In this document: one piece after another, positions 1-64,000 of the stretch
How the letters are laid out: each line of letters opens with the position of its first letter
How positions within the stretch are numbered: the stretch's first letter is position 1
Origin: Patescibacteria group bacterium
GTDB taxonomy: Bacteria; Patescibacteriota; Patescibacteriia; CAIXNZ01
Assembly: GCA_028714455.1 (NCBI GenBank)
Contig: JAQTMG010000002.1
Coordinates: 102,047-166,046, forward strand
DNA length: 64,000 nt
Direction: 5' to 3'
The notes under the pieces: model-generated
Databases searched by the model: none
What the model saw: only the letters and a program-made list of their open reading frames with translations
What the model was told of the DNA's origin: nothing
Made by a program: the position numbers and the translations under genes

Positions 1-1
1 T

Positions 2-445
2 TTTGAAAAAAATATTTATTGCGCAGATTCTGGAAAATACGGAACAACTATATTTTCTGCGAAAAAAATTAATAAAGGTGAAACTGTCTTCATTATTTGC
101 GGTCCAATTATAAAACAGCCATCAATTTATACGGTTCCGATTGATTTTAATTTATATATTGATCCGATTGCGCCTGGTAAATTTCTTAACCATTCCTGCG
201 AACCTAGTTGCGGTATAAAGAATAGGACAGAAATCGTCGCCATGAGAGATCTGGGCAAGGATGAAGAGATAACAATTGATTATGCCATGATTGTTTATAA
301 ATATGATGATCTAAAATTAAAACAGAAAATAGTGTGTAATTGTGGTTCGAAAATATGTAGAGGAAAATTTGGCAGTTTTGAAACTCTGCCAGAAAATTTG
401 CGTGAAAAATATAAAGGTTTTATCTCGGATTATATGATTCAATAA
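2..445 (+). CDS. SET domain methyltransferase-like protein, 5' end outside window
   Basis: Frame 2 is open from the window edge. It contains the NHSCEPSCG SET motif and a C-terminal CNCGSKICRG Cys cluster. Confidence 0.8.
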   Translation, partial: FEKNIYCADSGKYGTTIFSAKKINKGETVFIICGPIIKQPSIYTVPIDFNLYIDPIAPGKFLNHSCEPSCGIKNRTEIVAMRDLGKDEEITIDYAMIVYKYDDLKLKQKIVCNCGSKICRGKFGSFETLPENLREKYKGFISDYMIQ

Positions 446-526
446 ATTATGGATTTTAAAAAAGGCATTTTTCAAGTTCTTTTACAAATGTTTTTAGAAG
501 GAAAGTAAAAAAAGGAGGTCTAGCAA

Positions 527-844
527 ATGGCAACAATACCAATAACAAAGGTGACCAACGAATTTCCGGATTGGGTAAAAGAAGCGCTCATCGGCTTAGA
601 ATTCCCAGTAGTAGAAGTTCCCAATGACCAGCCCTTGCGCGCGCATAATTTTTGGGGACCCCCGATAAATTCACCCCTACTGTCTGAACTATCAGAATCA
701 GTTCATTGCGTGGATGGGGGCGTATTTTTGCAGATTCTGCACGAAAAAAATACGAAAGCCGCTGACTGGCTTGGGACAAAAACCCTTATGGGGTTGGCTC
801 ATTGGGTTGGTATCACCGGGGATAAACTTTTTTTGGTAGATTAA
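527..844 (+). CDS. hypothetical protein (SD-bearing orphan)
   Basis: 105-aa ORF with AAAGGAGG 8 nt upstream of the ATG. A hairpin terminator follows. Confidence 0.55.
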   Translation: MATIPITKVTNEFPDWVKEALIGLEFPVVEVPNDQPLRAHNFWGPPINSPLLSELSESVHCVDGGVFLQILHEKNTKAADWLGTKTLMGLAHWVGITGDKLFLVD

Positions 845-855
845 GCCATTACAAA

Positions 856-890
856 AGGCGAGTTAGAATTCTTTCTACTCGCCTCTTTCT
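856..890 (+). terminator. intrinsic terminator hairpin
   Basis: AGGCGAGT (856-863) pairs with ACTCGCCT (877-884), followed by a T-rich tail. Confidence 0.6.
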
Positions 891-913
891 AAAAGCATTT
901 GTTGATAAATTAT

Positions 914-1831
914 ATGGATTTTAGAAATAACATCCCACTTTCCAAATACACAACCTTTAAAATTGGCGGGGACGCCAAGTATTTTTTTATTGCCAATAAT
1001 TCTGATGAATTAATTAAGGCGATTTCTGACGCGCAAAAAAAGAAAATAAATTACATTGTTTTGGGCGGGGGGAGTAATGTTTTGGTTTCTGATGCTGGCT
1101 TTGACGGTTTGGTTATCATCAATAAAAGTGACGCGATCAAGATTGAAAAAAACATTGTCAAAGCCGGCAGCGGGGTTTTGCTTTTTAATGTTGTCAATAA
1201 AAGCATTGAAAATAATTTGAGCGGACTGGAATGGGCAGCTGGGATTCCGGGCACCATTGGCGGGGCTGTGCGCGGTAACGCTGGCGCGTATAGGGGCCAG
1301 ATGTCAGACAGTATTATTAAAGTTGAAGTTTTAAGAGACGGAAAGATTATTTCTTTGGACAAAAAAGATTGCGGCTATGGTTATCGCCAGTCAATTTTTC
1401 AAAATAATAAAGATTTAATTTTGTCAGTTGAATTGCAGTTGCAAAAAGGGGACAGGGTTGAGAGCGAAAAAAAGATCAAAGAGATTTTGGCTGACAGAAA
1501 AAATAAACAGCCATTGGAATTTCCTTCGGCTGGCAGTGTTTTTAAAAATGTTATGATTGATGACACGATTGATTTAAGCAGGTTTATTAATTTACCCAAA
1601 GAATATTTGGAGTATAAAAAAATACCAGCCGCGTGGCTGATAGATTCATTAGATTTAAGAGGCAAAACAATCGGTGGGGCGCAGATTTCCACCAAACATG
1701 CCAATTTCATTATTAATACTGGCAAAGCCAATGCCAATGATGTAATTCAACTCATTAGTTTGGTTAAAATGAAAGTGCGCAATAAATATGAGATTGAGCT
1801 GCACGAAGAGGTTGAATACGTGGGATTTTAA
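914..1831 (+). CDS. murB: UDP-N-acetylenolpyruvoylglucosamine reductase
   Basis: N-terminus FRNNIPLSKYTTFKIGG, GGGSNVL and a C-terminal MurB-like domain. The ATG at 914 is preferred over the TTG at 899. Confidence 0.9.
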   Translation: MDFRNNIPLSKYTTFKIGGDAKYFFIANNSDELIKAISDAQKKKINYIVLGGGSNVLVSDAGFDGLVIINKSDAIKIEKNIVKAGSGVLLFNVVNKSIENNLSGLEWAAGIPGTIGGAVRGNAGAYRGQMSDSIIKVEVLRDGKIISLDKKDCGYGYRQSIFQNNKDLILSVELQLQKGDRVESEKKIKEILADRKNKQPLEFPSAGSVFKNVMIDDTIDLSRFINLPKEYLEYKKIPAAWLIDSLDLRGKTIGGAQISTKHANFIINTGKANANDVIQLISLVKMKVRNKYEIELHEEVEYVGF

Positions 1832-1925
1832 AAAAAATCGGGGATGAACTGGGCAAAAATTCATCCCCGCAGACAAGGAGGAGTGTTTCTCTATTTATTT
1901 TTTATATAGCCCGCTCCAAGAAAAA

Positions 1926-2000
1926 GGGGGGGCCAAATCGACGTGGTGGTTGGGCCGTTTCACGAGGGGAGCCCGAGGTACGCCGATTTGACCCCGTCCC
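1926..2000. other. long GC-rich imperfect hairpin, possible small RNA
   Basis: A G7 run plus CAAATCG pairs with CGATTTG plus CCCC(G)TCCC around a GC-rich apex. On the minus strand it is followed by TTTTTC. Confidence 0.3.
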
Positions 2001-2083
2001 AAAGGAGTATGATTAATTTACTACATGTGATATTTTCTGTCAAATGATTGAATTTTTTTATTTTTAGTGATAAATTATTATAT

Positions 2084-2368
2084 ATGAAACTGACAAAACA
2101 AGAAGTCGAAAAAATTGCCAAACTCTCGCGTTTGGAGTTAACAGAGGCAGAAAAAGAATTGTATGCCAATCAGCTGACAAAAGTTTTAGATTATGTGGAT
2201 AAATTAAAGGAAATTAATACTGAAAATGTGCCAATCACGGCGCAGGTGACTGGCTTGGAAAATGTTTATCGAGGGGATGAGATTGACCAATGCGATTTTC
2301 AAAAAGATCTAATAAATCAATCAACAGAACACGAGGATAATTTAATTAAGACAAAGAGTGTATTTTAA
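2084..2368 (+). CDS. gatC: Asp/Glu-tRNA amidotransferase subunit C
   Basis: MKLTKQEVEKIAKLSRLELTEAE... is a typical GatC sequence. It lies directly upstream of gatA. Confidence 0.9.
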   Translation: MKLTKQEVEKIAKLSRLELTEAEKELYANQLTKVLDYVDKLKEINTENVPITAQVTGLENVYRGDEIDQCDFQKDLINQSTEHEDNLIKTKSVF

Positions 2369-2370
2369 CC

Positions 2371-2455
2371 GCCCTTTGTCATTCCGAACCGCAGTGAGGA
2401 ATCCAGGACTTATGGATTCCACGCTACGCTCTGAATGACTATTGCGACAAAGGGC
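2371..2455. repeat. cargo-less copy of the GIY-YIG-associated hairpin element
   Basis: GCCCTTTGTCATTCCGAACCGCAGTGAGGAATCC and GGATTCCACGCTACGCTCTGAATGAC..GACAAAGGGC form an inverted repeat. The arms match those flanking the GIY-YIG gene at 59694-60099. Confidence 0.75.
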
Positions 2456-2463
2456 ATTAATTT

Positions 2464-3921
2464 ATGGAACTTAACCAACTCACAATCAGAGAAGCTCACG
2501 AAAAGCTGCAAAACGGCGAGATTTCCAGTTTAGAATTGGTCAATGCTTGCATTGAGCGCATCAAAAAGACTGACAAAAAGTTGCACTGCTTTTTAGCCAC
2601 TGATTTTGATAACGCGATTAAACAAGCCAAGGAGGTTGATAAGAAAATCAAAAAAGGCGAGAAAATAAAAATGCTGGAAGGTATTCCTTGCGGCATTAAG
2701 GATTTGATTTTAACCAAAGGCATTACCACAACTGCTTCTTCAAAAATGCTGGAACATTATGTGCCCTTGTTTGACGCCACGGTCATTAAGCGACTAAAAG
2801 ATAACGGCGCCATTATTTTAGGCAAGCAAAATTGCGATGCCTGGGGTCATGGCGGTTCAACTGAAAATTCAGATTATGGACCAACGCATAACCCCTGGGA
2901 TTTAACTAGGGTACCAGGGGGTTCTTCTGGCGGCAGCGCAGCTGCTACTGTTTCTGACCAGGTTATTTATTCATTGGGTACAGATACTGGTGGTTCAATC
3001 CGCTGTCCGGGAGCGCATTGTGGCGTGGTTGGCTTTAAGCCCACTTATGGCCGAGTACCGCGTTTTGGCGCCGTGGCCATGGGTTCTTCTTTGGACACAA
3101 TCGGACCGCTCGCCAAATGCGTTGATGATGCAGCCATTGTTTTAAACGCCATTGCCGGCCTGGACGCTAATGATGGCACAACCCTACCTAAACCAGTGCC
3201 TGACTACACTAAAATGAAAGATAAAGGCGTGAAAGGCCTGACCATTGGTTTACCCAAAGAGGCGTTTGGCAAGGGCTTGCAACCAGAAGTTAAAGCGGCA
3301 ATTGACAAAGCAGTTGAAGATTTGAAAAAGCTGGGCGCGAAATTTAAAGAGGTCTCTTTGAAATATATTGATTATGGCTTGGCTTGTTATTACATTATTA
3401 TGCCTTCAGAGGTTTCTTCAAATTTGGGAAGATATGACGGCATTAGATATGGCCATCAATCAAAGGAAGCTGATAATTTGTTTGAAGTTTATACCAAATC
3501 ACGCGCCGAGGGTTTTGGCGCCGAAGCCAAGCGCAGAATCATGATCGGCACTTATGTTTTGTCAGCCGGTTATTATGACGCTTATTATAAAAAAGCCATG
3601 CAAGTGCGCACCCTGATTAAAGAGGATTTTGAAAAAGTTTTGAGCGAAGTTGATTTGATTTTAATGCCCACCTCGCCTCGGCCTGCTTTTAAACTCGGCG
3701 AAAATACCAGTGATCCACTGACAATGTATCTGGAAGATATTTATACCGTGACTATAAACATGGCTGGCGTACCAGCTGCTTCAATTCCATGCGGTTTTGT
3801 GAATAATCTGCCAGTTGGTATGCAGCTGATTGCAAAACAATTAGGCGAAGAAAAGATTTTTCAGGCGGCTTATGCTTATGAAGCGGTTAATGGCTGGAAC
3901 AAGGTTAAACCAAAACTTTAA
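2464..3921 (+). CDS. gatA: Glu-tRNA(Gln) amidotransferase subunit A
   Basis: 485 aa with the amidase signature GGSSGGSAAA and a full-length GatA-like sequence. Confidence 0.95.
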   Translation: MELNQLTIREAHEKLQNGEISSLELVNACIERIKKTDKKLHCFLATDFDNAIKQAKEVDKKIKKGEKIKMLEGIPCGIKDLILTKGITTTASSKMLEHYVPLFDATVIKRLKDNGAIILGKQNCDAWGHGGSTENSDYGPTHNPWDLTRVPGGSSGGSAAATVSDQVIYSLGTDTGGSIRCPGAHCGVVGFKPTYGRVPRFGAVAMGSSLDTIGPLAKCVDDAAIVLNAIAGLDANDGTTLPKPVPDYTKMKDKGVKGLTIGLPKEAFGKGLQPEVKAAIDKAVEDLKKLGAKFKEVSLKYIDYGLACYYIIMPSEVSSNLGRYDGIRYGHQSKEADNLFEVYTKSRAEGFGAEAKRRIMIGTYVLSAGYYDAYYKKAMQVRTLIKEDFEKVLSEVDLILMPTSPRPAFKLGENTSDPLTMYLEDIYTVTINMAGVPAASIPCGFVNNLPVGMQLIAKQLGEEKIFQAAYAYEAVNGWNKVKPKL

Positions 3922-3938
3922 ACGAAAAAGGAGGGAAA

Positions 3939-4106
3939 ATGAAAAGGACGCTTGCTAATAGGGCAGCTGCTCTTCGACATACTGGAGATGAAGAGAAGAG
4001 GCTATCCCAAATGATTGAGGAGAATGAATACGGCAAAAGGAGAGAAAAATACCGGGAAGAAATTCAAGCTCGCAGGAGGATAATGGCGAAGCATGGCGCA
4101 AGGTAA
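3939..4106 (+). CDS. hypothetical small charged protein (55 aa, below ORF-track cutoff)
   Basis: ATG lies 4 nt after AAAGGAGGG. Translation is MKRTLANRAAALRHTGDEEKRLSQMIEENEYGKRREKYREEIQARRRIMAKHGAR. Confidence 0.45.
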   Translation: MKRTLANRAAALRHTGDEEKRLSQMIEENEYGKRREKYREEIQARRRIMAKHGAR

Positions 4107-4138
4107 AATAATCCTGACGACAAAAAAGGAGGAAAGAA

Positions 4139-4366
4139 ATGAGAGAAAAAGTAGATCGCAAGGCTAAATTAGCACCCCCAGGTTCAGAACGGGAAAAGTT
4201 TTTTGAGCGCCCTGGCCTGATATCTGTTAATCTGGGACCAGAAGGAATCGACGAGAAGACAGCGAAGAAGTTGAATCAACTCATGAAAGACATCGACGCA
4301 GGAAAAGTAAAGGAGGGTATTCCCGAAAAGGTGCTGGAAAGGGATAAAAGACTCAAGATGGTCTAG
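4139..4366 (+). CDS. hypothetical small protein
   Basis: 75-aa ORF with AAAAGGAGG upstream. A terminator follows immediately. Confidence 0.5.
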   Translation: MREKVDRKAKLAPPGSEREKFFERPGLISVNLGPEGIDEKTAKKLNQLMKDIDAGKVKEGIPEKVLERDKRLKMV

Positions 4367-4373
4367 TCGATCA

Positions 4374-4401
4374 AGAGGAAGCGCAAGCTTCCTCTTTTTT
4401 T
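4374..4401 (+). terminator. intrinsic terminator
   Basis: AGAGGAAGC-GCAA-GCTTCCTCT followed by a T7 run. Confidence 0.8.
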
Positions 4402-4404
4402 ATC

Positions 4405-4433
4405 TTGACAAAATATTCTCCTTATGATAAGTT
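4405..4433 (+). promoter_or_regulatory. sigma-70 type promoter
   Basis: TTGACA, a 17-nt spacer ending in TGA, then TAAGTT. Confidence 0.5.
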
Positions 4434-4439
4434 CTTTAA

Positions 4440-4513
4440 GTGCATATGGCCCTCCCAAGTCAGTATGCACGCTGACGCGCCGACCTGTCACCACCAGGTC
4501 GGCGCATTTTTTT
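4440..4513 (+). ncRNA. candidate small RNA (two hairpins, the second a terminator)
   Basis: GTGCATA/TATGCAC hairpin, then GCGCCGACCTG/CAGGTCGGCGC plus a T run. It starts about 7 nt after the promoter above and has no credible ORF. Confidence 0.4.
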
Positions 4514-4560
4514 ATTCTCTAAAATCGTATATTTTGCTAAAATAGAAACAGCGCGTTATT

Positions 4561-4644
4561 AGGTGATTAGTAGAGTGTGATTAGTGACTAATATCCATTC
4601 ACTCTCCACCAAACCCTCCACGCTCCACACTCAACGCTAAACCA
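4561..4644 (+). repeat. strand-asymmetric intergenic repeat, copy R1
   Basis: A C-free arm (4561-4587) is followed by a G-free run (4588-4621). It is about 80 percent similar to R4. Confidence 0.7.
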
Positions 4645-4660
4645 GCGAAAAAATATATTT

Positions 4661-6862
4661 ATGATTAAAAAAACCTATCATGTCCAGGGCATGGATTGCG
4701 CGGCTTGCGCTGTCCAGATTGAAAAAAAATTAAGTAAAATGCCTGAAATAAAAAAAGTCGTGGTTAATTTGGCCACTGGCATGCTTAATATTGAATCAGA
4801 CAATGAGATTCCTTTTGAAGTTTTGCAAAAAGCTGTCGAGGATATTGGTGCTTATAAATTGCACAAAATGGAACCTGGCGCGGCCGGACACGAACACGGC
4901 GCGATGTTGAAAGAAGCGGAAATTAAGAAATTAAGAAATAAAACGATTTTTGGCGTGATTATTTCTGTCCTGGTGATGATTCTGTCTTATTCTCAATTTA
5001 TTCCAATTCTTAATCAGATTTCAAATAATGTTATAAACCTTTTACTTTTGGTTCTGGCCGCGGCCGTGCAGATCTGGTTGGGTTGGCAGTTTTACAAAAG
5101 CACCTGGGGTAGTTTAAAAAGCTTTAACTCGAACATGGATACCTTGATTGCTCTAGGCACGACAAGCGCTTTTGTTTATTCTTTAGCAGCCGTGATTTAT
5201 TCAATAATTAGTAATCAAAATGTTGGCACCTATTTTGACACGGCTGTTGTAATCTTAACTTTAATTATTTTGGGCAAATATCTGGAAGCCAGGGCCAAGG
5301 GCAAGGCCTCTGATGCTATTAAGAATTTAATTAAACTCCAGGCCAAAATTGCGCACCTCATGGTTAATGGGGTGGAAAAAGAAATTGAGCTTGATCAAGT
5401 TAAAATTGGCGATTTAATCATCGTCAGACCCGGTGAAAAAATTCCGGTTGACGGTGAAATTGTTGAGGGCGAATCCTCGATTGACGAAAGCATGATTACT
5501 GGCGAAAGTTTGCCGGTTGATAAAAAGATTGGCGATAAAGTAATTGGTTCAACAATAAATAAATCCGGCTCTTTTACTTTTAAAGCGGAAAAAGTCGGCG
5601 CTGACACTGTTTTGGCCCAGATCATTAAATTGGTTGGCGAAGCCCAGGGCACAAAAGCGCCCATTCAAAATCTGGCTGATATAATCTCCGGCTACTTTGT
5701 GCCGATCGTTTTGTTAATTGCCCTATTTACCTTTATTATCTGGCTTATTGCTGGCCAGGCCTTTGTTTTTTCTTTGGTCATGGGAATTTCCGTTTTAATT
5801 ATTGCCTGTCCGTGCGCACTTGGGTTAGCCACACCAACCGCGATTATTGTCGGCACTGGCAAGGGCGCGCAAGAGGGGATTTTAATTAAGAATGCCGAAG
5901 GCCTGGAAAAGGCCGAGAAAATCAACGTACTTTGTTTTGATAAAACAGGCACTCTGACCGAGGGCCAGCCAGAGGTTCTAAACTTTTCAGACGAGGATAC
6001 TTTAAAGATCGCTTATTCGCTGGAGTCAAAATCAGAACATCCTTTTGCCGCCGCCATCACTAAAAAAGCGCTGGAATATAAATTTGAGCCGCAAAAAATA
6101 ATTGGGTTTAAAGCAATCACTGGCCGAGGCATTTTGGCCAGCATTGAAAATGAAAAATATTATCTTGGCAATCAGGAATTTTTAGCCGAGCAGGGGATTG
6201 AGTTGCCGGCCGAGACCAAAGCAAAAATTTTGGCAGAAGAAAATTTGGCGCGCAGCGTTTTACTTTTGGCAGATGAAAAAAAATATCTGGGTTATATTTC
6301 ACTGGCTGATCCGATTAAGGAAAATGCCAAGAGTTCGATAGACTTATTAAAATCAATGAACATCAAGCCGGTTCTGATGACAGGCGACAATTCAAAGACG
6401 GCCGAGGTCGTGGCTGGTATTTTAGGCATCAATGAGTGGTATGCCAAGATCCTGCCAGATGAAAAGCAAAAGAAAATCTTGAGTCTGCAGGCTGATGGTA
6501 ATAAAGTTGGCATGGTTGGCGACGGTATAAATGACGCGCCAGCTTTAACCCAGTCGGACCTGGGCATTGCCATGGCCACCGGCACTGACGTGGCTATTGA
6601 ATCAGCGGACTTTGTTATTTTAAAAGGCGATTTGAATAAAGTTATCAAAGCCTTGGTTCTTTCCAAAAAAACCATGTCCACGATCAGGGGTAATTTGTTC
6701 TGGGCCTTTATCTATAATATTATCGGCATTCCCATCGCCGCCGGCATTTTATTTCCGTCAACTCATCTTTTGCTTTCCCCGACCATTTCAGCCGCGGCCA
6801 TGGCTTTTAGCTCTTTGTTCGTGGTTTTAAATTCCTTATTGCTAAAACGCGCCAGGATATAA
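4661..6862 (+). CDS. copA: copper-translocating P-type ATPase
   Basis: N-terminal HMA domain [11 protein letters not shown] motif, DKTGT and GDGINDAP. Confidence 0.95.
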
Positions 6863-6892
6863 AAAAGCCCCGCAGGCACGGGGCTTCATTTT
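6861..6892. terminator. bidirectional terminator between copA and the HD gene
   Basis: AGCCCCG/CGGGGCT stem with an A run before and a T-rich run after. Confidence 0.7.
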
Positions 6893-7483
6893 CTAACAAA
6901 GATCCAATTGGATTGGCAAAAACGCATCAATTATCTTTTTGATTTCGTAATACAGGTATTGGTCAGTTTCCTCGGCAATAGGCAGAATGTAAATTATCGT
7001 CTCCTTTATCTTACGGACCTGCTTCTCTCGGTCGCAAGAGCTTAAAGTCCGCAGATTGTGCAGGCGGTCAACCAGTTTCAGTATCCTGGTTTTATTGTTT
7101 GAGCGGCGGAGCTTTTGGAAATACTTCTGCAACGTTATGCCGTCGCTTAAATCAGTAGCGGATTTTTTAGTCAGAAATTGAACCGCCTTTTTCACCTCCT
7201 TGCCAAAAATGTGCTCAATGTCCCAGAAGTTCAAAATAAAACTGTCTTCGGGTAAATCATGCAGCAGCGCGCTGCAAAGCATTCTGGGGTCGTAGATTTT
7301 CAGCTCGTCAATCAAAATCAGAGCGCAGCTCTTGGGGTGTTCAAAGTACCTTTCGCCGCTTTCACGAGTTTGACCGCGATGGCCGTATTTCGCCAAGACG
7401 TAGGCCAGAATGACCAGATTGAGTTCGCTCGGCAATAACTTATCTTCCAGTTTTTCTATGAATTCTTCTCTGCCAATAGCCAT
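6893..7483 (-). CDS. HD-domain (p)ppGpp-hydrolase-like protein
   Basis: HRGQTRESGERYFEHP...LLHDLPEDS resembles the SpoT/RelA hydrolase HD domain. AAAGGAGG lies upstream. Confidence 0.75.
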   Translation of the reverse strand: MAIGREEFIEKLEDKLLPSELNLVILAYVLAKYGHRGQTRESGERYFEHPKSCALILIDELKIYDPRMLCSALLHDLPEDSFILNFWDIEHIFGKEVKKAVQFLTKKSATDLSDGITLQKYFQKLRRSNNKTRILKLVDRLHNLRTLSSCDREKQVRKIKETIIYILPIAEETDQYLYYEIKKIIDAFLPIQLDLC

Positions 7484-7518
7484 TTTAACCTCCTTTTTAA
7501 AAGAACCGCTGATATTGG

Positions 7519-7579
7519 AGTTTAATACTTGACAAGCTCCTTGTCAACACTTTACATGAAAATTTAAATATTGTATAAT
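7519..7579. promoter_or_regulatory. divergent promoter region with TTGACAAG-CTC-CTTGTCAA palindrome
   Basis: The palindrome at 7529-7547 supplies TTGACA on both strands. The plus strand has TTTACA-17-TATAAT (7551-7579) and the minus strand has TTGACA-17-TAAACT. Confidence 0.5.
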
Positions 7580-7617
7580 AGTGATAATTCGTTTTATTAA
7601 TAATTAATTAAGTTAAT

Positions 7618-8583
7618 ATGAACAAAAAATTTCTAATAGCTTCGCTTCTGGTACTAGTTTTGATATTGTCAGGTTGCGGCATCACAAGTCTGACCCGGGT
7701 TTTGAGCGCTGATGAAGCCAAAGCCAAGGCCGTTGATTTCATCAATAAGAATTTGGTGGCGGCAGGCACCACAGTGACCATAGATAAAGTAACTGAAGAA
7801 AGCGGACTTTACAAGCTGACAGTGACCGTGAACGGCCAGTCAGTCGATTCTTACATGACTAAAGACGGCACTAAATTTTTTACCCAGGCCATTGACATCG
7901 CCCAGGTAGAAAAAGATAACGCGCAAAATAGCGGTCAAGACACCAACACCGCCAAAGAAATACCGAAAAACGATAAGCCAGTCGTTGAACTCTTTGTCAT
8001 GAGCCAGTGTCCCTATGGCACGCAGATTGAAAAAGGCATTATACCGGTCGTTCAAGCCCTTGGTTCAAAAATAGATTTTCAAATAAAATTTGTTGATTAT
8101 GCCATGCATGGAGATGTAGAAATTAAAGAAGAAATGAACCAGGTTTGTATTGAAAAGGATTTCTCCAAAGATTATTTGACCTATCTGCAATGTTTCCTGA
8201 AGGCAGGGGACGGCGCTAGCTGTCTCAAAGAAGCCAAGATTGACACTGCTAAATTAAGTACTTGCGTCAGCGCTTTGGACAAACAATATAGCATCACGGC
8301 TAATGCCGCTGACAAGACAAAGTGGTCCAACGGCACTTATCCTCCCTTTGATGTTAATAAGGCAGATAACGTGAAGTATGGCGTTCAGGGCTCACCCACA
8401 CTGATAATCAACGGTGTTGAATCACAGAGTGCCAGAGATTCAGCCAGTTTATTGAGTGCGATCTGCTCGGGATTTAATACGGCTCCCAGCGGATGCAGCA
8501 CTAAGCTCTCCTCTGACACGCCGGCCGCGGGCTTTGGCACTGGCACTTCTGATACCGCCTCTTCCGCAAGTTGTGGAAATTAA
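7618..8583 (+). CDS. lipoprotein with thioredoxin/DsbA-like domain
   Basis: Signal peptide with an LSGC lipobox, an MSQCPYG redox-like motif and GSPTLIINGV. Confidence 0.65.
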   Translation: MNKKFLIASLLVLVLILSGCGITSLTRVLSADEAKAKAVDFINKNLVAAGTTVTIDKVTEESGLYKLTVTVNGQSVDSYMTKDGTKFFTQAIDIAQVEKDNAQNSGQDTNTAKEIPKNDKPVVELFVMSQCPYGTQIEKGIIPVVQALGSKIDFQIKFVDYAMHGDVEIKEEMNQVCIEKDFSKDYLTYLQCFLKAGDGASCLKEAKIDTAKLSTCVSALDKQYSITANAADKTKWSNGTYPPFDVNKADNVKYGVQGSPTLIINGVESQSARDSASLLSAICSGFNTAPSGCSTKLSSDTPAAGFGTGTSDTASSASCGN

Positions 8584-8662
8584 AAAAAATCAAATAAATA
8601 AAAAGGGCTTAGACGCCCTTTTTATGTTTGACCAAAGTGTTGAAAAAATATAAAATTAATCT

Positions 8663-10195
8663 ATGTTTAAGGAAAATAATTACAAAAAATATCTTTATAT
8701 TCTCTCATTTTTTTGCGGCATGACTATCATGGCCGTGGAAATTTCGGCTTCGCGCCTTTTAGCGCCATATTTTGGCACTTCGACTTTTGTCTGGACCAAC
8801 ATCATCGGCGTGATTATGGTGGCTCTGGCCATTGGCTATTTTGTCGGCGGCAAGTTATCCGACAGGCGTCCAGATTTAAACGTTTTGCTCAAAATAATCC
8901 TGGTTTCCTGTATTTTTTTAATGACCATACCCTTTATTACTAGGCCGTTGGTGGAATTTATAACCGGCAGCATCTCAATCTGGCAATCGGCTACGAGTTT
9001 AATCTTTATCGGTTCTCTTCTGACCGTGGTCATCTTGTTTATTTTTCCGATAATCTTACTTGGTATTGTCAGTCCGTTTATAATCAAGCTGCTTTCTCTG
9101 AAAAATGGCAACGTAGGCAATGACGCTGGACTGGTTTTTTCCATCTCAACCGTTGGCAGTATTGCGGGAACTTTTTTGCCAGTGCTGGTTTTTATTCCCT
9201 ATCTCGGCACCAGGAAAACAATTTTAATTTTTTCCTTGTCTTTGCTGGTAATCGCGATTATTGGTTTGTTTCCCAAAAAAATTTCCTTGATTTTTCTTTT
9301 ACTTTTTATTCCTGTCATTGTTTTAAAAATGCCAGCGATCAAATCCGCCAATGCTGTGGCCGAGGGTGAGTCCGTCTATCAATATTATCAGGTGGCTGAC
9401 CAAAATAATTTTAGATATTTAAAAATCAATGAAGGTATGGGCGTTTTTTCCGTGCTTAACAAAAGTTCAGACAGCGTTTTAACTGATTCTTATTTTGATT
9501 ATTATAATATTTTGCCTTACATTGACGGCCAGAGTAAAAAGCAAGATGTCCTTATTTTGGGTTTAGCCGGCGGCACAGTCAGCACCCAGTTGAATCATTT
9601 TTTTGCCAACGACTTTGATCTGCATATTGACGGCGTGGAAATAGACAAAAAGTTAATTGAAACGGCCAAAAAGTATTTTAATTTGGAGAATCCCTCTCTG
9701 ACCATTTACAATTTAGACGGCCGAAATTTTTTAGATTATTACCAAAATAAATATAACGCAGTGGTGATTGATGTTTATTCCAACCAGCTGTATATTTCTT
9801 TCCACCTGACCACCAAAGAATTTTTTGATTTGGTAAAAAATCATCTGAAGCCTCAAGGTATCGTGGCCATGAATGTCAACGCTACAGGTAAAGATTCGGC
9901 GCTTTTAAAAAACATCACCAATACCATGCTTTTGAGTTTTAAAAATGTTTATACGGTCTGGACCAGTAATTACAGCTGGAACTATTTAGTGATCGCCTCT
10001 GATAGCGATTTAGATTTCAAAGATTTGAAAAATATCAAAGTTGATCCGCAGTTAAGATCAATTATTGATAATACCAGACAAAATGTTGAGAGGGTTGAAT
10101 ACGACAACAAATTTGGTTTCCTGACAGACGATAAAGCGCCAATTGAAAATTTGACTGACTGGATGATAATTGATTATGTATATAAGAATATGTGA
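8663..10195 (+). CDS. fused membrane domain / spermidine synthase-like protein
   Basis: N-terminal multi-TM region plus a C-terminal GLAGGT...DGVEID...VIDVYS aminopropyltransferase-like fold. Confidence 0.8.
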   Translation: MFKENNYKKYLYILSFFCGMTIMAVEISASRLLAPYFGTSTFVWTNIIGVIMVALAIGYFVGGKLSDRRPDLNVLLKIILVSCIFLMTIPFITRPLVEFITGSISIWQSATSLIFIGSLLTVVILFIFPIILLGIVSPFIIKLLSLKNGNVGNDAGLVFSISTVGSIAGTFLPVLVFIPYLGTRKTILIFSLSLLVIAIIGLFPKKISLIFLLLFIPVIVLKMPAIKSANAVAEGESVYQYYQVADQNNFRYLKINEGMGVFSVLNKSSDSVLTDSYFDYYNILPYIDGQSKKQDVLILGLAGGTVSTQLNHFFANDFDLHIDGVEIDKKLIETAKKYFNLENPSLTIYNLDGRNFLDYYQNKYNAVVIDVYSNQLYISFHLTTKEFFDLVKNHLKPQGIVAMNVNATGKDSALLKNITNTMLLSFKNVYTVWTSNYSWNYLVIASDSDLDFKDLKNIKVDPQLRSIIDNTRQNVERVEYDNKFGFLTDDKAPIENLTDWMIIDYVYKNM

Positions 10196-10309
10196 GGAGT
10201 TGAGAGTAAGGAGTGGAGGGCTTAGTGGAGAGTAATTGGATGTTGGTCATTAATTACCCTCAACCAATTACCTAACGCTCAACTCTCCACTCTCCACTAT
10301 TTACCAAAT
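10196..10309 (+). repeat. strand-asymmetric intergenic repeat, copy R2
   Basis: A C-poor arm runs to 10247 and a G-poor arm spans 10248-10309. It contains TTAGTGGAGAGTAATTGG, the reverse complement of an 18-mer in R4. Confidence 0.7.
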
Positions 10310-10365
10310 GGAAGGTTTGCATGGCGGTCTAGTGCGCACGCCTGCCCCGTACCAATATTTATCAA

Positions 10366-10538
10366 GGAAGGATGGCCGAGAGGCTGAAGGCATCCAGCAC
10401 CAACGCGGAGGGATCGCATAGTGGTCTAGTGCGCTTGCTTGGAGAGCAAGTGTGTCGCAAGGCACCGCGAGTTCAAATCTCGCTCCCTCCGCCATGGTGC
10501 TGGATTAATAGCGGGGGATATTAATCTCATTCCTTCCG
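10366..10538 (+). pseudogene. tRNA-Ser-like shell lacking an anticodon loop and a proper T arm
   Basis: The 5' half is GGAAGGA-TG-GCC-GAGAGGCTGAA-GGC-A-TCCAG. The 3' strand TCCTTCC-G pairs with the acceptor. The anticodon stem is extended to a 10-bp helix capped by the inner tRNA. Confidence 0.5.
10407..10494 (+). tRNA. tRNA-Ser(GGA), complete, innermost unit
   Basis: GGAGGGA/TCCCTCC acceptor, loop TTGGAGA, long variable arm, GCGAG-TTCAAAT-CTCGC T arm, G73 and CCA. Confidence 0.85.
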
Positions 10539-10630
10539 CACATTTTTAAAATATTGGTACGGGGCTTGGAAAGCGTGTTGGGCGCAAGCCCTCGTGGGTT
10601 CAAATCCCACACCTTCCGCCATTAATTTAC

Positions 10631-10658
10631 TTGACAAATATTATTTTTGTGCTATAAT
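10631..10658 (+). promoter_or_regulatory. promoter upstream of typA
   Basis: TTGACA, 16 nt, then TGC-TATAAT. Confidence 0.6.
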
Positions 10659-10681
10659 TATTAAAGAATTTATCCTAAATT

Positions 10682-10705
10682 CTGCTGAACGTCAGCGGAT
10701 TTTTT
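10682..10705 (+). terminator. terminator-like hairpin inside the typA leader
   Basis: 7-bp stem CTGCTGA/TCAGCGG followed by ATTTTTT. It lies between the promoter and the ATG at 10760. Confidence 0.45.
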
Positions 10706-10759
10706 ATTTATGTTCCGCTAAGTTCTATATTCTCTATTCTGTATTCTAAATTCTAAGCT

Positions 10760-12562
10760 ATGAGCATAAGAAACGTCGCCATTATCGCACACGTTGACCA
10801 CGGCAAAACCACGCTCGTGGATGCTTTGCTGCGCCAATCAAAAACATATTTAGGCAAGGAAATGAATGAAAAGGATTTGATCATGGACAGCAATGATTTG
10901 GAAAGAGAGCGCGGCATCACCATTTTTTCTAAAAATGCTTCAGTGATCTGGAATGGCATAAAAATAAATATCATTGACACGCCTGGCCACGCCGATTTCG
11001 GCGGGGAAGTGGAGCGCGTTTTAAACATGGCTGACGGCGTGCTGCTTTTGGTTGACGCCAAAGAGGGACCAATGCCGCAGACGCGTTTTGTTTTAAAAAA
11101 AGCTCTAGAAATGGGTCACAGAGTGATTGTAGTTATCAATAAAATTGATAAGCCAGATGCTCGTCCTGATTATGTTCTAGACAAAACCTTTGATTTGTTC
11201 GTGGAACTGGGCGCTGATGATCAGGCTTTAAATTTTCCAGTTATTTATGCCGCGGCCAAACAAGGTAAGGCGGGACTAGAATCAGATTTAAGCAAAATGC
11301 AGGACATCACGCCGATTTTTGACGCCATCATCAATCATATTCCGGCTCCGATTTCTAATACTGAAAAACCGTTACAAATGTTAGTCACGACCGTGACCGC
11401 TGATAATTTCCGCGGCAGAATTGCCATTGGCAGAATTTATAATGGCAAAATTAAAGCCGGACAAGACGTGATGCACATAAATCGTGAAGGCCAAATGACA
11501 AAATTTCGTTTGGTTTCCTTGATGACTTTTGTGGGCTTGGGCCGTATTGATATTCAGGAAGCAGTAGCCGGCGATATCGTGGCTATTTCTGGCATACCCG
11601 AAGTAAATATCGGCGAAACAATTGCTGACGCTGAAAATCCCAACGCCTTGCCGCTTTTAAATATAGAAGAGCCGACAGTGAAAATGACTTTTATGATTAA
11701 TGATTCTCCTTTTGCCGGCAAAGAGGGCGAGTTTTCAACTTCACGCCAAATTCAGGAGCGCTTGCATAGAGAATTGGAAACTGACATGGCTTTGCGCGTG
11801 GAAAATAACGCCGCTGGCACCTGGACCGTTTCAGGACGCGGTGAATTGCACCTGGCGATTTTAATTGAAAGAATGAGACGTGAAGGTTATGAATTTCAAG
11901 TTTCCAGACCGCAAGTTATTAATAAAGAAAAAGATGGAAAAACCTTAACTCCATTTGAAAGAGTCTTTATTGAAGTGCCTGAACAATATTATGGTTCATG
12001 CATTCAAAAACTTGGCAGTAGAAAAGGTGAGTTAAAAGAAATGAGAACGCTTGATGGCATTACTTATTTAGAATTTGTAATCCCTACTCGTGGTCTTTTT
12101 GGCTATCGCAGTGAATTTTTAACAGACAGCCGCGGTCTTGGTATAATTAATACATCTTTTTATCAATACGATCTTGACCCCAATAACTGGGGTGAAAAAG
12201 AACAGGGCTCGTTAGTTGCTCATGAAACAGGCACCTCGCATTTGTATGGTTTGGTTAATGTGCAGGGCAGGGGAGTTTTATTCATTGGACCAGGCGTTTC
12301 TGTTTATGAAGGCCAAGTTGTCGGTCTAAATTCTCGACCAGGCGATATTCGTGTTAATGTCTGTAAGGAAAAACAACTCTCAAATATGCGCTCCAAGGGT
12401 GACGGCGGCGCTGAACACTTTAATAAACCAAAGGAAATGGATCTGGAAGATGCTTTGGAATTCATCGGCGACGATGAACTTGTTGAAGTTACGCCAAAAA
12501 ATGTCAGAATCAGAAAGGTTTATCTTGATGAAGTGTCTGCCAAGAGAATGGCCAGAAAATAA
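10760..12562 (+). CDS. typA: translational GTPase TypA/BipA
   Basis: [18 protein letters not shown] and the full-length BipA architecture. Confidence 0.95.
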
Positions 12563-12597
12563 AAAAGCCCTCCGTAGAGCGGAGAGCTTTAATGAGA

Positions 12598-12891
12598 TTA
12601 TTCGCCGTAGGAACAGGTGTAGGCCGCAAATCGAGTCGCTTCGAAAACGATTTCTTTTCCGGCCGGGATGATGAAGGTTGAAATGGCTTTACATTCTTGG
12701 CCATTTATCTTGATGCACCCGTAGACAACAACGATTCTTTCTTGCCTTTTGGCGATGCCAAATTCGTATCTTCCGGGAGAAACTACGCCGACCGTGTGGT
12801 CGCCGGATTCGCTCGTAAAACCGAGTGATTGAACCCTTCCCTTGAAATACACATTGTGCTTGATCCCTGGATCGGTTTTCTTCCTCGCCAT
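12598..12891 (-). CDS. ppnP: pyrimidine/purine nucleoside phosphorylase PpnP (DUF1255)
   Basis: NVYFKGRVQSLGF...GRYEFG resembles E. coli PpnP/YaiE. AAAGGAGG lies upstream. Confidence 0.75.
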   Translation of the reverse strand: MARKKTDPGIKHNVYFKGRVQSLGFTSESGDHTVGVVSPGRYEFGIAKRQERIVVVYGCIKINGQECKAISTFIIPAGKEIVFEATRFAAYTCSYGE

Positions 12892-12980
12892 TTAATATCA
12901 CCTCCTTTATTTTTTTAAACCTTAGCATATAATAATTCACAAATCAAATCATCCAATTCCTAATTACTAATCACCGGCCT

Positions 12981-13070
12981 GGAGAGGTACCAAAGTGGTC
13001 GAATGGGCCGCACTCGAAATGCGGTAGATCAGCAATGGTCTCGCGAGTTCGAATCTCGCCCTCTCCGCCA
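12981..13070 (+). tRNA. tRNA-Ser(CGA)
   Basis: GGAGAGG/CCTCTCC acceptor, loop CTCGAAA, long variable arm, GCGAG-TTCGAAT-CTCGC T arm, G73 and CCA. Confidence 0.9.
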
Positions 13071-13277
13071 AGTTTTACATTCAGCGAAATTGAAAGATGT
13101 TGTCTTGGCGCAAAGCGCCTCGGCATGATATTTTTCCGCTGCCGTCGAATTTCGTATTTCGATTTTCGAAATGCGCCGCCGAGAACCATTATTTACCTTT
13201 TTTGATTTTTGGTGTAGCATTATAGTAGTTGAAAAGGAATATTACTTATATTTTAATTCTACTACCACGATATTGGT

Positions 13278-13475
13278 ATGTCAAACATTACAAAAACACT
13301 TAGAAAACTTAGGGAAGCCAAGGGGTTATCCCAAGAAAAATTGGCGAGATTGGCTGATGTCGCCAATAATACCATTATTAAAATTGAAGCTGGTAAAAAC
13401 CAGAATCCAACGCTTGATACTCTCAAGAAAATTGCGAAAGCTCTTGGGGTTAGCGTTGATGAGTTGATAAGGTAA
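13278..13475 (+). CDS. XRE-family HTH transcriptional regulator
   Basis: LREAKGLSQEKLARLADVANNTIIKIEAGK is a typical Cro/CI HTH. Confidence 0.85.
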   Translation: MSNITKTLRKLREAKGLSQEKLARLADVANNTIIKIEAGKNQNPTLDTLKKIAKALGVSVDELIR

Positions 13476-13479
13476 ATTT

Positions 13480-14379
13480 ATGAAACATAAATCGCTTATC
13501 GCATATCTTGTAATTATCACACTTTTAAGTGCAGTATTTATTGTATTAATGAAATTGTTAGGCCAAAAAGGAAATTATCTCGCTGCTTTTTATATGCTGG
13601 GGCCAGCGATTGCTGCTATTATTACCAGATTATTTTTCTACGATAAAAAGTTTAAGGATGCAAATTTGAGGTTTGGAAAAGTTAAAAATTATTTTAAATT
13701 TTGGGCGATTGCCTTGAGTATAACCGTTTTATCTCTCGTCATTTATACCCTATTAGGTTCAATAAGTTGGGATTTTTCCGGGCAGGTGTTTTTGGGTCAA
13801 TTGGCTAAACAATTTGCACTTACCGGCCAAAATATCAATAACCTTCCCGCTGGTCTTACGCCGCAATTGATGCTGATTATCTATTTTATCGGCGGGTTGA
13901 CCATTTTTAATATTTTGCCCGGGGTTATCACTGGTTTTGGTGAAGAGTTCGGCTGGAGAGGATTTATGTTTCCGCAAATGTACAAAATCAAGCCCTGGGT
14001 GGCTTTTATTGTTGGCGGCTTGATATGGTACGCTTGGCATATCCCACTGGTTCTTGTAATTGCTCAAACACAAACATTTACGATTGCTCAAACAATTCTG
14101 AATGTAGCGGTTCTCGCCATTGGTTCAATCTGCACCCACACTTTTTTGGCGTATGTGTATGTAAAGTCAAAAAATGTCTTTGTGGCTTCTGTGACCCACA
14201 TTACATTGGATAATGTCGCAAGATCGTTTGCCTATTTCATTATTATCCAAAATCAGATAACGGCAAATATCGGGCTGGCAATTACAATGTTAATTGTCGT
14301 GGCAGTTCTGTATTTTTCCAAAGAATGGAAAGTTTTTGAAAATTATTTTAATAAAAGGGAGATTGAAAATTATGAATAA
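13480..14379 (+). CDS. CPBP (CAAX/Abi) family intramembrane metalloprotease
   Basis: Multi-TM protein with motifs EEFGWRGF, WYAWH and HITLDN. Confidence 0.8.
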   Translation: MKHKSLIAYLVIITLLSAVFIVLMKLLGQKGNYLAAFYMLGPAIAAIITRLFFYDKKFKDANLRFGKVKNYFKFWAIALSITVLSLVIYTLLGSISWDFSGQVFLGQLAKQFALTGQNINNLPAGLTPQLMLIIYFIGGLTIFNILPGVITGFGEEFGWRGFMFPQMYKIKPWVAFIVGGLIWYAWHIPLVLVIAQTQTFTIAQTILNVAVLAIGSICTHTFLAYVYVKSKNVFVASVTHITLDNVARSFAYFIIIQNQITANIGLAITMLIVVAVLYFSKEWKVFENYFNKREIENYE

Positions 14380-14614
14380 ATTTTGGTTTCGAACAAGAAA
14401 AGGTATCAAAAGCAAAGATTTAGGTTGGGGTTTTATTCCTGTAAGTTGGGAAGGGATTGTGGCTTATTCTGTTCTACTCGTGTTGGTTATTTTATTTGGA
14501 GCATATTTTGACATTTTACATGCAAACACAGCGCAGGGTTTTTATTTTCTTTTTTCGATAGTTATATTATTTTTTGCCTTTAGTGTTTTGGCTAAAGTCA
14601 AAACGCAAAGATAA
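14372..14614 (+). CDS. small membrane protein
   Basis: 80 aa with ATGAATAA start/stop overlap with the CPBP gene and two predicted TM helices. Confidence 0.5.
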   Translation: MNKFWFRTRKGIKSKDLGWGFIPVSWEGIVAYSVLLVLVILFGAYFDILHANTAQGFYFLFSIVILFFAFSVLAKVKTQR

Positions 14615-14642
14615 AATAGAGTAGGATCCGACAAAGAAAAAA

Positions 14643-14670
14643 GCCGATATTCTTACGAATACCGGCTTTT
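14643..14670. terminator. bidirectional terminator
   Basis: GCCGATATTC/GAATACCGGC stem with an A run before and a T run after. Confidence 0.6.
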
Positions 14671-14675
14671 GATTT

Positions 14676-15173
14676 TTACTGCGGAAAAATTTGGGCAGAG
14701 CTTGGGTTTTGTAAATCGCCAATAATCACCACGCGATTCTCGCCGTTTTGTGAGAATCTCTGAATCATTTGCTCCATGGGTGACTGCACCCTTAAAACCT
14801 GGCCAGGCGGCATCCAAAATCCCATCCGATCGGCTCCTGTGTCCGCGCACCTTACACGCAGACAACCAACAACCTGCAAGGGTTTTTTATTAAAAACAAC
14901 CGCGTAGTCAGGGACCCTGAAATTTTCACCCGCCGCGTATAAGGTTACGGGTTCTCCTGGAAAAATTGGCTTGCCGCACCAGGCGCACCTTATTGTCATG
15001 GCGCTAAAACACTTATGGCAATAAGGAAGTTGGCCATTTTGCGGAATCATTTTGATAATATGTTTTTCGCCCTGGGCGGCGCAGATATCCCAAATTTTGG
15101 TCTCATGACCGCATTGGGCCATGATTTTTCCGCAAAAAAGATTCAAAAAGAACATTCTGGCTTTTAAAAGCAT
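14676..15173 (-). CDS. hypothetical Cys-rich protein (SD-bearing orphan)
   Basis: The start at 15173 is chosen because GGAGGG lies 4 nt upstream. Several CxxC-like pairs are present (CHKC, CAWCG). Confidence 0.55.
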   Translation of the reverse strand: MLLKARMFFLNLFCGKIMAQCGHETKIWDICAAQGEKHIIKMIPQNGQLPYCHKCFSAMTIRCAWCGKPIFPGEPVTLYAAGENFRVPDYAVVFNKKPLQVVGCLRVRCADTGADRMGFWMPPGQVLRVQSPMEQMIQRFSQNGENRVVIIGDLQNPSSAQIFPQ

Positions 15174-15298
15174 TTTGCCCTCCTTTTTCCTATTTGTATC
15201 ATTCAAATCCAGGATAGTCAAATAGCATTTGAGTTGATTTTCAAAATTTAAATAATTGTTATATAATAAAACCAGTGCTAAAGATTAAATTTAAACCC

Positions 15299-15754
15299 AT
15301 GCAACTAAAAAAAGTGGCGATTATTTGCGGTCTGGCGGCCCTTGTCTTGGCTCTTAGCGGCTGTCTGCCTCAATTTTTCATGCCTTCGGCCAAGAATCAA
15401 AACCTCAATTTCGGCTTTAATCTCAACGAGGATTTGAATGAGAACACAAATGAGAACGCGAATGTGAACGAGCCAGCCGGCGACGGCGACACTCATGTTA
15501 CGAATCCAAACATGACCAGGGAGCGCTGTATTGAATTAATGGCTTATTCTCTCTACGGAGTAACTCTGATGCAACAAGGCAACACCGCGAAATTCATGCT
15601 AATTTCTCAAAAAGTCGCGAATCTGGAAAAGCAGTATAATGTTAACACAGATGATTATGACGAAGTATGCAATAATTTCCTCAACGAAGAACAGTTTATG
15701 ATAGACGTGGAAAAACGCATGCAGCAACTTGGCGCTGACATAACTACCGAATAA
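15299..15754 (+). CDS. lipoprotein, hypothetical
   Basis: Signal peptide with an LSGC lipobox and an N-rich linker. Confidence 0.6.
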   Translation: MQLKKVAIICGLAALVLALSGCLPQFFMPSAKNQNLNFGFNLNEDLNENTNENANVNEPAGDGDTHVTNPNMTRERCIELMAYSLYGVTLMQQGNTAKFMLISQKVANLEKQYNVNTDDYDEVCNNFLNEEQFMIDVEKRMQQLGADITTE

Positions 15755-15780
15755 TCTTGAATCAAATAGTTTGCAAAAAA

Positions 15781-15804
15781 GCCGTTGATTACTCAACGGC
15801 TTTT
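15781..15804 (+). terminator. intrinsic terminator
   Basis: GCCGTTGA-TTAC-TCAACGGC followed by TTTT. Confidence 0.8.
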
Positions 15805-15829
15805 GACTTTTTGCCTCATGTGTTATAAT
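15803..15829 (+). promoter_or_regulatory. promoter with extended -10
   Basis: TTGACT, a 15-nt spacer ending in TGT, then TATAAT. Confidence 0.55.
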
Positions 15830-15835
15830 AATTTT

Positions 15836-16208
15836 ATGGATAGGGGGACATGGCTAACCCAAGCCAGGAGGTGCTCTCATGAAAAAGTTTGTCGGAACCA
15901 TGTCTCGGTTGTCGGGTCTGTAACATGCGGAAGGCAAAGTAACAGGCCTGCGATCAAGGGCGTGTCCGCTAAACCAAGGCGAAAGAGGAGCCTGTTTTTC
16001 TTTCGCCACGCGGACACGCCCACGACAATAATCCCCGTCGGAAAGGGGATAAAAGGATATTAAAAAATCAAAGGAGGAGCTTGCATGGAAAAACTTTTTT
16101 CCAGGCTCGTGGTCGATCTGTAGACTCCTGATACGGAGGAAGCAGATCATCTTAATATTCACGGTCCAAAAAGGACCCCAAACCCCCGAACATAGGTTCG
16201 GGGTTTTT
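15836..16208 (+). ncRNA. promoter-to-terminator unit with structured RNA and two SD-led micro-ORFs
   Basis: A 64-nt nested hairpin at 15958-16021 has 12-bp and 8-bp stems. Micro-ORFs lie at 15879-15923 (14 aa) and 16085-16123 (12 aa). The terminator is at 16183-16208. Confidence 0.4.
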
Positions 16209-16270
16209 ATTTGTATATTTTTTAAAAGTCGAAGTATCGTGGTATAATACTTGTAAATAACCGCTTAACT

Positions 16271-17017
16271 ATGATTAACAAAATTATAAAATTTACTTTT
16301 TTAGGCCTGCTAATAGTGGGTGTTTTTTCACTAATCGCCTGGGTAATCTTTGAGTTCACCCTTGATGATCCAAAGGGTGAGGAAAATGCGGTTAAAAAGA
16401 TTTTTTACCAAGCCGCGAGTATCTTGCCTGTCTACCCGGCGGTTGATTTGACCGTGCCTTACCACCATCAACAGCACGCTCTCTCCTGTGAAGTTGCTTC
16501 CTTAACTATGGCCCTAAATTACAAAGGCGTAAAAGTAACTGAAAACGAGTTAATCGCCCAGCTGCCTTTTTCTTTTACCGGACCTCGCCAGACCGGCAAT
16601 ATCTGGGGCGATCCTAATTTAGGTTTTGTCGGCAACATTGATGGCACCATGCCCAATACTGGCTATGGCGTTTATGAGCAGCCGATTTATGATTTAGCTT
16701 CTAAATATCGCTCGGCTAAAATTATTACCAATGGCACTGTCGCTGATTTAATTACGGAATTAGTAAATGGCAATCCTATCGTTGTCTGGGGAGTGGTCGG
16801 TAGCGGCAAAGATATTTCCTGGAAGACACCTAACGGAAAAGTTATCAGCGCCAAGCTGGATGAGCACGCCAGGACTTTAATCGGCTTTACCGGTACGTCA
16901 GATAATCCCAAATTACTTATTTTGGACGACCCGATTTACGGCAAGATAAGAATGTCAGTCAGCAGCTTTCAAAAAAATTGGGGCATGCTGGATAATAGGG
17001 CAGTGGTAATTTATTAA
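16271..17017 (+). CDS. peptidase C39-like (YvpB/BtrH-like) domain protein
   Basis: N-terminal TM segment and HALSCEVASLTMALNYKG, a catalytic Cys region typical of C39-like proteins. Confidence 0.65.
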   Translation: MINKIIKFTFLGLLIVGVFSLIAWVIFEFTLDDPKGEENAVKKIFYQAASILPVYPAVDLTVPYHHQQHALSCEVASLTMALNYKGVKVTENELIAQLPFSFTGPRQTGNIWGDPNLGFVGNIDGTMPNTGYGVYEQPIYDLASKYRSAKIITNGTVADLITELVNGNPIVVWGVVGSGKDISWKTPNGKVISAKLDEHARTLIGFTGTSDNPKLLILDDPIYGKIRMSVSSFQKNWGMLDNRAVVIY

Positions 17018-17029
17018 AATCAAATTTAA

Positions 17030-17057
17030 CAAAAAAAAAGAGGGCCCTAGAACAGAG
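17030..17057. terminator. bidirectional terminator
   Basis: GAGGGC/GCCCTC stem flanked by an A run and a T-rich run. Confidence 0.65.
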
Positions 17058-17078
17058 CCCTCTTTGGGTTTCAGATGA

Positions 17079-17453
17079 TTACGCAGTGATGATTGATGGT
17101 TCTCCCATCAAGGCCTCACGAGAAAACTGCTTTTTCTCGGCGGAGACCTGCTCCACTTCCCTGACGAATTCGGGGAACTCGGCGAAAACGACAGCCGCCA
17201 CTTCAGGGATCTTATCATAGAAGTAGTTTCTTGCGATGCCGCGCAGAGAACATCTCCTGATACTTTTTTCGTGGTCGGCGATGCATTCCTCTGCCAGGTC
17301 GTAGAATTCTTCGGTGGTGATAGTCTGCCGGGTCAGTCTGCCCGCGATCAGTTTGCACCAACCATAGGCGTCCGGCAGCATGAACGCAATTTTCTGCTTA
17401 TTCATTCTCAACAGCCGTTCCTTTGCCTCTGCCACAAAAGCAACCTTTGCCAT
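17079..17453 (-). CDS. hypothetical protein (SD-bearing orphan)
   Basis: 124-aa ORF with AAAGGAGGGG upstream. Confidence 0.55.
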   Translation of the reverse strand: MAKVAFVAEAKERLLRMNKQKIAFMLPDAYGWCKLIAGRLTRQTITTEEFYDLAEECIADHEKSIRRCSLRGIARNYFYDKIPEVAAVVFAEFPEFVREVEQVSAEKKQFSREALMGEPSIITA

Positions 17454-17615
17454 ATTACCCCTCCTTTGGGTTTGGGTTGGAATATTGTATGCGTTAATGT
17501 ACGTTTTTAATCATTAATAATACCACAAAAAAATAGTCTTGTCAAGAGCTAGGCTGATTGACTCGTTATTTTTTGGCTAAAATAAAAGAAAAACCCCGTC
17601 AATTGACGAGGTTTT

Positions 17616-18104
17616 TTAATGAAGCACTCTTGCTTTATGATCTTGCTTTTTGGAGTTGTGTTTCTCTGCCTTGTCGATTTCTCCGGCTATTTTACTAAGC
17701 AAAGATTCCACGCAGTCCTTGGCCTTAGAAAGAGCGATTTCGTCCATTTTACTCGAATGCGATTCCAGATAAGCATGGAAGGCGCTCAAAATTAGCGAGG
17801 CGGTCAGCCACTGTTCACGAGTGAGAACAATGAGCTGCGGCTGATCATAGTCAAGTTTTTGATCACTGATGGCTGCTTCCAGCTTCTGGAGATAATCTTC
17901 AGGAGTAAGACAGCCCGTTAAAAGAACAAACTGATTAAAAGATTTCTCTTTAAGCTTAATCAGATCAGCTAGATATGAACTCTTGATCTGGGAAAGAAGC
18001 ATATCAATTTCAAAGATGTTCAGATTAATCTTTATGGTCAGGTCTTGCAAAAATGGATTGGCCGTATCGGATTGATCCGTATTCCGCCTACTTTGCTCCG
18101 GCAT
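17616..18104 (-). CDS. hypothetical protein (SD-bearing orphan)
   Basis: 162-aa ORF with GGGAGG upstream. The terminator AAAACCCCGTCAATTGACGAGGTTTT lies downstream. Confidence 0.55.
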   Translation of the reverse strand: MPEQSRRNTDQSDTANPFLQDLTIKINLNIFEIDMLLSQIKSSYLADLIKLKEKSFNQFVLLTGCLTPEDYLQKLEAAISDQKLDYDQPQLIVLTREQWLTASLILSAFHAYLESHSSKMDEIALSKAKDCVESLLSKIAGEIDKAEKHNSKKQDHKARVLH

Positions 18105-18258
18105 GATTATTTCTACCTCCCTTCGCCCTCCATAGCTTTTTACGGAGGAAGACTTTGTTTGATGCTTGACCTTACTACAAATTTTATTTTATGTCAAGGA
18201 CTGATTTGAGTATATCACGTTTTTTTAGTATGATTAAGACATAATTTATTAAAAATTT

Positions 18259-19977
18259 ATGAAAAAATATCTATCAATTTTCGTGATTCTAGGCGGCCTG
18301 CTTCTGGCCTGGCCGGTCTTGGCCCAGGAACAAATTGATAATTATGACGTGACGATTCAAATGAATAAAGACGCGACCATCAATGTTTCAGAAAGGATAC
18401 AATATGATTTCGGCGCAGAGCAAAAGCACGGCATTTTCAGATACATACCGATCAAATATAAGGCGCGCGGCGGTAACTTTAACCTAAGAATTTCCGACAT
18501 AAGCGTAATTGATGGTAACGGCTTTTTTTACAACACCGAAATTACTTACCCGGGCAACGATGTAAGTATCAAAATCGGCGAGGCTGATGTTTTGGTTAGT
18601 GGCAAAAAAACTTACATTATTGACTATACTATCAGGCGAGCCATTAACTACTTCGAAGACCATGACGAATTGTATTGGAACGTGACTGGCAATGAATGGC
18701 CGGTGCCGATTGTCAAATCTAGTGCCGCGGTTATTTTGCCTGTTAGTTTTGACGCTTCTCAAATCATGAAGTCATGCTTTAGCGGACCATTTGGCAGCAC
18801 TGCTTCTTGCGCCAAAACCGATTTGATTAAAAATAATGAAAACGGTTTGGTCAAGTTCATACTCTTTAGCCAAAATGAATTGAAAGCGGGCGAGGGCTTA
18901 ACAATTGTGGCGGGCTTGCCAGTTGGCAGCATCGCCAAACCCACTTGGCAGCAAAACATTACTGATTTTTTAAGTGATAATAAGGCCTTATTTTTGCCGC
19001 TTCTGGTTTTACTGGCCTGTTTTATTTATTGGTATTGGAAGGGCCGAGATCCCAAGGGCAGAGTCACGATAATTGCCGAGTACGAAGCGCCCGATGATTT
19101 AACGCCATCTGAAGTAGGCACGATTATCGATGAAATGGTTAATAAAAAAGATGTTTCCGCGGAAATAATTAATCTGGCCGTGCTGGGCTATTTGAAAATT
19201 AAAAGGGAAATCAGCGGCACTATAATCAAAAAACCTGTTTACACTTTGCTAAAATTAAAGTCCTCTGACGGGCTTTTGCCGCACCAAAAGAAACTGATGG
19301 ACGCGCTCTTTTCAAGCGACAAGCAAGAAGTCGCTCTTTCTAATTTATCGGAAAACTTTTATAAAAAGTACGAAGAGCTGGTTAAAGATATTTACGCTCT
19401 AACCGTTAGCAAAGGTTATTTCCCCGCAAGTCCACAAAAAGTCAGACAAAGGGCCGCCATGGTCTTGGCTCTTATTTTGGGCGCTGTTTATTTATTCACG
19501 GGCTTATTTTCTGATACCCTGGGTTTTGTTGGTTTTATCATCTCCATTATAATTGTGGAAATTTTCGCTTTTAGAATGCCCAGAAAAACCCTCAAGGGCG
19601 TTTTGACCAAAGAAAAAATATTGGGGCTTAAAGAATTTTTAATGGTCACTGAAAAAGATAGGATAAAATTTCACAACGCGCCAGAAAAAAGTCCTGAACT
19701 TTTTGAAAAGTTTTTACCTTATGCCATGGTTTTGGGCGTGGAAACGCAGTGGGCCAAGCAGTTTGAATCAATTTATAAAACTCCACCGTCTTGGTATCAG
19801 GGCACGGAAGGCGCCAATTTTAATAGCATTTTATTTGTCTCTAGTCTGCATAACTTTCAAGCGCAAACAAATTCTGCTTTATTTACCGCGCCCTCAAGCG
19901 CTGCCGGCGGCGCTAGCGGTTTTTCCGGCGGTGGCTCTGGCGGGGGATTTGGCGGCGGTGGAGGAGGGTCTTGGTAA
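18259..19977 (+). CDS. DUF2207-family membrane protein
   Basis: Signal peptide, internal TM segments and a C-terminal GGGSGGGFGGGGGGSW tail typical of DUF2207. Confidence 0.7.
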   Translation: MKKYLSIFVILGGLLLAWPVLAQEQIDNYDVTIQMNKDATINVSERIQYDFGAEQKHGIFRYIPIKYKARGGNFNLRISDISVIDGNGFFYNTEITYPGNDVSIKIGEADVLVSGKKTYIIDYTIRRAINYFEDHDELYWNVTGNEWPVPIVKSSAAVILPVSFDASQIMKSCFSGPFGSTASCAKTDLIKNNENGLVKFILFSQNELKAGEGLTIVAGLPVGSIAKPTWQQNITDFLSDNKALFLPLLVLLACFIYWYWKGRDPKGRVTIIAEYEAPDDLTPSEVGTIIDEMVNKKDVSAEIINLAVLGYLKIKREISGTIIKKPVYTLLKLKSSDGLLPHQKKLMDALFSSDKQEVALSNLSENFYKKYEELVKDIYALTVSKGYFPASPQKVRQRAAMVLALILGAVYLFTGLFSDTLGFVGFIISIIIVEIFAFRMPRKTLKGVLTKEKILGLKEFLMVTEKDRIKFHNAPEKSPELFEKFLPYAMVLGVETQWAKQFESIYKTPPSWYQGTEGANFNSILFVSSLHNFQAQTNSALFTAPSSAAGGASGFSGGGSGGGFGGGGGGSW

Positions 19978-20024
19978 TTTCTAAATCCTAAATTCTAAAT
20001 CCTAGAAAATAGGAATATATTTTC

Positions 20025-21026
20025 ATGAACAAATTCTATACTCAATTTAATGACATTTTAAAAGATCAGCCTGCTTACAGAGTTAAGCAAATTAAGCAGG
20101 CTATTTTTGTTGAGCTAATTGATAATTGGGACAAGGCCATGACTTTGCCCAAGAAACTTAGAGCTGAACTGGCAAAAAAAGTTCCATTGGAAGTTAAAGC
20201 GCAAATTTTTGAATCAAAAGATGAGGACGCGATCAAAGCTTTGATTACTTTAGGTGATGGTTTAAAAATTGAAACTGTTTTAATGAAACACAATCGTAGA
20301 AATACTGTTTGCGTTTCCTCTCAAGTCGGCTGCCCTTTGGGCTGTAAATTTTGTGCCACAGGCGCCATGGGATTTAAAAGAAATCTGGAAACCTGGGAAA
20401 TTGTCAGTCAGGTTTTATTCTTTGCCAGAAAATTAAAAATCACCGGCGAAAGAATTGATAACGTGGTTTTCATGGGCATGGGCGAGCCATTTTTAAATTA
20501 CAATAACGTTATGGAGGCCATTAGAATTTTAAATGACGCGCATGGCCTGGCTATTGGTATTCGCCATTTTTCAATTTCAACCATTGGCATAATCGAGGGC
20601 ATTGAAAAATTTGCTGATGAAAAAATGCAAGTCAACCTGGCCATCTCCTTGCACGCGCCAGATGATAAGACCAGAATCAGCATCATTCCTTGCGGCAAAA
20701 AATATACAATTCACAAAATTCTTGAGGCGGTTGACGATTATATTGCCAAAACCAATCGCAAAGTTATGTTTGAATATCTTTTAATAAAAGGGGTTAATGA
20801 TTCTGATGATTTTGCTTTAAAATTAGCGAAATTGATGAAAAAGCCGCTTTATTTTGTCAACCTAATCACGTATAATAAGACTGGAGCCTATCAACCGCCT
20901 TCCACAGATAAAATTAAACATTTCAAAGATATTTTGGAAAAGAACAGAGTTTTTACCACACTGCGCTACAGATTTGGCGCTGATATTGAAGCGGCGTGCG
21001 GACAGCTTGCAGCTGGCAATAAGTAG
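20025..21026 (+). CDS. rlmN: 23S rRNA/tRNA adenine-C2 methyltransferase RlmN (radical SAM)
   Basis: CPLGCKFCATG radical SAM cluster and an RlmN-like length and C-terminal Cys. Confidence 0.9.
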   Translation: MNKFYTQFNDILKDQPAYRVKQIKQAIFVELIDNWDKAMTLPKKLRAELAKKVPLEVKAQIFESKDEDAIKALITLGDGLKIETVLMKHNRRNTVCVSSQVGCPLGCKFCATGAMGFKRNLETWEIVSQVLFFARKLKITGERIDNVVFMGMGEPFLNYNNVMEAIRILNDAHGLAIGIRHFSISTIGIIEGIEKFADEKMQVNLAISLHAPDDKTRISIIPCGKKYTIHKILEAVDDYIAKTNRKVMFEYLLIKGVNDSDDFALKLAKLMKKPLYFVNLITYNKTGAYQPPSTDKIKHFKDILEKNRVFTTLRYRFGADIEAACGQLAAGNK

Positions 21027-21130
21027 AGAGTTGAGCGTGGAGAGTTTGGATATTAGGAATTGGTAAATAGTGTATTAATTTCCCTCCACCAATTACTTAT
21101 CACTCCACTCTTTACCCTTTACCCCAAACC
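21021..21130 (+). repeat. strand-asymmetric intergenic repeat, copy R3
   Basis: A C-poor arm (21021-21081, one C) is followed by a 49-nt G-free run (21082-21130) containing CCAATTAC. Confidence 0.7.
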
Positions 21131-21138
21131 GTTCAATT

Positions 21139-21606
21139 ATGAAACCAAATTACATCATCATTCCACTCATTACTCTTGCCATTGCTCTTACTGGCAGTTT
21201 ATTGACCAGCGCTGGCATGGATTGGTATAACACGCTGACTCTGCCAGCTTCGGCTCCTGCGGGAATAGTAATCGGTACTGTCTGGACAATAATTTTCATA
21301 CTTTCAACGATTTCAGCGCTGATTATTTGGAATAACTTCAAGGAGGATAAATTATTTCGGTGGATAATCGGCATCTTTATAGCCAACGCGATTTTAAACG
21401 TGCTCTGGAGTTATGTCTTCTTCTATTCTCATCAAATCGGTGCTTCCATAGTTGAAATGATTATTTTAGAACTCTCGGTTCTCTCACTCTGCGTTCTTAT
21501 TTGGCCAAAATCAAAATGGGCTTCGATTTTACTCTGGCCATACGTCGCTTGGGTGATTTTTGCCACGTATTTGACTGTTAACATCTGGCAATTAAATTTA
21601 ATATAG
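21139..21606 (+). CDS. tspO: TspO/MBR family tryptophan-rich sensory protein
   Basis: 155 aa, five TM segments and Trp-rich TspO-like motifs. Confidence 0.75.
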   Translation: MKPNYIIIPLITLAIALTGSLLTSAGMDWYNTLTLPASAPAGIVIGTVWTIIFILSTISALIIWNNFKEDKLFRWIIGIFIANAILNVLWSYVFFYSHQIGASIVEMIILELSVLSLCVLIWPKSKWASILLWPYVAWVIFATYLTVNIWQLNLI

Positions 21607-21647
21607 GGTCAAGTCGGCCCAAAAATTTAATAATTAACGTAAAAAAA

Positions 21648-21854
21648 ATGAAAAAACTCAATGTACTGGACATTATTGCTCTTATTTTAGTTGAAATTGG
21701 CGGCATTAATTGGGGCTTGGTCGGATTATTCAAATTCGATCTGGTTCAATGGCTCTTTGGCACAATGCCAACTTTGGCCATGATCGTCTACATCCTAATC
21801 GGACTTTCTGGCCTTTACACCATTTACCTGGCTATGAATGTAACAAAGAAATAG
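21648..21854 (+). CDS. DUF378 membrane protein
   Basis: GGINWGLVGLFKFDLV motif. Confidence 0.7.
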   Translation: MKKLNVLDIIALILVEIGGINWGLVGLFKFDLVQWLFGTMPTLAMIVYILIGLSGLYTIYLAMNVTKK

Positions 21855-21935
21855 TTATTTTTTATCAAAACCCTCTCGTTTTGCGCGCGAGGGTTTTGAA
21901 TTGAATAAATGCTGTAATTATGATAAATTAGCCCT

Positions 21936-23738
21936 ATGCTGAATTCTCAAACCGAAGAAATAAAATCAAAGGTTGACATTGTCGATCTGATTTCCGAATA
22001 CGTCGTCCTGAAACCAGCCGGCACAAACTGGCGCGCTCGCTGCCCGTTTCACAACGAGAAAACGCCGTCTTTCATGGTTTCGCGCGACAAACAAATCTGG
22101 CACTGCTTTGGCTGCGGTGAAGGCGGTGATATTTTTGAGTTTGTGCAAAAAATGGAAGGCGTGGAATTTCCCGAAGCTTTGCATATTCTGGCTGATAAAG
22201 CCGGCGTCAAATTGAGAAGGACCGACCCCAAACAAATCTCGCAGAAAACCAGAATGCTGGATGTGCTAAAAATGGCGGCTGAATATTTCCATCTGTCTCT
22301 TTTAAAAACCACTGAAGGCAAAATCGCCAGAGATTATCTGGAAAAGAGAAAAATCGAGCCTGAAACAATCGAGGAATTCAAGCTCGGCTACGCGCCTTCG
22401 TCCTGGGAAAATCTTTTCAATTTTTTAATAAAAAAGGGGTTTAAGCAGGACGAGATAATCGCGGCCGGTTTGGCTTTAAAAAGCGAACGCGGCCAAGTTC
22501 ATGACCGTTTTCGCTTGCGTTTAATGTTTCCTATCAATGACCATCATGGCAATGTGGTTGGCTTCACGGGCAGAATTTTGGATGAAACAAAGCAGGATCA
22601 GGGCGGTAAATACGTGAACACGCCACAAACCATGGCTTATAATAAAAGTTTGGTAATTTATGGCCTGGACAAAGCCAAAATTGAAATTAAAAATAAAAAT
22701 CTGGCCGTGATTGTCGAGGGCAACATGGATGTTATTGCTTCGCATCAGGCTGGCGTCAACAACGTGGTCGCTTCATCAGGCACCGCTCTGACAATTGAGC
22801 AATTAAATCTTTTAAAGAGATACACAAATAACGTCGCGCTCTCCTTTGATTCCGATTTAGCCGGTCAGAGCGCGGCTGAACGGGGGATTGATACGGCGCT
22901 GGCGCTTGGCTTTAACATAAAAGTAATCCAGCTGCCGGCGGAAATTAACGGGGTCAAAATTAAAGACCCAGACGATTGTATTAAAGCGGACATCAAGGTC
23001 TGGCAAAAAGCCATTGACGAATCAATTTCTATTATGGATTTTTATTTTAATAAAACCCTGGCCAAATTCGACCTCAAAAAGCCGCAGGACAGAAAAGAAA
23101 TAACCAATCGGCTGATTAAGCAGATTGCCAAACTACCTGACCGCGTGGAAAGCGACTACTGGTTGACTAATCTGGCCCAGCGTCTGGACGTGCCTGATAA
23201 TATTTTGCGGGAAACGTTTATGGCTTTCTCTGATTCGAAAAAAAGGAGCCGGCACGAAGCCGCGGTTGAAAAAATCACCGGCGACAGCCGCGAAGACATG
23301 CTGGCCCGCCAGCTTTTGGCCATTGCCCTGAAATTTCCCCAAAATCTTGATTACGTTATAAAGCACCTGGAGCCCGAAATGATTCCGCAGGATGAGCTGA
23401 AACAAATTTACAAGGAAATCGTATTATATTATAATAATGACAAAGAGTTTCATCGCGAAGAATTTGAAAAAATATTGGCAGAAAAAGAAAAAAAGTCGTT
23501 AGACACGATAACCACCTTGTTGCTTTTGGCCGATAAGGACTTTTTTGATTATGACGGCGAAAGGATTGAGAAAGAGCTGCTGGACATAATCGCTTTTATG
23601 AAAAAAAATTACATCAATAAAAAGATAAAACAGGTCCAGATGCTCATTTTCCAGGCGGAAAAGGAAAAAAATCAGCAGCAGATTCAGGAGCTTTCCAGGG
23701 AATTTTCCGCTCTGACCGAAAAATTAAACAACGCCTAA
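21936..23738 (+). CDS. dnaG: DNA primase
   Basis: Zinc finger CPFHNEKTPSF...CFGCG and a TOPRIM EGNMDV motif. Confidence 0.95.
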   Translation: MLNSQTEEIKSKVDIVDLISEYVVLKPAGTNWRARCPFHNEKTPSFMVSRDKQIWHCFGCGEGGDIFEFVQKMEGVEFPEALHILADKAGVKLRRTDPKQISQKTRMLDVLKMAAEYFHLSLLKTTEGKIARDYLEKRKIEPETIEEFKLGYAPSSWENLFNFLIKKGFKQDEIIAAGLALKSERGQVHDRFRLRLMFPINDHHGNVVGFTGRILDETKQDQGGKYVNTPQTMAYNKSLVIYGLDKAKIEIKNKNLAVIVEGNMDVIASHQAGVNNVVASSGTALTIEQLNLLKRYTNNVALSFDSDLAGQSAAERGIDTALALGFNIKVIQLPAEINGVKIKDPDDCIKADIKVWQKAIDESISIMDFYFNKTLAKFDLKKPQDRKEITNRLIKQIAKLPDRVESDYWLTNLAQRLDVPDNILRETFMAFSDSKKRSRHEAAVEKITGDSREDMLARQLLAIALKFPQNLDYVIKHLEPEMIPQDELKQIYKEIVLYYNNDKEFHREEFEKILAEKEKKSLDTITTLLLLADKDFFDYDGERIEKELLDIIAFMKKNYINKKIKQVQMLIFQAEKEKNQQQIQELSREFSALTEKLNNA

Positions 23739-23747
23739 CCTTAAAAT

Positions 23748-24953
23748 ATGGCAAAAAAATCAAAGAAAAAAACAAAAAAGTCATTCAAGAAAAGAAAGAT
23801 TGTTAAAAGAGCTCGCAAAAAACACGGCAAAAAAGTCGTTCGGCGCTCAAGAAAGGAAGCCAAGTTGCCGTCCGAAGCGCAAATGAATCAACTGCTGGTC
23901 AAAGGCCGAGGACGCGGTTTTGTGACCGAACAAGAACTTTTAATGACTTTTCCCGAAGTTGAGGAGTATCTTGATTTGTACGACAAATTTTTAGATCAGC
24001 TTGATCATAACAGCATCCAAATAGTGGCGCTCAAAGGCGGCATGCTTATGAAGGGCAAGGAAAAAGATGAGATGCTGGGCAAGATCAGCACGGGCAAGGA
24101 AAGAAAGAGGATTGATCTGGCTGATATAACCAGTGAAGATTCGATTCAAATGTATTTACGCGAAATTGGTAAGGTTCCCTTGCTAAAAGGTGAAGAGGAA
24201 ATGTCTTTGGCCAGAAGAAAGGACAAGGGCGATAAAGAAGCCATTAAAAAATTAATCGAGGCCAACTTGCGCTTGGTTGTTTCCATTGCCAAGAAATTCG
24301 TGGGCAAAAATATGTCTTTGCTCGACTTAATTCAGGAAGGCAATATGGGTTTGTTTAAAGCCGTGGAAAAATTTGATGCCAGCAAGGGTTATAAATTTTC
24401 AACTTACGCCACCTGGTGGATTAGACAAGCCATCACCAGATCTTTGGCTGATCAATCGAGAACAATCAGAATTCCGGTCCACATGGTTGAAACTATCAAT
24501 AAATTTCAGCAGGTTCAGAGACGATTAATCCAGGATTTGGGTAGGGAACCGCTACCAGAAGAAATCGCGGCTGAAATGAGCGAAGATATTGAAAAAGTCA
24601 GACACATTATTAATATTTCGCAGGAAACTGTTTCTTTGGAAACTTCTGTGGGTGAAGACGAAGACGATTCAACTCTGGAGGACTTTATTGAGGATGTGAA
24701 AAACATGGCGCCTGACCGAGCCGCCGCTCTTCAGCTTCTGCGCGATTATGTCAAAAGTATCATAACCGAGCTTTCGCCCAGAGAACAAAAAATTCTGGAA
24801 ATGCGTTTCGGCATTGGCGACGGCGTGGCTCATACTTTGGAGGAAGTCGGAAAGGAATTTGATGTGACGCGCGAACGCATCAGACAAATTGAAGCAAAGT
24901 CATTGGAAAAAATAAAACAACACCATCAAGTAGAAAAATTAAGAGATTTTTAA
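23748..24953 (+). CDS. rpoD: RNA polymerase sigma-70 factor RpoD
   Basis: Regions 1.2 to 4.2 are present ([25 protein letters not shown]). The N-terminus is unusually basic. Confidence 0.95.
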
Positions 24954-24960
24954 AGAAAAA

Positions 24961-24990
24961 CTCCTCTCCGCGTTGCGGAGGGGAGTTTTA
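24961..24990. terminator. bidirectional terminator
   Basis: CTCCTCTCCGC/GCGGAGGGGAG stem with flanking A and T runs. Confidence 0.7.
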
Positions 24991-24999
24991 TTAATGTTA

Positions 25000-25461
25000 C
25001 TAGTCGGTCTTGACGAGACAAAGTTCGGGATAGTGACAGATCGAAATCGTGGGATGTTCTTCGCCGATTTTTTCAATGACTTCCTTGGTCTTGACGAGCC
25101 AGCGCGGATCGCAGGGCTTGAGGTCCGGTTCCTCGAAACAGCATCTGGCCTCTTGCTCGTTTAAAAACAGAGCAACGATTTTTGAAGTGCCACCTCGCCA
25201 CCAGCCGGTGTTAACGTATTCAAGCCGCCGCTCGAAAGATGTTTGCGGAGATAGAAGGCCACGGCCCTCATTGATGTAAAATTGCAGATTTGTGGCAATG
25301 GCCAGCATCGTGCCGCCATTTACTCTTTCGCCCTTCTGAACCTTACTCTCGCCCTTCAGCTCGATTTTCACTGCATAGGGATGACCATTTTCATCTTTCG
25401 CGTACACCTCGTAAATTGAGGTTCCGGTCACGGCATAGAATTTTTCAAATATTTCCGGCAT
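25000..25461 (-). CDS. hypothetical protein (SD-bearing orphan)
   Basis: 153-aa ORF with AAAAGGAGGG upstream. Confidence 0.55.
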   Translation of the reverse strand: MPEIFEKFYAVTGTSIYEVYAKDENGHPYAVKIELKGESKVQKGERVNGGTMLAIATNLQFYINEGRGLLSPQTSFERRLEYVNTGWWRGGTSKIVALFLNEQEARCCFEEPDLKPCDPRWLVKTKEVIEKIGEEHPTISICHYPELCLVKTD

Positions 25462-25544
25462 GTGACCCTCCTTTTTGTTTTATATTAACTTTTTATCAAT
25501 TATCGTTGAATCTGTCAATTTTCAAAAAACACATCAGGGGCAAG

Positions 25545-25979
25545 CTAGTTCATTAAAACTTTCCCGCCCAAATCAACAATAAAATCAGAAATATCATCAA
25601 TTTTCTTGGCTTGAACTGGACTAATAATATCTTCAGCCAGAATTTCAATTCTTTCAAGCGCCTCTGTTAACTTTTGTTTACCCCCAGCACCCAAAATAAC
25701 ACTGCGCACCCTGGCGTCATCTTCTTGCGGCCCATTTTTGATCAAATGGACCTTTTCCATGGGCAAGAGTAGGCGAGTGACACCTGAAGCGGTTAAACCA
25801 ATCTTATCAGCCAGATCAACTCGTCGCATCTTTTGATCCTCGGCTTGACTTAAATGATAGAGAATTAAAAATTCGCTAAAACCTAAACCACCCAAGCCGC
25901 GATCTAATCGGGCATTTAAAATGGCCTGGGTTTTGGCCATGTTTATTAATAGTTTTACTGCTGAACTGACTTTTTCCAT
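25545..25979 (-). CDS. MarR-family transcriptional regulator
   Basis: Winged-helix region RVDLADKIGLTASGVTRLL. Confidence 0.8.
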   Translation of the reverse strand: MEKVSSAVKLLINMAKTQAILNARLDRGLGGLGFSEFLILYHLSQAEDQKMRRVDLADKIGLTASGVTRLLLPMEKVHLIKNGPQEDDARVRSVILGAGGKQKLTEALERIEILAEDIISPVQAKKIDDISDFIVDLGGKVLMN

Positions 25980-25997
25980 AAAAATTGTAGTTAATAA

Positions 25998-26017
25998 ATA
26001 CTTGATAAGTCAAGTAT
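25998..26017. promoter_or_regulatory. candidate MarR operator palindrome
   Basis: Perfect ATACTTGA-TAAG-TCAAGTAT overlapping promoter-like hexamers upstream of the MarR gene. Confidence 0.5.
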
Positions 26018-26041
26018 ATACCAACTAATTATAATGTCAAA

Positions 26042-26434
26042 TAAAAAAGCACACCATTTTGAATGTCTGGTGTGCTTGAGGTACCAACACGGAATGTTTC
26101 ATCCTTCCTCTGGGGCAGTTGGCGTGCCCGTGGCTTATGCCACCTGTTGTTTTCCACTTTCGTGGGCGTTCGGCTTGTACATCCGCAGGGGGAACAACAG
26201 CTATTCCCCAAGAAACAACACCATTGTCCTACTAGGTGCAGCTAGTCCCGACTCGTTTACGGGAGTGCCTCCTAAGGATGTTATCTCTCTGCGGATATGT
26301 CCACCATCACCCCGTAGCCTTGCTCTGATTGTTTTTGGCCTGTCAGAGTAGGTTTTGGTGGCCGGTCCATTACGGAAACGAGATTTGTCAGGCCGTTATG
26401 AAATTCAGGTTCTTGTACATTAACACCTCCTTTG
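26042..26434 (-). ncRNA. about 390-nt GC-rich structured RNA candidate, class unknown
   Basis: Extended -10 box (TGATATTAT, minus strand, 26441-26449) and a terminator GCACACCA/TGGTGTGC plus a T run (26043-26075). GNRA-capped hairpins and an 8-bp long-range helix are present. There is no ORF longer than 28 aa on this strand. Confidence 0.5.
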
Positions 26435-26495
26435 TTTTTTATAATATCAAAAAATCGCCAGAAAGGCGATTTTTTTAGATCTTCAATATTATTTT

Positions 26496-26654
26496 TTACT
26501 TTTTGAACGCAAAAGACAAGAGCATGATGGTTAAAGCATTAAGAATCACCAATATTAGCGCTGTTTGCCATTTCTCCGCAAAGGGATTTCTTAAAATATA
26601 AACCGTGTAGATTATTGCAATAATTGCCGCGCCGATAAAATTTCCTTTTACCAT
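26496..26654 (-). CDS. hypothetical small membrane protein (52 aa, below ORF-track cutoff)
   Basis: MVKGNFIGAAIIAIIYTVYILRNPFAEKWQTALILVILNALTIMLLSFAFKK has two hydrophobic helices. A terminator hairpin follows. Confidence 0.4.
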   Translation of the reverse strand: MVKGNFIGAAIIAIIYTVYILRNPFAEKWQTALILVILNALTIMLLSFAFKK

Positions 26655-26806
26655 AATTTTATATTTATTTAGTTATACTATTGTAAAAGCGCCTGGGCTC
26701 GCTGTGCCTGCGGCACATCGCTCGCCCTTCGAATCCCAACGCAAACAAAGCAGTTTGTTTGCTCCCCCTCGGTTGAAGGGTTAAATTACTTAAAAATTTA
26801 TCGATG

Positions 26807-26881
26807 TGGCTCCGGGGGTGGGATTCGAACCCACGACCAAAGGATTAACAGTCCTCTGCGCTACCACTGCGCTACCCCGGA
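26807..26881 (-). tRNA. tRNA-Asn(GTT)
   Basis: The reverse complement folds as TCCGGGG...CTGTTAA...GTGGG-TTCGAAT-CCCAC-CCCCGGA-G-CCA. Confidence 0.9.
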
Positions 26882-27084
26882 AAATTTTGAATTTACTTCA
26901 CAACCACTACTTGCCCTTGCACCTTTGTGGTGCTGGGCGCTACCCCGGAATGGTATTAATAAAAAAACGAAATAGATTCGTTTTTTTACATTTGGAATAT
27001 AACATGTTTTTGAAAGAACGTCAATTTTGATCTTGATTTAAAATCGCCATATCAGCGATTTTTTGATATAGTTATAATATTCAA

Positions 27085-28182
27085 ATGAATAAAGCAATTA
27101 CATACAATATTATTGGGGTGTTGGTGGTTTTGGCCATAATCATTTTTAAGATACCGCTGATTTGGGTAATTCTTGGGATATTGATCCTTTTAATTTTTAT
27201 AATCTTTAATCCCTTTATACCCTCCGTGGAAAGCATTCCTAAGGGATTTACTGAAAAAAAATTCAATACCGGAAAAATAATTTTGAATTATATTGAAGGG
27301 CCGGATAATGGTCCTCCATTATTATTCATCCCGGGACAAATGGAATTCTGGCAGGGATATAAATTGGTAATTCCAAACTTTTCAAAAAATTATCATGTTT
27401 TTGTCGTTGACGTCCGGGGGCACGGAAAATCTACCAGAACTCCGGGCGAATATTCTTACAATATAATCGGAGAGGACCTTAAAGAATTTTTGGAAAAGGT
27501 TATTAAGAAGCCAGCGATTGTATCCGGACTTTCTTCCGGGGCTGTTCTTTCGCTTTGGTTGGCAGCCAACGCGCCCGAATTTGTTTCCATCGCAATCAGC
27601 GAAGACCCGCCATTCTTTTCTTCTATGTGGCCAAGAATTAAAGAAGAAAAATATATGTATCGTCTGTTTGAGGTCGCGGTTGATTGTCTTGGGAAACCGG
27701 AAAGAGATATATTGGGTTATTTTATGGCGCAGGGAATTCCAAAAGAGGGCCACGAGAAACTCTTTCTTATTCCTCCCTGGATAGCCAAATTTATAGTTGG
27801 GCTTTATGAACTTAATAAAAAAATCAGACCATCAAAACAATATGATATTCCTTTAGCGCCGTTCAGCGGACGGGTGGGATTCAAATTTTTGAATGAATAC
27901 GATGTTGATTTTTCAAAGGCAACGATTGACGGACGGTTAACTGAAGGATTTGATCCGGAAAACACTTTAAAAAAAATCAAATGCCCTGTCTTATTGATTC
28001 AGGCGCGCTGGTCCAGGCATAAAACCTGGGGATTGCTTGGAGCATTAGACGATAATGACGTTGAAAAAATTCGCTCAATCGTAAAGGATATTAAGGTGGC
28101 AAAAGTGAACGCTATTCATGACGTTCATTTGGCAAAACCAAAGATATTTATTAAAGTGGTGAATGATTATTTGGAAGGCTAG
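27085..28182 (+). CDS. alpha/beta hydrolase with N-terminal TM segments
   Basis: HG oxyanion region (VDVRGHGKS) and a GLSSG nucleophile-elbow-like motif. Confidence 0.7.
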   Translation: MNKAITYNIIGVLVVLAIIIFKIPLIWVILGILILLIFIIFNPFIPSVESIPKGFTEKKFNTGKIILNYIEGPDNGPPLLFIPGQMEFWQGYKLVIPNFSKNYHVFVVDVRGHGKSTRTPGEYSYNIIGEDLKEFLEKVIKKPAIVSGLSSGAVLSLWLAANAPEFVSIAISEDPPFFSSMWPRIKEEKYMYRLFEVAVDCLGKPERDILGYFMAQGIPKEGHEKLFLIPPWIAKFIVGLYELNKKIRPSKQYDIPLAPFSGRVGFKFLNEYDVDFSKATIDGRLTEGFDPENTLKKIKCPVLLIQARWSRHKTWGLLGALDDNDVEKIRSIVKDIKVAKVNAIHDVHLAKPKIFIKVVNDYLEG

Positions 28183-28209
28183 AGCAATATTAAAATCTCC
28201 AAAAATATT

Positions 28210-29127
28210 ATGTATATATATTGTCCCCCCAAACCAATTGAATTAGAACTCACCGACGAGTGGGGTTTTAGAATTAGACAAAAAGCAGCCGAGTACATCG
28301 CCGCTAATCAAAACCGAACTGGCGCGGAACGAGGAAGCTCCGAAGAACAGGGATTTGGCGCACTTGCTGAAATGGTTATCCGCAATAAGTTGGGTATGCC
28401 AGAAATTAATCCGGAAAGCCATCCCCTTGGTTATGACCTTTTACTTCCTTCTGGCGTTAAAGTTGACGTAAAGTGTCGTGGCGGCTCACTCCCATTTAAA
28501 GAAGAATATGAAAGTGACGATGGAATTAAGAGGGAAGCAAAACACAATTTTTTTGCCCGCCAAATTCATGATGAAAATTTAGATACGGATATTTATGTAA
28601 TGACCCATCTTGAAACGCCAAAGAATAGAGTACTGCCCGGCACTACGCGACAAAAAAAATGGATACTATATATTTGTGGCTGGGTATCAAAAGAACGCGT
28701 ATATAAAGAGGGGGTTTATTTGCCGCGTGGTTCGCTGACAGAGCAAGGGAGAACCTGGTTCACTTATCGTGGCCAAGAGATTGAATTTTATAATCGTAAT
28801 CTTAATGGTCTCAATAACATTAATGACCTTATGAGTATTGAGTTAGCAGATGTGGAAAAGGACAAAGTCCGTGGAGGAGACTTAAATTTAACATCCGTCG
28901 ATGCTGTAAGAATCACCCATGACCTTATAGGGCGTGGCGTTTTGACAAAAGAACATCTGGCCTTTATCCAAAGGGATACTGGTCTGGAAAAAAACACAAA
29001 GCCCATCTTACATGCTAATCAATATTTCCATTTATTGAAATATCTTAAGAAAAAAGGTGCTGTCACGGACACGGAAATTGAAAAGGCGCGCCAGATCCTT
29101 CAAGAAGAACCATACGCGGGAATCTGA
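28210..29127 (+). CDS. putative type II restriction endonuclease (PD-(D/E)xK)
   Basis: GYDLLLPSGVKVDVKC fits D...(D/E)xK. It is convergent with, and overlaps, the methyltransferase gene. Confidence 0.6.
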   Translation: MYIYCPPKPIELELTDEWGFRIRQKAAEYIAANQNRTGAERGSSEEQGFGALAEMVIRNKLGMPEINPESHPLGYDLLLPSGVKVDVKCRGGSLPFKEEYESDDGIKREAKHNFFARQIHDENLDTDIYVMTHLETPKNRVLPGTTRQKKWILYICGWVSKERVYKEGVYLPRGSLTEQGRTWFTYRGQEIEFYNRNLNGLNNINDLMSIELADVEKDKVRGGDLNLTSVDAVRITHDLIGRGVLTKEHLAFIQRDTGLEKNTKPILHANQYFHLLKYLKKKGAVTDTEIEKARQILQEEPYAGI

Positions 29128-30221
29128 AATAGCTTCAGTTTATTATTTTCTATTTTTTTATATAGCGTCTCGGCTTCTTTGATGCGCTGTTTAGAGACTG
29201 CCACGTAATCCGTTCGATATTTTTTAAACAAATAGACCTCTTGATTTTTTTCAATCCCAATATATTTTCTATTTTCCAAAACCGCTGCCACAAGAAAACT
29301 GCCACTTCCGCAAGTGTTATCTAGAACTATATCACCTTCTTTAGTGAATGTACGAATAAGATATCGACCAAGCTCTACCGGTTTTTGTGTAGGATGATAG
29401 ACTCTTCCCTCGCTCTCGGCGGTCTTGAAATAAACCACGTCAGTTGGATATCTTTCGCCATTACTTTTTACCTCAACTGCTTTAAAATCACCATAAGACC
29501 CAGTTAGCTGATCTTTTCTAAATCCTTTATTGTATGGCTCCCCAGGAGTCATTTGTGGATTATATATAGGCTGATTTTTATAAAAAATACATACATCTTC
29601 ATGTCTGCGAAGTGGCTGTCTTCTTGAGTTTAAAAAATTCGTTGGCTTTGACTTAACCCAGGCTATCTTGTATTTAAACAGTTTGGGTCTGGATAACATT
29701 AAATTTGCGGTAAATAATCCCTGGCTCGTCAAAGCAATAACGCCATTGTCTCGAATAACTCGTTCATAATGTTTCCACAATTGATCAAGAGGAATGACGC
29801 TATCCCAGTGATTTTGTGTTGTACCATACGGCAGATCGCACAAAATCATATCTATTGATTTGGGCGGAATATCATTCATTACTTTCAGGCAATCACCTTC
29901 AATCACGCGATTTTCGAAATATGATATTTCCTTTTCGGTTCTATTAACTTTAATTTCAGGCTCCTCAAAATTAAAATTTTTTCTTAAATACCAGTGACAA
30001 TAAGTATTTATCGGCAATCCTTCCTGTCGTGCACGACATTTAAGCTCGAGATAAGAATTCGTTCCAAGCAAATTACGCAGTTCGCTACTTCCAAGGTCGG
30101 CGATATTTTTATATAAATCTTTATTCCTTTTACCAAAAGCTAAAATAAGTCCTTTCGCTTTTGAGCTGATCTCTTTGCGATCGGAAAAATAGACAGCTTT
30201 GAAAATTTGGTTATCTCCCAT
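29100..30221 (-). CDS. DNA methyltransferase, beta-class (N6-A or N4-C)
   Basis: Motif IV DLPYG precedes motif I TCGSGSF. There is an extra N-terminal region of about 100 aa. Confidence 0.85.
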   Translation of the reverse strand: MGDNQIFKAVYFSDRKEISSKAKGLILAFGKRNKDLYKNIADLGSSELRNLLGTNSYLELKCRARQEGLPINTYCHWYLRKNFNFEEPEIKVNRTEKEISYFENRVIEGDCLKVMNDIPPKSIDMILCDLPYGTTQNHWDSVIPLDQLWKHYERVIRDNGVIALTSQGLFTANLMLSRPKLFKYKIAWVKSKPTNFLNSRRQPLRRHEDVCIFYKNQPIYNPQMTPGEPYNKGFRKDQLTGSYGDFKAVEVKSNGERYPTDVVYFKTAESEGRVYHPTQKPVELGRYLIRTFTKEGDIVLDNTCGSGSFLVAAVLENRKYIGIEKNQEVYLFKKYRTDYVAVSKQRIKEAETLYKKIENNKLKLFQIPAYGSS

Positions 30222-30248
30222 GCATATATTATAGTATGATACCTAAGT

Positions 30249-30276
30249 AAAATCTATAGTAAAATTTATAGATTTT
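30249..30276. promoter_or_regulatory. 10-bp perfect inverted repeat upstream of the methyltransferase gene
   Basis: AAAATCTATA-8 nt-TATAGATTTT, 28 nt upstream of the MTase start codon. Confidence 0.4.
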
Positions 30277-30310
30277 ATCCACAACTAGCCTTGACAACAA
30301 TGTTATATTA

Positions 30311-30333
30311 TTCTAACATTAAGATAGTTAGAA
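30311..30333. promoter_or_regulatory. inverted repeat TTCTAAC-9 nt-GTTAGAA, candidate operator
   Basis: It lies just downstream of TTGACA (30291-30296) and upstream of the DUF2178/HTH pair. Confidence 0.4.
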
Positions 30334-30359
30334 ATAATTAACATAATTAAACAAAACGT

Positions 30360-30746
30360 ATGACTAAAAAAACATTTTTAATTTACAAAATCATCGCGGT
30401 TATTGTCGTAGGTATCGCTTTTGGCGCCTCTGTCAATTTCGGCAACTGGTATCTGCCCCTGGCCATTCTTATCGCGGCCTGGGTTTTTCTGTATATTTTG
30501 AGGACCAGAGTTAAAGAAGTAATAGCAGACGAGCGCGACTATAACCTAGCCGGCAAGGCCTCGGCCTTGTCATTGAGAATTTTTGCCTCATTGGCAGTTA
30601 TCGCCGGCTTTATTCTTTATGTCGCCGAAAAGCAGAACGAAACTATGTTTGCGATCGGCAGTGTTCTTATGTATTCAGCCGGTTTTCTAATGCTGCTTTA
30701 CGCTATTATTTTTAAAATTTACGAAAAAAAAGATGAACGCAATTAA
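30360..30746 (+). CDS. DUF2178-like membrane protein
   Basis: Four TM helices. It overlaps the following small HTH gene, a common pairing. Confidence 0.6.
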
Positions 30747-30933
30747 AGTAAGGGTAAAAGAATTTCGGCTTAAAAAAGGCCTGACCCAAGAAGAATTAGC
30801 CAGACGAGTTGGTGTGCGTAGAGAAACTATTGTTTTTCTTGAACAAGGGAAATATAATCCGTCTCTAAAACTGGCACTTAACATAGCCAAAGAATTAAAA
30901 ATACCAGTTGATGAATTATTTTCTTTAGCATAA
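30733..30933 (+). CDS. XRE-family HTH regulator (YozG-like)
   Basis: [34 protein letters not shown]. Confidence 0.85.
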
Positions 30934-30982
30934 ATAACGTAATTCAAAAAAGACCCAAGGAGGGCCTTTTTTGAGTATTTGA

Positions 30983-31597
30983 CTATTTATTTCTATTTTT
31001 CAGATGTCTCCAAATATATAGAACGATGAGTAAGAGCAGAAGCAACAGCATGAGTAAATCAAAGTTATGTAATTTTTGCTGGATTAGTTCCCAATTATTG
31101 CCCAATTTCACGCCCAGCCAGGTGAATAAGATGGTCCAGGGGATCACACCAAGAAAAGTAAATAAGGAGAATTTTTTAAAGTTCATTTCAGCTATGCCAG
31201 CCGGAAAGGAAATATAAGTTCTGATGACAGGCAAAAGCCGGCCAAAAAATACTGCCCAGTCACCATATTTATTAAACCATCTATCCGCCAAATTTAAATC
31301 ATGATGAGAAATTAAAATATATTTGCCATATTTTTCTATCAAAGTTCTGCCTCCATATCTGCCAATCAGATAGGCCAGACATGAGCCGACTAGATTGCCC
31401 AAGACACCGAAAATTACCACCAGCCAGAATAACAATCTGCCGTTGACAATTAAAAAACCAGAGAATGACATGATAATTTCCGAGGGGATAGGCAAACCGC
31501 AACTTTCCAAAAGCATCAGTATAAAAACTCCGGCATAACCGGTCTTGTCGATTATGGCAATAATGATTTGTATAAAAAAGTTTATCAGGGCTGTCAT
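30983..31597 (-). CDS. DedA family membrane protein
   Basis: SNARE-associated/DedA motifs (GLPIPSE, GRLLPVIRTYISFPAG). Confidence 0.85.
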   Translation of the reverse strand: MTALINFFIQIIIAIIDKTGYAGVFILMLLESCGLPIPSEIIMSFSGFLIVNGRLLFWLVVIFGVLGNLVGSCLAYLIGRYGGRTLIEKYGKYILISHHDLNLADRWFNKYGDWAVFFGRLLPVIRTYISFPAGIAEMNFKKFSLFTFLGVIPWTILFTWLGVKLGNNWELIQQKLHNFDLLMLLLLLLLIVLYIWRHLKNRNK

Positions 31598-31699
31598 ATG
31601 CTTTTCATTATATTATTTTGAGCGCGTTTGGACAAGGCGGCGCTCTTTTATTTTTCTTCAAAAAGAGCTAAGATTGAATTAAGAAATTAACAAAAAATC

Positions 31700-32290
31700 A
31701 TGAAAAAAATCATTATCGGTTTTGTCAGCGCGTTGGTCATTATTGGTCTTGGTACCATTATTTATTATTTTGTGATGCCGCGCGAGCTTGGCTCGCTGCA
31801 GAATATTGATTTAAAATCGTCTGGTCCCACTGCTTCAAATCAGCCAATCAATAAAACCCAAGAATCAAACGACTATAAAATTTTAAAAACGACTGACTTT
31901 GAAGTCAAATATCCCAATTGGCAAAACATTGACGTTTCAACCATCCCTGACGCGAAATATGTGAAAGTGGCCGTCTCTAACCAAAGATGTGTTTTAATAA
32001 TCAAAGGTACTCCTTTACCCGCCAACACTAGCTACAAAGATTATATCGAGGGGATTATTAAGCAATCGGGCGCAGCTTTAAAAATAAATTCGCAACAAAT
32101 AAATAGCGCTTCGGCTTATCTGGATGGAGATGTCACTTCTGGACAAACCATTTTAAGAAACATTTCTTATAGCTATTTAGCCAAGAGCAACGTTGTCTAT
32201 GGCCTGGCCTTTGTTTCGGAAAAAAGCGTGTTTGAAAATTATTGCCGTGAGACGATTGAGAACGTAATTAATAGCGTGATTGTAAAATAA
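31700..32290 (+). CDS. hypothetical membrane-anchored protein
   Basis: N-terminal TM segment and 196 aa. Its stop abuts the PP2C gene. Confidence 0.55.
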   Translation: MKKIIIGFVSALVIIGLGTIIYYFVMPRELGSLQNIDLKSSGPTASNQPINKTQESNDYKILKTTDFEVKYPNWQNIDVSTIPDAKYVKVAVSNQRCVLIIKGTPLPANTSYKDYIEGIIKQSGAALKINSQQINSASAYLDGDVTSGQTILRNISYSYLAKSNVVYGLAFVSEKSVFENYCRETIENVINSVIVK

Positions 32291-32291
32291 T

Positions 32292-33062
32292 ATGAAAGAA
32301 TCCATTCTAAATATAACCAAACCAAAAGAGTCAATTCCATCTTTTGAAAAATTTTCCGGCCTCTGGGAAAAAGGTTTTGAGGACATTAAAATATTTAACG
32401 GCAAAAGCGGCCGGATTGTCATGGGCACTGACAAGGGGTTGCGTGAACAGAATGAAGATATTATTGCCGTTGATTTTGGAAACGACGCCTTTGCCGTGAT
32501 TGATGGCATGGGCGGCTATGCGCATGGCCAAGAGGCGGCCCAAATAGTTGGCCTGCAATTTTTAAAAGCAGTCAAAGAAAAATTGAGCCCGCGCGAGATG
32601 CATAAAAATGCCCACATCGTGATGCAATGTACCGGTTTCAAAGAAAGCGGCGCCGTTTATCTGGCTGGCCAAATTGAAAAGAAAAAATTAAAAATCTGGT
32701 CTGCCGGCGATGCGCATTTAGTTGTTGTGGACAGTAAGGGTGAGATTAAATTCTCATCGAAATATACAACCTTGCAAGACGCGCCAAGCGGTCATGGACT
32801 TGGTGAAGCCAAAACCGATTTTACTTTACTAGAAAATTATGACAGAATTTTTGTTGGAAGTGATGGCTTGTTTAATAATATTAAAGATGAAGAGCTTAAA
32901 AATCTGAAAGGCGTGCCAATAGAAAAAGCCATGCAAGAATTGGTTAAATCCGCTAAAAATGCCATGAAAAACGGTCTTGATGAAAATACCGGCGGCAGTC
33001 CTGACAATCTTACGATTTTAATTTATGAAATTTTGCCCACGCCGTTACGTGGAAAAAATTAA
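32292..33062 (+). CDS. PP2C-family Ser/Thr phosphatase
   Basis: DGMGG and GSDGL metal-binding motifs. Confidence 0.75.
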   Translation: MKESILNITKPKESIPSFEKFSGLWEKGFEDIKIFNGKSGRIVMGTDKGLREQNEDIIAVDFGNDAFAVIDGMGGYAHGQEAAQIVGLQFLKAVKEKLSPREMHKNAHIVMQCTGFKESGAVYLAGQIEKKKLKIWSAGDAHLVVVDSKGEIKFSSKYTTLQDAPSGHGLGEAKTDFTLLENYDRIFVGSDGLFNNIKDEELKNLKGVPIEKAMQELVKSAKNAMKNGLDENTGGSPDNLTILIYEILPTPLRGKN

Positions 33063-33126
33063 TATATTATTTTTCATTAAAATCAAGCAAATTCTAATCA
33101 AATGAAAAAAGCCGCCTGATTCTCAA

Positions 33127-33159
33127 AAGACCCCGAGATAGCATTAAGGGGTCTTTTTT
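33127..33159 (+). terminator. hairpin, left copy of the pair flanking thrC
   Basis: AAGACCCC/GGGGTCTT stem plus a T run. The stems are identical to those at 34612-34646. Confidence 0.7.
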
Positions 33160-33242
33160 ATTATATATGACTTGATTTTTTTATTTTTATCTGTTAAGGT
33201 TATCCATCGGAACATTGAAAAAATAAAATTAAGGAGGAAAAA

Positions 33243-34604
33243 ATGGAAAAAGCGTTTACGATGGATCAAACGTGGCTACAATGCATGAATTGCGGACACA
33301 GAGCCGACTTGCTGGAGGAAAGAAAATTCAGGTGCCCAGAGTGCGGAGGACTCTATGATATTGAGCACAATTTTAAAAGATTGCCCGTTGATCTTGGGGA
33401 TGATTCGTCGGGAAGAAAATGGAGTTTTAAATCGTTGTCGTCCCGTTATTTTCGCGAGCTTTTTCAGGCCAGAGCTGGGGGCGCTTTCAATTCTTTTAAG
33501 CCGGAATGTGTTTCAGGCATCTGGCGCTACAAGGAATGGATTATGCCGTACTTGCCCGAAGGTCAGATTGTCACTTTGCACGAAGGCAACGTGCCAATCG
33601 TGCCAGCCGGTAAAAATCTTCAGGCCTGGGTCGGCGATGTTGAGCTTTATATCATAATGGAAGGCATGACTCCGACCGGTTCATTCAAGGATTTCGGCGG
33701 CACGGTCATGATGTCCATTGCCAAAGCCGCTGGCATCAAAGCCGTTTGTTGCGCCTCAACCGGCGACACTTCGGCCATGGCCGCGGCTTATGCGGCGGCG
33801 GCCGGCCTTGCCTGTGTGGTCATTTTGCCCCGCGGCAAAGTCACGCCAGTTCAATTGGCTCAACCGCTTGTTCACGGCGCCAGAGTCATCACTTTGCCCG
33901 GCAGCTTTGACGATTGCATGCGCGTCATGCAGGAACTCGTTAGAGAATACGGCATCTACCCGGCCAACAGTCTTAATCCTTCGAGGATCGAGGGCCATCA
34001 GGCCACGGTTTTTCAAATCGCCCAGCGCTTTAACTGGAATTTACCCGATTGGATTTCGGTGCCAGTGGGCAACGGCAGTAATTGTTCATCGGTTGGCAAA
34101 GCTCTGCGTCTTATGAAAAAATTCGGCTTTCAAGCGCCGACCAAAATTTTGGGCTGCCAATCAACGGCCGCCGATCCGCTTTCTTTTCCCTGGTTCGGCG
34201 GAATCACCCTGGAAAAGTGGAAAGCAGATTACTCGCCGATTAAAGTAGGCGAAACTTCTGCCACGGCCGCCAGAATCGGCGACCCTGTCTCTCGCGACAA
34301 AGTCATGAGAGAAATTCTGGCCTCGCATGGCGCCATGCAAACCGCGGCTGAAAGAGAATTGAACGAAGCCGTGGCCATTTGTGGTAAAGACGGCCATAAT
34401 GTCTGCCCGCAAACTGGCATGGCTCTGGCTGGCGTAAGAAATGCCTTGAAGTGCGGCCAAATTAAGGCGGGGGAGCGAGTTATTGTCGTTTCCACCGCAA
34501 CCGGCCTGAAGTTTGGCGAATCTGCCGCCGCCAACCTCAAATCAAACATTATTAATGCCACCGATTGTAAAATAAGCACGGTGGCCAAAATTATGGAACT
34601 GTAA
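33243..34604 (+). CDS. thrC: threonine synthase with N-terminal zinc ribbon
   Basis: PLP lysine motif GSFKD and CMNCG...CPECG. AAGGAGG lies upstream. Confidence 0.85.
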   Translation: MEKAFTMDQTWLQCMNCGHRADLLEERKFRCPECGGLYDIEHNFKRLPVDLGDDSSGRKWSFKSLSSRYFRELFQARAGGAFNSFKPECVSGIWRYKEWIMPYLPEGQIVTLHEGNVPIVPAGKNLQAWVGDVELYIIMEGMTPTGSFKDFGGTVMMSIAKAAGIKAVCCASTGDTSAMAAAYAAAAGLACVVILPRGKVTPVQLAQPLVHGARVITLPGSFDDCMRVMQELVREYGIYPANSLNPSRIEGHQATVFQIAQRFNWNLPDWISVPVGNGSNCSSVGKALRLMKKFGFQAPTKILGCQSTAADPLSFPWFGGITLEKWKADYSPIKVGETSATAARIGDPVSRDKVMREILASHGAMQTAAERELNEAVAICGKDGHNVCPQTGMALAGVRNALKCGQIKAGERVIVVSTATGLKFGESAAANLKSNIINATDCKISTVAKIMEL

Positions 34605-34611
34605 ATAACCC

Positions 34612-34646
34612 AAGACCCCGAGATTACATCAAGGGGTCTTTTTTTA
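34612..34646 (+). terminator. hairpin, right copy of the pair flanking thrC
   Basis: AAGACCCC/GGGGTCTT stem plus a T7 run. Confidence 0.75.
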
Positions 34647-34754
34647 TTGGTTTTTGATGGAGAGTGGGTTAAGTAATCAGTTAAACGTGATTAGTGACCA
34701 ATATCCAATTACTCTCCACTAAATCCTCCACTCTCTACTCTCAACTCTAAACAA
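34639..34754 (+). repeat. strand-asymmetric intergenic repeat, copy R4
   Basis: A C-poor arm runs to 34697, followed by a 57-nt G-free run (34698-34754) containing CCAATTACTCTCCACTAA. Confidence 0.7.
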
Positions 34755-34806
34755 GTACATGGTGGTCTTTTTCTTTTTTAAAAAATTGTGCTAAAATAAA
34801 TTCAAT

Positions 34807-35778
34807 ATGCAAATTATCAAAACAGAAAACTTGACCAAAAAATTCAATGGTTTTACGGCCGTTGATAATCTTAATCTTGAAGTTCAGGAAGGCGAAATTT
34901 TTGGTTTGCTGGGGCCTAATGGCGCTGGCAAAACCACTTCTATAATGATGCTGACTACTTTACTTAAACCAAGTTCGGGCACGGCCAAGGTTAATAATTT
35001 TGACATTGTCAACCAGCCAGACGCGGTCAGAAAATCAATTGGCGTGGTTTTTCAAGACCCTAGTTCAGACGACACCTTAACCGGTTATGAAAATTTAAAA
35101 CTTCACGGACTGCTTTATGGCATGCCGGCTGACTTGCGCGAACAAAGGATTAAAGAGGTTTTGAAACTCGTTGATTTGACTGACAGAAGAAATGATTTGG
35201 TGAAAAAATATTCAGGCGGCATGAGAAGACGATTAGAATTAGCCAGGGGATTAATGCACCACCCCAAAGTATTATTTTTAGATGAACCAACGCTTGGTCT
35301 TGACCCTCAATCACGCACAACAATTTGGGCTTATGTCCAGGAGTTGGCCAAAAAAGAAAAAATATCAATCATTTTAACAACTCATTACATGGATGAAGCA
35401 GATCAGCTCTGTAATCGATTGGCCATCATTGATCATGGCAAAATTTCAGCCCTTGATTCACCGTCAAATTTGAAAAAAGTAATTGGCGGCGATGTGGTCT
35501 TGGTAAAAGTTGAAAATCCCAATCTGGATGAAATAAAAAAACTGGACTTTGTTAAAAAAACTCAAGTTCATGATGGCTACGTGACATTAACAGTTGCCAA
35601 TGCCAGTGAGAATTTAGCCCGCATTCTACAAACAATCGGCAAGGTTGAATCAGTTGATGTCCATTTGCCAACTCTAAATGATGTTTTTCTTCATTACACG
35701 GGCAAAGAAATCAGAGAAGGTTCAGCCGAGGGTGGCTGGGGCGAGAGAGTAATGAGCTTTAGATCCAGAAAAAATTAG
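34807..35778 (+). CDS. ABC transporter ATP-binding protein (DrrA-like)
   Basis: Walker A GPNGAGKTT, signature YSGGMRRR and Walker B LFLDEP. Confidence 0.9.
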   Translation: MQIIKTENLTKKFNGFTAVDNLNLEVQEGEIFGLLGPNGAGKTTSIMMLTTLLKPSSGTAKVNNFDIVNQPDAVRKSIGVVFQDPSSDDTLTGYENLKLHGLLYGMPADLREQRIKEVLKLVDLTDRRNDLVKKYSGGMRRRLELARGLMHHPKVLFLDEPTLGLDPQSRTTIWAYVQELAKKEKISIILTTHYMDEADQLCNRLAIIDHGKISALDSPSNLKKVIGGDVVLVKVENPNLDEIKKLDFVKKTQVHDGYVTLTVANASENLARILQTIGKVESVDVHLPTLNDVFLHYTGKEIREGSAEGGWGERVMSFRSRKN

Positions 35779-35789
35779 TATTATTACTT

Positions 35790-36581
35790 ATGTATCAAAT
35801 GAGCCAAACAAAAAATGAAATAGTCGGCATCTATGCTGTCTGGTATCGAGAATTCAAGGTTTTTTTAAGAGAAAAATCCAGAATTGTTTCTTCGGTTATT
35901 AACCCAATTTTGTGGCTTTTTATATTCGGCGCCGGTTTGGGTTCCAGCATCAACATCTCGGGCTTAAATTATCAGGCCTTTATTTTTCCTGGCATCCTGG
36001 CCCAAGTCGTGCTTTTCTCTTCAGTTTTTTACGGTGTCTATATTGTCTGGGACAGAAAAATTGATTTTTTAAAAGAAGTTTTGGTCGCGCCGATTTCTCG
36101 CACCTCAATTTTTATTGGCAAGGTTTTGGGCGGCGCCACCGATGCCATGATTCAAATAATTATTTTATTAATCTTTGGCTGGATTTTTGGTCTGGTCGGA
36201 TTAATTCCGGGGCTGCACATCACTTTATTTACGGGTATTGGCGCTCTCTTTGTTTTATTTTTTACCACTGTATCCTTAACCAGCGTTGGCTTAATTCTAG
36301 GTTCACAAATGGAAAGCCCCGAGGGTTTTCAATTGATCTCCAGCTTTCTTTTGTTTCCGATATTTTTCTTGTCAGGCGCGCTTTTCCCACTCAATAATTT
36401 GCCGGTCTGGCTTGGCTCTCTTACAAAATTAGACCCCATGACTTACACGGTTGACGCGGCCAGACATATTATCTTAGGCACCTCTCAATATGGCTTAGGC
36501 CTTGATCTGATCGTAATTATCGCTTTCATGCTAGTCATGATCTGGCTTGGCACCTATGCTTTTGAAAAAATGAAATTATAA
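35790..36581 (+). CDS. ABC-2 type transporter permease
   Basis: Six TM helices, adjacent to the ATPase gene. Confidence 0.8.
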   Translation: MYQMSQTKNEIVGIYAVWYREFKVFLREKSRIVSSVINPILWLFIFGAGLGSSINISGLNYQAFIFPGILAQVVLFSSVFYGVYIVWDRKIDFLKEVLVAPISRTSIFIGKVLGGATDAMIQIIILLIFGWIFGLVGLIPGLHITLFTGIGALFVLFFTTVSLTSVGLILGSQMESPEGFQLISSFLLFPIFFLSGALFPLNNLPVWLGSLTKLDPMTYTVDAARHIILGTSQYGLGLDLIVIIAFMLVMIWLGTYAFEKMKL

Positions 36582-36620
36582 AGCATGCGGCAAATAGTAC
36601 CGATGTCTGGCTTTTTAAAA

Positions 36621-36650
36621 CCGAGACCGTCACGCCAGTGGCGGTTTTTT
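36621..36650 (+). terminator. hairpin, left copy of the pair flanking the 36752 gene
   Basis: ACCGTCAC-GCCA-GTGGCGGT plus a T run. Confidence 0.7.
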
Positions 36651-36751
36651 CTTTATTTACTTTAGTCGAGCTTTATGCTACTTTTTTAAGAGGCACCTTA
36701 AAATAAGTCTGAAATTTACCAAATTAAACCAGGAGGCAAAGGAGGTAAGCC

Positions 36752-37732
36752 ATGGATAAAATCGTTTTTTCAAAACCGCTTTCAAGAACCGCGCTGGTTG
36801 ATGCAATTCGGAGGAGACAACCCGTGTCGCAAAGAGCGGCCAAGAAACTGGCGCTTCATCTGGCCAAAAAATTCGGCACGGAGATCAGAAGAGCAGTGGA
36901 AAAAGCGCTTAAAAAACAGGGTGCGTACTCAATCATGGCCATAAGCAAATTAAAACCCCGGATTTCCAATGAGGACGGCTGGAGAGTGAGCTGGCCTTCT
37001 TACCGATGGTATTGCCGGATCGCGGGCGGATTTTACGAAGTAACTACGTCCCTTGCCATTGTCGTTTGCCACGGACAGATGAGTTCGAAACTTTGGGTAA
37101 CCAATCAGCTGAACGCTCTTTGCGTCAGAAAAAGAAAAAGTTTCCGGGTTCAACAGTCGGGATTCGAAGTTATCGCGATAAAAACATTTCTAGAGCGAAT
37201 GAAACCGGTTACGCAAGAAATCTGCGGCTTAATTTGGCCGTATTACAAACGATCCGTCAGAGACGTTCTGCGCCAGAATACCGTTCATTATTGTTGGTTT
37301 GTTTGCGAGGGCGCCGAGACAGACCAATTACTGATAACGCCGCTATTATCTCGAAAAGAATTTCTAGAAACGATTAAACATTGCGACGGCTACAAATTCT
37401 TCATCGAGAACTTCTATCTGCCGTTGTCAAAAGCTCAATCTAATAGATCGCTTGTTGGCGAGGGGATAAAAGAATTAGAGAAAAGGGGTTATCCTTGTAT
37501 CTGGATTTTGCACAGTGATAGTTCTTTTTTCTTCCCCGAGTCGGTTATAAAGGACGCTTATAGTTCAGTCGACAACAAAAAAATGCGTCCCGCCTACCGC
37601 TTGATTGGTTTGGCCTCTAATCTTTACCCCCATCTTGAAGGACCAGCCTATCAGCCGTTTTGGGAAATTTCCTATTACGCGGTAAATCATTTTGCTGATG
37701 CCTTTAAAAATCCGCGACCCAAAAGAAGGTGA
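36752..37732 (+). CDS. hypothetical protein, 326 aa (SD-bearing orphan)
   Basis: Double SD (AGGAGG, AAGGAGG) upstream. I recognise no family. Confidence 0.6.
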   Translation: MDKIVFSKPLSRTALVDAIRRRQPVSQRAAKKLALHLAKKFGTEIRRAVEKALKKQGAYSIMAISKLKPRISNEDGWRVSWPSYRWYCRIAGGFYEVTTSLAIVVCHGQMSSKLWVTNQLNALCVRKRKSFRVQQSGFEVIAIKTFLERMKPVTQEICGLIWPYYKRSVRDVLRQNTVHYCWFVCEGAETDQLLITPLLSRKEFLETIKHCDGYKFFIENFYLPLSKAQSNRSLVGEGIKELEKRGYPCIWILHSDSSFFFPESVIKDAYSSVDNKKMRPAYRLIGLASNLYPHLEGPAYQPFWEISYYAVNHFADAFKNPRPKRR

Positions 37733-37742
37733 GCTTTTAGCA

Positions 37743-37774
37743 ACGAGGCCGTCACGCCAGTGACGGCCTTTTTT
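37743..37774 (+). terminator. hairpin, right copy of the pair flanking the 36752 gene
   Basis: GGCCGTCAC-GCCA-GTGACGGCC plus a T run. Confidence 0.75.
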
Positions 37775-37820
37775 ATTAATACAAAAACCACCCCGCGACG
37801 CGGAGTGGTTTTTGGTTTAC

Positions 37821-38000
37821 TTAGTAGCGATTTCTTTGTGGTCGTCTTGCCCTGTGGCAGTCCCTGCAGAGTAGTTGATCTAATCTGGCTGGATCTGGTT
37901 CAAAGGGAAGCTCGGTGATGTCAGCGCCGCAGGAAGAACACTTCCAGTTGCCCTGAAACATCTTTCTAGGTTGAAAACCGCCTTGATTTCCGAAAGCCAT
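37821..38000 (-). CDS. CxxC-x17-CxxC zinc-ribbon small protein (59 aa, below ORF-track cutoff)
   Basis: MAFGNQGGFQPRKMFQGNWKCSSCGADITELPFEPDPARLDQLLCRDCHRARRPQRNRY. A terminator lies downstream. Confidence 0.65.
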   Translation of the reverse strand: MAFGNQGGFQPRKMFQGNWKCSSCGADITELPFEPDPARLDQLLCRDCHRARRPQRNRY

Positions 38001-38165
38001 TTTGCTTTGACTTAATAATTAACTCGAAACAAAATGGCACTTATGTTATAAAACGAATTTTATATTTATACTGCCGATTTGCTCGATTGATAACAGTATA
38101 GCACGTCTGGAGTATTTTGTCAACGATACATTGACCAAAAGCCATTTTTTAGCTAAAATTAACTA

Positions 38166-39431
38166 ATGAAAATACAAATCGAAAAATTAGTCTTTGGCGG
38201 TCAGGGCATAGGCAGGTTCGAAGGCAAAACCGCCTTTGTCTGGAATGCTCTGCCAGGCGAAGAAGTGGAAGCACTCTTGATAAAGAAACACAAAAACATC
38301 ATTGAGGCTATCGCTACCGAGATAATCAAACCGTCGCCGGACAGGATTAAAAAAATCGAAGAGCATTTTTTGGCTTGCAGTCCCTGGCAGATTTTGTCAT
38401 ACGCGAAAGAAAATATTTGGAAAAAAGAAATCGCCAAAGAAACTTATAAAAAGTTTGCTGACTTAAAAATGTCCGAACTTGAGATTGAAAGTGATGAAAA
38501 AGAATTTGGCTACCGCAATAAAATCGAATATAGTTTCACTCTGGATAACGCCGGAAAAATAACCCTGGCTTTTTTCATCAGAGGTAAACATAAACTCTCG
38601 GCTATTAACGACTGCCAACTGGCCACGGAGCCAATAAATAAAATCGCGCATAAAATAGTTGATTGGCTTAATTTAAACGAGGTGCCAATTCGCAGCTGCA
38701 AATCATTGATTGTCAGATCAAATCAGGCAGGGGAGACAATCGCCGCCCTTTTCATTAAAGATGTCTTGAGTTTTGAAGAATACCCGGAACTTGACGAAAA
38801 ATTTTTGGGTTTTACTTTATATTTTTCAGACCCTCATTGCCCGGCCTCAATCCCAACCCAAACTCTATATTCTGTCGGCCAGGATTTTCTGATTGAAGAA
38901 ATTAATGGAATTAAATTGCGCTACGGCGTTTCAAGTTTTTTCCAGGTTAATGTGCCAATTTTTGAAAAAGCGCTCGCTGATATTGAAAAATTTTTGGATA
39001 AGAAAAAAGAAGTGCTGGATTTTTACTCTGGCGTGGGGGCGATAAGTTTAGCTCTGCATAATAAATTTAAATCAGCTGTTTTGGTTGATAATAATGAAGA
39101 AGCGATTAGCTTTGCCAAAGTAAATATTGAATTAAATAAAATTAAAAATTGTGAAGCGCAAGCTAGTGAAGCTGAAAAAATCGCTGAATTAATAACCAAA
39201 GATAAAATTTTAATTGTTGATCCGCCTCGGGTCGGCTTGCATTACAAAGTGATTGATAAAATTCTTGAAGTCAAGCCTCGGCGGATAATTTATTTATCCT
39301 GCAATCTAGCCACCCAAGCGCGCGACCTTAAAATGTTAAAAGGGGAGTATGAAGTCAAATTTTCCAAACTTTATAATTTCTTTCCCAGGACGCCGCACAT
39401 CGAGGGTTTGTGCGTTTTAGAAAGAAAATAA
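38166..39431 (+). CDS. RNA (uracil-C5)-methyltransferase, TrmA/RlmD family
   Basis: N-terminal TRAM-like fold, SAM motif DFYSGVGA and a C-terminal catalytic region YLSCN. Confidence 0.8.
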   Translation: MKIQIEKLVFGGQGIGRFEGKTAFVWNALPGEEVEALLIKKHKNIIEAIATEIIKPSPDRIKKIEEHFLACSPWQILSYAKENIWKKEIAKETYKKFADLKMSELEIESDEKEFGYRNKIEYSFTLDNAGKITLAFFIRGKHKLSAINDCQLATEPINKIAHKIVDWLNLNEVPIRSCKSLIVRSNQAGETIAALFIKDVLSFEEYPELDEKFLGFTLYFSDPHCPASIPTQTLYSVGQDFLIEEINGIKLRYGVSSFFQVNVPIFEKALADIEKFLDKKKEVLDFYSGVGAISLALHNKFKSAVLVDNNEEAISFAKVNIELNKIKNCEAQASEAEKIAELITKDKILIVDPPRVGLHYKVIDKILEVKPRRIIYLSCNLATQARDLKMLKGEYEVKFSKLYNFFPRTPHIEGLCVLERK

Positions 39432-39433
39432 TT

Positions 39434-39739
39434 ATGCAGACCAAGAAATTCCAAAGAAAAATAGAAGATTTTGTCTGTGAAAACTGCGGACAAAAAATTG
39501 AAGGCAGCGGCTACACTGATCACTGCCCCAATTGTTTATATTCAAAACATGTTGATATTAATCCCGGTGATCGGCTTTGCCCTTGCCAAGGACTTATGGA
39601 ACCAATGTGCGTACAGCTCAAACACGGTGAAAAAATAATTTTTTACCGGTGCCAAAAGTGCGGCCACGAACATCAAGTTAAATCGCTGCCTCAAGATAAT
39701 CAGAAAGAACTCATTAAATTAAGCGCCAACCCCGTTTAG
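39434..39739 (+). CDS. RNHCP domain protein
   Basis: FVCENCG...HCPNCLYSKHVD and a second CQKCGHEH pair. Confidence 0.7.
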   Translation: MQTKKFQRKIEDFVCENCGQKIEGSGYTDHCPNCLYSKHVDINPGDRLCPCQGLMEPMCVQLKHGEKIIFYRCQKCGHEHQVKSLPQDNQKELIKLSANPV

Positions 39740-39755
39740 TGGTATAATATATTTA

Positions 39756-41900
39756 ATGACCGAGCAGATCTTAAATTTTCTCACCGAGCTATTGCCCAAA
39801 ATCGGACATTTGGGCATTTTTGGTTATTGGCTGCTTTTGCTGATAACTTTCTTGGAATCAATCGCTTTTATCGGCGTCTTAATCCCTGGAGCAATCATAA
39901 TCGCGCTTTTTGGCATATTGGCTTCACAAAACTATTTTGATTTCAAGGACTTGATTTGGTATGCGGCAATTGGCGCTGTTTTGGGAGACATTTTAAGTTT
40001 TTATCTTGGTAGATACGCCAACAAAATATTCAAGCCAAATAACCGAATTTTCAGATCAAACTACATAAAAAAGGGCGAGGTATTTTTCAAAAATCACGGA
40101 CCCAAAAGTATTTTTCTGGGCAGATTTATCGCTTTTGTCCGACCAAACATCTCGTTCGTGGCCGGACTTTTCAAAATGGACGCCAAGAAATTTTATTTTT
40201 ACAACATCACCAGCGCTTTTTTGTGGGCGATATTATATCTGGCCATCGGCTACGCGCTGGCTGAAACAGCCACCACCATCGCTTTCTGGTCAACCCGTGT
40301 CAGCGTCTTGATTTTGGTTATCTTGGCTTTTTTGATAATTATCGATCTGCTCCGTTATCTAATAATAAAAAGGGGCAGGGTCTTTTTCCAATTCTTAAAA
40401 TCAATTTTAATTTCTTTGAAAGAAGCCGTGCTGCAAAATCCGGATGTGAGAAAAATGATAAAAGCGCACCCGGCCTTCTTTGGTTTTCTCAAAAAAAGAT
40501 TTGAAACCAAGAAGTTCACTGGTTTTGCCCTGACCGTTTTAATCTTAATTTTTGTTTATTTCTTGTATCTGTACCTGGCTTTGATTTTTGACGTTCTATA
40601 TTCGCGCACGATTGTCGGAGCCGATTTGCGCATCGATGAGCTCATTCTGGTCTTTAGGCACGGCACCTTAATCGGCCCGTTTTCTTGGATTACTTTGCTG
40701 GGCGAATGGCAGTTTGTGGCGGCGGCTTCGGTCGTTTTTGCCGCATTCTTGTGGCTGTGGCAGAAAAAAAATTATGTCTATTCGTTTTTCGTTACCATAG
40801 TCGGCAGTGTTGCTTTTGGCGCTCTAAGTAAAATCGCGATTCATCGACCCAGACCGACTTCTGGCCTGATTTTCGAAAGCTCCTATTCGTTTCCAAGCAA
40901 CCACGCCGTCATTGCCCTGGCCTTTTTCGGCTTCATCGCTTACTTCTTCTGGCGCGACTTAAAAACCTTAAGAAATAAATTAAACGTATTTTTCGGCTGT
41001 CTCACTCTAATCATTCTGATTGGTTTTAGCCGGCTCTATCTGGGCGTTCATTTTTTAAGCGACGTTTTGGGCGGCTATCTGCTGGGTCTGCTCTGGCTAC
41101 TTATCGGCATAATCATCTGTGAATATCTGAATTACAAGACGGTGAGGTTGTGGCTGCCAACGCCAAAACTTAAGAAAAGAACGCTGACGATTTTAAGCGG
41201 TATGCTGCTTGCTCTCATTGTGATTTTTTATGTTTTATTCGGTATTTATTTTAAACCCGAGATTAACCCGCAGACGGAAAAAAATGAAAACCAGCTCGTT
41301 ATTTCCAGCGTTGAAAATATCAGCCAGATTTTCGAAGCGGCCAAGCTGCCAAAATATTCCGAAACTCTGACCGGGGCCAAGCAAGAGCCGCTTAGCTTTA
41401 TAATAATTTCAAGCAGTGAAAGTAGGTTGATAGACGCCTTTGCGGCGGCGGATTGGTACCTGGCTGACACACCCAACCTGACGACCGTCTCAAAAATCGT
41501 ACAGAGCGGCTTATTTAACATCAGCTATCCGAACGCGCCCATGACGCCATCGTTTTGGAATGCGGAAATCCACGACTTGGGTTTTGAAAAGCCGATTGAC
41601 CTGAACAGCGTCAGACAGCGGCACCACGCCAGATTCTGGAAAACAAATATCACGACCAGTGGCGGCCAAAGCGTTTTTGTCGGTACGGCCAGCCTGGACA
41701 TCAGTTTAAAATGGCTCGTTGTCCATAAAATCGATCCGGGCATCGACACGGAGAGGGAAACCGTTTTCCGAGATTTATTTAATACGGGTGCGATTCTAAA
41801 ATTCCAAAAAGAACAATTTGTCCAACCGCTTTTGGGCAAAAATTTCGCCGGTGACCAGTTTTTCACTGACGGCGAGATTTATGTCATTGAATTAAAATAA
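39756..41900 (+). CDS. DedA / PAP2 phosphatase / LssY-like C-terminal fusion protein
   Basis: N-terminal DedA region, PAP2 motifs (KIAIHRPRP, SFPSNH, SRLYLGVHFLSD) and an extra C-terminal domain. Confidence 0.75.
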   Translation: MTEQILNFLTELLPKIGHLGIFGYWLLLLITFLESIAFIGVLIPGAIIIALFGILASQNYFDFKDLIWYAAIGAVLGDILSFYLGRYANKIFKPNNRIFRSNYIKKGEVFFKNHGPKSIFLGRFIAFVRPNISFVAGLFKMDAKKFYFYNITSAFLWAILYLAIGYALAETATTIAFWSTRVSVLILVILAFLIIIDLLRYLIIKRGRVFFQFLKSILISLKEAVLQNPDVRKMIKAHPAFFGFLKKRFETKKFTGFALTVLILIFVYFLYLYLALIFDVLYSRTIVGADLRIDELILVFRHGTLIGPFSWITLLGEWQFVAAASVVFAAFLWLWQKKNYVYSFFVTIVGSVAFGALSKIAIHRPRPTSGLIFESSYSFPSNHAVIALAFFGFIAYFFWRDLKTLRNKLNVFFGCLTLIILIGFSRLYLGVHFLSDVLGGYLLGLLWLLIGIIICEYLNYKTVRLWLPTPKLKKRTLTILSGMLLALIVIFYVLFGIYFKPEINPQTEKNENQLVISSVENISQIFEAAKLPKYSETLTGAKQEPLSFIIISSSESRLIDAFAAADWYLADTPNLTTVSKIVQSGLFNISYPNAPMTPSFWNAEIHDLGFEKPIDLNSVRQRHHARFWKTNITTSGGQSVFVGTASLDISLKWLVVHKIDPGIDTERETVFRDLFNTGAILKFQKEQFVQPLLGKNFAGDQFFTDGEIYVIELK

Positions 41901-41953
41901 TTTTGGAATAAAAAACCCCGCGCTTTATAACGCGAGGTTTTGTGTTTGGTCTT

Positions 41954-42241
41954 TTATAGCAACACGCATCTGGGTCTGCGAGCCAGAACTTCTATGCTCG
42001 TGACCATGGAAACCCTTGCGGTCTTGGACAAGATAAATTGATCTTTTGATCCTTCGATCAACTTTGTGCCGACAAAGATGAATTCGTTCGAATCGGGATT
42101 AAGGCCCATCAGCTTGCCCTTGCAATCAAAAGCTTTGTCCGTGGTTTTAACTTTTACCCACTGGCCAGACAGTCCCAGGATGACTTTTTTCTTTTTCGCG
42201 TCAGACATCTCCTTCGGGAAACCGTAAACCTTCTTCCTCAT
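41954..42241 (-). CDS. hypothetical protein (SD-bearing orphan)
   Basis: 95-aa ORF with AAGGAGGGG upstream and a terminator downstream. Confidence 0.5.
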   Translation of the reverse strand: MRKKVYGFPKEMSDAKKKKVILGLSGQWVKVKTTDKAFDCKGKLMGLNPDSNEFIFVGTKLIEGSKDQFILSKTARVSMVTSIEVLARRPRCVLL

Positions 42242-42383
42242 TTACCCCTCCTTGGTTTTGCTGCTTAGATTTTAAGAACGTGGCGCATCGCAAAAGTCGT
42301 TTTGACCGATTTAATCCAGATTAAGCCAAAAGTCATTCTTTGTCAAGTTGATTTATGCTATAATGTCCAAGAATTAACAACGT

Positions 42384-42890
42384 ATGATAAACATCGTCAT
42401 AATAATTTTTTTGGTTTTGTTAATCTCGGTCGCCATTGCCAGTTCTTCATTCGCCCCCTGGATACCCAGCCGGAAAAAAGACCTGGAAAGAATCTTTAGG
42501 CTGGCTAATTTAAAACCAGGCGAATTATTTTATGACCTGGGCTCTGGCAGCGGGCAGGTGGTCATTCACGCGGCAAAGTACAAAGCCAAGGCCATCGGCC
42601 TGGAAATAGCTTTACCGCTTTATCTGATCAGCAAAATCAGGCAGCCATTTTATCGCGGAACTTTATTCAAGTATAAAAATCTGTTTTCCGAAGACCTTTC
42701 GAAAGCCGACGTCATTTATTTTTTCGGCACGCCCAGGACAATTAATTCGAAACTGAAGCAAAAACTGGAAAGGGAAGCCAAGCCAGGCGCCAGAATAATT
42801 TCCTACACTTTTATTATCGAGGGCTGGCAGCCGGTTTTGATTGATAAGCCTGATAAAAGCAGGCTGCCGATCTATCTGTATATCCGCTAA
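42384..42890 (+). CDS. class I SAM-dependent methyltransferase with N-terminal TM segment
   Basis: DLGSGSGQVV glycine-rich SAM motif. Confidence 0.65.
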   Translation: MINIVIIIFLVLLISVAIASSSFAPWIPSRKKDLERIFRLANLKPGELFYDLGSGSGQVVIHAAKYKAKAIGLEIALPLYLISKIRQPFYRGTLFKYKNLFSEDLSKADVIYFFGTPRTINSKLKQKLEREAKPGARIISYTFIIEGWQPVLIDKPDKSRLPIYLYIR

Positions 42891-42985
42891 AAATGCCTGT
42901 TAATTATTTCCTTGACAACGATTTTATTTTACAATATCATTTTAATATCCTAACTAGGATTTAATTATTAAACCCAAGTTAAATT

Positions 42986-43177
42986 ATGTCACAGGTTCTC
43001 TCACTGCTCAACGAGCAGATTCTCAATTTTGCTTTATTAATGGAGGATGAGGGCGAAGAAGAAGCCGAGGAAGAAGCTGAAGAAGAGACTGAAGAGGAGG
43101 AGGATGAAGATGAAGAAGGCGACGAAACCAAAAAAGAAGACGAAGAAGAAGACGAAGACGAAGAAGAAGGATTTTAA
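42986..43177 (+). CDS. hypothetical extremely acidic small protein
   Basis: 63 aa. The last 43 residues are almost all E/D. It has its own TTGACA-17-TATCAT promoter (42912-42940) and terminator. Confidence 0.55.
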   Translation: MSQVLSLLNEQILNFALLMEDEGEEEAEEEAEEETEEEEDEDEEGDETKKEDEEEDEDEEEGF

Positions 43178-43283
43178 TAAAAAAGGGGAGCGAGCAATCG
43201 TTCTCCTTTTGTTTTTGTTAAAATGATTTACAGGGCGCGGGATTTTTGCTAAACTATCTTTAAGTTATTTATTATCTAAATAT

Positions 43284-43886
43284 ATGAAAAAATTCCTCAA
43301 AATATTCTTTATGGCCATTGGCTCGTTGGCGGCCGTGGCAATCTTAGCCATGGCGATTTTGCAAATCAGCAAATTAAATTCCAGCTATCAATTGGACAGA
43401 GCGCGAGAACAAGTCGCTAACTATTCTCAATACCAATTCACTAACGGCGAGTACAATAAGCTTAAAAAAAGTGAAAAAAATGACGTTTATTACTATGCCG
43501 CCGACGGAAAAAGGTATGTCTTTCCGACAGTTGAAACCTATTATTCCTGGTTTAGACAGATACAAGTCAGCGATGTAAATACTTTTAGCTTGGTGCAATT
43601 ATACGAAACGCCACTGGGCGGTAATGTCACTTGCCGGCCAGGTACGCTAATCCAGACGCCAACTGACAACAACGTCTATATCGTGATTAAAAATGGCCAC
43701 ATCCGCGCGCTAAGCCAAGATCTGCTTAACCTGGTCTACAATTATAATTGGAAAAGATACGTCATTAGCGTGCCTAATTTTTTCTTTATTAATTACATCG
43801 TGGATAAACCGATCAACGATTTATCGGATTTTCCCGAGATACCCAAGAGCATAACAATTGACCAGGACAAGGGCCTGAACAAATGA
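43284..43886 (+). CDS. hypothetical membrane-anchored protein
   Basis: N-terminal TM segment. Its stop overlaps the next start (ATGA). Confidence 0.55.
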   Translation: MKKFLKIFFMAIGSLAAVAILAMAILQISKLNSSYQLDRAREQVANYSQYQFTNGEYNKLKKSEKNDVYYYAADGKRYVFPTVETYYSWFRQIQVSDVNTFSLVQLYETPLGGNVTCRPGTLIQTPTDNNVYIVIKNGHIRALSQDLLNLVYNYNWKRYVISVPNFFFINYIVDKPINDLSDFPEIPKSITIDQDKGLNK

Positions 43887-45037
43887 TAAAAAAAATTTCT
43901 CAAATCTGCCTTAACGTAGTCTTACTCGGCTGCATCGCGGTCACGGTTTTTTATTTATTCACGCAAAGAACTACGATTCTGGCGCAAGCGGACCAGCTTA
44001 TTTTTAATAATAATAGAGAATCTTCTTTAAACGTAGAGATCAAAAAAGTCAAAAGAGAAAAACCAGCCGAAAGGGAAGTGCGAGCTCTTTATTTAACTGC
44101 CAACACGGCTAGCCAGGATAATAGAATTGCTAAAATTATTGAGTTTATGAAAGGCAGCGCCCTTAACGCCGTAGTCATAGATATTAAAAGCTATAGCGGT
44201 AAAATTGTTTATGACAGCCAGGTGCCGCAGGTTATTCAGCTGCAAACAAAGCAAGTCATAATCAAAGACATACCAGCTTTGATTCAAAAACTCCACGATA
44301 ATGATATCTATGTTATAGCCAGACAAACGGTTTTCCAGGATCTGGAGCTTTCCGGCAAAAAACCGAGTTGGGCCGTCCAAAATAAAGTGACTGGCGGCGT
44401 TTGGCATGACAAGAACGGACTTGGCTGGATGGACCCATCAGTCGAAGAGGTCTGGCAATATAATTCTGAAATTGCCAGAGAAGCGATTTTGCTTGGCTTT
44501 GACGAAGTAAATTTTGACTACATCAGATTTCCTTCTGACGGCGATCTAACAACTATGGCCTTCCATAATTTAGCGGGCAGGACAAAAAGGGGGGTGATGA
44601 AATCATTTTTTGAATATCTGTCGGGTGAATTAAAAGATCAGCCCGGCTATATGTCAGTTGACCTCTTTGGCCTAACCAGCGTTCGGCTTGATGATATGAA
44701 TATCGGTCAAAATATAGAGGATGCGGGTCCAAACTTCGATTACATCTGCCCCATGGTCTATCCCTCTCATTATCCAACCAAATACATGGGTTTTGTGAAT
44801 CCCGCGGATCATCCGTATGAAATCATCAACCACGATTTAACCATAGCCAACGAGCGCCTGGCTCACGTAGCCAATAACCGAGCCAAAATCAGGCCCTGGC
44901 TTCAGGACTTTAATATGGGCGCTGTCTACACGCCGGCTATGCTTGATTTGGAAATCAAAGCGCAAAAAGACAGCGGCAGTTTCGGCTATCTGCTTTGGAA
45001 CGCGGGCAATGTCTATACTTACGCGCCAAAATTATAA
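43883..45037 (+). CDS. putative glycoside hydrolase (DUF4015/GHL-like TIM barrel)
   Basis: N-terminal TM segment and a FDYIRFPSDG motif. Confidence 0.6.
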   Translation: MIKKISQICLNVVLLGCIAVTVFYLFTQRTTILAQADQLIFNNNRESSLNVEIKKVKREKPAEREVRALYLTANTASQDNRIAKIIEFMKGSALNAVVIDIKSYSGKIVYDSQVPQVIQLQTKQVIIKDIPALIQKLHDNDIYVIARQTVFQDLELSGKKPSWAVQNKVTGGVWHDKNGLGWMDPSVEEVWQYNSEIAREAILLGFDEVNFDYIRFPSDGDLTTMAFHNLAGRTKRGVMKSFFEYLSGELKDQPGYMSVDLFGLTSVRLDDMNIGQNIEDAGPNFDYICPMVYPSHYPTKYMGFVNPADHPYEIINHDLTIANERLAHVANNRAKIRPWLQDFNMGAVYTPAMLDLEIKAQKDSGSFGYLLWNAGNVYTYAPKL

Positions 45038-45098
45038 ATTTGATATTTTTCCCGATTAAAATAAGTTCAAACCAGGTTCCTTAAAAAAGGAGGCAATA

Positions 45099-45323
45099 AT
45101 GGAAATCATTTTTGACGTAGCGGTTATTTTGACCGTGATTTATCTTGTTATCGGCACACTCTTTTTTATGGTGAGTTTCTTGTTCACGATCGAGTATACT
45201 TATCGTCTGGCCGCTGGTAAAATTATTCCCAGAACCAGAAGTTGGAAGGTGATTGAAGAATTTTTTTATTGCCTGACTCATGACATTCTTTGGGCCATTC
45301 TCTGGCCGATCACGTGGATTTAA
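45099..45323 (+). CDS. hypothetical small membrane protein (SD-bearing)
   Basis: 74 aa with AAAGGAGG upstream and a terminator at about 45343-45372. Confidence 0.5.
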   Translation: MEIIFDVAVILTVIYLVIGTLFFMVSFLFTIEYTYRLAAGKIIPRTRSWKVIEEFFYCLTHDILWAILWPITWI

Positions 45324-45420
45324 AAAAAAGAGAAGCATGTTAATCCCACTCTAAAAGGGTGGGATTTTTTTATTTAAAAATGGTATAATTAAACCATAAT
45401 CTCAACTTTAAATTATCAAT

Positions 45421-46146
45421 ATGACCAAAGTAAAAAGAACAATAAAAAGAATAGTTAAAATTCCGGCCCTACCCGGACCCGGACCAGAGAAAAAAATTTC
45501 TCTGCAAAAGATGTCGGATATCACCTGGCGCATTTTTAGAATCATGTCCGAATTTGTGGACGGCTTTGAATTTCTTTCAAAGCTTAAAAAAGAAGTCACG
45601 ATTTTTGGTTCAGCTCGTTTGGACCATCAAAACCATTGGTGCAAGGAAGCGGAAAAACTGGGACATATTTTAGTCAGGCACGGATTTACAGTAATCACGG
45701 GAGGCGGTCCTGGCATCATGGAAGCCGCCAATAAGGGCGCTTATGGCGTTAATCCCGACAAATCAGTTGGCATTAATATCCAATTACCTACCGAGCAGAG
45801 AGTGAATCCTTATGTTAAAAAAGCCGCGGGCTTCTACTATTTTTTCACGAGAAAAGTCATGCTGGCCGCTTCGGCCCAATCCTATATTTTCTTTCCGGGC
45901 GGTTATGGCACGGCCGATGAATTTCTGGAAATCCTTGAATTAGTACAGACTGGCAAAATGCAAAAAACGCCAATAATTTTAATGGGCAAAGACTTTTGGC
46001 TGCCTCTGATAAGTTGGTTTGAAAAAACCATGGCGAAAAAATATAAAACCATTAACCCAAAGGATATAAAACTTTTCCATGTCGTTGATACCGCCGAACA
46101 AGCTTTTAAATATATAAAAGGCTCTCACGAAAGAACTATATTTTAG
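45421..46146 (+). CDS. LOG family (TIGR00730) nucleotide phosphoribohydrolase
   Basis: GGGPGIMEA and PGGYGTADEF motifs. Confidence 0.85.
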   Translation: MTKVKRTIKRIVKIPALPGPGPEKKISLQKMSDITWRIFRIMSEFVDGFEFLSKLKKEVTIFGSARLDHQNHWCKEAEKLGHILVRHGFTVITGGGPGIMEAANKGAYGVNPDKSVGINIQLPTEQRVNPYVKKAAGFYYFFTRKVMLAASAQSYIFFPGGYGTADEFLEILELVQTGKMQKTPIILMGKDFWLPLISWFEKTMAKKYKTINPKDIKLFHVVDTAEQAFKYIKGSHERTIF

Positions 46147-46295
46147 AGATTAGAGATTGGAGATTAGAAATTAGGGAAATGAATTAATCAAAAAGGGCAA
46201 ATCAAAATTGCTCTTTTTGTCATTGACAAAATTTAAAAAATATGCTAAGATAAAACAATTGGTTCATTTAAAATAAACGCAGAGGAGGATAAAAA

Positions 46296-46874
46296 TTGAA
46301 TATTCACGAAATATTCGGTGAAATTTCTGGATTTTTTTCGGCTCTGGCATATTTGCCTTACATTTATGCAATTCTGAAGGGCAAGGCCAAGCCCAACCGC
46401 GCTACTTGGATCATTTGGGCAACAATGAATTATATCATCTTTGCCAGCTCTTATTTTGCGGGCGCACGCACAACCCTCTGGCTGCCGATTGCTTATGCAC
46501 TGGGTTCCAGTATAACCGCACTTTTGTCAATAAAATATGGCGAAGGCGGTTGGTCAGGGTTTGATAAGTTTTGCTTAACTGGATCGGCTCTCGGCCTTGT
46601 CCTTTGGGCAATCACCAGACAACCCATAGTCGCCCTGGTCATTACCATCTTCATCGATTTTCTAGGCGCTTTGCCGACCATGAAAAAATCATGGCACGAT
46701 CCCAAGAGCGAGAATAAACTGACCTGGCTCATTTTCTCCATTGGAACATTATTCAGCGTACTTGCCATCAACAAGATTAATTTTGCCATCATGATTCTTC
46801 CCATTTATATGTTTCTCTGCTGCAACACAATCACCTTGCTTGTTGCTTGCCCCAGAAAGAAAAGTAATGTCTAA
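46296..46874 (+). CDS. hypothetical multi-TM membrane protein
   Basis: TTG start 5 nt after GAGGAGG. About six TM helices. Confidence 0.5.
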   Translation: MNIHEIFGEISGFFSALAYLPYIYAILKGKAKPNRATWIIWATMNYIIFASSYFAGARTTLWLPIAYALGSSITALLSIKYGEGGWSGFDKFCLTGSALGLVLWAITRQPIVALVITIFIDFLGALPTMKKSWHDPKSENKLTWLIFSIGTLFSVLAINKINFAIMILPIYMFLCCNTITLLVACPRKKSNV

Positions 46875-46904
46875 CACTCAAACTGAAGTAATTCAAAGTC
46901 GACG

Positions 46905-46940
46905 ACCCGCCAAAGTCAAAAGTGACTCGGCGGGTTTTTT
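46905..46940 (+). terminator. hairpin, left copy of the pair flanking the 47027 gene
   Basis: ACCCGCC...GGCGGGT plus TTTTTTCTT. Confidence 0.7.
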
Positions 46941-47026
46941 CTTCGACGCCAAAATTTTAAACCCTATGGCCATTATTGACAATAAACCTACTTTATGTTA
47001 AGTTAAAATCAAAAAGGAGGGAAAAA

Positions 47027-47296
47027 ATGTCGCTAATACTATGTCAAGGAACAAAGCCAACAAATCTGTCAATCAAGACGTTTGGGTGCTGCGACGACAA
47101 ATTTGTTCATTTGGGTAAGTATAAAATTACCATGAACGATTTCGTTGCCGCAGCAATGTATGTGCTGACGAACACTGACCTCGAGGAAAATGATCCGCGG
47201 CTGGAATTCGTCAAGGCAGTACAACGGCTAAAACCCGTAAAAGGTTTTAATCGTGGCTCCAAGAGACTAACCATACCGAAAGGCAAAAAGAAGTAA
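47027..47296 (+). CDS. hypothetical protein, 89 aa (SD-bearing orphan)
   Basis: ATG lies 5 nt after AAAGGAGGG. A TTGACA-17-TAAGTT promoter lies at 46976-47004. Confidence 0.5.
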   Translation: MSLILCQGTKPTNLSIKTFGCCDDKFVHLGKYKITMNDFVAAAMYVLTNTDLEENDPRLEFVKAVQRLKPVKGFNRGSKRLTIPKGKKK

Positions 47297-47303
47297 CGTC
47301 TCA

Positions 47304-47338
47304 AACCCGCCGATGCACAAGCAAAGGCGGGTTTTTTC
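47304..47338 (+). terminator. hairpin, right copy of the pair flanking the 47027 gene
   Basis: AACCCGCC...GGCGGGTT plus TTTTTCTT. Confidence 0.7.
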
Positions 47339-47366
47339 TTTTACGAAATTTTGCTAAAATTAGCTT

Positions 47367-48446
47367 ATGATAAAAAATAAACAAAAAGTCGCGATTGCCA
47401 TGAGCGGGGGAGTTGATTCATCAGTGGCCGCTGCTCTGCTAAAAAAACAGGGCTACCAAGTCATTGGTATTTTTATGCATTTCTGGTCAGATCCGCATTA
47501 CGCACAAAAACAAACCATGGCCAATAAATGCTGCTCTGTTGACGCTAAAAATGACGCCCGCCGAGTTGCCGAAAAGTTGGACATACCCTTATACACAATT
47601 AACCTTGATCAAGATTTCAAAAAATACATCGTGGACAATTTCTTGGATCAATATAAAAAAGGTTTTACGCCAAATCCTTGCGTGCGCTGCAATGAATTTA
47701 TTAAATTCGGATTATTTTGGAAAAAAGCCCAATCGCTTGGCTGTGATTTTATCTCAACTGGCCATTATGCCAAAATCAAAAAAGATAAAAATGGTTTTCA
47801 CTTACTTGAAGCCAAAGATAAATCAAAAGATCAATCATATTTCCTATATCGCCTAAATCAAGAGGTTTTAGCGCATTGTTTATTTCCGCTCGGTGATTTA
47901 GAAAAAACAGAAGTCAGAAAAATCGCCCAAAAAATGAAATTACCGGTCTTTGCCAAAAAGGATTCACAAGAGATTTGTTTTATACAAGAAAAAAACCCGA
48001 CTGAATTTTTAAAACGCTATTTAAAACCAAGGGCAGGGGATATTGTTTCAACCGAGGGGAAAAAAATGGGCCAACACCTGGGTTTGCCATTTTATACCAT
48101 TGGCCAAAGAAAAGGGCTGGGTTTAAGCGGCGGCCCCTGGTATGTCGTTGGGATGAACGCCAAAAAAAATCAAATCATTATCACTGCCAATCCGAGACAT
48201 CCTCGACTTTATAATGATATAATGAAAGTAACTAAAATCAGCTGGACAAATAAGCAGCCGAAATTACCGCTTCGTGTTTTTGTCAAAATCCGTTCCATGA
48301 ACAAAAAACAAGCCGGTGTTTTAAAAAAAGCAGGCAAATATTTTCAAATCAAATTTAAAAATAAACAAAGAGCCATCACGCCTGGCCAATCAGCCGTTTT
48401 TTATTTAAAAAATGAGGCGCTCGGCGGCGGCCTAATTTCAAAATAA
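47367..48446 (+). CDS. mnmA: tRNA 2-thiouridine(34) synthase
   Basis: PP-loop SGGVDSS, catalytic Cys residues and the full MnmA length. Confidence 0.9.
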   Translation: MIKNKQKVAIAMSGGVDSSVAAALLKKQGYQVIGIFMHFWSDPHYAQKQTMANKCCSVDAKNDARRVAEKLDIPLYTINLDQDFKKYIVDNFLDQYKKGFTPNPCVRCNEFIKFGLFWKKAQSLGCDFISTGHYAKIKKDKNGFHLLEAKDKSKDQSYFLYRLNQEVLAHCLFPLGDLEKTEVRKIAQKMKLPVFAKKDSQEICFIQEKNPTEFLKRYLKPRAGDIVSTEGKKMGQHLGLPFYTIGQRKGLGLSGGPWYVVGMNAKKNQIIITANPRHPRLYNDIMKVTKISWTNKQPKLPLRVFVKIRSMNKKQAGVLKKAGKYFQIKFKNKQRAITPGQSAVFYLKNEALGGGLISK

Positions 48447-49609
48447 TGAATTCTATCAAAACCAAAAAAATTATCGGACTTTTACTGGCCACGCTGTTCA
48501 TGGCCGTCAGCCTGGCCCAGCTCGCCTATATCCAGTCAACATTTTTAAACCAATATTTCACCCTGGAATTTGTGGGTATAGTTTTTTTTATTTCATATCT
48601 GCTGACGTTTTTTGCCATCAACGGCTACCCGAATTTGATAGCAAAACTGGGTAACCTCAAAACTGTAATCATCGCCATTGTTTTAGAAATATTGAGCTTG
48701 GCGATGTTTATTTATCTGCCAAGGCCAGAGTGGATTTTTATTGGGACAATAATTTACGTGATAGCTATAAATTTAATCGGAATTAACTACGATATTTTTC
48801 TTGAGGCTTACACCGCCAATACTAAAACTGGCAAAATTCGCGGGCTTTATTATACAATTTACAATTTAGGCTGGCTGGCCTCTCCCTTTTTCACTAGTTT
48901 AATTTTCGAAAAATACGGCTTTAACCTGATTTTTGGCATTATAATTTTTCTTTCCGTAATTTTCCTGGCGATTTTATCATTCAGTTTTTTTAATTTTAAA
49001 ATTAATTATCCAAAAAACTATTTTAACTTCAGAAAAACATTTGCCGCTCTCGGAAAAAACAAGGACATGCAGAGAATTTTTTTCATCGCCCTTCTGCTGC
49101 AAATTTTTTATGCCATTATGGTCGTCTACGCTCCTTTGTATTTGAGCGAATACATGGGGCTGTCCTGGACGCAGATAGGCATTATTTTTACTGTCATGCT
49201 TTTGCCCTTTGTATTTTTACAATATCCGGCTGGCTATCTGGCCGATAAATATTGGGGCGAAAAAGAGATGATGACGGCTGGCCTGGTGATTATGGCGATT
49301 TTTTCCATTGCCATATTCTTTATTGATACGCCGACTCTGTGGGTCTGGGCCCTGATATTGTTTTTGGGCAGAGTGGGGGCGAGTCTGACTGAAATAATGA
49401 GAGATACTTATTTTTTTAAAAAAGTTGATTCGACAAATATCGACATGATAAACGCCTTTCGTTCAACCACGCCGCTGGCTTATTTAATCGCGCCAATCGG
49501 CGCCAGCCTGACTTTATACCTGCTGCCGTTTAATTATCTATTTCTGATCCTAGGCCTGTTTTTGACAAGCGGCCTGACAGTATCCCTAATGATTCGGGAT
49601 ACAAAATAA
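48446..49609 (+). CDS. MFS transporter
   Basis: About 12 TM helices. Its start overlaps the mnmA stop. Confidence 0.75.
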   Translation: MNSIKTKKIIGLLLATLFMAVSLAQLAYIQSTFLNQYFTLEFVGIVFFISYLLTFFAINGYPNLIAKLGNLKTVIIAIVLEILSLAMFIYLPRPEWIFIGTIIYVIAINLIGINYDIFLEAYTANTKTGKIRGLYYTIYNLGWLASPFFTSLIFEKYGFNLIFGIIIFLSVIFLAILSFSFFNFKINYPKNYFNFRKTFAALGKNKDMQRIFFIALLLQIFYAIMVVYAPLYLSEYMGLSWTQIGIIFTVMLLPFVFLQYPAGYLADKYWGEKEMMTAGLVIMAIFSIAIFFIDTPTLWVWALILFLGRVGASLTEIMRDTYFFKKVDSTNIDMINAFRSTTPLAYLIAPIGASLTLYLLPFNYLFLILGLFLTSGLTVSLMIRDTK

Positions 49610-49701
49610 TACATAAAAAAATATTATAAACTATAAACCTTCGAGAAATCGCAGGTTTATTTATAAATTCAATGCTCAAGCCGTGCTTACTGTTCACTGG
49701 G

Positions 49702-49788
49702 GTTTGGGGGCGCAACTAACCTACGTTAGCCGTAACTAACTTCGGTTAGCGAAGGCTAAGCGTCTATTTGCATTTGCGACCCCAAAAC
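49702..49788 (+). other. multi-branched (cloverleaf-like) structured element
   Basis: The outer stem pairs GTTTGGGGGCGCAA with TTGCGACCCCAAAAC. It encloses CTAAC-CTAC-GTTAG and CTAAC-TTCG-GTTAG hairpins. Confidence 0.4.
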
Positions 49789-49866
49789 TTTTTGGTTCTT
49801 TTTGGTTACAAAAAGAACGAAGGTTAAATTCTTGCTAAAATTGCTAAAATTCTATACAATTTGAAT

Positions 49867-51681
49867 ATGACAGCTAAAGAATTGCGTGAAAAATACATCA
49901 ATTTTTTTCTCTCTAAAGGGCATAAGCACATACCCAGCGCTTCTTTAATTCCGGAAAATGATCCTTCGGTTTTGTTCACCACGGCTGGCATGCATCCGCT
50001 GGTACCATATTTAATGGGTGAAATTCACCCGGGCGGTAAAAAAGTCGTTGATATTCAAAAATGCATCAGAACCTCTGATATTGACGAGGTGGGCGATAAT
50101 CGTCACTTAACTTTTTTTGAAATGATGGGCAATTGGTCCTTTGGCGATTATTTTAAAAAAGAGGCGATTGAATGGAGCTGGGAATTTTTAACTGGCTCAA
50201 AATGGCTCGGCCTTGATCCGCAAAGAATTTATGTCACGGTTTTCAAAGGCGAAGAGGGAATTCCAAAAGATGACGAATCATTAAAAATCTGGCAGAATAT
50301 TTTTAAAAAAGAGGGAATAACTCACGAAATTGCCAAAAATGAAAAAATTGATGACACAACCAGAATCATTCCGTTAGGCAAAGAAGATAATTTTTGGATT
50401 GCTGGCGCAACCGGACCCTGCGGCGCAGACACTGAAATGTTTTACGATATAAATCCACAAGCAGGTCCTCTTGATGGCAAATTCAACGAATTAGTGAAAT
50501 CAGGCCGCTTGATTGAAATCTGGAATGATGTGTTCATGGAATTTGATAAGACGGCCGAGGGCAAATATGTGCCGCTCAAACAACAAAATGTGGATACTGG
50601 CATGGGCCTGGAACGAACAATAACTGTGCTCAATGGCTTTGACAATGTTTTTCAAACAGAATTTTTCCAGCCGCTCTTTAAGGAGATTGAAAAACTTTCG
50701 GGAAAAAAATATGCTGATGATGAAAATACCCGCGCTTTTAGGATAATTGCCGACCACATTAAAGCCGCTGCCTTCATTTTAGCCGACCCCAAAGGCATTA
50801 CGCCATCAAATGTTGATCGTGGCTATGTTCTCCGCCGTTTAATCCGCCGCGCTGTCAGATACGGAAAATTGCTTGGCATCAAAGATATTTTTACTTTCAA
50901 AATTGCCGAGCATGTCATTAAAATGTACCAGGATACTTATCCCGAACTTCATGAAAATAAAAATTTCATAATAAACCAATTAACTCTGGAGGAAGAAAAA
51001 TTTGATAAGACCATAAATAATGGCATGAAAGAATTCGAAAAAATAAGCCATGACAAAAACATTTCAGGCAAAGAAGCTTTTGTTCTTTTTTCCACCTATG
51101 GCTTTCCATTTGAAATGACAAAGGAAATAGCGCAGGAGAAAGGCATTAAAATAAATGAAAAAGAATTTGATGACGAGTTTAAAAAGCATCAAGAACTTTC
51201 CCGCACGGCTTCGGCTGGCATGTTTAAGGGCGGTTTGGCCGATACTTCAGATGAAACCAAAAAACTACACACGGCCGCTCATTTGATGTTGGCAGCGCTA
51301 AGAAAGGTGTTGGGGCCCGATGTTTATCAAAAGGGAAGTAATATCACAGCCGAGCGCTTAAGGTTTGATTTTAGCTATGATAAGAAGATGACACCCGAAC
51401 AAATTAAGGAAGTTGAAGATCTTGTTAATGAAAAAATAAAGGAAAAAATACCGGTTAAAATGGAAGAAATGGATACGGAAAAAGCCAAAAAAGAAGGCGC
51501 CACGGGTGTTTTTGGCCATAAATACGGCGATAGGGTAAAAGTGTATACAATAGGTAACTTTAGCCAAGAAATATGCGGCGGTCCGCATGCTGAAAATACC
51601 TCGGAATTGGGTCATTTTCACATTCAAAAGGAGGAGAGCTCCTCGGCTGGCGTTCGCCGAATCAAGGCAATCCTTGGCTAA
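49867..51681 (+). CDS. alaS: alanine--tRNA ligase, short form lacking the C-terminal (C-Ala) region
   Basis: Class II catalytic core and an editing-domain HxxxH/CGGxH (HTAAHLM, CGGPH). It is only about 604 aa. Confidence 0.85.
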   Translation: MTAKELREKYINFFLSKGHKHIPSASLIPENDPSVLFTTAGMHPLVPYLMGEIHPGGKKVVDIQKCIRTSDIDEVGDNRHLTFFEMMGNWSFGDYFKKEAIEWSWEFLTGSKWLGLDPQRIYVTVFKGEEGIPKDDESLKIWQNIFKKEGITHEIAKNEKIDDTTRIIPLGKEDNFWIAGATGPCGADTEMFYDINPQAGPLDGKFNELVKSGRLIEIWNDVFMEFDKTAEGKYVPLKQQNVDTGMGLERTITVLNGFDNVFQTEFFQPLFKEIEKLSGKKYADDENTRAFRIIADHIKAAAFILADPKGITPSNVDRGYVLRRLIRRAVRYGKLLGIKDIFTFKIAEHVIKMYQDTYPELHENKNFIINQLTLEEEKFDKTINNGMKEFEKISHDKNISGKEAFVLFSTYGFPFEMTKEIAQEKGIKINEKEFDDEFKKHQELSRTASAGMFKGGLADTSDETKKLHTAAHLMLAALRKVLGPDVYQKGSNITAERLRFDFSYDKKMTPEQIKEVEDLVNEKIKEKIPVKMEEMDTEKAKKEGATGVFGHKYGDRVKVYTIGNFSQEICGGPHAENTSELGHFHIQKEESSSAGVRRIKAILG

Positions 51682-51684
51682 AAC

Positions 51685-51712
51685 TTGACATTTTATTTAA
51701 TTCCTATATAAT
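51685..51712 (+). promoter_or_regulatory. consensus promoter upstream of the infA operon
   Basis: TTGACA-16-TATAAT. Confidence 0.6.
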
Positions 51713-51776
51713 TCAGTTATATAATTTTTAATCAAAATTATAGGTATACAAATTAACAAATCGATTTTTTGCAAAA

Positions 51777-51802
51777 GATTCTTGCAAAGAATCCTTTTTT
51801 TT
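51777..51802 (+). terminator. terminator-like hairpin in the infA operon leader
   Basis: GATTCTT-GCA-AAGAATC followed by C and a T8 run. Confidence 0.45.
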
Positions 51803-51835
51803 GTTATTATCTAAAAACGCCAAAAAAAACAAACT

Positions 51836-52072
51836 ATGGCTGAAAACGAAAACACTAAGGCCAGCAAAAATTTTATCGAAATGAGGGGTAGGGTTGAAGA
51901 ACTCTTGCCAGCGGGCAGCTTTAAGATAAAATTGGAAAATGGCCAGGAAATTCTGGGTTTTCTTTCCGGCAAGATGAGAATGAACAAGATCAGAATTTTG
52001 CCGGGCGACGAGGTAAGAGTTGAGATGACGCCCTACGATTTATCCAAGGGAAGAGTTGTCTATAGATATTAA
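51836..52072 (+). CDS. infA: translation initiation factor IF-1
   Basis: S1-like fold with [20 protein letters not shown]...[23 protein letters not shown]. Confidence 0.95.
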
Positions 52073-52112
52073 ATAATTAAGGAAAATATTTTTAAAATAT
52101 TTTTTTATTTTT

Positions 52113-52229
52113 ATGAAAGTTAGAGCATCGGTCAGACCAAGATGCAGAGATTGCAAAGTCATCAGACGAAAAAAACGCGTCTGGGTAATTTGCAAAAGTC
52201 ACCCTAAGCACAAACAGCGCCAGGGCTAA
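52113..52229 (+). CDS. rpmJ: 50S ribosomal protein L36 (38 aa, below ORF-track cutoff)
   Basis: [38 protein letters not shown]. Confidence 0.9.
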
Positions 52230-52283
52230 CTTTTTATATTCCAATCCCTAATTTACTAATTACCAATTACTAATAACCAAGAT

Positions 52284-52676
52284 ATGCCAATCCGTATCGC
52301 TGGCGTCACAATTCCACAAGATAAAAGAATAGTTATTGCTTTAACCTATATTTATGGTATTGGCGATTCTTCTGCCGAAAAAATACTTAAAGCTCTTAAA
52401 ATTAACCCGGATACAAAAGCCAAAGACGTCACGGCCGACGAAGAGAGTAGGATTCGTGAGTATCTTAAGGATAATTTTAAATTAGAGGGTGATTTGAGAA
52501 GAGAGGTTTTGACCAACATTAAACGATTAAAAGAAATCAAAAGTTATAGAGGTAACAGACACGAAAGACATTTACCTTCTCGCGGACAAAGAACTAAAAC
52601 AAACTCCAGAACGGTTCGCGGCAACAAAAGAGTTACTCTGGGCAGCGGCAGAAAACCGTCAGCGCAGAAAACATAA
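52284..52676 (+). CDS. rpsM: 30S ribosomal protein S13
   Basis: MPRIAGV-like N-terminus and the conserved S13 sequence. Confidence 0.95.
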
Positions 52677-52685
52677 TTTTCCAAT

Positions 52686-53222
52686 ATGGCAGAAACTACA
52701 AAAAAAGATAAGAAAGAAAAAGAAGTTGTCAAAGAAGTTGCTAAAGAAGAAAAGGTTGAAAAACAGCCCGAGATTAAAATTGAAAAAAAAATCGAAGAGC
52801 CGTCTTTATCGGCAGAACCAAAGGATGAAAAGGAAAAAACCGGCAAGGTTTTCAGAAAAAAGAAAAATATCAGGCAGATAACTCATGGCCGAGCTTATAT
52901 TCAGGCGACATATAATAACACAATCATTACTTTGACCGATTTAAACGGCAATGTTTTATCATGGTCAAGCGCCGGCCAAAACGGCTTCAAGGGCCCAAAA
53001 AAATCGACTCCTTATGCCGCTTCGGTGATTGTTAAAGACGCCGTTGATAAAGCCAGCGTTTATGGATTAAAAAATGTTAACGCTTTTGTTAAGGGTGTCG
53101 GTTCTGGTCGCGAAGCAGCTGTCAGAGCTTTGAATACTTATGGCATAAATGTAATTTCCATTAAAGATATTACGCCGATTCCGCATAACGGCTGCCGCGC
53201 TAGAAAACCGCGCCGAATCTAA
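52686..53222 (+). CDS. rpsK: 30S ribosomal protein S11 with about 50-aa K/E-rich N-terminal extension
   Basis: The core starts near RKKKNIRQITHGRAYIQATYNNTIITLTD, preceded by a low-complexity KE-rich segment. Confidence 0.9.
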   Translation: MAETTKKDKKEKEVVKEVAKEEKVEKQPEIKIEKKIEEPSLSAEPKDEKEKTGKVFRKKKNIRQITHGRAYIQATYNNTIITLTDLNGNVLSWSSAGQNGFKGPKKSTPYAASVIVKDAVDKASVYGLKNVNAFVKGVGSGREAAVRALNTYGINVISIKDITPIPHNGCRARKPRRI

Positions 53223-53244
53223 TTCAAATTCTGAATCAAATAAA

Positions 53245-53871
53245 ATGGCAAGAAATCTAAATCCAAAATGTAAGCAATGCCGAAGAGAGGGTGTCAAGCT
53301 TTTTCTCAAAGGTGATCGTTGTTCAACCCCCAAATGCGCCATGGTTAAAAGAAATTTTCCACCGGGCGTTCATGGCGGCAAGGGTTATCCGAGAAGCACT
53401 TCTTATGGTTTAGAATTGCGAGAAAAACAAAAAGCCAAGAGGATCTACAGAATTTTAGAAGCCCAATTCAGCAAATATTTCGTGCAGGCCACGAAGTCAA
53501 AAGGCAATACCGAGGAGGTGATGTTCCAGCTATTAGAAATGCGCTTTGATAATGTCGTCTACCGAGCCGGCTTGGCTAAGTCAAGGGATCTGGCCAGACA
53601 GCTGATTTCTCATAAACATTTTACAATCAATGGCAAAAGGGTAAATATCCCTTCTTATAAGGTTAAAGTTGGCGATGTTATCGGCATTAAAGAAAATAGC
53701 AAAAGTTCCAAAGTTTTTGACAGTATCAAGGAACAGATCAAAAAAATAGAAGGTGTCTCCTGGCTTTCGATTGACCCGGAAAAGCTTGAGATCAAGGTGG
53801 TCGACAAACCAAAACTCGCGGAGCTGAAGGAATTTAATCCCAAACTAATAGTCGAATTTTATTCAAAATAA
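53245..53871 (+). CDS. rpsD: 30S ribosomal protein S4
   Basis: N-terminal CKQCRREG zinc-like motif and an S4 domain. Confidence 0.95.
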   Translation: MARNLNPKCKQCRREGVKLFLKGDRCSTPKCAMVKRNFPPGVHGGKGYPRSTSYGLELREKQKAKRIYRILEAQFSKYFVQATKSKGNTEEVMFQLLEMRFDNVVYRAGLAKSRDLARQLISHKHFTINGKRVNIPSYKVKVGDVIGIKENSKSSKVFDSIKEQIKKIEGVSWLSIDPEKLEIKVVDKPKLAELKEFNPKLIVEFYSK

Positions 53872-53901
53872 AAATAAATTTTAAGATTAAATTATTTTTT
53901 T

Positions 53902-54684
53902 ATGGAAAATCTCTTCTTACCGACCAAAATTGAGTTAAAAAAGGGCGAAGGAGCCAACGAGGGCATTTTGGTTATTGAGCCGCTATTTCATGGTTATGGC
54001 ACAACCATCGGCAATGCTTTGAGAAGAGTTTTATTGTCGTCACTGCCAGGCGCCGCCGTCACTTCATTTAAAATCAAAGGGGCTACGCACGAATTTTCAG
54101 CCGTTAAGGGAATATACGAGGATGTTCTTGAAATTGTATTAAACTTAAAACAGCTTCGCTTAAAGATGTACGTTGATGAACCGGTTGTCTTAAAACTTGT
54201 TAAAAAGGGCGAAGGTGAAGTAACCGGAGCCGATATTGAAAAAAATTCTAGCGTGGAAATTTTTAATCCAGAAATGAAAATCGCGACCATTACGGAAAAG
54301 GGCGCGGAATTAAACATGGAAATTACCGTTGAAAAAGGACTTGGCTTTGAACCAACCGAAAACAGAGATAAGACAAAACTGCCGGTCGGAGCCATCGCCA
54401 TTGATGCCATTTATACGCCGCTAAAGGACATCGGCTTTAAAGTCGAAGATACTCGCGTGGGCCAAATCACCAACTTTGACAAATTGACCATGGATATCAA
54501 GACCGACGGCACTATCACCCCGTCATACGCGATCAACTATGCCGCCAAACTGCTAATCGATCATTTTACTTTATTAACTAAGGAAGAAAATATTCCAGTT
54601 GAGACAGCCGTCAAAGAATCGGCCGAAGAAAAACCGGCCAAAAAGGCTAAGAAAGCGCCCAAGGCCAAAAAGGCTAAGAAATAA
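53902..54684 (+). CDS. rpoA: RNA polymerase alpha subunit, N-terminal domain only plus K/A-rich tail
   Basis: The alpha-NTD is conserved (GTTIGNALRRVLLSS). The protein ends at 260 aa with EEKPAKKAKKAPKAKKAKK. Confidence 0.9.
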   Translation: MENLFLPTKIELKKGEGANEGILVIEPLFHGYGTTIGNALRRVLLSSLPGAAVTSFKIKGATHEFSAVKGIYEDVLEIVLNLKQLRLKMYVDEPVVLKLVKKGEGEVTGADIEKNSSVEIFNPEMKIATITEKGAELNMEITVEKGLGFEPTENRDKTKLPVGAIAIDAIYTPLKDIGFKVEDTRVGQITNFDKLTMDIKTDGTITPSYAINYAAKLLIDHFTLLTKEENIPVETAVKESAEEKPAKKAKKAPKAKKAKK

Positions 54685-54686
54685 AT

Positions 54687-55037
54687 ATGAGACACAGGAA
54701 TAAGACAAAAATTTTGGATCGCAAAAAAGCAGCCAGAAAAGCGCTCATGAGAGGACTGGCGACGAATTTTATTTTACACGAAAAAATCAAAACGACTATG
54801 GCTAAGGCTAAAGCTCTGCGGCCATACGTTGAAAAACTTATTACCAAAGGCCGAAAGAACGATTTGAATACCAGAAGACAGCTCCTAAAGGTTTTATACA
54901 AAGAAAACGCAGTTAAAAAGGTTCTGGAAGTCCTTAGCCCGCGTTATAAAGAAAGAAATGGCGGCTATACCAGGATTATCAAGCTTGGCAGTAGGCAAGG
55001 GGATTCAGCCAAAATGGCAATTATTGAATTTGTTTAA
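54687..55037 (+). CDS. rplQ: 50S ribosomal protein L17
   Basis: MRHRNK..., typical L17. Confidence 0.95.
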   Translation: MRHRNKTKILDRKKAARKALMRGLATNFILHEKIKTTMAKAKALRPYVEKLITKGRKNDLNTRRQLLKVLYKENAVKKVLEVLSPRYKERNGGYTRIIKLGSRQGDSAKMAIIEFV

Positions 55038-55038
55038 T

Positions 55039-55413
55039 ATGAAAACTACTAATTTGAACGTAAAAACTGAAAGAAAAATTCAGACCATAGATGCGACCAA
55101 CCAGTCCGTAGGCAGATTAGCCTCGCAGATTGCCAGATTACTAATTGGCAAACATAAGGTTGGCTATACGGCGCACATTGATGATGGTGATTTTGTCGTA
55201 GTCACTAACGCTGGCAAACTACTTTTTACGGGCAATAAACTGCAACAAAAAACATACAAACATCACTCTGGCTATCCAGGCGGACTTAAGGAAACTAAAA
55301 TGAAAAAAGTCTACGGTGAAAATCCTGGTCAGGTAATAAAAAAAGCCGTGGATAATATGTTACCTAAAAACAGGCACCGCAAAGAGTTGTTAAAAAGATT
55401 GACAATCAAATAA
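55039..55413 (+). CDS. rplM: 50S ribosomal protein L13
   Basis: The start at MKTTNL is chosen just after the rplQ stop. GRLASQIARLL is a conserved L13 motif. Confidence 0.9.
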   Translation: MKTTNLNVKTERKIQTIDATNQSVGRLASQIARLLIGKHKVGYTAHIDDGDFVVVTNAGKLLFTGNKLQQKTYKHHSGYPGGLKETKMKKVYGENPGQVIKKAVDNMLPKNRHRKELLKRLTIK

Positions 55414-55415
55414 TT

Positions 55416-55847
55416 ATGGAAAAAACAGCAACTAAAAATAAAGAGAACACCAAAGAATCTGGAAAATACTTTTTCGCCATCGGCCGAAGAAAATGCTCTA
55501 TCGCCAGAGTTAAATTGTTTTTGAAAGGCAAGGGTGAAATAATGATTAACGGCAAAAAATCAACTGATTATTTACCCGATTACGTGCTTCAAGAAATAAT
55601 TCACGCTCCGCTCAAGCTTGCTAATTTAGAGAAAGCTGATATTATCGTCTCTACTAATGGTGGCGGCAAGACTGGCCAGGCAGAAGCGATAAGATTGGGC
55701 ATTTCCCGCGCCCTGGTTTTACTTGATAAAGAACTTCGCAAAACCCTGAAGGTCGCTGGCTTTTTAAAACGCGATCCCCGAATCAAAGAAAGAAAGAAGC
55801 CGGGCCTTAAGAGAGCAAGAAGAGCACCCCAATGGCAAAAAAGGTAG
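55416..55847 (+). CDS. rpsI: 30S ribosomal protein S9
   Basis: C-terminal KKPGLKRARRAPQWQKR, typical S9. Confidence 0.95.
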   Translation: MEKTATKNKENTKESGKYFFAIGRRKCSIARVKLFLKGKGEIMINGKKSTDYLPDYVLQEIIHAPLKLANLEKADIIVSTNGGGKTGQAEAIRLGISRALVLLDKELRKTLKVAGFLKRDPRIKERKKPGLKRARRAPQWQKR

Positions 55848-55959
55848 GGTTATACAAGCAAAAGATAAAACCTGCAATATATTATTCAAAAGCCCCCGCA
55901 ATCGCGAGGGTTTTTGAATTCCATAAATACCTGAAATATGCTAAAATTAGTTTAACGAT

Positions 55960-57435
55960 ATGGTAGAAAAACCCCAAAATATAGCTAAAAATACGACGCT
56001 TTTGACTTCGGCCTATATCTTTCAAAAGATATTTGCCTTTGTTTATTTTACACTCATTGCCAGATGGTTAGGCGCTAGTAATATCGGCGTTTACACCTTT
56101 GCAGTATCTTTTACCACCATTTTAGCTATCTTTATTGATTTCGGCCTTGCCAATGTTTTAATACGCGAGGCAGCCAAATATAAAGAGAGAGCCAACAAGT
56201 ATTTGAATAATATTATTTCCATCAAGCTAATTTTCTCTGTTATAACTTATTTAGCCGCGGTTTTAATAATAAATTTTCTTAACAAGGGAGAACTGACCCT
56301 AACCATGGTCTATTTAGCCGGCATTGCCATGGTCTTGGATTCGTTCACGCTTTGTTTTTGGGCCATTTTCCGCGCTTATCAAAATTTGAAATATGAGGCG
56401 ATTAGCATTGTCATAAACCAGGTATTAATTTTAATCGTGGGTTTGGCCGGCATACTTCTAAAATTTCCTCTTTATATTTTAATCCTGGCGCTTATCACGG
56501 GCAGCGCCTTTAGCTTTTTATATTCGCTGATACTGCTGAAAGTAAAATTACATTTTAAATTTAAGATTGAATTTGACAAACAAATTCTAAAACTGCTTTT
56601 GATTATTGCTGTGCCTTTTGCGCTGGCTGGAATTTTCACCAGAGTTTACGGTTACATTGACCAGGTTCTGCTTTCAATCATGGTGGGGGATAAATATCTG
56701 GGCTGGTATGCCATTGGTTACAAAATAACCTATGCTTTTCAATTTTTGCCAGCTGCTTTTGCGGCCGCCATTTATCCGGCCATGAGCCATGCTTTTGAAT
56801 ACAATAAAGAACGTCTCAAAATAATTTTTGAAAAAGCGCTCTTCCTTTTGATTATTTCCTCGATTCCGGTAGCGACTGGCATCGCTCTTTTGGCCGATAA
56901 AATCATCCTGCACCTTTATACCGTCCAATTCGAACCCTCGATTCTGGCTTTGCAAATTATGATTTTCGGCATTATACCGATCTTTTTAAATTACCCGGTT
57001 GGTTCGCTTTTAAACGCCTGCAACAAACAGACAATCAACACGATCAACTGGGCGATCATAATGGTTATCAATGTCATTCTAAATTTAATCTTGATTCCCA
57101 TGTATCAACATGTCGGAGCTTCGATCGCGGCTCTTTCCACTTTATTTTTATTATTTTTAATGAACCTGCTCTGGGTACCCAAAATTATAAAATATGATTA
57201 CAAATATCTCGGCCTTAAATTATTAAAAACAATAATCTCCGTGGCGATCATGTCTTTATTCGTGCTTTATCTCAAAAATCAGTTAAACTATATTATCGTT
57301 ATTGCTATCGGCGCTATCATTTATATCGCCGCCATGTATCTAATGCGCGGCTTTACCAAGGATGATATAAAATATTTAATCCAAGCGGTTTTCAAAAAAA
57401 CACCATATGAAAAAGAGCTTATTGATAACGAATGA
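55960..57435 (+). CDS. oligosaccharide flippase (MOP/Wzx family)
   Basis: About 14 TM helices and a polysaccharide-biosynthesis-protein-like N-terminus. Confidence 0.75.
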   Translation: MVEKPQNIAKNTTLLTSAYIFQKIFAFVYFTLIARWLGASNIGVYTFAVSFTTILAIFIDFGLANVLIREAAKYKERANKYLNNIISIKLIFSVITYLAAVLIINFLNKGELTLTMVYLAGIAMVLDSFTLCFWAIFRAYQNLKYEAISIVINQVLILIVGLAGILLKFPLYILILALITGSAFSFLYSLILLKVKLHFKFKIEFDKQILKLLLIIAVPFALAGIFTRVYGYIDQVLLSIMVGDKYLGWYAIGYKITYAFQFLPAAFAAAIYPAMSHAFEYNKERLKIIFEKALFLLIISSIPVATGIALLADKIILHLYTVQFEPSILALQIMIFGIIPIFLNYPVGSLLNACNKQTINTINWAIIMVINVILNLILIPMYQHVGASIAALSTLFLLFLMNLLWVPKIIKYDYKYLGLKLLKTIISVAIMSLFVLYLKNQLNYIIVIAIGAIIYIAAMYLMRGFTKDDIKYLIQAVFKKTPYEKELIDNE

Positions 57436-58519
57436 TTTTCCGCCAAAGACAGGCGGCGTGGCCAATTATTTATCTAATCTAAGCGAAAATCTGCCTCATG
57501 ACAAAATTGTTGTTTTGGCTGACAAAAGCGTGGGGCAAACACACCATCATGAAATCAAATACCGATTAATCAAAGAGGATTTATTTTACAGATTCTTCTG
57601 GCCGCGCTGGTTAAAAACTTGCTTTGTCGCGAAGAAAATTATTGATCAAGAAAAAATAGAGCAGGTTATCATCAGCCACGTTTTACCCATGGGCTATGTG
57701 GCTATGTTGCTTGGCTTGCCATATTTTGTAATTTTACACGGACTTGACATTGTCTTGGCCAAGAAATCCATCTGGAAAAGATATTGGCTTAAAAAAATAT
57801 TAAATAGAGCAAAGCACGTTATCATCAATAGTAATTTTACTAAAAAAGAAGTATTGGATATTGGGATTTCTGAAGATAAAATTACTATTGTTAATCCTTG
57901 TCCCAATTTTCAAAAAATGATCATTAACGAAACTGAAAAACAAATTATCAAAAATGAACTGGACTTGCATCATAAAAAAATTCTTTTGTCAGTGGGCCGT
58001 CTTATTCCAAGGAAGGGTTTTGATAAAGTGATTGAAACCTTACCTCAAGTTTTAAAACAGGTTCCCAGCCTAGTTTATCTGATTGTCGGCAGGGGACCAG
58101 ACCGAGAACGCCTGGAAAAACTGGCAGAAAAACTAAGCGTTCTGGGCAACATCACGATTGTTGAGGACGTGCCAGATTCAAATCTGCCGGTTTATTATGA
58201 TTTAGCCGATGTTTTTATTATGCCATCAAGAATTGTAAATAAAACCGATGTTGAGGGCTTTGGCATTGTTTATCTGGAAGCCAATCTTTTGGGCAAGCCG
58301 GTTATTGCTGGCAAAAGCGGAGGAGTAGAAGACGCAGTTATTGATAACCAGACGGGCATTTTAGTAAATCCCGAGGACGCCAATGCCATCGCCATTGCCA
58401 TTATTAAACTTTTTTCCGATGAAAATCTGGCGAACACATTAGGTGTTCAGGGCAAAGCAAGGGTCTTAAATGAATTTTGCTGGTCAAAACAAATTGCCAA
58501 GATTGAAAATATTTTATGA
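57407..58519 (+). CDS. glycosyltransferase family 4
   Basis: GT-B fold with the EGFGIVYLEA motif (E-x7-E). Confidence 0.85.
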   Translation: MKKSLLITNDFPPKTGGVANYLSNLSENLPHDKIVVLADKSVGQTHHHEIKYRLIKEDLFYRFFWPRWLKTCFVAKKIIDQEKIEQVIISHVLPMGYVAMLLGLPYFVILHGLDIVLAKKSIWKRYWLKKILNRAKHVIINSNFTKKEVLDIGISEDKITIVNPCPNFQKMIINETEKQIIKNELDLHHKKILLSVGRLIPRKGFDKVIETLPQVLKQVPSLVYLIVGRGPDRERLEKLAEKLSVLGNITIVEDVPDSNLPVYYDLADVFIMPSRIVNKTDVEGFGIVYLEANLLGKPVIAGKSGGVEDAVIDNQTGILVNPEDANAIAIAIIKLFSDENLANTLGVQGKARVLNEFCWSKQIAKIENIL

Positions 58520-59694
58520 ACCAAAATCAAAAACTAAACATTTTAATGTTTAACATGTCCAAATATAGCGATTGGCAAAAAGGTGTAGTCAATCGCAATT
58601 TTCATATTTTACATAATTTAGCTAAGCGTGATGAAATTAATAAAATAATTGCGGTTGATTTTTTACCTTTTAATTGGAAAAGAGCAATAAAAACTTTTAT
58701 CTACGACCAGATTTTAAAAGACACAAGAGGCACAATTTGTTTTGGGGATTTAACTTCTCAATGCTGGCAAATCTCCAGCAAAATTTTAGTCTATTCAACT
58801 ATTGATTCTATTTTAAATAAAAAAAGAATTATTACGGAATTAAAAAGAATTTTAGACAAAGAGGGGATGAATAATAATTTGATCGTCTGGAACTACAATC
58901 CAATGTATATTGATTATTTTAACCAATTCAAGCAAAGGCTAAATATCTTTGACACGGTCGACAATTGGCTTGAACATTCAAGCTATCAAGAATATAAAAA
59001 TTTACTTCAGAAAAATTACGACACAATTAAGGATGGCAGTGATCTGATTTTTACCGTTTCAGAAAACTTGAAACAAAATCTTTTTAACAACCAGGAAAGC
59101 GCTCACTGGATTCCGAATGCCGTTGATTTGGATTATTTCCAAAACCAGACAAACATCTCGCCAAAATTACAGAATATTCCCAAACCGATTATCGGTTTTC
59201 TGGGAATTTTACAAGACAGAATTGATCTTGAAATTCTGCTAAATTTAGCCAAAAATAACCCTGAAAAATCTTTAATTTTAGCCGGTCCTGTTTGGAAAAA
59301 TTTTCCCAGAGAAAAATTTAACGGCTTAAAAAATGTTTATTTTCTTGGCCCAATAGGTTACTCGGAAATTCCGTCGCTTTATAACGGCTTTGACGTCGGC
59401 ATTATTCCATACAAAATCAACGCCTTCATCAAATCAACTGATCCCATGAAATATTATGAATATCTGGCGGCCAATTTGCCGGTGGTTTCAACTCCGGCGC
59501 CGGGCATTGAAAGATTTGGCAATTTAATTAAAGTTGCCAAAACACCCGAAGAATTTAATGTAATGGTTAATCAAGCCTTGAGTGAAGGAAAAGATAGGCA
59601 AAGAGAAGAAAGAATAAAGATTCTTCAAAATAATACGTGGGGCGACAGAATTGAAGAAATGTTAAAATTAATAAACGCAAGGTGGTCCACATAG
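58516..59694 (+). CDS. glycosyltransferase (GT-B like)
   Basis: C-terminal PMKYYEYLAANLPVVS motif. It lies in an operon with the other GTs. Confidence 0.6.
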   Translation: MNQNQKLNILMFNMSKYSDWQKGVVNRNFHILHNLAKRDEINKIIAVDFLPFNWKRAIKTFIYDQILKDTRGTICFGDLTSQCWQISSKILVYSTIDSILNKKRIITELKRILDKEGMNNNLIVWNYNPMYIDYFNQFKQRLNIFDTVDNWLEHSSYQEYKNLLQKNYDTIKDGSDLIFTVSENLKQNLFNNQESAHWIPNAVDLDYFQNQTNISPKLQNIPKPIIGFLGILQDRIDLEILLNLAKNNPEKSLILAGPVWKNFPREKFNGLKNVYFLGPIGYSEIPSLYNGFDVGIIPYKINAFIKSTDPMKYYEYLAANLPVVSTPAPGIERFGNLIKVAKTPEEFNVMVNQALSEGKDRQREERIKILQNNTWGDRIEEMLKLINARWST

Positions 59695-60099
59695 TCATTC
59701 CGAGCGTAGCGCGAGGAATCCATAACATCGATTAATATGAAACAATATTGCGTTTACATAATGACTAACAAAAGTGACTCCGTGGATTATACCGGCATAA
59801 CGAATAATTTATTTCGAAGAGTATACGAGCATAAAACCCATTTTAATGAGAAGAGTTTTACTTCAAAATATAATATCAATAAATTAGTTTATTTTGAGGA
59901 ATATAATAATCCCGATCAAGCCATATACAGAGAAAAGCAAATAAAGGGCTTGAGTAGAGAAAAAAAATTTAATTTAATAAAAACTATCAATCCTGATTTT
60001 AATGATTTGGCCAGAGATTGGTATAAAGATAGCCAGGCCGAGCGCAAAGAACAACCGACTCAACCTAAATCATAGATTCCACGCTGCGCTCTGAATGAC
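59694..60099 (+). mobile_element. GIY-YIG gene nested between inverted hairpin arms
   Basis: The left arm GTCATTCCGAGCGTAGCGCGAGGAATCC (59694-59721) and right arm GATTCCACGCTGCGCTCTGAATGAC (60075-60099) are mutually complementary. They touch the stop codons of the flanking and cargo genes. Confidence 0.65.
59737..60075 (+). CDS. GIY-YIG nuclease family protein
   Basis: CVYIMTN...YTGITNNLFRRVYEH...E..K motifs of the GIY-YIG fold. Confidence 0.85.
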   Translation: MKQYCVYIMTNKSDSVDYTGITNNLFRRVYEHKTHFNEKSFTSKYNINKLVYFEEYNNPDQAIYREKQIKGLSREKKFNLIKTINPDFNDLARDWYKDSQAERKEQPTQPKS

Positions 60100-60125
60100 A
60101 GTTGTGGCTCGGCTTTTGCAAAAAT

Positions 60126-60995
60126 ATGGATTTATCAATAATAATTGTAAATTGGAACGTCAAAGACTTGCTACGAAAATGTCTGCAATCAATCTATAAA
60201 AAAACTCAAGGCCTTGAATTTGAAGTTTTTGTAGTTGATAACGCCTCAAAAGATAATTCAATTCAAATGGTTTTAAAAGAATTTCCTCAAGCAACTTTAA
60301 TCGCTTCAAATGTAAATCTGGGTTTCGCCAGAGCCAATAATCTAGCGCTCGAACAGGCCAGAGGAAAATATATTTTATTCATGAATCCAGATATGGAGCT
60401 GGTTGAAAATTCTTTTCCTAAATTAATTGAACTAATGGATAAGGATCCAAAAATCGCTTTGTCCACTTGCCAATTAATTTATCCTGACAGCTCCAGGCAA
60501 AATAATGTTAAAAATAACCCTGGATTTTGCGACCAATTTTTAATCCTCTTAAAACTCCATCATCTTTTTCAACCACGATGCTTAAAGAGATATTTGGCCA
60601 AGGATTTTGATTATTCCAAAGAACAAGAAGTTCGGCAAATAATGGGCGCTTTTATTTTTGCCAATGGCGAGATAATAAAAAAACTTGGCGGCTGGGATAC
60701 TGAATATTTTCTTTGGTGGGAAGATTTGGATTTATGCAAAAGAGTACAGGATACCGGTTATAAAATTGTTTACACGCCAAGCACAAAAGTTATACATTAT
60801 GAAGCCAAGGCCTTTGAGCAGCAACCTAGTTTGGAAAAACAAAAAAGATTTAATAGGGGAATGAGAATATATTTTAAAAAACATTTTGGTTTATTGGTTT
60901 ATTGGTTTATTGGTTTATTGGGGTTTATAAGCTTGGGTCTAGCCTGGTTGAGTCAGATCTTTAAAATCAAGCCAAAAACGCAATCAAAGTTATAG
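60126..60995 (+). CDS. glycosyltransferase family 2
   Basis: LSIIIVNWN, VDNASKD and a DxD-like region. ATG at 60126. Confidence 0.85.
   Translation: MDLSIIIVNWNVKDLLRKCLQSIYKKTQGLEFEVFVVDNASKDNSIQMVLKEFPQATLIASNVNLGFARANNLALEQARGKYILFMNPDMELVENSFPKLIELMDKDPKIALSTCQLIYPDSSRQNNVKNNPGFCDQFLILLKLHHLFQPRCLKRYLAKDFDYSKEQEVRQIMGAFIFANGEIIKKLGGWDTEYFLWWEDLDLCKRVQDTGYKIVYTPSTKVIHYEAKAFEQQPSLEKQKRFNRGMRIYFKKHFGLLVYWFIGLLGFISLGLAWLSQIFKIKPKTQSKL
60888..60919 (+). repeat. 4 x 8-nt perfect tandem repeat (GGTTTATT) inside the GT2 gene
   Basis: Read directly. A fifth degenerate copy follows after 2 nt. Confidence 0.9.
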
Positions 60996-61130
60996 AAAAA
61001 CTGAAACACTAAAAATAATCACGAATAGCACGAATTTATAAAAAAATTTCGTGTTATTGGTGAATAAAAATTCGTGGTTCAGTTATCACTGAAAAATAAA
61101 AAGCCCCACATTTCTGCGGGGCTTGAAAAA

Positions 61131-61409
61131 CTAACGATAACAAAGGATGAGCACGATAATTGATGCGCTGATACAGGCGCTTAAACCAAGGCAGGCCTGG
61201 AGCATGCGAATTCTCTTAAAATAACCTTCCAGCGCCATACACACCTGAACAACCAGGTAGATTGTGAACATGCTGATTGAAAGCCCCTGGACGTTGTGGG
61301 TCTTGATGATTTGATAAAGCTGAGGCAACATTGCCGTAACGTTGATAAAACCAATAACCCAAATAATAACTGACCAATGGATCTTCTCGGCGAATTCATC
61401 GCGTGTCAT
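61131..61409 (-). CDS. PQ-loop / SemiSWEET-like small membrane protein
   Basis: 92 aa, three TM helices and LPQLYQIIKTHNVQGLS. AAGGAGGG lies upstream of the ATG at 61409. Confidence 0.6.
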   Translation of the reverse strand: MTRDEFAEKIHWSVIIWVIGFINVTAMLPQLYQIIKTHNVQGLSISMFTIYLVVQVCMALEGYFKRIRMLQACLGLSACISASIIVLILCYR

Positions 61410-61501
61410 CTTATCCCTCCTTATTTTATTGTTAGGTACTTTAATTAAATATAATAGCAAAATTTTATATAATTGTCAAATGTTAACAAAATAATAAAAG
61501 C

Positions 61502-62962
61502 ATGTCAGATATAACAAATCTCTTAAAAAATAATAAAATCCAAATATTTTTGGCTATTTTAATCATTGAAATACTTTCTTTAATTAGTTTTAAAATTACC
61601 TGGCTTTCAGGAATATTTTTTGTCTTAATCTGTCTAGGCGTTTTAATTTTAACCTGGCGCAAATTAGAAAATGGCGTCTTGATTGCCTTGGCTGAATTGA
61701 TAATTGGCTCACAAGGATATTTATTTTATCTGATGTTACCCGGATTTAAGGTCTCAATTCGTCTGGGAATTTTTCTGATTGTATTTTTTGTCTGGTTATT
61801 TAAATATTTCAACTTCAGGAATTTCCTCAATTTATTGAGGAAGGATAGGCTAGTTCAAAATTTCATTTTACTTTTAGTTTTTATTGCTTTTGGCGCAATC
61901 AATGGTTTAATTCACAAAAATGGCGCTAGCAATGTTTTTTTTGATCTAAACGGTTATTTATATTTCGGACTCTTTTTTGTCTTTCTGGATGCTTTCAAGG
62001 ATAAAGAATTACCCAATAAATTTATTAATGTTTTACTTGCCGCTTTAACCTATGTTTCTCTGGAAATATTTTTTACTCTTTATATTTTCTCACATTCAAT
62101 TCCATATTTGCCTGATTTATTTTACCACTGGATTCGCGATACCAGGGTAGGGGAGATTACTTATGCCGGCGCTAATTTTTTCCGCGTTTTTTTCCAGTCG
62201 CAAATCTGGACGCTGGAAAGTATATTTATTATTCTATGCATTCTGTTATTAAATAAAAAGTCCAAGTGGCTATATATTCTCTTAATCTTTCTTCAAACTT
62301 CCATTCTAATCAGTTTTGCCCGCAGTTTCTGGCTTGGCGGCGCCGTGGCTATGGCGTTTTTATTCGGTTATTTAATTTACACTCGAATAAAAGAATGGCA
62401 GAAATTATTAAAAAATATTGGCTTAATGATTAGCGCTGCTATTCTAAGTGTTGTCTTGATTTTCGCGATTGCCAATTTTCCATTACCCAAACCCACGGCT
62501 TATTTTACGGCTGATATGTTAGTTGGCAGATTTACTCTGTTTAGCGATGCCGCTGCTTCTAGCCGCTGGCAAGAGCTGCCAGTGATTTTGGAAAAAATAA
62601 AAACCAGCCCCATTTTTGGCGCTGGCTTTGGTTCCACTATTACTTATAAAACCGAGGATCCGCGAATCAAAAATACCGATAATCCAGAAGGCTGGTATAC
62701 CACCTACACTTTTGAATGGGGTTTTTTAGATACGATTACGGAAATTGGTATTATTGGTTTATTGGTTTATTTAGTTTTTATCGGCCAGATCTTTTATCTG
62801 GGGCTTAAGGGCAGGGGAGAGAATTGGCTAAAAATTGGTTTGTTACTCGGTTTGATTGCTTTAGTAATAACTAATATCTCCAGTCCATATTTGAATCATC
62901 CACTGGGTATTGGCTATTTGCTTCTCTGTGCTGGAATATTTGAATCAAGATTGTCCGATTAA
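61502..62962 (+). CDS. O-antigen ligase/polymerase-like membrane protein
   Basis: About 12 TM helices with a Wzy_C-like loop region. It lies in the glycan cluster. Confidence 0.6.
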   Translation: MSDITNLLKNNKIQIFLAILIIEILSLISFKITWLSGIFFVLICLGVLILTWRKLENGVLIALAELIIGSQGYLFYLMLPGFKVSIRLGIFLIVFFVWLFKYFNFRNFLNLLRKDRLVQNFILLLVFIAFGAINGLIHKNGASNVFFDLNGYLYFGLFFVFLDAFKDKELPNKFINVLLAALTYVSLEIFFTLYIFSHSIPYLPDLFYHWIRDTRVGEITYAGANFFRVFFQSQIWTLESIFIILCILLLNKKSKWLYILLIFLQTSILISFARSFWLGGAVAMAFLFGYLIYTRIKEWQKLLKNIGLMISAAILSVVLIFAIANFPLPKPTAYFTADMLVGRFTLFSDAAASSRWQELPVILEKIKTSPIFGAGFGSTITYKTEDPRIKNTDNPEGWYTTYTFEWGFLDTITEIGIIGLLVYLVFIGQIFYLGLKGRGENWLKIGLLLGLIALVITNISSPYLNHPLGIGYLLLCAGIFESRLSD

Positions 62963-63099
62963 TTGCCAACAAGTTGGCAAAATCCACAACGATTATCCCA
63001 ATTTATTGGGATTTATTATTTTGTAAATTTGTAAATATGAGCTAACCTGGTTGACAAAGAAATAAAAATTTGCTTAAATTTAGGAAAAGGAGGGAAAAA

Positions 63100-63444
63100 A
63101 TGACCAAACCAGTTGGTAAAGAAGTGCTAAGCCAGTGCGGAATCACGGGAAAGAAATGGAAAAAACTGCCAAATGGCCTGCGCAAACACCGCCGCTGGCA
63201 AAAGGCCCAGGAACGCAAACTGTTTCTCAAGCGCGAGCAGGAATGCAAGCGGCGCGCAGACGAACTGGCCAAGCTGCCGAATTATGAGGACTTTCCGAAA
63301 TCCGTACGACGCGACTACCACGGCGATTGTTGCCCCCACTGCTTCACGTCAAGAAGATTCGCGAGCGCTCAAGTCAAGATACAAACAAAGCAGGGCACAA
63401 AGACCCTCCACAAATGCGAGAGGTGCGGAAAATTATATCGGTAA
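63100..63444 (+). CDS. hypothetical basic zinc-ribbon protein (SD-bearing orphan)
   Basis: ATG lies 5 nt after AAAGGAGGG. It has a CPHC...CERCG pair. Confidence 0.5.
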   Translation: MTKPVGKEVLSQCGITGKKWKKLPNGLRKHRRWQKAQERKLFLKREQECKRRADELAKLPNYEDFPKSVRRDYHGDCCPHCFTSRRFASAQVKIQTKQGTKTLHKCERCGKLYR

Positions 63445-63496
63445 AGAAAAAACCGCTCCAACAACTGGGGCGGTTTTAATTTTTCAGGACTCATCT

Positions 63497-63766
63497 TTAT
63501 TCGCCGTAATAAATATCACAAGCGAATCCTTTGGGATTTTGCTCGTGCCGGCAGAACGTAAACGCGACCTTGGCTGGCGGCATTTCAGCCGACAAAGATT
63601 CGGGATGGGTAACTGACATTAAAATAAAGAAAGCAATAAGAATATCAATACCCAGGAGCAACACATCTGAAAAAGCGTCCAAATACTTCCGATCCGCAAT
63701 ATCCCCAAATATAGCCTGTACGCCAAACGCAATCATACCGATCAAAAAACCAGCAAAAAATTCCAT
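63497..63766 (-). CDS. hypothetical small membrane protein (SD-bearing)
   Basis: 89 aa with AAAGGAGGG upstream and two or three TM helices. Confidence 0.5.
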   Translation of the reverse strand: MEFFAGFLIGMIAFGVQAIFGDIADRKYLDAFSDVLLLGIDILIAFFILMSVTHPESLSAEMPPAKVAFTFCRHEQNPKGFACDIYYGE

Positions 63767-63827
63767 TTTCCCTCCTTTTTTGTTTAAGAACTTTTATGTT
63801 TTATTTTAACATTTTTGGAAAATCATG

Positions 63828-64000
63828 TCAAGATCGTACCAATAATTTTCGCGTAACCATTTAAAAATTCCTTGGCAGACATTTTATTTTTGCCTTCAAG
63901 TTGCAATTCAATTAATTCCAGCTGACCACGGCCGCATTGAACTTTCAAAACATTATTAACCTCATAAACCTCGCCAACAACCCTGCTAACCTGCTCGAGC
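63828..64000 (-). CDS. fmt: methionyl-tRNA formyltransferase, C-terminal end (5' part outside window)
   Basis: The reverse-strand translation ...LELIELQLEGKNKMSAKEFLNGYAKIIGTIL resembles the Fmt C-terminus. Confidence 0.65.

What the first reader, a model, noticed from the sequence alone, without database searches (positions are those of the whole stretch)
10344..10565. The tRNA insert is bounded by 17-bp perfect terminal inverted repeats
GCCCCGTACCAATATTT (10344-10360) is the exact reverse complement of AAATATTGGTACGGGGC (10549-10565).

In RNA this forms a 17-bp helix stacked on the outer anticodon stem. It leaves an internal loop with CT on the 5' side and TTGGAAA on the 3' side. The anticodon GGA therefore stays displayed in an internal loop.

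In DNA terms the same feature looks like the terminal inverted repeats of a MITE-like element of about 222 nt. I cannot see a clear target-site duplication (CT on the left, TT on the right). The exact insert boundary is ambiguous by 1-3 nt, because three registers all regenerate a GGA loop.
Basis: seen in the sequence. Interest (0 to 1): 0.6.

Follow-up and report, generated by a model that had tools for sequence, protein, structure and literature searches.

The report
tRNA gene nested inside tRNA genes
In a Patescibacteria (CPR) chromosome, a 224-bp insert bounded by perfect 17-bp inverted repeats and carrying its own intact serine tRNA gene sits in the anticodon loop of the resident serine tRNA gene, so the resident gene was probably destroyed and replaced in one step; I found no second example and no published description.

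Summary
GCCCCGTACCAATATTT (10344-10360) and its exact reverse complement (10549-10565) are the only perfect inverted repeat of 17 nt or more within 1.5 kb in the window.

The two closest relatives (TypA 95% identical, same gene order) carry the same tRNA-Ser(GGA) uninterrupted. The window therefore has a 224-nt insertion (CT plus the 222-nt unit) at the 5' edge of the anticodon loop.

The locus has three concentric layers:
- an outer, disrupted tRNA-Ser(GGA);
- a decayed tRNA-Ser shell, whose anticodon arm is extended to an 11-bp helix;
- an intact inner tRNA-Ser(GGA).

The inner tRNA is 92-93% identical to free-standing genes in other Patescibacteria but only 75% identical to the outer one.

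The insert is not a group I intron, has no bulge-helix-bulge motif and encodes no protein. No second copy of the repeat or the unit turned up in the window, 185,579 species genomes, IMG/VR, phage or plasmid collections. The source genome itself is not in any of them.

Best reading: a non-autonomous, MITE-like or captured foreign DNA segment inactivated the resident gene and supplies its replacement. The MITE family claim is unproven, and nothing supports a working anticodon in an internal loop.

The parts
10310..10341 (+). Outer tRNA-Ser(GGA), 5' part: acceptor 5' strand, D arm and anticodon-stem 5' strand (tRNA positions 1-31)
   Evidence: It is collinear with the uninterrupted tRNA-Ser(GGA) of relatives L001 (2156-2243) and L002. 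Joined to 10566-10621, it is called tRNA-Ser(GGA) by ARAGORN. It is 89.8% identical to the L001 tRNA, with compensatory changes in the D stem and variable arm but also G in place of the conserved A14.
10342..10343 (+). CT junction dinucleotide, extra relative to the empty site. It may be the mutated left copy of a 2-bp TT target duplication, or the first 2 nt of the insert.
   Evidence: The empty site in L001/L002 reads CACGC|TTGGAAA; the window reads CACGC-CT-[222 nt]-TTGGAAA. The junction is ambiguous by 2 nt (GC).
10344..10360 (+). Left arm of the perfect 17-bp inverted repeat
   Evidence: (I3). Pair probabilities are 0.75-1.0.
10361..10365 (+). Spacer ATCAA between the left arm and the middle shell
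   Evidence: Read from the sequence; unpaired in the predicted fold.
10366..10397 (+). Middle shell, 5' half: acceptor strand GGAAGGA, canonical tRNA-Ser D arm and anticodon-stem 5' strand TCCAG
   Evidence: The first 26 nt are identical to the 5' end of a tRNA-Ser(TGA) in a phage tRNA cluster (L040 2756-2839). The acceptor pairs with 10531-10537 (p = 0.83).
10398..10406 (+). CACCA (5' strand of the helix extension, pairs with 10495-10499) plus the 4-nt leader ACGC in front of the inner tRNA
   Evidence: Inverted repeat I2: the core 11 bp, ATCCAGCACCA (10392-10402) / TGGTGCTGGAT (10495-10505), is perfect. Predicted fold.
10407..10494 (+). Inner, intact tRNA-Ser(GGA) gene with encoded CCA; the presumed functional copy
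   Evidence: ARAGORN. Rfam tRNA model 57.4 bits against a gathering score of 29. It is 92-93% identical to free-standing tRNA-Ser(GGA) genes in L161, L162 and L163, 75% to the outer tRNA and 72% to the L001 tRNA. Acceptor-stem probability is 1.0.
10495..10499 (+). TGGTG, 3' strand of the helix extension, directly after the inner CCA
   Evidence: (I2).
10500..10540 (+). Middle shell, 3' half: anticodon-stem 3' strand CTGGA, a 7-nt remnant in place of the long variable arm, a degenerate T arm (GGGGG-ATATTAAT-CTCAT), acceptor strand TCCTTCC, discriminator G, then CA
   Evidence: Direct-repeat family D3: three tRNA 3' ends, 82% alike. The alignment to the phage tRNA-Ser shows loss of the variable arm and T loop. 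ARAGORN does not call it a tRNA even with a restored anticodon loop.
10541..10548 (+). Spacer CATTTTTA between the middle shell and the right arm
   Evidence: Read from the sequence.
10549..10565 (+). Right arm of the perfect 17-bp inverted repeat
   Evidence: (I3).
10566..10621 (+). Outer tRNA-Ser(GGA), 3' part: anticodon loop TTGGAAA, anticodon-stem 3' strand, long variable arm, T arm, acceptor 3' strand and GCCA
   Evidence: It is collinear with the L001/L002 tRNA. The only differences are a compensatory pair in the variable arm. Direct repeat D1 with the inner tRNA is 75% identical.

Best explanation
What it is:
A 224-bp segment of foreign DNA was inserted at the 5' edge of the anticodon loop of the resident, vertically inherited tRNA-Ser(GGA) gene of a Patescibacteria chromosome. 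The segment ends in perfect 17-bp inverted repeats. It carries a complete tRNA-Ser(GGA) gene of a different patescibacterial lineage, already wrapped in the decayed remains of an older tRNA-Ser gene.

Shown:
- The relatives have an empty site.
- The locus has three concentric layers.
- The inner tRNA is intact and of a different lineage from the outer one.
- There is no ribozyme core and no ORF.

Inferred:
- The outer gene is now a dead shell, because a helix plus about 190 nt in the anticodon loop cannot decode.
- The locus is still transcribed from upstream. No promoter is predicted inside the insert.
- RNase P cuts at G1 of the inner tRNA, 3' trimming stops at its encoded CCA, and this cargo tRNA now reads UCU/UCC.
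- So one event both destroyed and replaced the resident gene.
- The two-shell layering suggests this has happened at least twice in the history of the cassette.

Less certain:
- The 17-bp repeats are the ends of a non-autonomous, MITE-like element moved in trans by a transposase or recombinase, with a 2-bp target duplication (TT, now CT/TT).
- In the transcript the same repeats form a 17-bp helix. In silico it keeps the near-identical acceptor strands of the layers in register, and it would be a natural RNase III substrate.
For: Insertion and layering:
- The inverted repeat is real and beyond chance.
- L001 and L002 (TypA 95% identical; same order of spermine-synthase-like gene, tRNA-Ser GGA, typA, tRNA-Ser CGA) have an uninterrupted tRNA, and the alignment gives a clean 224-nt gap.
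- The outer halves rejoin into a valid tRNA-Ser(GGA). They differ from the L001 tRNA mostly by compensatory pairs, so the gene was a working one until recently. G at the conserved A14 position fits relaxed constraint since then.

Inner tRNA:
- It scores 57.4 bits on the Rfam tRNA model.
- It is 92-93% identical to free-standing genes in three other contigs but 75% to the outer tRNA.

Middle layer:
- Its 5' half equals a canonical tRNA-Ser 5' half over 26/26 nt, but it has lost the variable arm and T loop.

Fold and function:
- The nested fold has z = -7.9.
- Scrambling the 17-bp arms leaves the inner tRNA folded (p = 1.0). It collapses the middle acceptor stem (0.83 to 0-0.14) and the outer anticodon stem (0.8 to 0-0.2).
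- There is no group I core and no promoter-like site inside the insert.
- UCU and UCC codons are used, at 9.7 and 7.7 per 1000.
Against: - Only one instance exists in all the data searched, so neither mobility nor a family is demonstrated.
- The target duplication is imperfect (CT against TT). It is indistinguishable from no duplication at all.
- No transposase or integrase lies in the 64-kb window.
- There are no expression or processing data.
- Whether another tRNA-Ser(GGA) or a UGA isoacceptor exists elsewhere in the genome is unknown.
- The middle layer's 5' half is pristine while its 3' half is degraded, which simple neutral decay does not explain.
Confidence: 0.55

Rival explanations
1. 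One-off capture of foreign DNA rather than transposition. A break at the hairpin-prone anticodon stem-loop was repaired by joining in a 224-bp fragment taken up from another Patescibacterium, using 0-2 nt of microhomology (the GC ambiguity). The 17-bp repeats already flanked the donor's tRNA locus. They defined the fragment ends because the single strand folded back and was trimmed to the base of the stem.
For: - The unit is single-copy everywhere it was searched.
- No transposase lies nearby.
- The junction has a 2-nt GC ambiguity and no clean duplication.
- The inner tRNA belongs to another lineage.
- As single-stranded DNA the unit folds very stably (-62.6 kcal/mol, z = -10.2).
Against: - Perfect 17/17 ends that coincide exactly with the insert boundaries are what a recombinase or transposase substrate looks like.
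- The added length fits 222 + 2.
- A tRNA-Ser landing inside a tRNA-Ser, apparently twice, is improbable for random capture unless selection for replacement filters the outcomes.
Confidence: 0.22
2. The shells are functional RNA, not debris. The composite transcript would be a designed processing scaffold. The outer and middle tRNA-like shells recruit RNase P and 3' processing enzymes and protect or time the release of the inner tRNA. Alternatively, the outer shell, held together by the 17-bp helix and still carrying the SerRS identity elements (long variable arm, G73), acts as a chargeable but non-decoding tRNA-like molecule, or as a decoy for anticodon nucleases.
For: - All three acceptor stems and the 17-bp and 11-bp helices are perfect, and the nested fold is highly stable.
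- The 17-bp helix is needed in silico to keep the shells in register.
- The middle 5' half shows no decay.
- The outer variable arm and T arm are intact.
Against: - The closest relatives manage with a plain tRNA.
- The middle T loop and variable arm are degraded, and the middle ends in GCA rather than GCCA.
- The outer tRNA has lost the conserved A14.
- No conservation across genomes can be shown.
- The inner tRNA folds equally well without the arms.
Confidence: 0.1
3. It is a true intron or intervening sequence. The 224 nt would be removed from the transcript and the outer tRNA re-ligated, for example by tRNA-processing enzymes plus an RNA ligase or by an archaeal-type endonuclease, so that both outer and inner tRNAs mature.
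For: - Patescibacteria are rich in tRNA introns (PMC13011429).
- The insert lies in the anticodon loop, and its removal regenerates a valid tRNA.
Against: - There is no group I or any other ribozyme match.
- There is no bulge-helix-bulge geometry. A continuous 17-bp helix is flanked by a 2-nt / 7-nt internal loop.
- Cuts by RNase P, RNase Z or RNase III would not fall at the exon boundaries (inference from their known specificities).
- The positions 31/32 or 33/34 are not known bacterial intron sites (PMC13011429).
Confidence: 0.04
4. It is an assembly or amplification artefact that joins reads from two strains with different tRNA-Ser(GGA) alleles.
For: - The source is probably a metagenome-assembled genome.
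- The outer and inner tRNAs share 75% identity, including exact runs that could confuse an assembler.
Against: - A mis-join would not create a perfect 17-bp inverted repeat exactly at both junctions, a third tRNA-like layer with its own 11-bp repeat, or a fully nested complementary architecture.
- The flanking synteny is intact.
Confidence: 0.04

Closest known systems
Bacterial MITEs and other non-autonomous elements with terminal inverted repeats (for example Neisseria Correia elements, or Rickettsia palindromic elements that land inside RNA and protein genes) - from my own knowledge
   Same: It is short (222 bp), has perfect terminal inverted repeats and no ORF, and shows insertion polymorphism with an empty site in close relatives. 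The added length is compatible with a 2-bp target duplication. The same genome carries another small palindromic repeat in two copies (10195-10300 and about 34655-34750).
   Different: It is single-copy in everything searched. The duplication is imperfect (CT/TT). No matching transposase was found. The cargo is a complete, apparently functional tRNA gene inside a tRNA pseudogene, and the target is the cognate tRNA gene.
Group I introns in anticodon loops of Patescibacteria tRNA genes (Nakagawa et al. 2026, PMC13011429)
   Same: Same phylum, same class of host gene and the same region of the gene. The host tRNA is invisible to standard tRNA finders until the insert is removed.
   Different: It has no group I catalytic core (Rfam E-value scan). 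The position is 31/32 or 33/34, not 35/36 or the other known sites. The content is tRNA-like, and no splicing route is apparent.
Elements that target tRNA genes: eukaryotic Dada DNA transposons (PMC3706591), integrative elements that carry a copy of the tRNA 3' part to repair their target (own knowledge), and the archaeal model of tRNA gene disruption by mobile elements (PMC3293823)
   Same: A tRNA gene is the landing site. The damage to an essential gene is neutralised, by multicopy targets in Dada and by a carried tRNA segment in integrative elements.
   Different: Here a whole independent tRNA gene is carried, not a duplicated 3' part. The element is 222 bp with no recombinase. The result is concentric nesting rather than attL/attR direct repeats. 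Ordinary att-type 3' tRNA-Ser fragments seen in L053, L084, L127 and L131 look quite different.
Intervening sequences (IVS) of bacterial 23S/16S rRNA, excised by RNase III without re-ligation - from my own knowledge
   Same: An extended, perfectly paired stem replaces or enlarges a hairpin loop of a structural RNA. The complementary ends look like terminal inverted repeats. RNase III cleavage is expected.
   Different: Fragmented rRNA still works, but a tRNA cut in its anticodon loop does not. Here function is rescued by the cargo, not by tolerance of fragmentation.
Engineered 'tRNA scaffold' for recombinant RNA expression (Ponchon and Dardel 2007) - from my own knowledge
   Same: An RNA is grafted, through a helix, in place of the anticodon loop of a tRNA whose acceptor, D and T arms are kept. 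This is exactly the geometry of both shells here.
   Different: This one is natural, the grafted RNA is itself a tRNA, and there are two levels.
Archaeal bulge-helix-bulge introns and split or permuted tRNA genes (PMC3218864, PMC4390854)
   Same: A disrupted tRNA gene whose halves are held together by a helix formed from the intervening or leader sequences.
   Different: There is no BHB motif, the organism is bacterial, no splicing endonuclease is known in it, and the halves are probably never rejoined.

Membership tests
MITE / non-autonomous TIR transposon | Terminal inverted repeats exactly at the element boundaries | tested here: met
   The repeat is 17/17 perfect, at 10344-10360 and 10549-10565. 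The boundaries coincide, within 2 nt, with the insertion mapped against L001/L002.
MITE / non-autonomous TIR transposon | Target-site duplication flanking the element | tested here: inconclusive
   The flanks are CT and TT, and the empty site has TT. The length 224 = 222 + 2 fits a 2-bp duplication with one later substitution, but equally fits no duplication plus a 2-nt GC junction ambiguity.
MITE / non-autonomous TIR transposon | Multiple copies in the genome or in related genomes | tested here: not met
   There is no other copy in the 64-kb window at up to 3 mismatches. GTDB species genomes gave 27 single hits, none paired and all in unrelated taxa, within what chance allows. IMG/VR gave 4 single hits. 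Phage and plasmid records gave no match. Caveat: the rest of the source genome is not available.
MITE / non-autonomous TIR transposon | A related autonomous element or transposase with the same ends | tested here: not met
   A Pfam scan of about 66 window ORFs found no transposase, integrase or reverse transcriptase. The remainder of the genome could not be tested.
MITE / non-autonomous TIR transposon | Empty site in close relatives (insertion polymorphism) | tested here: met
   L001 and L002 have the uninterrupted tRNA at the syntenic position.
Group I intron in a tRNA anticodon loop | Conserved catalytic core detectable by the Rfam group I model | tested here: not met
   An E-value-mode cmscan of 10250-10700 returned only the inner tRNA above threshold and no intron family up to E = 10. 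The gathering-mode scan of the whole window gave only three tRNAs.
Group I intron in a tRNA anticodon loop | Insertion at a known anticodon-loop position, with U before the 5' splice site and G as the last intron base | tested here: not met
   The insert lies at 31/32 (or 33/34 in the alternative register). In the 31/32 register the upstream exon ends in C and the insert ends in C. In the 33/34 register the insert ends in T.
Archaeal/eukaryal bulge-helix-bulge tRNA intron | Two 3-nt bulges separated by a 4-bp helix at the exon-intron boundaries | tested here: not met
   The boundaries are a 2-nt / 7-nt internal loop followed by a continuous 17-bp helix.
Archaeal/eukaryal bulge-helix-bulge tRNA intron | A splicing endonuclease and an RtcB-type ligase encoded in the genome | not testable with these tools
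   Only 64 kb of the genome is available. None of the ORFs scanned matched such families.
Functional bacterial tRNA-Ser (applies to the inner gene) | Cloverleaf scoring above the curated tRNA threshold, long variable arm, G73 and a GGA anticodon in a 7-nt loop | tested here: met
   ARAGORN calls tRNA-Ser(GGA). Rfam gives 57.4 bits against a gathering score of 29. It is 92-93% identical to free-standing genes in L161-L163.
Functional bacterial tRNA-Ser (applies to the outer gene) | A contiguous 7-nt anticodon loop | tested here: not met
   224 nt are inserted at the 5' edge of the loop. The gene is called as a tRNA only after the insert is removed in silico.
tRNA-targeting integrative element (integrase type) | An integrase gene and direct repeats consisting of the tRNA 3' part (attL/attR) | tested here: not met
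   There is no integrase. The insert carries a whole, diverged tRNA in nested rather than direct-repeat arrangement.
rRNA-type intervening sequence excised by RNase III | A long perfect stem formed by the ends of the insert, replacing or extending a hairpin loop | tested here: met
   The 17-bp helix has pair probabilities of 0.75-1.0.
rRNA-type intervening sequence excised by RNase III | RNase III cleavage in vivo, with the host RNA functional when fragmented | not testable with these tools
   This needs RNA mapping. By inference, a tRNA cut in its anticodon loop would not decode.

The most novel reading that the evidence does not exclude
The cassette is one member of an undescribed class of selfish 'replacement' minigenes. 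These would be ORF-less units bounded by inverted repeats, each carrying a tRNA gene. They would home into the anticodon loop of the cognate resident tRNA gene, kill it and make the host dependent on the cargo copy. Each takeover would leave a concentric pseudogene shell, so the nesting depth (here two shells) records successive takeovers, possibly across lineages. This would be a new route for horizontal replacement of tRNA genes. It would also be a plausible starting point for tRNA introns and split tRNAs.
Probability: 0.15. Interest if true: 0.88.

Novelty: new variant of a known kind. Interest (0 to 1): 0.62.

Why it matters
If real, and especially if recurrent, it shows three things.

- An essential single-copy tRNA gene can be replaced in one step by a foreign version delivered into its own anticodon loop. 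That would be a concrete mechanism for xenologous tRNA replacement in very small genomes.
- tRNA genes can accumulate concentric pseudogene shells that standard annotation never reports. ARAGORN and Rfam see only the inner gene.
- Nature has arrived at the 'tRNA scaffold' geometry used in RNA engineering.

It also gives a testable bacterial model for how insertions into anticodon loops might start the evolution of tRNA introns or split tRNAs. If it is a one-off accident, it is a curiosity of one genome.

Tried and rejected
1. Group I intron or any other Rfam family: rejected. Only the inner tRNA matched.

2. Second copies of the 17-mer:
- none in the window at up to 3 mismatches;
- in genome contigs, 27 single hits, none paired and all in unrelated taxa, within what chance allows; one in a Saccharibacteria contig lies in coding-like sequence with no partner arm;
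- four single hits in viral contigs.

3. The whole 222-nt unit by blastn: no match against phage or plasmid records.

4. Metagenome scan with a degenerate pattern covering the 3' ends of the outer, middle and inner tRNAs. The pattern was too generic. About 123 tRNA-Ser 3' ends were inspected. None was nested, and the few without a tRNA call were att-type 3' fragments or lay at contig ends.

5. Syntenic loci through TypA homologues. Only the 95% relatives keep the tRNA upstream of typA. The 84-87% relatives have other neighbours.

6. Spurious-ORF trick, searching translations across the tRNA nest against protein databases. It found inner-type free-standing tRNAs (L161-L163) but no nested copy.

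7. The C-terminus of the upstream protein as a probe for closer relatives on short contigs gave only a 42% hit.

8. Viral scans for the inner tRNA core and for the 11-bp repeat pair found nothing.

9. The idea that the 17-bp helix is needed to insulate the inner tRNA fold was rejected. The inner acceptor probability is 1.0 with scrambled arms, and only the shells depend on the helix.

10. ARAGORN in intron mode does not call the outer gene in place.

11. The 16-nt, 88% complementarity between the insert's left end (10354-10369) and the typA promoter region (10627-10642) (I5) was judged a possible AT-rich coincidence and not pursued.

12. Literature searches for nested or embedded tRNA genes found no description of this arrangement.
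Full report
**The observation**

Across the whole window this is the only perfect inverted repeat of 17 nt or more with arms within 1.5 kb. A count of such repeats gives 1 observed, against a mean of 0.05 in 40 first-order Markov simulations of the window. The 17-mer has no further match in the window even with 3 mismatches.

**What surrounds it: three layers**

ARAGORN and Rfam see one tRNA here, tRNA-Ser(GGA) at 10407-10494 (57.4 bits against a gathering score of 29). The repeat analysis shows more.

- Outer layer. 10310-10344 and 10564-10622 are 77% and 75% identical to the 5' and 3' parts of that tRNA (D1 and D2). The halves of a second tRNA-Ser(GGA) therefore lie outside the 17-bp arms.
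- Middle layer. A third tRNA 3' end (AATCTCATTCCTTCCGC, 10523-10539) lies between the inner tRNA and the right arm (D3). A second inverted repeat brackets the inner tRNA; its core 11 bp, ATCCAGCACCA (10392-10402) and TGGTGCTGGAT (10495-10505), is perfect (I2).
  - Its 5' half (10366-10397) starts GGAAGGATGGCCGAGAGGCTGAAGGC. This is identical over 26 nt to the 5' end of a normal tRNA-Ser(TGA) in a phage tRNA cluster (L040).
  - Its 3' half (10500-10540) has lost the long variable arm and the T-loop consensus and ends GCA. ARAGORN will not call it even when I restore an anticodon loop.
- Inner layer: the intact tRNA-Ser(GGA).

The order is therefore: outer tRNA-Ser(GGA) 5' part, CT, 17-bp arm, spacer, decayed tRNA-Ser shell 5' half, 5-bp helix extension, 4-nt leader, intact tRNA-Ser(GGA), helix extension, shell 3' half, spacer, 17-bp arm, outer 3' part (coordinates checked).

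As RNA, 10305-10625 folds into concentric cloverleaves (-149.7 kcal/mol, z = -7.9). Pair probabilities are 0.75-1.0 for the 17-bp helix, 0.83 for the middle acceptor, about 0.92 for the outer acceptor and 1.0 for the inner acceptor.

**It is an insertion**

TypA, encoded 140 nt downstream, places the organism in Patescibacteria (CPR, Parcubacteria-like). The exact protein is not in the public collection.

The closest relatives are two JGI metagenome contigs with TypA 95% identical. They keep the order spermine-synthase-like gene, tRNA-Ser(GGA), typA, and L001 also retains the downstream tRNA-Ser(CGA). Both carry an uninterrupted tRNA-Ser(GGA). The alignment leaves one clean 224-nt gap. The relatives read ...GCGCACGC|TTGGAAAGCGTG..., and the window reads ...GCGCACGC-CT-[222 nt]-TTGGAAAGCGTG....

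The insert therefore lies between tRNA positions 31 and 32, with a 2-nt (GC) ambiguity. If the ancestral loop was CTGGAAA, it lies between 33 and 34. Removing it in any of these registers yields a sequence that ARAGORN calls tRNA-Ser(GGA).

The rejoined outer tRNA is 89.8% identical to the relatives' tRNA. The differences in the D stem (GCC/GGC to GCA/TGC) and in the variable arm (GAGC/GCTC to GGGC/GCCC) are compensatory, so it was a working gene for most of its divergence. It also has G at the near-universal A14 position, which fits relaxed constraint since the disruption.

More distant TypA relatives (84-87%) have lost this synteny and say nothing either way.

**Where the cargo comes from**

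The inner tRNA is only 75% identical to the outer one and 72% to the relatives' tRNA. It is 92-93% identical to free-standing tRNA-Ser(GGA) genes on three other contigs (L161, L162, L163). I found these by searching the spurious antisense ORF that gene callers place over this tRNA. None of those is nested. The cargo is thus an ordinary patescibacterial tRNA-Ser(GGA) of a different lineage from the resident gene.

**What it is not**

- An E-value-mode Rfam scan of 10250-10700 finds only the inner tRNA and no group I intron. Group I introns are the known kind of tRNA interruption in this phylum (PMC13011429).
- The boundaries are a 2-nt / 7-nt internal loop next to a continuous 17-bp helix, not a bulge-helix-bulge.
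- The unit has no credible ORF.
- Pfam finds no transposase, integrase or reverse transcriptase among about 66 window ORFs, which are housekeeping genes.
- No promoter-like site lies inside the insert.

**Is it a MITE?**

The form fits. It is 222 bp with perfect ends, relatives show an empty site, and the added length is 222 + 2. That length could be a 2-bp TT duplication with the left copy now CT. It could equally be no duplication at all.

The defining multicopy property is not met in anything I could search.

- 185,579 species genomes gave 27 single hits, none paired and all in unrelated taxa, within what chance allows. One in a Saccharibacteria contig is plain coding-like sequence.
- IMG/VR gave four single hits.
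- Phage and plasmid blastn gave nothing.

Among about 123 tRNA-Ser 3' ends, none was nested. The few uncalled ones were ordinary att-site fragments or lay at contig ends. Protein-space searches over the nest found no other nested copy. The source genome is not in any collection, so copies elsewhere in it cannot be excluded.

The genome does hold a different small palindromic repeat in two copies. One sits immediately upstream of the outer tRNA. Small mobile or repeated palindromes are therefore not foreign to it.

**How it most likely works**

Shown:
- an insertion relative to close relatives;
- a disrupted outer gene;
- an intact cargo gene of foreign type;
- two concentric tRNA-Ser shells;
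- perfect helices.

Inferred from established tRNA biology:
- An anticodon loop carrying a 17-bp helix and about 190 further nucleotides cannot enter the decoding centre, so the outer gene is dead.
- The locus is read through from upstream.
- RNase P cleaves at G10407. The encoded CCA defines the 3' end, and the cargo tRNA reads UCU/UCC, which the window's genes use at 9.7 and 7.7 per 1000 codons.
- The insertion could persist because it brought its own replacement.

In silico, the 17-bp helix is not needed for the inner tRNA to fold. Without it the middle acceptor stem (0.83 to 0-0.14) and the outer anticodon stem (0.8 to 0-0.2) collapse, because the outer and middle acceptor strands are nearly identical. 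As RNA the helix therefore organises the shells and would be an RNase III substrate. As DNA the arms are the ends of the inserted segment.

Whether a transposase or recombinase acting in trans moved it, or it was captured once during repair, cannot be decided from one copy. I favour the first slightly. The perfect repeats coincide with the boundaries, and a tRNA-Ser inside a tRNA-Ser appears to have happened twice.

The minimum-energy fold even pairs the left CU with G34 and G35.

**Comparison with the literature**

Searches of the held literature found the following:
- group I introns in Patescibacteria tRNAs (PMC13011429);
- tRNA-targeting Dada transposons in eukaryotes (PMC3706591);
- a model of archaeal tRNA disruption by mobile elements (PMC3293823);
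- reviews of disrupted tRNA genes (PMC4390854).

None describes a tRNA gene nested in the anticodon loop of another tRNA gene. The geometry matches the engineered tRNA scaffold and resembles rRNA intervening sequences (my own knowledge).

**Verdict**

The MITE reading is partly supported: an insertion with perfect ends, yes; a family, unproven. The decoding-loop reading is not supported.

The larger finding is the three-layer tRNA nest and the replace-by-insertion logic. I rate it a new variant of a known kind (a non-autonomous insertion in a structural RNA gene), with interest 0.62. It is surprising to a tRNA specialist and directly testable, but so far it is a single instance.

Noticed in passing
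window 10195-10300 (+) and about 34655-34750 (-): A palindromic repeat of about 100 nt lies immediately upstream of the outer tRNA and has a second copy 24 kb away. The copies are about 85% identical over about 95 nt, and a 28-nt core is identical apart from one position allowed as R (G/A) in the search pattern. It folds as a long imperfect hairpin (-40.9 kcal/mol, z = -4.2). It looks like a REP/MITE-type intergenic element and is unrelated in sequence to the 17-bp arms.
   Followed up: partly
L001 1541-2149 and L002 1760-2368, compared with window 10196-10309: The closest relatives have a 202-aa SMI1_KNR4 gene between the spermine-synthase-like gene and the tRNA. The window has the palindromic repeat there instead, so this small region has been remodelled more than once.
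   Followed up: partly
window 10631-10710: A perfect sigma-70 promoter (TTGACA, 16 nt, TATAAT, with an extended TG) is followed by an 8-bp hairpin and a T run (10681-10699), all about 50-130 nt before the typA start at 10760. The arrangement is conserved in L001. It may be a leader or attenuator, or a small RNA.
   Followed up: no
window 10354-10369 and 10627-10642: The left end of the insert (AATATTTATCAAGGAA) is 88% complementary to the -35 region of the typA promoter just downstream of the outer tRNA (TTACTTGACAAATATT). This may be an AT-rich coincidence or a trace of the donor context (I5).
   Followed up: no
window 26444-26473 and 27040-27069, around tRNA-Asn(GTT) at 26807-26881 (-): 30-nt inverted-repeat arms (83% complementary), each itself a terminator-like hairpin, bracket the tRNA-Asn gene at a distance of about 160-330 nt (I1).
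   Followed up: no
window 59737-60075 (+): A stand-alone 112-aa GIY-YIG nuclease-domain protein lies inside a glycosyltransferase / O-antigen cluster. It was the only nuclease-domain hit that looked potentially related to mobility among the ORFs scanned.
   Followed up: no
L040 2216-2919 (IMGVR_UViG_3300007775_000001): A phage contig carries a cluster of six tRNA genes (Cys, Lys x2, Met, Ser, Arg). The first 26 nt of its tRNA-Ser(TGA) are identical to the middle shell of the window.
   Followed up: partly
L117 (metagenome contig AUXO017688702.1), minus strand, about 140-290 nt into the 592-nt extract made: Two adjacent tRNA genes both have a CTA anticodon (amber-suppressor-like; ARAGORN labels them Pyl). 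The second has a tRNA-Ser-type T arm and acceptor end.
   Followed up: no
L053 about 13243, L084 about 9692, L127 about 4352, L131 about 3271: High-GC metagenome contigs carry isolated 3' fragments of tRNA-Ser. In three of them (L084, L127, L131) the fragment begins at the anticodon stem; in L053 only the T arm and acceptor end are recognisable. This is the usual footprint of integrated elements (att-site duplicates) and is a useful contrast to the nested arrangement.
   Followed up: partly
L163 about 3240-3340: Upstream of the free-standing inner-type tRNA-Ser(GGA) there are two direct copies of a roughly 30-nt motif (ATAAGTAAGGAGTTATTAAATAAAA), and an 850-nt stretch with no called genes.
   Followed up: no
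window 60864-60934 and 62724-62778: Short tandem runs of the 8-nt unit GGTTTATT occur in two places within the polysaccharide-synthesis cluster (D1).
   Followed up: no

Follow-up and report, generated by a model that had tools for sequence, protein, structure and literature searches.

Within the window, the whole 64,000-nucleotide stretch of patescibacterial DNA analysed here, the minus strand beside a MarR gene carries a predicted RNA gene (Table 1). An earlier sequence-only reading had described an extended −10 box, a Shine–Dalgarno (SD) sequence, a micro-ORF at 26420-26388 and a terminator at this position, and all of these sequence features were recovered when their coordinates were rechecked. 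It had also called the interval richer in GC than its surroundings, in agreement with a GC fraction of 0.50–0.54 within the interval versus 0.31–0.36 in the flanks and 0.40 in the whole window. Its figure of 28 amino acids for the longest ORF on this strand was too low: that ORF has 60 amino acids with a TTG start (26211-26029), or 29 with an ATG start. The interval folds with a minimum free energy of −134.9 kcal/mol (z = −3.92), and none of 100 dinucleotide shuffles folded equally well. The antisense strand gave a z-score of −1.47, and this strand specificity, together with conserved G–U pairs, fixes the strand of the RNA.

Table 1 Features of the RNA gene and its promoter region, in order of transcription (window coordinates).
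Feature	Position	Strand	Remarks
Hairpin AAAAAAAUCGCC-UUUC-UGGCGAUUUUUU	26449..26476	(-)	Closes the upstream unit and extends into the promoter
Extended −10 promoter TGATATTAT	26441..26449	(-)	Predicted from sequence
Predicted transcript, ~394 nt	26042..26435	(-)	Start inferred ~7 nt past the −10 box; end is the terminator U tract
Shine–Dalgarno AAAGGAGGTG / AAAGGAGGUG	26424..26433	(-)	Extreme 5′ end of the transcript
Mini-ORF ATG...TGA, MYKNLNFITA*	26388..26420	(-)	UGA stop within conserved block ACGGCCUGAC
H1 hairpin GGC..GA-CAAA-UC..G(C/U)(C/U)	26377..26394	(-)	100% paired; 2 pairs compensated in L103
H2 domain	26301..26361	(-)	CCACCA/UGGUGG outer, CCU/AGG middle, CUCUGA/UCAGAG hairpin, 14-nt loop
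H3 domain	26179..26298	(-)	Three-way junction of 10-bp stem AUAUCCGCAG/CUGCGGAUGU, long arm H3a and hairpin H3b
H3a distal hairpin UCCC(G)/(C)GGGA	26246..26264	(-)	Conserved loop nAnACGAGU
H3b hairpin GGGAAU-AGCUGUU-GUUCCC	26190..26208	(-)	Invariant stem; loop covaries with 26148-26144
PK1 5′ strand CUGUU	26200-26196	(-)	In the H3b loop
H4 CCAC-GAAA-GUGG	26154..26165	(-)	
PK1 3′ strand AACAG	26144..26148	(-)	In the H4–H5 junction AAAACAACAG
H5 GUGGC-AUAA-GCCAC	26130..26143	(-)	2 pairs compensated; variable loop length
H6a GGGCA-CGCCAAC-UGCCC	26113..26129	(-)	CCAAC in the loop (26122-26118) would form the PK2 5′ strand
H6b GGAUG-AAA-CAUUC	26092..26104	(-)	100% paired; one-sided changes in L103 retain pairing
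PK2 3′ strand GUUGG	26084..26088	(-)	Invariant; complementary to CCAAC in 7/7 sequences
Terminator hairpin (9 bp) AGCACACC...GGTGTGCT	26042..26076	(-)	Hairpin at 26076-26048, then T run to 26043

Homologues and genomic neighbourhood

Homologues were recovered from metagenomes by back-translating a spurious antisense ORF and by inspecting the surroundings of rpoD. This gave five further distinct lineages (L100, L101, L102, L103 and L105; 52–77% identity), with L103 the most diverged copy and full-length homologues detected by nhmmer with E values of 1e-45 to 1e-124. Two more copies are not distinct from L105: L106 differs from it by one base and L107 scores identically. The promoter motif TTTTTG(T/A)TATAAT stands at an identical spacing from AAGGAGG in L100, L101, L102 and L105, and a hairpin closing the upstream unit precedes the RNA in the same arrangement in L100, L101 and L105, with different stem sequences. 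In all lineages the terminator consists of a hairpin and a U-rich tail, the L103 stem (GGCGCG/CGCGCC) being unrelated to the others; a simple terminator scan missed the element only because its loop has 11–13 nt. Comparison of the lineages thus shows the RNA to have an extended −10 promoter and an intrinsic terminator to itself, both of which remain predictions without expression data.

Beyond these lineages the RNA was not found by nhmmer, either in an rpoD-guided search with one genome per species or in a search guided by MarR homologues. Relatives of RpoD in the sister groups L108 and L109, and on the truncated contig L104, were without it, and a covariance model of the 3′ domain run over 452 kb of patescibacterial loci returned no further homologues. 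A literature text search with sequence strings from the RNA gave no match. Kinship to a second structured intergenic region at 15.8 kb was rejected, as the alignment was at chance level.

The ancestral, conserved neighbours of the RNA are tRNA-Asn and rpoD. It directly follows tRNA-Asn in L100 and L105 and lies no more than 1 kb from it in the window, L101 and L102. Downstream, the six lineages carry genes for MarR, a 126-aa membrane protein, a 62-aa protein, a PaaX-like protein, xth and a P-type ATPase, and in five of the six a promoter-like site stands between the terminator and the downstream gene (the exception is L103, where no such site was noted before the PaaX-like gene). MarR is merely a neighbour, since the genes downstream vary from lineage to lineage and are preceded by separate promoter-like sites. 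The adjacency to MarR reported in the sequence-only reading is real but incidental: this gene is served by a separate conserved promoter and operator, both of which are retained in MarR relatives of 70–75% identity that are without the RNA. On the evidence of sequence and comparison, the RNA has no fixed downstream partner gene.

The position next to tRNA-Asn in the window, L100, L101, L102 and L105 would also suit a cargo or relic of mobile DNA at a tRNA-Asn hot spot, that is, an ornate RNA of the ROOL or GOLLD kind and not a core cellular RNA. The locus contains group I introns with HNH or GIY-YIG genes, duplications of tRNA 5′ ends and a restriction–modification pair, and the distribution of the RNA is patchy. 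We nevertheless regard this origin as decidedly unlikely. The RNA is not bounded by an integrase, repeats or target duplications, and the order of rpoD, tRNA-Asn and RNA is simply inherited among relatives whose RpoD proteins are 84–91% identical. Four scans of 2.9 million viral contigs gave no match, blastn against phage and plasmid records returned only terminator-sized chance matches, and the Rfam models for ROOL, GOLLD, HEARO and OLE were negative.

A conserved, pseudoknotted secondary structure

Alignment of the homologues revealed 85 nested pairs that are 91–97% paired, 19 of them with changes on both sides. The three structure segments are 97%, 91% and 93% paired, with 6, 8 and 5 pairs changed on both sides, respectively; the values for the H3 domain are 91% and 8. 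The number of pairs changed on both sides was reached by at most 1 in 500 shuffles, the observed pairing and covariation score by none of 500, and slid controls were 24–59% paired. As there are only six distinct sequences, five of them 71–77% identical, these covariation statistics are indicative and not of R-scape grade.

Variation among the lineages is spread over the helices. In H2, the middle CCU/AGG alternates with CCG/CGG, and the outer stem is CCAUCA/UGAUGG in L101. The H3 stem of L103 is wholly different yet complementary (CUAUUUUUUG/CGAAGAAUAG), and the distal stem of H3a covaries, with UUCU/AGAA in L100–L105 and GCUC/GAGC in L103. H4 reads CCAU/AUGG in L105 and carries a 36-nt insertion at its loop in L103, and H6a is GGACA/UGUCC in L105, with a G–U intermediate in L100. 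Two possible switch pairings were also seen, one of GGGCAYRCCA with the 3′ strand of the terminator and the other of CAUCC with GGAUG.

The loop of H3b pairs with the junction between H4 and H5 to form a long-range pseudoknot, PK1, which is 100% paired in seven sequences and shows compensatory changes in three of its five pairs (G–C to A–U in L105; C–G to A–U and U–A to C–G in L103), whereas slid controls were 21–49% paired. The second pseudoknot, PK2, does not vary and so is beyond the reach of a covariation test. Comparison of the aligned sequences therefore shows a conserved multi-domain fold consisting of H1, H2, the three-way-junction domain H3 and four 3′ hairpins, and at least one long-range pseudoknot linking the domains (H3b loop CUGUU with junction AACAG); the second, invariant pseudoknot of CCAAC with GUUGG is likely. 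The general criterion for a structured non-coding RNA, structure conserved by compensatory substitutions, is fulfilled.

Several of these helices had been proposed from the window alone, together with covariation analysis in homologues as a check, and that check yielded both covarying helices and a covarying pseudoknot. The hairpins CCAC-GAAA-GTGG and GTGGC-ATAA-GCCAC and the helix TCCCG/CGGGA are kept in homologues with compensatory changes, and GGGGAA/TTCCCC corresponds to the invariant hairpin GGGAAU/GUUCCC. An 8-bp helix, ATCCGCAG/CTGCGGAT, is likewise kept with compensatory changes, but its arms are about 100 nt apart and not 130. The pairing GGCCTG/CAGGCC fared less well: although invariant in five lineages, it is lost in L103 and overlaps a better supported local hairpin.

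A conserved protein frame among the homologues, which the sequence-only reading had named as a finding that would refute it, was not found. Every frame is interrupted in at least one copy, most copies have stops in every frame, indels among copies are mostly not multiples of three, and variable columns are distributed 50/51/48 over the codon positions, showing no codon periodicity. The antisense ORF, open for 105 aa in the window and 136 aa in L100, could suggest a protein gene, on one strand or the other, that has decayed or been mis-called, but the tests above already refute this and we give it practically no credence: the antisense frame is broken in L101, L102 and L105, and neither Pfam nor 5.8 billion proteins contained a match or homologue for the antisense ORF.

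Comparison with known RNA families

Rfam 15 returned no family across the whole window at the gathering threshold, and none with the limit relaxed to E ≤ 10 when the window copy, L103 and L105 were scanned. Only terminator-driven chance matches were obtained, and matches below roughly 15–18 bits would not appear. An Rfam match to a known family was another finding that the sequence-only reading had named as refuting. Its absence, the lack of a conserved protein frame and the covarying helices support the central proposal of that reading, a structured RNA of unknown class and some 390 nt with a promoter, a terminator and a 5′ SD-led micro-ORF of its own.

Another candidate is a highly diverged universal housekeeping RNA missed by the Rfam models, most plausibly RNase P RNA. 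RNase P RNAs fall under Rfam cut-offs in 10 of 35 complete genomes of the candidate phyla radiation (CPR), a published divergence by which such RNAs can slip past Rfam thresholds (Lui et al. 2021, PMC8172020). A length of about 390 nt, a local peak of GC in an AT-rich genome, a promoter and terminator of its own, pseudoknots and a GNRA-capped hairpin all fit; the 64-kb window has no match to any RNase P, tmRNA, SRP or 6S RNA; a tRNA gene adjoins; and the GGU-containing single strand GUUGGUA offers, in principle, a contact for a tRNA 3′ end. However, RF00010 and RF00011 stayed silent on three copies with 52–77% mutual identity, at the gathering score and also at E ≤ 10, the motifs CR-I (GGAAAGUCC) and CR-V (ACAGAAnCCGGCUUA) are absent from the alignment, and a scan for conserved long-range complementarity found no P4-like helix and no 5′–3′ end-to-end helix; the two ends do not pair with each other. 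A mapping onto RNase P RNA, also in a permuted version, was considered and dropped. Unlike RNase P RNA, the present RNA is restricted to one sub-clade, is missing from the surroundings of rpoD and tRNA in sister lineages, and has a translated-looking 5′ end, whose conserved SD, AUG and mini-ORF are without an RNase P counterpart. Nor do the other housekeeping RNAs fit. ARAGORN found no tmRNA in the window or at five homologue loci, and the RNA has no tRNA-like 3′ end, ending instead in a terminator hairpin, with an ORF that has an SD and AUG, whereas the internal tag ORF of tmRNA is without an SD; SRP and 6S RNA were rejected because the branched, pseudoknotted shape resembles neither the 6S rod nor the SRP hairpin. 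We consider this explanation very doubtful.

Group I introns occur in patescibacterial tRNA-Asn genes (PMC13011429), and RF00028 detected true introns in the tRNA-Asn genes of L102 (66.8 bits) and L101 (62.2 bits), 0.3–1 kb away from the RNA. The RNA shares their neighbourhood, is of comparable size and has a pseudoknotted fold, and GAUGGUGGACAUAUCCGCAG locally resembles a P3-J3/4-P4 segment. In contrast to these introns, it is not inserted in a host gene, its flanks are a promoter and a terminator and not exons, and its 'P3-like' strand pairs upstream with compensatory change, not downstream; RF00028 is silent on it, and a group I intron was rejected. A hammerhead was dropped because CUGAnGA is present in only two lineages.

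The large orphan RNAs are among the known systems closest to this RNA. The ROOL, GOLLD, OLE and raiA motif RNAs are similarly several hundred nucleotides long, with multi-domain folds, long invariant blocks, a narrow phylogenetic range and an unknown biochemical function. ROOL and GOLLD often sit beside tRNA genes, as the present RNA does beside tRNA-Asn. It is shorter than these RNAs, at about 390 nt, does not occur in the phage records or viral contigs searched, and matched none of ROOL, GOLLD, OLE, HEARO and raiA in Rfam 15 at E ≤ 10. A 5′ SD with a mini-ORF, both present here, is not known from ROOL, GOLLD, OLE or raiA RNAs.

A predicted ribosome-binding site at the 5′ end

The AGGAGG of the SD is invariant in 6/6 lineages, and the 5′-terminal AAGGAGGUG with an AUG-initiated mini-ORF of 6–13 codons is conserved, whereas the peptide is not. 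The AUG lies 5–8 nt past the SD in every lineage. The mini-ORFs have 10, 8, 6, 6, 6 and 13 codons, and their length differences preserve the frame to the conserved UGA; in L103 the mini-ORF continues through H1 with no stop inside it. This conservation of frame rests on about three independent length states, corresponding to a chance of roughly 0.1. The peptides are unrelated (MYKNLNFITA, MGKRLKTA, MNVNTA, MNVKTA and MAHKAKRRKRRTR). Recoding of the UGA was dropped, as the genes of the host follow the standard code and there is no coding signal here.

We infer that the invariant SD, AUG and short ORF may serve to load a ribosome rather than to yield a product. The RNA could alternatively be an mRNA, plain or with a dual function, whose product is the micropeptide and whose remainder is a structured 3′ untranslated region, which would account for the perfect 10-nt SD, the spacing of the AUG and the in-frame stop present in all lineages. 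This reading strikes us as most improbable, given that the peptides are unrelated between lineages and that the 350 nt past the stop are far better conserved than the ORF.

The layout of 5′ mini-ORF, structured region and intrinsic terminator is also that of an attenuator. A cis-acting leader, whether riboswitch-like, tRNA-sensing or controlled by a leader peptide, would let the fold or the translation of the mini-ORF set terminator formation and thereby read-through downstream, as in the mgtA leader with mgtL or in T-box leaders. Some possible alternative pairings do involve the terminator: GGGCAYRCCA can form 9–10 bp with the terminator 3′ strand UGGUGUGCUC in five lineages, and in L103 this block can instead pair with the terminator 5′ strand. 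The loop CCAAC includes the Asn codon AAC, a UGG(U/C) follows GUU, and a tRNA-Asn gene is adjacent. Forcing the alternative helix, however, costs 3–12 kcal/mol (up to ~14 in L103) relative to the best fold that keeps the terminator, and some 330 nt of highly conserved pseudoknotted RNA, far beyond the size of an attenuator, separate the ORF from the terminator. Unlike attenuators, the RNA has no common regulated gene; the six downstream genes are unrelated, with promoter-like sites of their own in five lineages. T-box hallmarks are absent, and the T-box and all riboswitch families of Rfam were negative at E ≤ 10. A T-box was rejected because RF00230 was silent and no conserved helix stands where one should flank UGGU; the downstream genes, moreover, are for MarR, membrane proteins, xth and an ATPase, where a T-box would call for an aminoacyl-tRNA-related gene. 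A cis-acting leader is therefore unlikely, but it cannot be dismissed.

A different comparison bears on the ribosome loading site that we propose. Gram-positive transcripts can carry SD-type 5′ stabilisers, for example the STAB-SD of cryIIIA, at which the ribosome protects the RNA from RNase J1. The present RNA has a perfect SD complementary to the 16S 3′ end, a few nucleotides from the transcript 5′ end, and what follows the SD is not a long coding region. It differs in having an AUG and a short ORF after the SD and in its host, an uncultured patescibacterium for which there are no decay data. In position and conservation the SD meets the criterion for such a stabiliser; an effect on stability is suggested by analogy alone. 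By this analogy with protection against 5′-end-dependent decay, a bound or cycling ribosome at the 5′ end and the terminator hairpin at the 3′ end would shield both ends of the RNA. With the stop codon of the mini-ORF inside H1, translation could in addition link how the RNA folds, or how long it persists, to translational capacity.

Discussion

The explanation that we hold best, at slightly better than even confidence, is a stand-alone structured RNA of a new family, whose 5′ ribosome-binding site may be a stabiliser or a translation sensor and whose body has an unknown function. We infer that such an RNA, compactly folded, would act in trans as a ribonucleoprotein scaffold or catalyst and would not be a MarR leader; the trans function is inferred solely because the lineages share no downstream gene. 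Few bacterial RNAs of several hundred nucleotides have conserved pseudoknotted folds, and those whose functions have been solved are ribozymes, ribonucleoprotein cores or large assemblies. Whether the RNA also represents an undescribed class of large, multi-pseudoknotted RNAs confined to a sub-clade of Patescibacteria, with a ribosome-engaging 5′ SD and mini-ORF and a catalytic or ribonucleoprotein fold, possibly linked to its ancestral neighbour tRNA-Asn, is in our judgement evenly balanced, and the functions in that proposal are inferred.

A new family would lengthen the very short list of orphan large RNAs, and its obligatory ribosome-loading site at the 5′ end of a non-coding RNA offers a concrete experimental handle. 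This example demonstrates as well that Rfam-based annotation misses conserved RNA genes in candidate-phyla genomes. Patescibacteria are ultra-small, uncultured episymbionts with stripped-down genomes; that such genomes keep a 390-nt RNA gene with long invariant blocks implies strong selection on it.

Homologues of the RNA

The gene under study is a predicted structured RNA of about 394 nt on the minus strand (26042-26435). RpoD (23748-24953) assigns the window to Patescibacteria, with the best match at 69% (one genome per species). In the first synteny searches, the only nhmmer hits to the RNA came from two identical Logan contigs; the contigs carrying MarR homologues at 70-75% identity lack it. 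We back-translated six peptides from the 105-aa translation of a chance-open antisense frame into degenerate DNA patterns, and a single metagenome scan with these returned four loci (L100, L101, L102 and L103). By nhmmer, the RNA aligned end to end with L100 (E = 2e-68), L101 (E = 7e-59) and L102 (E = 4e-45) and over its 3' half only with L103 (E = 2e-13); a profile from the metagenome loci spanned the entire L103 copy (1e-73). Because rpoD sits 0.5-1.3 kb from the RNA in L101 and L102, we examined contigs of RpoD relatives. The RNA was present 180 nt past rpoD in L105 and the near-identical L106 and L107 (E about 1e-115) and absent from L108 and L109, which represent two sister groups. Pairwise identity to the window copy was 71-77% for L100, L101, L102 and L105, and 52% for L103. 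A covariance model of the 3' domain recovered no additional homologues from 452 kb of patescibacterial loci. The census, at least six distinct sequences and metagenomic only, is a lower bound.

Predicted transcription unit

The sequence-only reading had proposed a minus-strand layout of extended -10 box, Shine-Dalgarno (SD)-led mini-ORF, GC-rich body and terminator; this layout held, and the coordinates given here for it were verified.

Predicted features of the RNA gene and of the insert upstream of it
Feature	Position	Strand	Basis or note
Hairpin with A and T runs on either side	26476-26449	minus	sequence
Extended -10 box TGATATTAT	26449-26441	minus	sequence
SD-type stretch AAAGGAGGTG	26433-26424	minus	sequence
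10-codon ORF MYKNLNFITA	26420-26388	minus	ATG five bases past AAAGGAGGTG
GC-rich body, ~310 nt	between mini-ORF and terminator hairpin	minus	sequence
9-bp hairpin and T run (terminator)	26076-26043	minus	sequence
52-aa two-helix membrane ORF	26496-26654	minus	part of ~370-nt insert; close homologue in L102
GC-rich block, nature unknown	26690-26790		part of ~370-nt insert in window

The spacing from the promoter, TTTTTG(T/A)TATAAT, to AAGGAGG is identical in L100, L101, L102 and L105. This promoter is usually fused to the hairpin closing the upstream unit, the stems of which vary among lineages. A U-rich tail follows the terminal hairpin in every copy, even in L103, where the stem is of unrelated sequence. 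Comparison thus demonstrates an independent, conserved transcription unit, with the promoter and terminator predicted and without expression evidence. A 30-nt element combining a hairpin with a promoter (AAAATCGCC-loop-GGCGATTTTTTGATAT) occurs twice in the window, in inverted orientation (26444-26473 and 27040-27069), with one copy predicted to drive the RNA and the other an alpha/beta-hydrolase gene at 27085.

GC content is 0.50-0.54 within the interval, as against 0.31-0.36 alongside, confirming the enrichment noted earlier, and 0.40 window-wide. The sense strand folds at -134.9 kcal/mol (z = -3.92; none of 100 shuffles folded equally well) and the antisense strand reaches only z = -1.47. 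These scores, together with several conserved G-U pairs in the model, fix the strand of the RNA. Checks of sequence, composition and fold bore out the earlier description of the interval except in small details: the longest minus-strand ORF is 60 aa (TTG start) or 29 aa (ATG), not 28 aa, and the arms of an 8-bp helix lie about 100 nt apart rather than about 130 nt.

Conserved secondary structure and a pseudoknot

The alignment consists of long invariant blocks (ACGGCCUGAC; CUCUGACAGGCC; GGGAAUnGCUGUUGUUCCCCC; CCACGAAAGUGGAAAACAACAGGUGG; GCCAACUGCCCCAGAGGAAGGAUGAAACAUUCC..GUUGG) between variable stems. In the 5' domain (alignment A6), 93% of cells were paired across 20 pairs, five of which changed on both sides; the corresponding values were 91%, 32 and eight for the H3 domain (A5) and 97%, 33 and six for the 3' domain (A4). 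The covarying helices that the sequence-only reading had proposed to look for in homologues are therefore present, with 19 pairs changed on both sides over three segments. In every segment, no more than one column shuffle in 500 attained the observed count of such pairs, and none equalled the real alignment in percentage paired or in covariation score; sliding the partners by 1-3 columns left just 24-59% of cells paired. Compensatory changes include CCU/AGG to or from CCG/CGG, CCAC/GUGG to CCAU/AUGG, and GGGCA/UGCCC to GGACA/UGUCC via a G-U intermediate. L103 has CUAUUUUUUG/CGAAGAAUAG in place of the 10-bp stem AUAUCCGUUG/CGACGGAUGU, and a distal hairpin keeps its loop nAnACGAGU on a stem of UCCC/GGGA, UUCU/AGAA or GCUC/GAGC. 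A 36-nt insertion in L103 falls exactly at the GAAA loop of hairpin H4. Covariation across six distinct sequences, all from metagenomes, thus shows that the predicted secondary structure is conserved.

We also scanned for conserved complementarity beyond the nested model. The H3b loop CUGUU (26200-26196) is complementary to AACAG (26148-26144) in the H4/H5 junction. All 35 cells of this pseudoknot (PK1) are paired and three of its five pairs show compensatory changes in independent lineages, with CUAUU/AAUAG in L105 and AUGCU/AGCAU in L103. A second candidate joins the H6a loop CCAAC to GUUGG 30 nt downstream; since this pairing does not vary, covariation speaks neither for nor against it. The comparative evidence establishes at least one predicted tertiary pairing, and PK1 implies a compact multi-domain fold rather than a string of hairpins.

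Known families and coding capacity

Searched with Rfam 15 (4227 models), the whole window gave only three tRNAs at the gathering score. At E<=10, 25950-26550 gave only weak matches, nearly all from small-RNA models over two terminator hairpins and flanks; the L103 and L105 copies were likewise empty, and ARAGORN found no tmRNA in the window. The inability to assign a known class from sequence alone was thus upheld. The group I intron model was silent on the RNA yet reached 62-67 bits on genuine introns a few hundred bases off, so the negative result is not due to odd base composition. The RNA lies outside every Rfam family. Candidate phyla radiation RNase P RNAs can drop below Rfam cut-offs (Lui et al., PMC8172020), and a diverged RNase P or other housekeeping RNA might have escaped in this way, but the RNA lacks the RNase P elements CR-I, CR-V and P4, and its 5' and 3' ends are unpaired.

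A protein frame kept among homologues would have counted against an RNA gene. Every frame is closed in at least one copy, most indels are not divisible by three (copy by copy, 1/5, 1/7, 1/12, 1/5 and 4/10 are), and variable columns are spread evenly over codon positions (50/51/48), which together refute a pseudogene. For the 105-aa antisense ORF, Pfam gave no match and a search of 5.8 billion proteins no relative. On these comparisons the RNA has no coding capacity except for the mini-ORF.

The mini-ORF, MYKNLNFITA in the window, held up at its proposed coordinates. AGGAGG is unchanged in all six lineages, each with an AUG 5-8 nt after it. In five of six the frame stops at the UGA within the conserved ACGGCCUGAC despite lengths of 10, 8 or 6 codons, differences of 6 and 12 nt that preserve frame; in L103 it runs to 13 codons and stops farther downstream. 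Such conservation could point to a micropeptide mRNA, but the peptides are unrelated among lineages, so selection seems to favour ribosome loading rather than a product. This evidence carries modest statistical weight (about three independent states; chance roughly 0.1). The window has 62 SD-like hexamers, 18 of them ahead of real genes, so such sites are not rare, but their frequency does not account for a 10-nt match kept in every lineage at the 5' end of the transcript. SD-type 5' stabilisers are established in Gram-positive bacteria and offer a model for 5'-end protection. The SD and mini-ORF would hold a ribosome at the 5' end, which together with the 3' hairpin would shield both ends; since the stop codon sits in helix H1, translation may also affect folding.

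Genomic neighbours

Directly past the terminator, the MarR gene has an 11/12 match to a sigma-70 promoter. MarR homologues are frequent in Magasanikbacteria and Falkowbacteria-like genomes, and in the contigs at 70-75% identity the MarR promoter and operator (TTGACA...TATACTTGACTTnTnAAGTATTAA) are conserved, whereas the sequence upstream of them is unrelated; MarR therefore merely happens to adjoin the RNA and carries transcription signals of its own. In the window (26000-26040, minus strand) the conserved MarR promoter is overlapped by the palindrome ACTTGACTTATCAAGT; the same layout precedes MarR homologues in Magasanikbacteria-like contigs, making this probably an autoregulatory operator. 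By lineage, the gene past the terminator encodes MarR, a 126-aa membrane protein, a 62-aa protein, a PaaX-like protein, xth or a P-type ATPase, with a promoter-like site before it in five of six (none noted for the L103 PaaX-like gene). An attenuator or riboswitch-like leader would draw support from the terminator's part in some alternative pairings, but the lineages share no target gene and the alternative pairing is energetically inferior. The predicted gene maps show no link to any one downstream gene.

The conserved neighbours lie upstream. tRNA-Asn immediately precedes the RNA in L100 and L105 and is no more than 1 kb from it in the window, L101 and L102; rpoD is 0.2-1.3 kb away in four lineages. 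About 370 nt inserted between tRNA-Asn and the RNA in the window have no counterpart in L100 or L105. A second copy of the initial 14 nt of tRNA-Asn (TTCCGGGGTAGCGC) lies 68 nt ahead of the gene (copies at 26869-26882 and 26937-26950), and L102 has similar tRNA-fragment repeats. The duplication, insert and L102 parallels suggest a repeatedly rearranged locus. Group I introns (RF00028) with HNH genes inside interrupt tRNA-Asn in L102 (3607-4230, plus strand; 66.8 bits) and L101 (about 3480-4110, minus strand; 62.2 bits; GIY-YIG gene adjacent). ARAGORN missed both split genes, which fit the published 35/36 intron site of patescibacterial tRNA-Asn (PMC13011429). At 28210-30221, a 305-aa ORF without a Pfam match converges on, and slightly overlaps, an N6/N4 DNA methylase; the two may form a restriction-modification pair near the locus. 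The introns and their HNH or GIY-YIG genes raise the possibility that the RNA is mobile-element cargo at a tRNA-Asn hot spot, but no feature delimits it as mobile and it was not found in viral, phage or plasmid collections.

A proposed new RNA family and other GC-rich islands

We infer that the structured RNA works in trans, serving either as a ribonucleoprotein scaffold or as a catalyst. Because we found no related known family and no paper describing it, we class it as a new RNA family whose function is unknown. In kind it comes nearest to the orphan large RNAs ROOL, GOLLD, OLE and raiA, to which it is unrelated by sequence or structure model.

A second candidate (15836-16212, plus strand; intergenic region 15755-16270) has the same layout: an upstream terminator, an extended -10 (TGTGTTATAAT), about 375 GC-rich nt and a terminator. 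It forms long perfect hairpins (z = -8.06) and has two SD-led mini-ORFs of 14 and 12 codons. Rfam at E<=10 was empty; it cannot be aligned with the 26-kb RNA and has no homologue among the loci examined. Its hairpin GAUCUG..GGAGGAAGCAGAUC faintly recalls the SRP RNA GGAAGCAG motif. Unrelated GC-rich, hairpin-rich blocks also lie upstream of MarR in two further loci (L091, about 3700-3850; L099, about 500-720). GC-rich islands in AT-rich patescibacterial spacers may broadly supply unannotated RNAs or small repeats.

Follow-up and report, generated by a model that had tools for sequence, protein, structure and literature searches.

A putative Ssn-family nuclease gene between inverted hairpin repeats in a patescibacterial glycosyltransferase operon

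The gene, its product and its flanking arms

Within the window—the whole 64-kb stretch of DNA analysed here—a small GIY-YIG gene (ssn) lies between an upstream GT1-type glycosyltransferase gene (GT1) and a downstream GT2-type glycosyltransferase gene (GT2; Pfam PF00535, E=5.6e-25), and is bracketed by two short repeats in inverted orientation, here called arms. A second pair of arms, enclosing no gene, is present elsewhere in the window. In order along the sequence, the features are as follows.

2372-2454, no strand: ORF-less palindromic unit at its full extent, with an outer 9-bp stem around an arm doublet
2375-2406, + strand: left arm of the ORF-less doublet (core 2378-2404, GTCATTCCGAACCGCAGTGAGGAATCC; R1 37.6 bits, E=2e-6)
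2412-2442, - strand: right arm of the ORF-less doublet (core 2414-2439; R1 16.7 bits)
59691-59723, + strand: left SRM-type arm (core 59694-59721; R1 30.8 bits, E=8e-5)
59737-60075, + strand: ssn gene, encoding a 112-aa single-domain GIY-YIG protein, putatively of the Ssn family and predicted to be a site-specific ssDNA endonuclease
60072-60102, - strand: right SRM-type arm (core 60075-60099; R1 21.9 bits, E=0.008)

Arm scores derive from R1, a covariance model built from the arms of other genomes and then run over the 64-kb window, in which it detected these four arms and no others.

The 112-aa product matches Pfam GIY-YIG (PF01541, E=3.1e-14) over residues 3-79, which is its only Pfam domain, and it carries no accessory domain. 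In this it resembles SsnA, the single-domain prototype, about 94 aa long, of the site-specific ssDNA endonucleases that make up the Ssn family (Chenal et al., Nat Commun 2025, PMC11893778). Homologues of the window protein (n=3715) are 92-126 aa in length. Alignment with the 94-aa N. gonorrhoeae orthologue used as the reference SsnA (from NZ_CP119140.1, where it sits in a 3.3-kb stretch with 16 NTS repeats) ran end-to-end, with 38% identity over 92 aa (E=2e-22), and hhalign comparison of the family profile with SsnA gave a probability of 99.7% (E=4e-27). SsnA residues Y6, Y17 and E64, mutation of which abolishes cleavage (PMC11893778), aligned with Y7, Y18 and E66 of the window protein, and these were invariant or nearly so among 24 aligned homologues. 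The only solved structures matched by the family profile were PDB 1ZG2 (E=5e-8) and 1YWL (E=5e-5); an NCBIfam search of the protein gave no match, and PADLOC and PHROGs searches yielded nothing informative. The product is a predicted GIY-YIG nuclease of the Ssn family, a kind of protein already published in 2025, and its proper annotation would be as an Ssn-family ssDNA endonuclease with SRM repeats, not as a homing endonuclease or an ‘excinuclease C’ fragment.

The left-arm core, GTCATTCCGAGCGTAGCGCGAGGAATCC, has the layout GTC-ATTCC-GA-GCGTAGCGC-GA-GGAAT-CC, folds on its own as a hairpin, and has termini identical to those of the Neisseria NTS repeat. The right-arm core (GATTCCACGCTGCGCTCTGAATGAC, read on the - strand as GTCATTCAGAGCGCAGCGTGGAATC) is degenerate: the base of its stem has an A.G mismatch, GU replaces GA, and two non-canonical pairs were marked by R1; right arms do not form perfect hairpins and could be poor substrates. 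The two arms are reverse complements of one another except for a few mismatches and one indel, an inverted-repeat search recovering an 18-nt segment with 89% complementarity and a 13-nt segment with 85%. The left arm starts on base 59694, the G that ends the GT1 stop codon (TAG, 59692-59694), just as the right arm starts on base 60075, the G of the ssn TAG, and the unit fills the gap of 431 nt that runs from the GT1 stop to the GT2 ATG (60126). In all these respects the preliminary description, which had reported a 112-aa GIY-YIG ORF fitted between near-complementary arms that begin on stop-codon bases, was accurate. No Rfam family covered the arms, either at the gathering threshold (window and eight arm-rich loci) or at an E-value threshold (locus), and the only literature matches to the arm strings GTCATTGCGAG and TCGCAATGAC were primers.

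Arm family, gene-less doublets and empty junctions

The window arms and the NTS repeat (CGTCATTCCCGCGMAVGCGGGAATCYRG) have in common GTCATTCC...GGAATC, and R1 also matched gonococcal NTS repeats in full-length alignment (12-16 bits). Arms are concentrated at ssn genes: 378 strict arms were found in 1.22 Mb around 83 homologues, compared with 13-19 in shuffles, and their density reached 8.5 per kb immediately upstream of the gene and 7.6 per kb immediately downstream, but dropped to 0.04-0.1 per kb at more than 1 kb (an enrichment of about 100-fold). Arms were present on both sides in 53% of ssn genes, and on at least one side in 82%. In a covariation test, 43% of 5′ half-sites were accompanied by their own complement, compared with 1.9% when foreign stems were used, and covariation encompassed 16 stem types and 82 loci. 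Because the stem variants covary, every arm must form a hairpin by itself, and the original picture of a gene carried within one large hairpin has to be abandoned in favour of small, separate ones. The hairpin repeat acted on by SsnA is, in ssDNA, an individual binding site, with cleavage a few nt to its 5′ side (PMC11893778); by homology with SsnA, each window arm is predicted to be an individual ssDNA binding site as well.

The published SRM pattern, HGTCWYN(0-2)YYVSBRHN(0-5)WNVSBRGN(0-2)RNCYNB, is an operational tool of PMC11893778 and not a definition of the family. The NTS consensus itself matches it, but it had 0 matches in the window and nine in the 1.22 Mb (nine also in shuffles), and it overlapped only 1/405 surveyed arms. 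The window arms are a GA/GA-bulged SRM variant with the same termini as NTS, and specificity is therefore not directly transferable to them. The number of arms in tandem differed among samples with identical Ssn protein. This bulged repeat is used by a large clade (Patescibacteria, Bacteroidota, Cyanobacteriota, Chloroflexota, Planctomycetota and others), and since it escapes the published pattern, SRM repeats and enzyme-site pairs may be more numerous than the published counts suggest. For biotechnology, any further pair of enzyme and repeat is a candidate tool for cutting ssDNA site-specifically.

Further arm copies lacking the ORF, for which a search had been suggested, were found both in the window (2378-2439) and in metagenomes. 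The window doublet is situated between gatC and gatA; its arms are separated by a 9-nt loop, and its right arm is the same degenerate variant as that of the ssn unit, with one base different. Left and right arm variants are those of the ssn unit, with similarity extending a few nt inward. The outer 9-bp stem is formed by CCCTTTGTC (2372-2380) pairing with GACAAAGGG (2446-2454), the whole doublet folds as DNA at -20.8 kcal/mol (z=-5.2), and the palindromic unit at 2372-2454 is kept in a sister genome (L102). An arm doublet absent from the window lies in frame in the Wzy gene of L001, although, as the Wzy genes compared are only 72% identical, the boundaries of that insertion are not fixable to the nucleotide. 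In 447 kb of metagenome contigs the exact right-arm variant had 97 copies, with an ssn gene at only 4 of these loci. The outer-stem architecture (at least 8 bp) was seen in 31/45 metagenomic doublets with the window arm variant, compared with 9.5% in controls, and outer-stem types recurred with unrelated farther flanks (20 pairs), which argues that the stems belong to, and travel with, the element. No target-site duplication was recognised, and no exact doublet empty site was recovered. The doublet at 2372-2454 may best be described as a MITE-like, presumably non-autonomous derivative of the ssn unit.

Alignment of the GT operon with its relatives gave the uninterrupted junction that the preliminary description had proposed to look for. 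In two close relatives, L082 (GT1 85% identical) and L083 (84%), GT2 comes straight after GT1 and arms are absent, upholding the idea of a compact, self-contained inserted unit rather than a housekeeping nuclease; in a third, L084 (GT1 75% identical), the junction holds an arm remnant and no ORF. Across the empty site the flanks align as CCCCCATA...GCGGCTCG, with 16 unexplained nt (CTCATTACAAGCAAAA) in L082. The ssn unit is an insertion that predates the split of Ca. Falkowbacteria GCA_016927685 from the window genome, and nearer GT-operon relatives lack it. The early characterisation of the unit as hairpin-targeting survives in part: the enzyme family does act on hairpins, but insertion into pre-existing hairpins was rejected as a candidate. 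Outer-flank complementarity was not enriched among 95 survey arm pairs (mean 3.3 vs 3.0), the outer stems that are enriched in the window subfamily are element-borne (unrelated farther flanks), and where the ORF-bearing unit is missing, the empty site has no hairpin. The empty and remnant junctions in relatives, the gatC-gatA doublet, the in-frame Wzy doublet and the 97 mostly gene-less metagenomic copies are new here.

Mobility and alternative explanations

We consider, with a probability of roughly 0.85, that the locus is an SRM-ssn-SRM unit of the Ssn family (PMC11893778), an acquired insertion with an ORF-less derivative in the window. Ssn enzymes have been characterised from N. meningitidis, N. 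elongata, N. wadsworthii and Wolbachia, with site-specific ssDNA cleavage shown for four and no dsDNA cutting, and SsnA does not bind RNA (PMC11893778). By analogy, the window nuclease would bind its cognate hairpin repeat only in ssDNA and in one orientation only, and would cut the bound strand a few nt 5′ of the repeat. The left arm would be a + strand site, with a cut predicted in the last GT1 codons, just left of 59694, and the right arm a - strand site, with a cut predicted just right of 60099; both cuts would fall outside the arms, so that the two predicted nicks would bracket the unit from outside. The nuclease might mobilise the arms in an IS/MITE-like manner, analogous to RAYT/REPIN, and may also restrict incoming SRM-bearing ssDNA, as Neisseria SsnA does.

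Junction polymorphism and gene-less copies support an IS/MITE-like lifestyle. Active transposition is only a possibility, because the ssn unit has no target-site duplication, no near-identical ORF-bearing pair was found in different contexts, and we know of no strand-transfer activity among GIY-YIG enzymes. It is conceivable, at somewhat less than even odds, that SRM-ssn-SRM units are a new class of autonomous mobile elements, with a GIY-YIG ssDNA nuclease as ‘transposase’ and terminator-like doublets as MITEs, spread through Patescibacteria and many phyla. Were this so, insertion would occur between the genes of operons and also, in frame, within membrane-protein genes, and mobility of Ssn units, which has been raised as a hypothesis only (PMC11893778), would gain its first comparative evidence from the filled, empty and remnant alleles. 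Orthologous-site polymorphism, ORF-less doublets and in-frame insertions provide concrete loci for the IS-like hypothesis.

The nuclease and the genomic hairpin repeats might instead constitute a domesticated, vertically inherited host system that controls integration of incoming ssDNA or some other ssDNA transaction, a reading that we take seriously yet judge unlikely. In N. meningitidis, SsnA cuts transformation by NTS-bearing DNA about 5-fold (PMC11893778); two sister genomes have the ssn unit at the same site, identical Ssn proteins hold fixed operon positions over many samples (up to 24 contigs), and the ORF is intact with its catalytic residues conserved. However, just four arms per 64 kb are too few for genome-wide policing of recombination, the nearer GT-operon relatives do without the unit, homologues at 55-65% identity are distributed over many phyla, which points to horizontal spread, and ORF-less doublets occur in unrelated contexts and within coding sequences.

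It is improbable that the arms function at the RNA level, as hairpins that stabilise, attenuate or terminate transcripts around a small gene, rather than as nuclease recognition sites. Arms and doublet do fold well as RNA (-37 kcal/mol, z=-6.7), and metagenomic doublets are enclosed by terminator-like palindromes with A and T runs. On the other hand, the arm survey showed orientation-specific conservation of the single-stranded GTC and C flanks of the hairpins and both arm orientations relative to transcription, doublets lie within an operon (gatC-gatA) and in frame inside genes, where termination would be harmful, SsnA lacks RNA binding (PMC11893778), and the arms match no Rfam family.

More remote still, if the homing-type unit of the preliminary description is taken in the classical sense, is a free-standing GIY-YIG homing endonuclease that would cut dsDNA at the empty GT1-GT2 junction and be copied in by repair. 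A compact ORF fitted exactly between two genes, the filled and empty alleles, and a weak, marginal PHROG ‘homing endonuclease’ match (E=0.006) are what it has in its favour. Homing GIY-YIG enzymes have NUMOD or other domains (PMC1564403), whereas the 112-aa protein has no DNA-binding module and no intron or intein is associated with it; its closest characterised relatives do not cleave dsDNA (PMC11893778). Moreover, the conserved flanking hairpins and the ORF-less doublets have no role in homing, and the homologues occupy unrelated insertion sites (GT operon, ABC2 genes, mutS-mutL). Finally, a chance or local origin of the inverted repeat, with no relation to the ORF, for which nothing speaks beyond the modest arm length, is refuted almost beyond doubt by three occurrences of the 18-nt arm core (up to 3 mismatches) in the window compared with 0.02 expected, by the enrichment at ssn genes and by covariation.

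Comparison with known systems

The SRM-ssn-SRM reading can be set against several known systems. Homing endonucleases of the I-TevI type join the nuclease domain to a DNA-binding module, reside in introns or inteins or stand free in phage genomes, and cut the empty site as dsDNA; the window ORF has no extra domain and no intron context. Rickettsia palindromic elements (RPE) reportedly form in-frame insertions in coding genes. The window-type units resemble RPEs and MITEs as ORF-less palindromic units of about 90-130 nt, found both in intergenic DNA and in frame (Wzy genes of L001 and L084), but differ from them in that they can be paired with a cognate nuclease gene whose ends are the same, and in that no target-site duplication was recognised.

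With REP/RAYT (REPIN) and IS200/IS605 systems the locus shares a small nuclease gene between inverted hairpin-forming repeats, non-autonomous hairpin doublets scattered in intergenic DNA and, as predicted for the window protein, recognition of hairpins in ssDNA by the enzyme. The REP/RAYT architecture is analogous only, the window enzyme being of the GIY-YIG type and not a Y1 HUH transposase (Y1_Tnp). Slx1-like/UPF0213 proteins (PDB 1ZG2, 1YWL; YhbQ/YazA type) are, like the window protein, stand-alone minimal GIY-YIG domains of about 100 aa, but they are treated as a family separate from Ssn (PMC11893778), are matched by the window protein much more weakly than SsnA, and have no known association with flanking repeats.

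SsnA and its NTS repeats differ from the window system in several details: the stem of the window arms contains a tandem GA/GA interruption (GTC-ATTCC-GA-hairpin-GA-GGAAT-C), the polarity is L, ORF, R in the window and R, ORF, L in N. gonorrhoeae, four arms occur here in 64 kb as against hundreds in pathogenic Neisseria, and the host is a Patescibacteria (CPR) genome. Both systems have a single-domain GIY-YIG protein of about 94-112 aa, alignable end-to-end and with the catalytic Tyr, Tyr and Glu; in both, inverted, oriented hairpin repeats of 20-50 nt with termini GTCATTCC...GGAATC bracket the gene; and in both, repeats are also dispersed elsewhere without the gene, in the window as the doublet at 2378-2439.

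Insertion of the ssn unit between two glycosyltransferase genes

The preliminary description had placed a GIY-YIG ORF between two inverted arms, and both the observation and its positions proved right. The features of this unit, and of an ORF-less counterpart reached through a third match to the arm core, are as follows (window coordinates).

58516-59694: GT1-type glycosyltransferase gene, upstream of the left arm
59694-59721: left arm, GTCATTCCGAGCGTAGCGCGAGGAATCC; first base is the G of the TAG closing the GT1 gene
59737-60075: ssn ORF, 112 aa, GIY-YIG domain (PF01541, E=3.1e-14)
60075-60099: right arm, GATTCCACGCTGCGCTCTGAATGAC; first base is the G of the ssn ORF's own TAG
60126 onwards: GT2-type glycosyltransferase gene, downstream of the right arm
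2372-2454: ORF-less unit in the 95-nt gatC-gatA spacer

Left and right arms are complementary except for a few mismatches and one indel. The arm core matched three times in the window (G+C 40%), compared with 0.02 matches expected, and R1, a covariance model built from arms of other genomes, found with filters off exactly four arms in 64 kb: two in the ssn unit and two in the ORF-less unit, or doublet.

The ssn unit at GT1-GT2 is an insertion. It occupies the equivalent site, arms conserved, in the sister genome L001 (GCA_016927685), whose protein is 94% identical. The junction is uninterrupted in the relatives L082 (GT1 85% identical), where GT2 follows GT1 after 50 nt, and L083 (84%), where it follows after 27 nt; R1, with filters off, detected no arm at either junction. 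In a further relative, L084 (GT1 75% identical), the spacer is 73 nt long, lacks an ORF and includes an arm whose stem type differs. On either side of the junction L082 can be aligned with the filled alleles: the empty allele reads CCCCCATA, 16 nt, GCGGCTCG, and the filled allele of L001 reads CCCCCATA, GTCATTCC...GAATGACAGTT, GCGGCTCG. The 16 nt, CTCATTACAAGCAAAA, are unexplained. The inserted unit provides the final base of the GT1 stop codon.

Elsewhere in the operon, the GT4-GT1 junction of relatives (L001 8160-8800, L084 3672-3899, L083 93-344) contains one or two reverse-strand ORFs (53-83 aa), accompanied by terminator-like hairpins and duplicated fragments of neighbouring gene ends, and looks like another small insertion cassette; the window GT4 and GT1 genes overlap by 4 nt (58516-58519). 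Between its flippase and GT4 genes L082, a relative without the ssn unit, carries a 163-aa ORF (2218-2709) with a weak Pfam hit to Y1_Tnp (IS200/RAYT-like).

Homologues, their arms and the Ssn family

At E<1e-5 there are 3715 homologues of the window protein, mostly 93-100 aa long and 55-65% identical over very distant phyla, the closest being from Candidatus Falkowbacteria. Eighty genomic loci were fetched with 10-kb flanks each, from Bacteroidota, Cyanobacteriota, Chloroflexota, Planctomycetota, Bacillota, Nitrospirota, several CPR lineages and others. Most of the surveyed genes were enclosed by arms of the form tGTC-A-NNNN-GA-[small hairpin, often GCGAAGC]-GA(A)-N'N'N'N'-T-CTC, and the strict pattern occurred 378 times in 1.22 Mb, as against 13-19 in shuffles. 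Within 50 nt upstream of the start codon arms occurred at 8.5 per kb, and within 50 nt downstream of the stop at 7.6 per kb, compared with 0.04-0.1 per kb at distances of over 1 kb from ssn genes; at least one arm lay within 150 nt of 68/83 genes (26/83 in the order L-ORF-R, as in the window, and 10/83 as R-ORF-L).

Every arm is a hairpin of its own. When the 5' half-site (GTC-A-NNNN-GA) alone was taken, and its own complement then searched for, the complement followed in 43% of cases overall and 83-93% in the main classes, compared with 1.9% for the complement of another half-site; sixteen different arm stems were recurrent. Both the arm structure and the association of arms with the gene are demonstrated across these loci.

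Some arms are more elaborate. Directly 3' of the ssn ORF, loci L146 (~1560-1640) and L180 (~905-985) have a complete arm inside another arm's variable inner hairpin, and such nesting may be the source of variable inserts in many arms. In L064 (7380-7800 and 16590-16760) and L017 (11825-11946), complete arms are preceded by a series of truncated 5' half-arms, such as GTCATCCTGAGCC followed by a T-run, at a period of 20-23 nt; the half-arms look like stuttered or abortive copies. Two IMG/VR 'viral' contigs (L196 2851-2941, L197 2832-3498) bear an ssn homologue with adjoining arms; they could be a vehicle of horizontal transfer, or host DNA in a mis-binned prophage.

No Rfam family matched the arms. 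A direct link to a known system came from tblastn of a plasmid collection, PLSDB, which in error includes two N. gonorrhoeae chromosomes of 2.17 Mb (NZ_CP119140.1, L085, and NZ_CP119142.1), almost without annotation; this misfiling made the comparison with SsnA possible. The gonococcal protein encoded there is 94 aa long and has Y6, Y17 and E64, and 16 NTS repeats lie around it within 3.3 kb. N. meningitidis SsnA is likewise 94 aa long and consists of a single GIY-YIG domain (CDD cd10448; Chenal et al. 2025, Nat Commun 16:2388, PMC11893778); it binds the NTS repeat (CGTCATTCCCGCGMAVGCGGGAATCYRG) solely as ssDNA, on one strand alone, and cuts a few nt upstream; cutting is abolished by Y6A, Y17A and E64A (PMC11893778). 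The window protein is homologous to SsnA with its catalytic residues conserved (Y7, Y18, E66): identity with the gonococcal protein is 38% over 92 residues (E=2e-22), and the family profile matched gonococcal SsnA with a probability of 99.7%. Among solved structures, sequence searches detected just the UPF0213/Slx1-like 1ZG2 and 1YWL, with far weaker matches (PMC1564403). Window arms and NTS have common termini, GTCATTCC...GGAATC. The ssn locus is a further member of the published Ssn family, with a variant repeat.

ORF-less copies and signs of turnover

The unit at 2372-2454 has both arm types of the ssn unit separated by just 9 nt, and around both arms CCCTTTGTC pairs with GACAAAGGG in an outer stem of 9 bp; as DNA the unit folds at -20.8 kcal/mol (z=-5.2). 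Doublet and ssn unit alike combine a well-formed left arm with the same degenerate right-arm variant, GTCATTCAGAGCG[C/T]AGCGTGGAATC, in which the stem base carries an A.G mismatch and GU replaces GA, and their likeness extends a few bases inward (left GGAATCCAnnAC, right AT[A/G]GATTCC). Because of these shared arm variants and inward similarity, the doublet looks as if it arose from an ORF-bearing unit by internal deletion. It is kept in the sister genome (L102); L103, a relative with GatC 91% identical, has a different arm type at this junction.

Between murB (899-1831) and gatC lies a G+C-rich 14-bp hairpin (GGGGGGCCAAATCGAC ... GCCGATTTGACCCC, ~1925-1997). It is conserved in both L102 and L103, three of its pairs being compensatory, matches nothing in Rfam, and may represent a small RNA or a further palindromic element.

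Arm copies without an ORF were also found in metagenomes, where the exact window right-arm variant occurred 97 times in 92 stretches (447 kb), only 4/92 of which encode an Ssn homologue. A partner arm lay within 130 nt in 49/97 occurrences (45 distinct contexts), and in 31/45 contexts the doublet sat inside an outer inverted repeat of at least 8 bp, resembling a bidirectional terminator. The best outer stem averaged 10.8, compared with 5.6 for permuted pairs (9.5% of controls reached at least 8 bp); a broader genome survey revealed no comparable outer inverted-repeat enrichment. A few types of outer stem recur at loci with unrelated farther flanks (20 pairs); the outer stems are therefore part of the repeated unit and not a targeted hairpin.

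Signs of turnover are also seen in coding sequence. The Wzy-like gene of L001 contains an in-frame doublet (12762-12845) adding PLCHPERSEGSKTLGVIDSSHSFGMTERV, which is missing from the window orthologue (61502-62962), and the L084 Wzy_C gene (6683-8299), whose product exceeds that of the window orthologue by 52 aa, has arms inside at 7461-7547 and 8105-8136; this suggests that membrane-protein loops tolerate arm or doublet insertions. Many samples encode identical Ssn proteins between mutS and mutL, the downstream arm being present in 1, 2, 3 or more tandem copies (48-nt period). Insertion polymorphism and non-autonomous copies are both demonstrated.

Metagenome contigs L094-L101 (for example L094 1-147, 3001-3291, 3285-3450) have an ssn copy on each side of mutS, tandem 48-nt arm units following the second; their number differs by sample while the protein is identical.

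Predicted activity and comparison with published Ssn systems

Four Ssn homologues cleave adjoining their own repeats (PMC11893778); among homologues cleavage is strand-specific, confined to ssDNA and 5' of the repeat. Restriction of transformation is also published, SsnA reducing transformation of N. meningitidis by NTS-bearing DNA (PMC11893778). By homology, the window protein would cut beside its four arms when these are single-stranded; it may also be the agent multiplying arms and doublets. A simple transposase model for the unit has three points against it: strand-transfer activity is not known, there is no target duplication, and positions are stable across samples. Of the earlier interpretation, the compact, inserted, hairpin-linked unit stands; the homing-type label was wrong, and the published Ssn family had been overlooked.

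The Ssn-related motif (SRM) is reported near 71% of homologues, on both sides in 42% (PMC11893778). The NTS consensus fits the published degenerate SRM pattern. The pattern matched none of the window arms, overlapped 1/405 arms in the surveyed loci, and over all 82 survey sources (window, L001-L081) was at chance level (9 hits versus 9 in shuffles). R1 aligns full length to gonococcal NTS repeats (12-16 bits); unlike SsnA/NTS, the window clade has an arm stem broken by tandem GA/GA. Polarity differs as well, R-ORF-L in N. gonorrhoeae and L-ORF-R in the window, so that the predicted cuts would fall outside the unit, on the + strand just left of 59694 and on the - strand just right of 60099. Arm copy number in the window is very low, unlike in the published description. 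The NTS-ssnA-NTS layout has been called IS-like and domestication proposed, mobility not having been demonstrated (PMC11893778); the comparative evidence for insertion and MITE-like derivatives is a modest advance on the Ssn literature found, which comprised the original paper and unrelated papers citing it.
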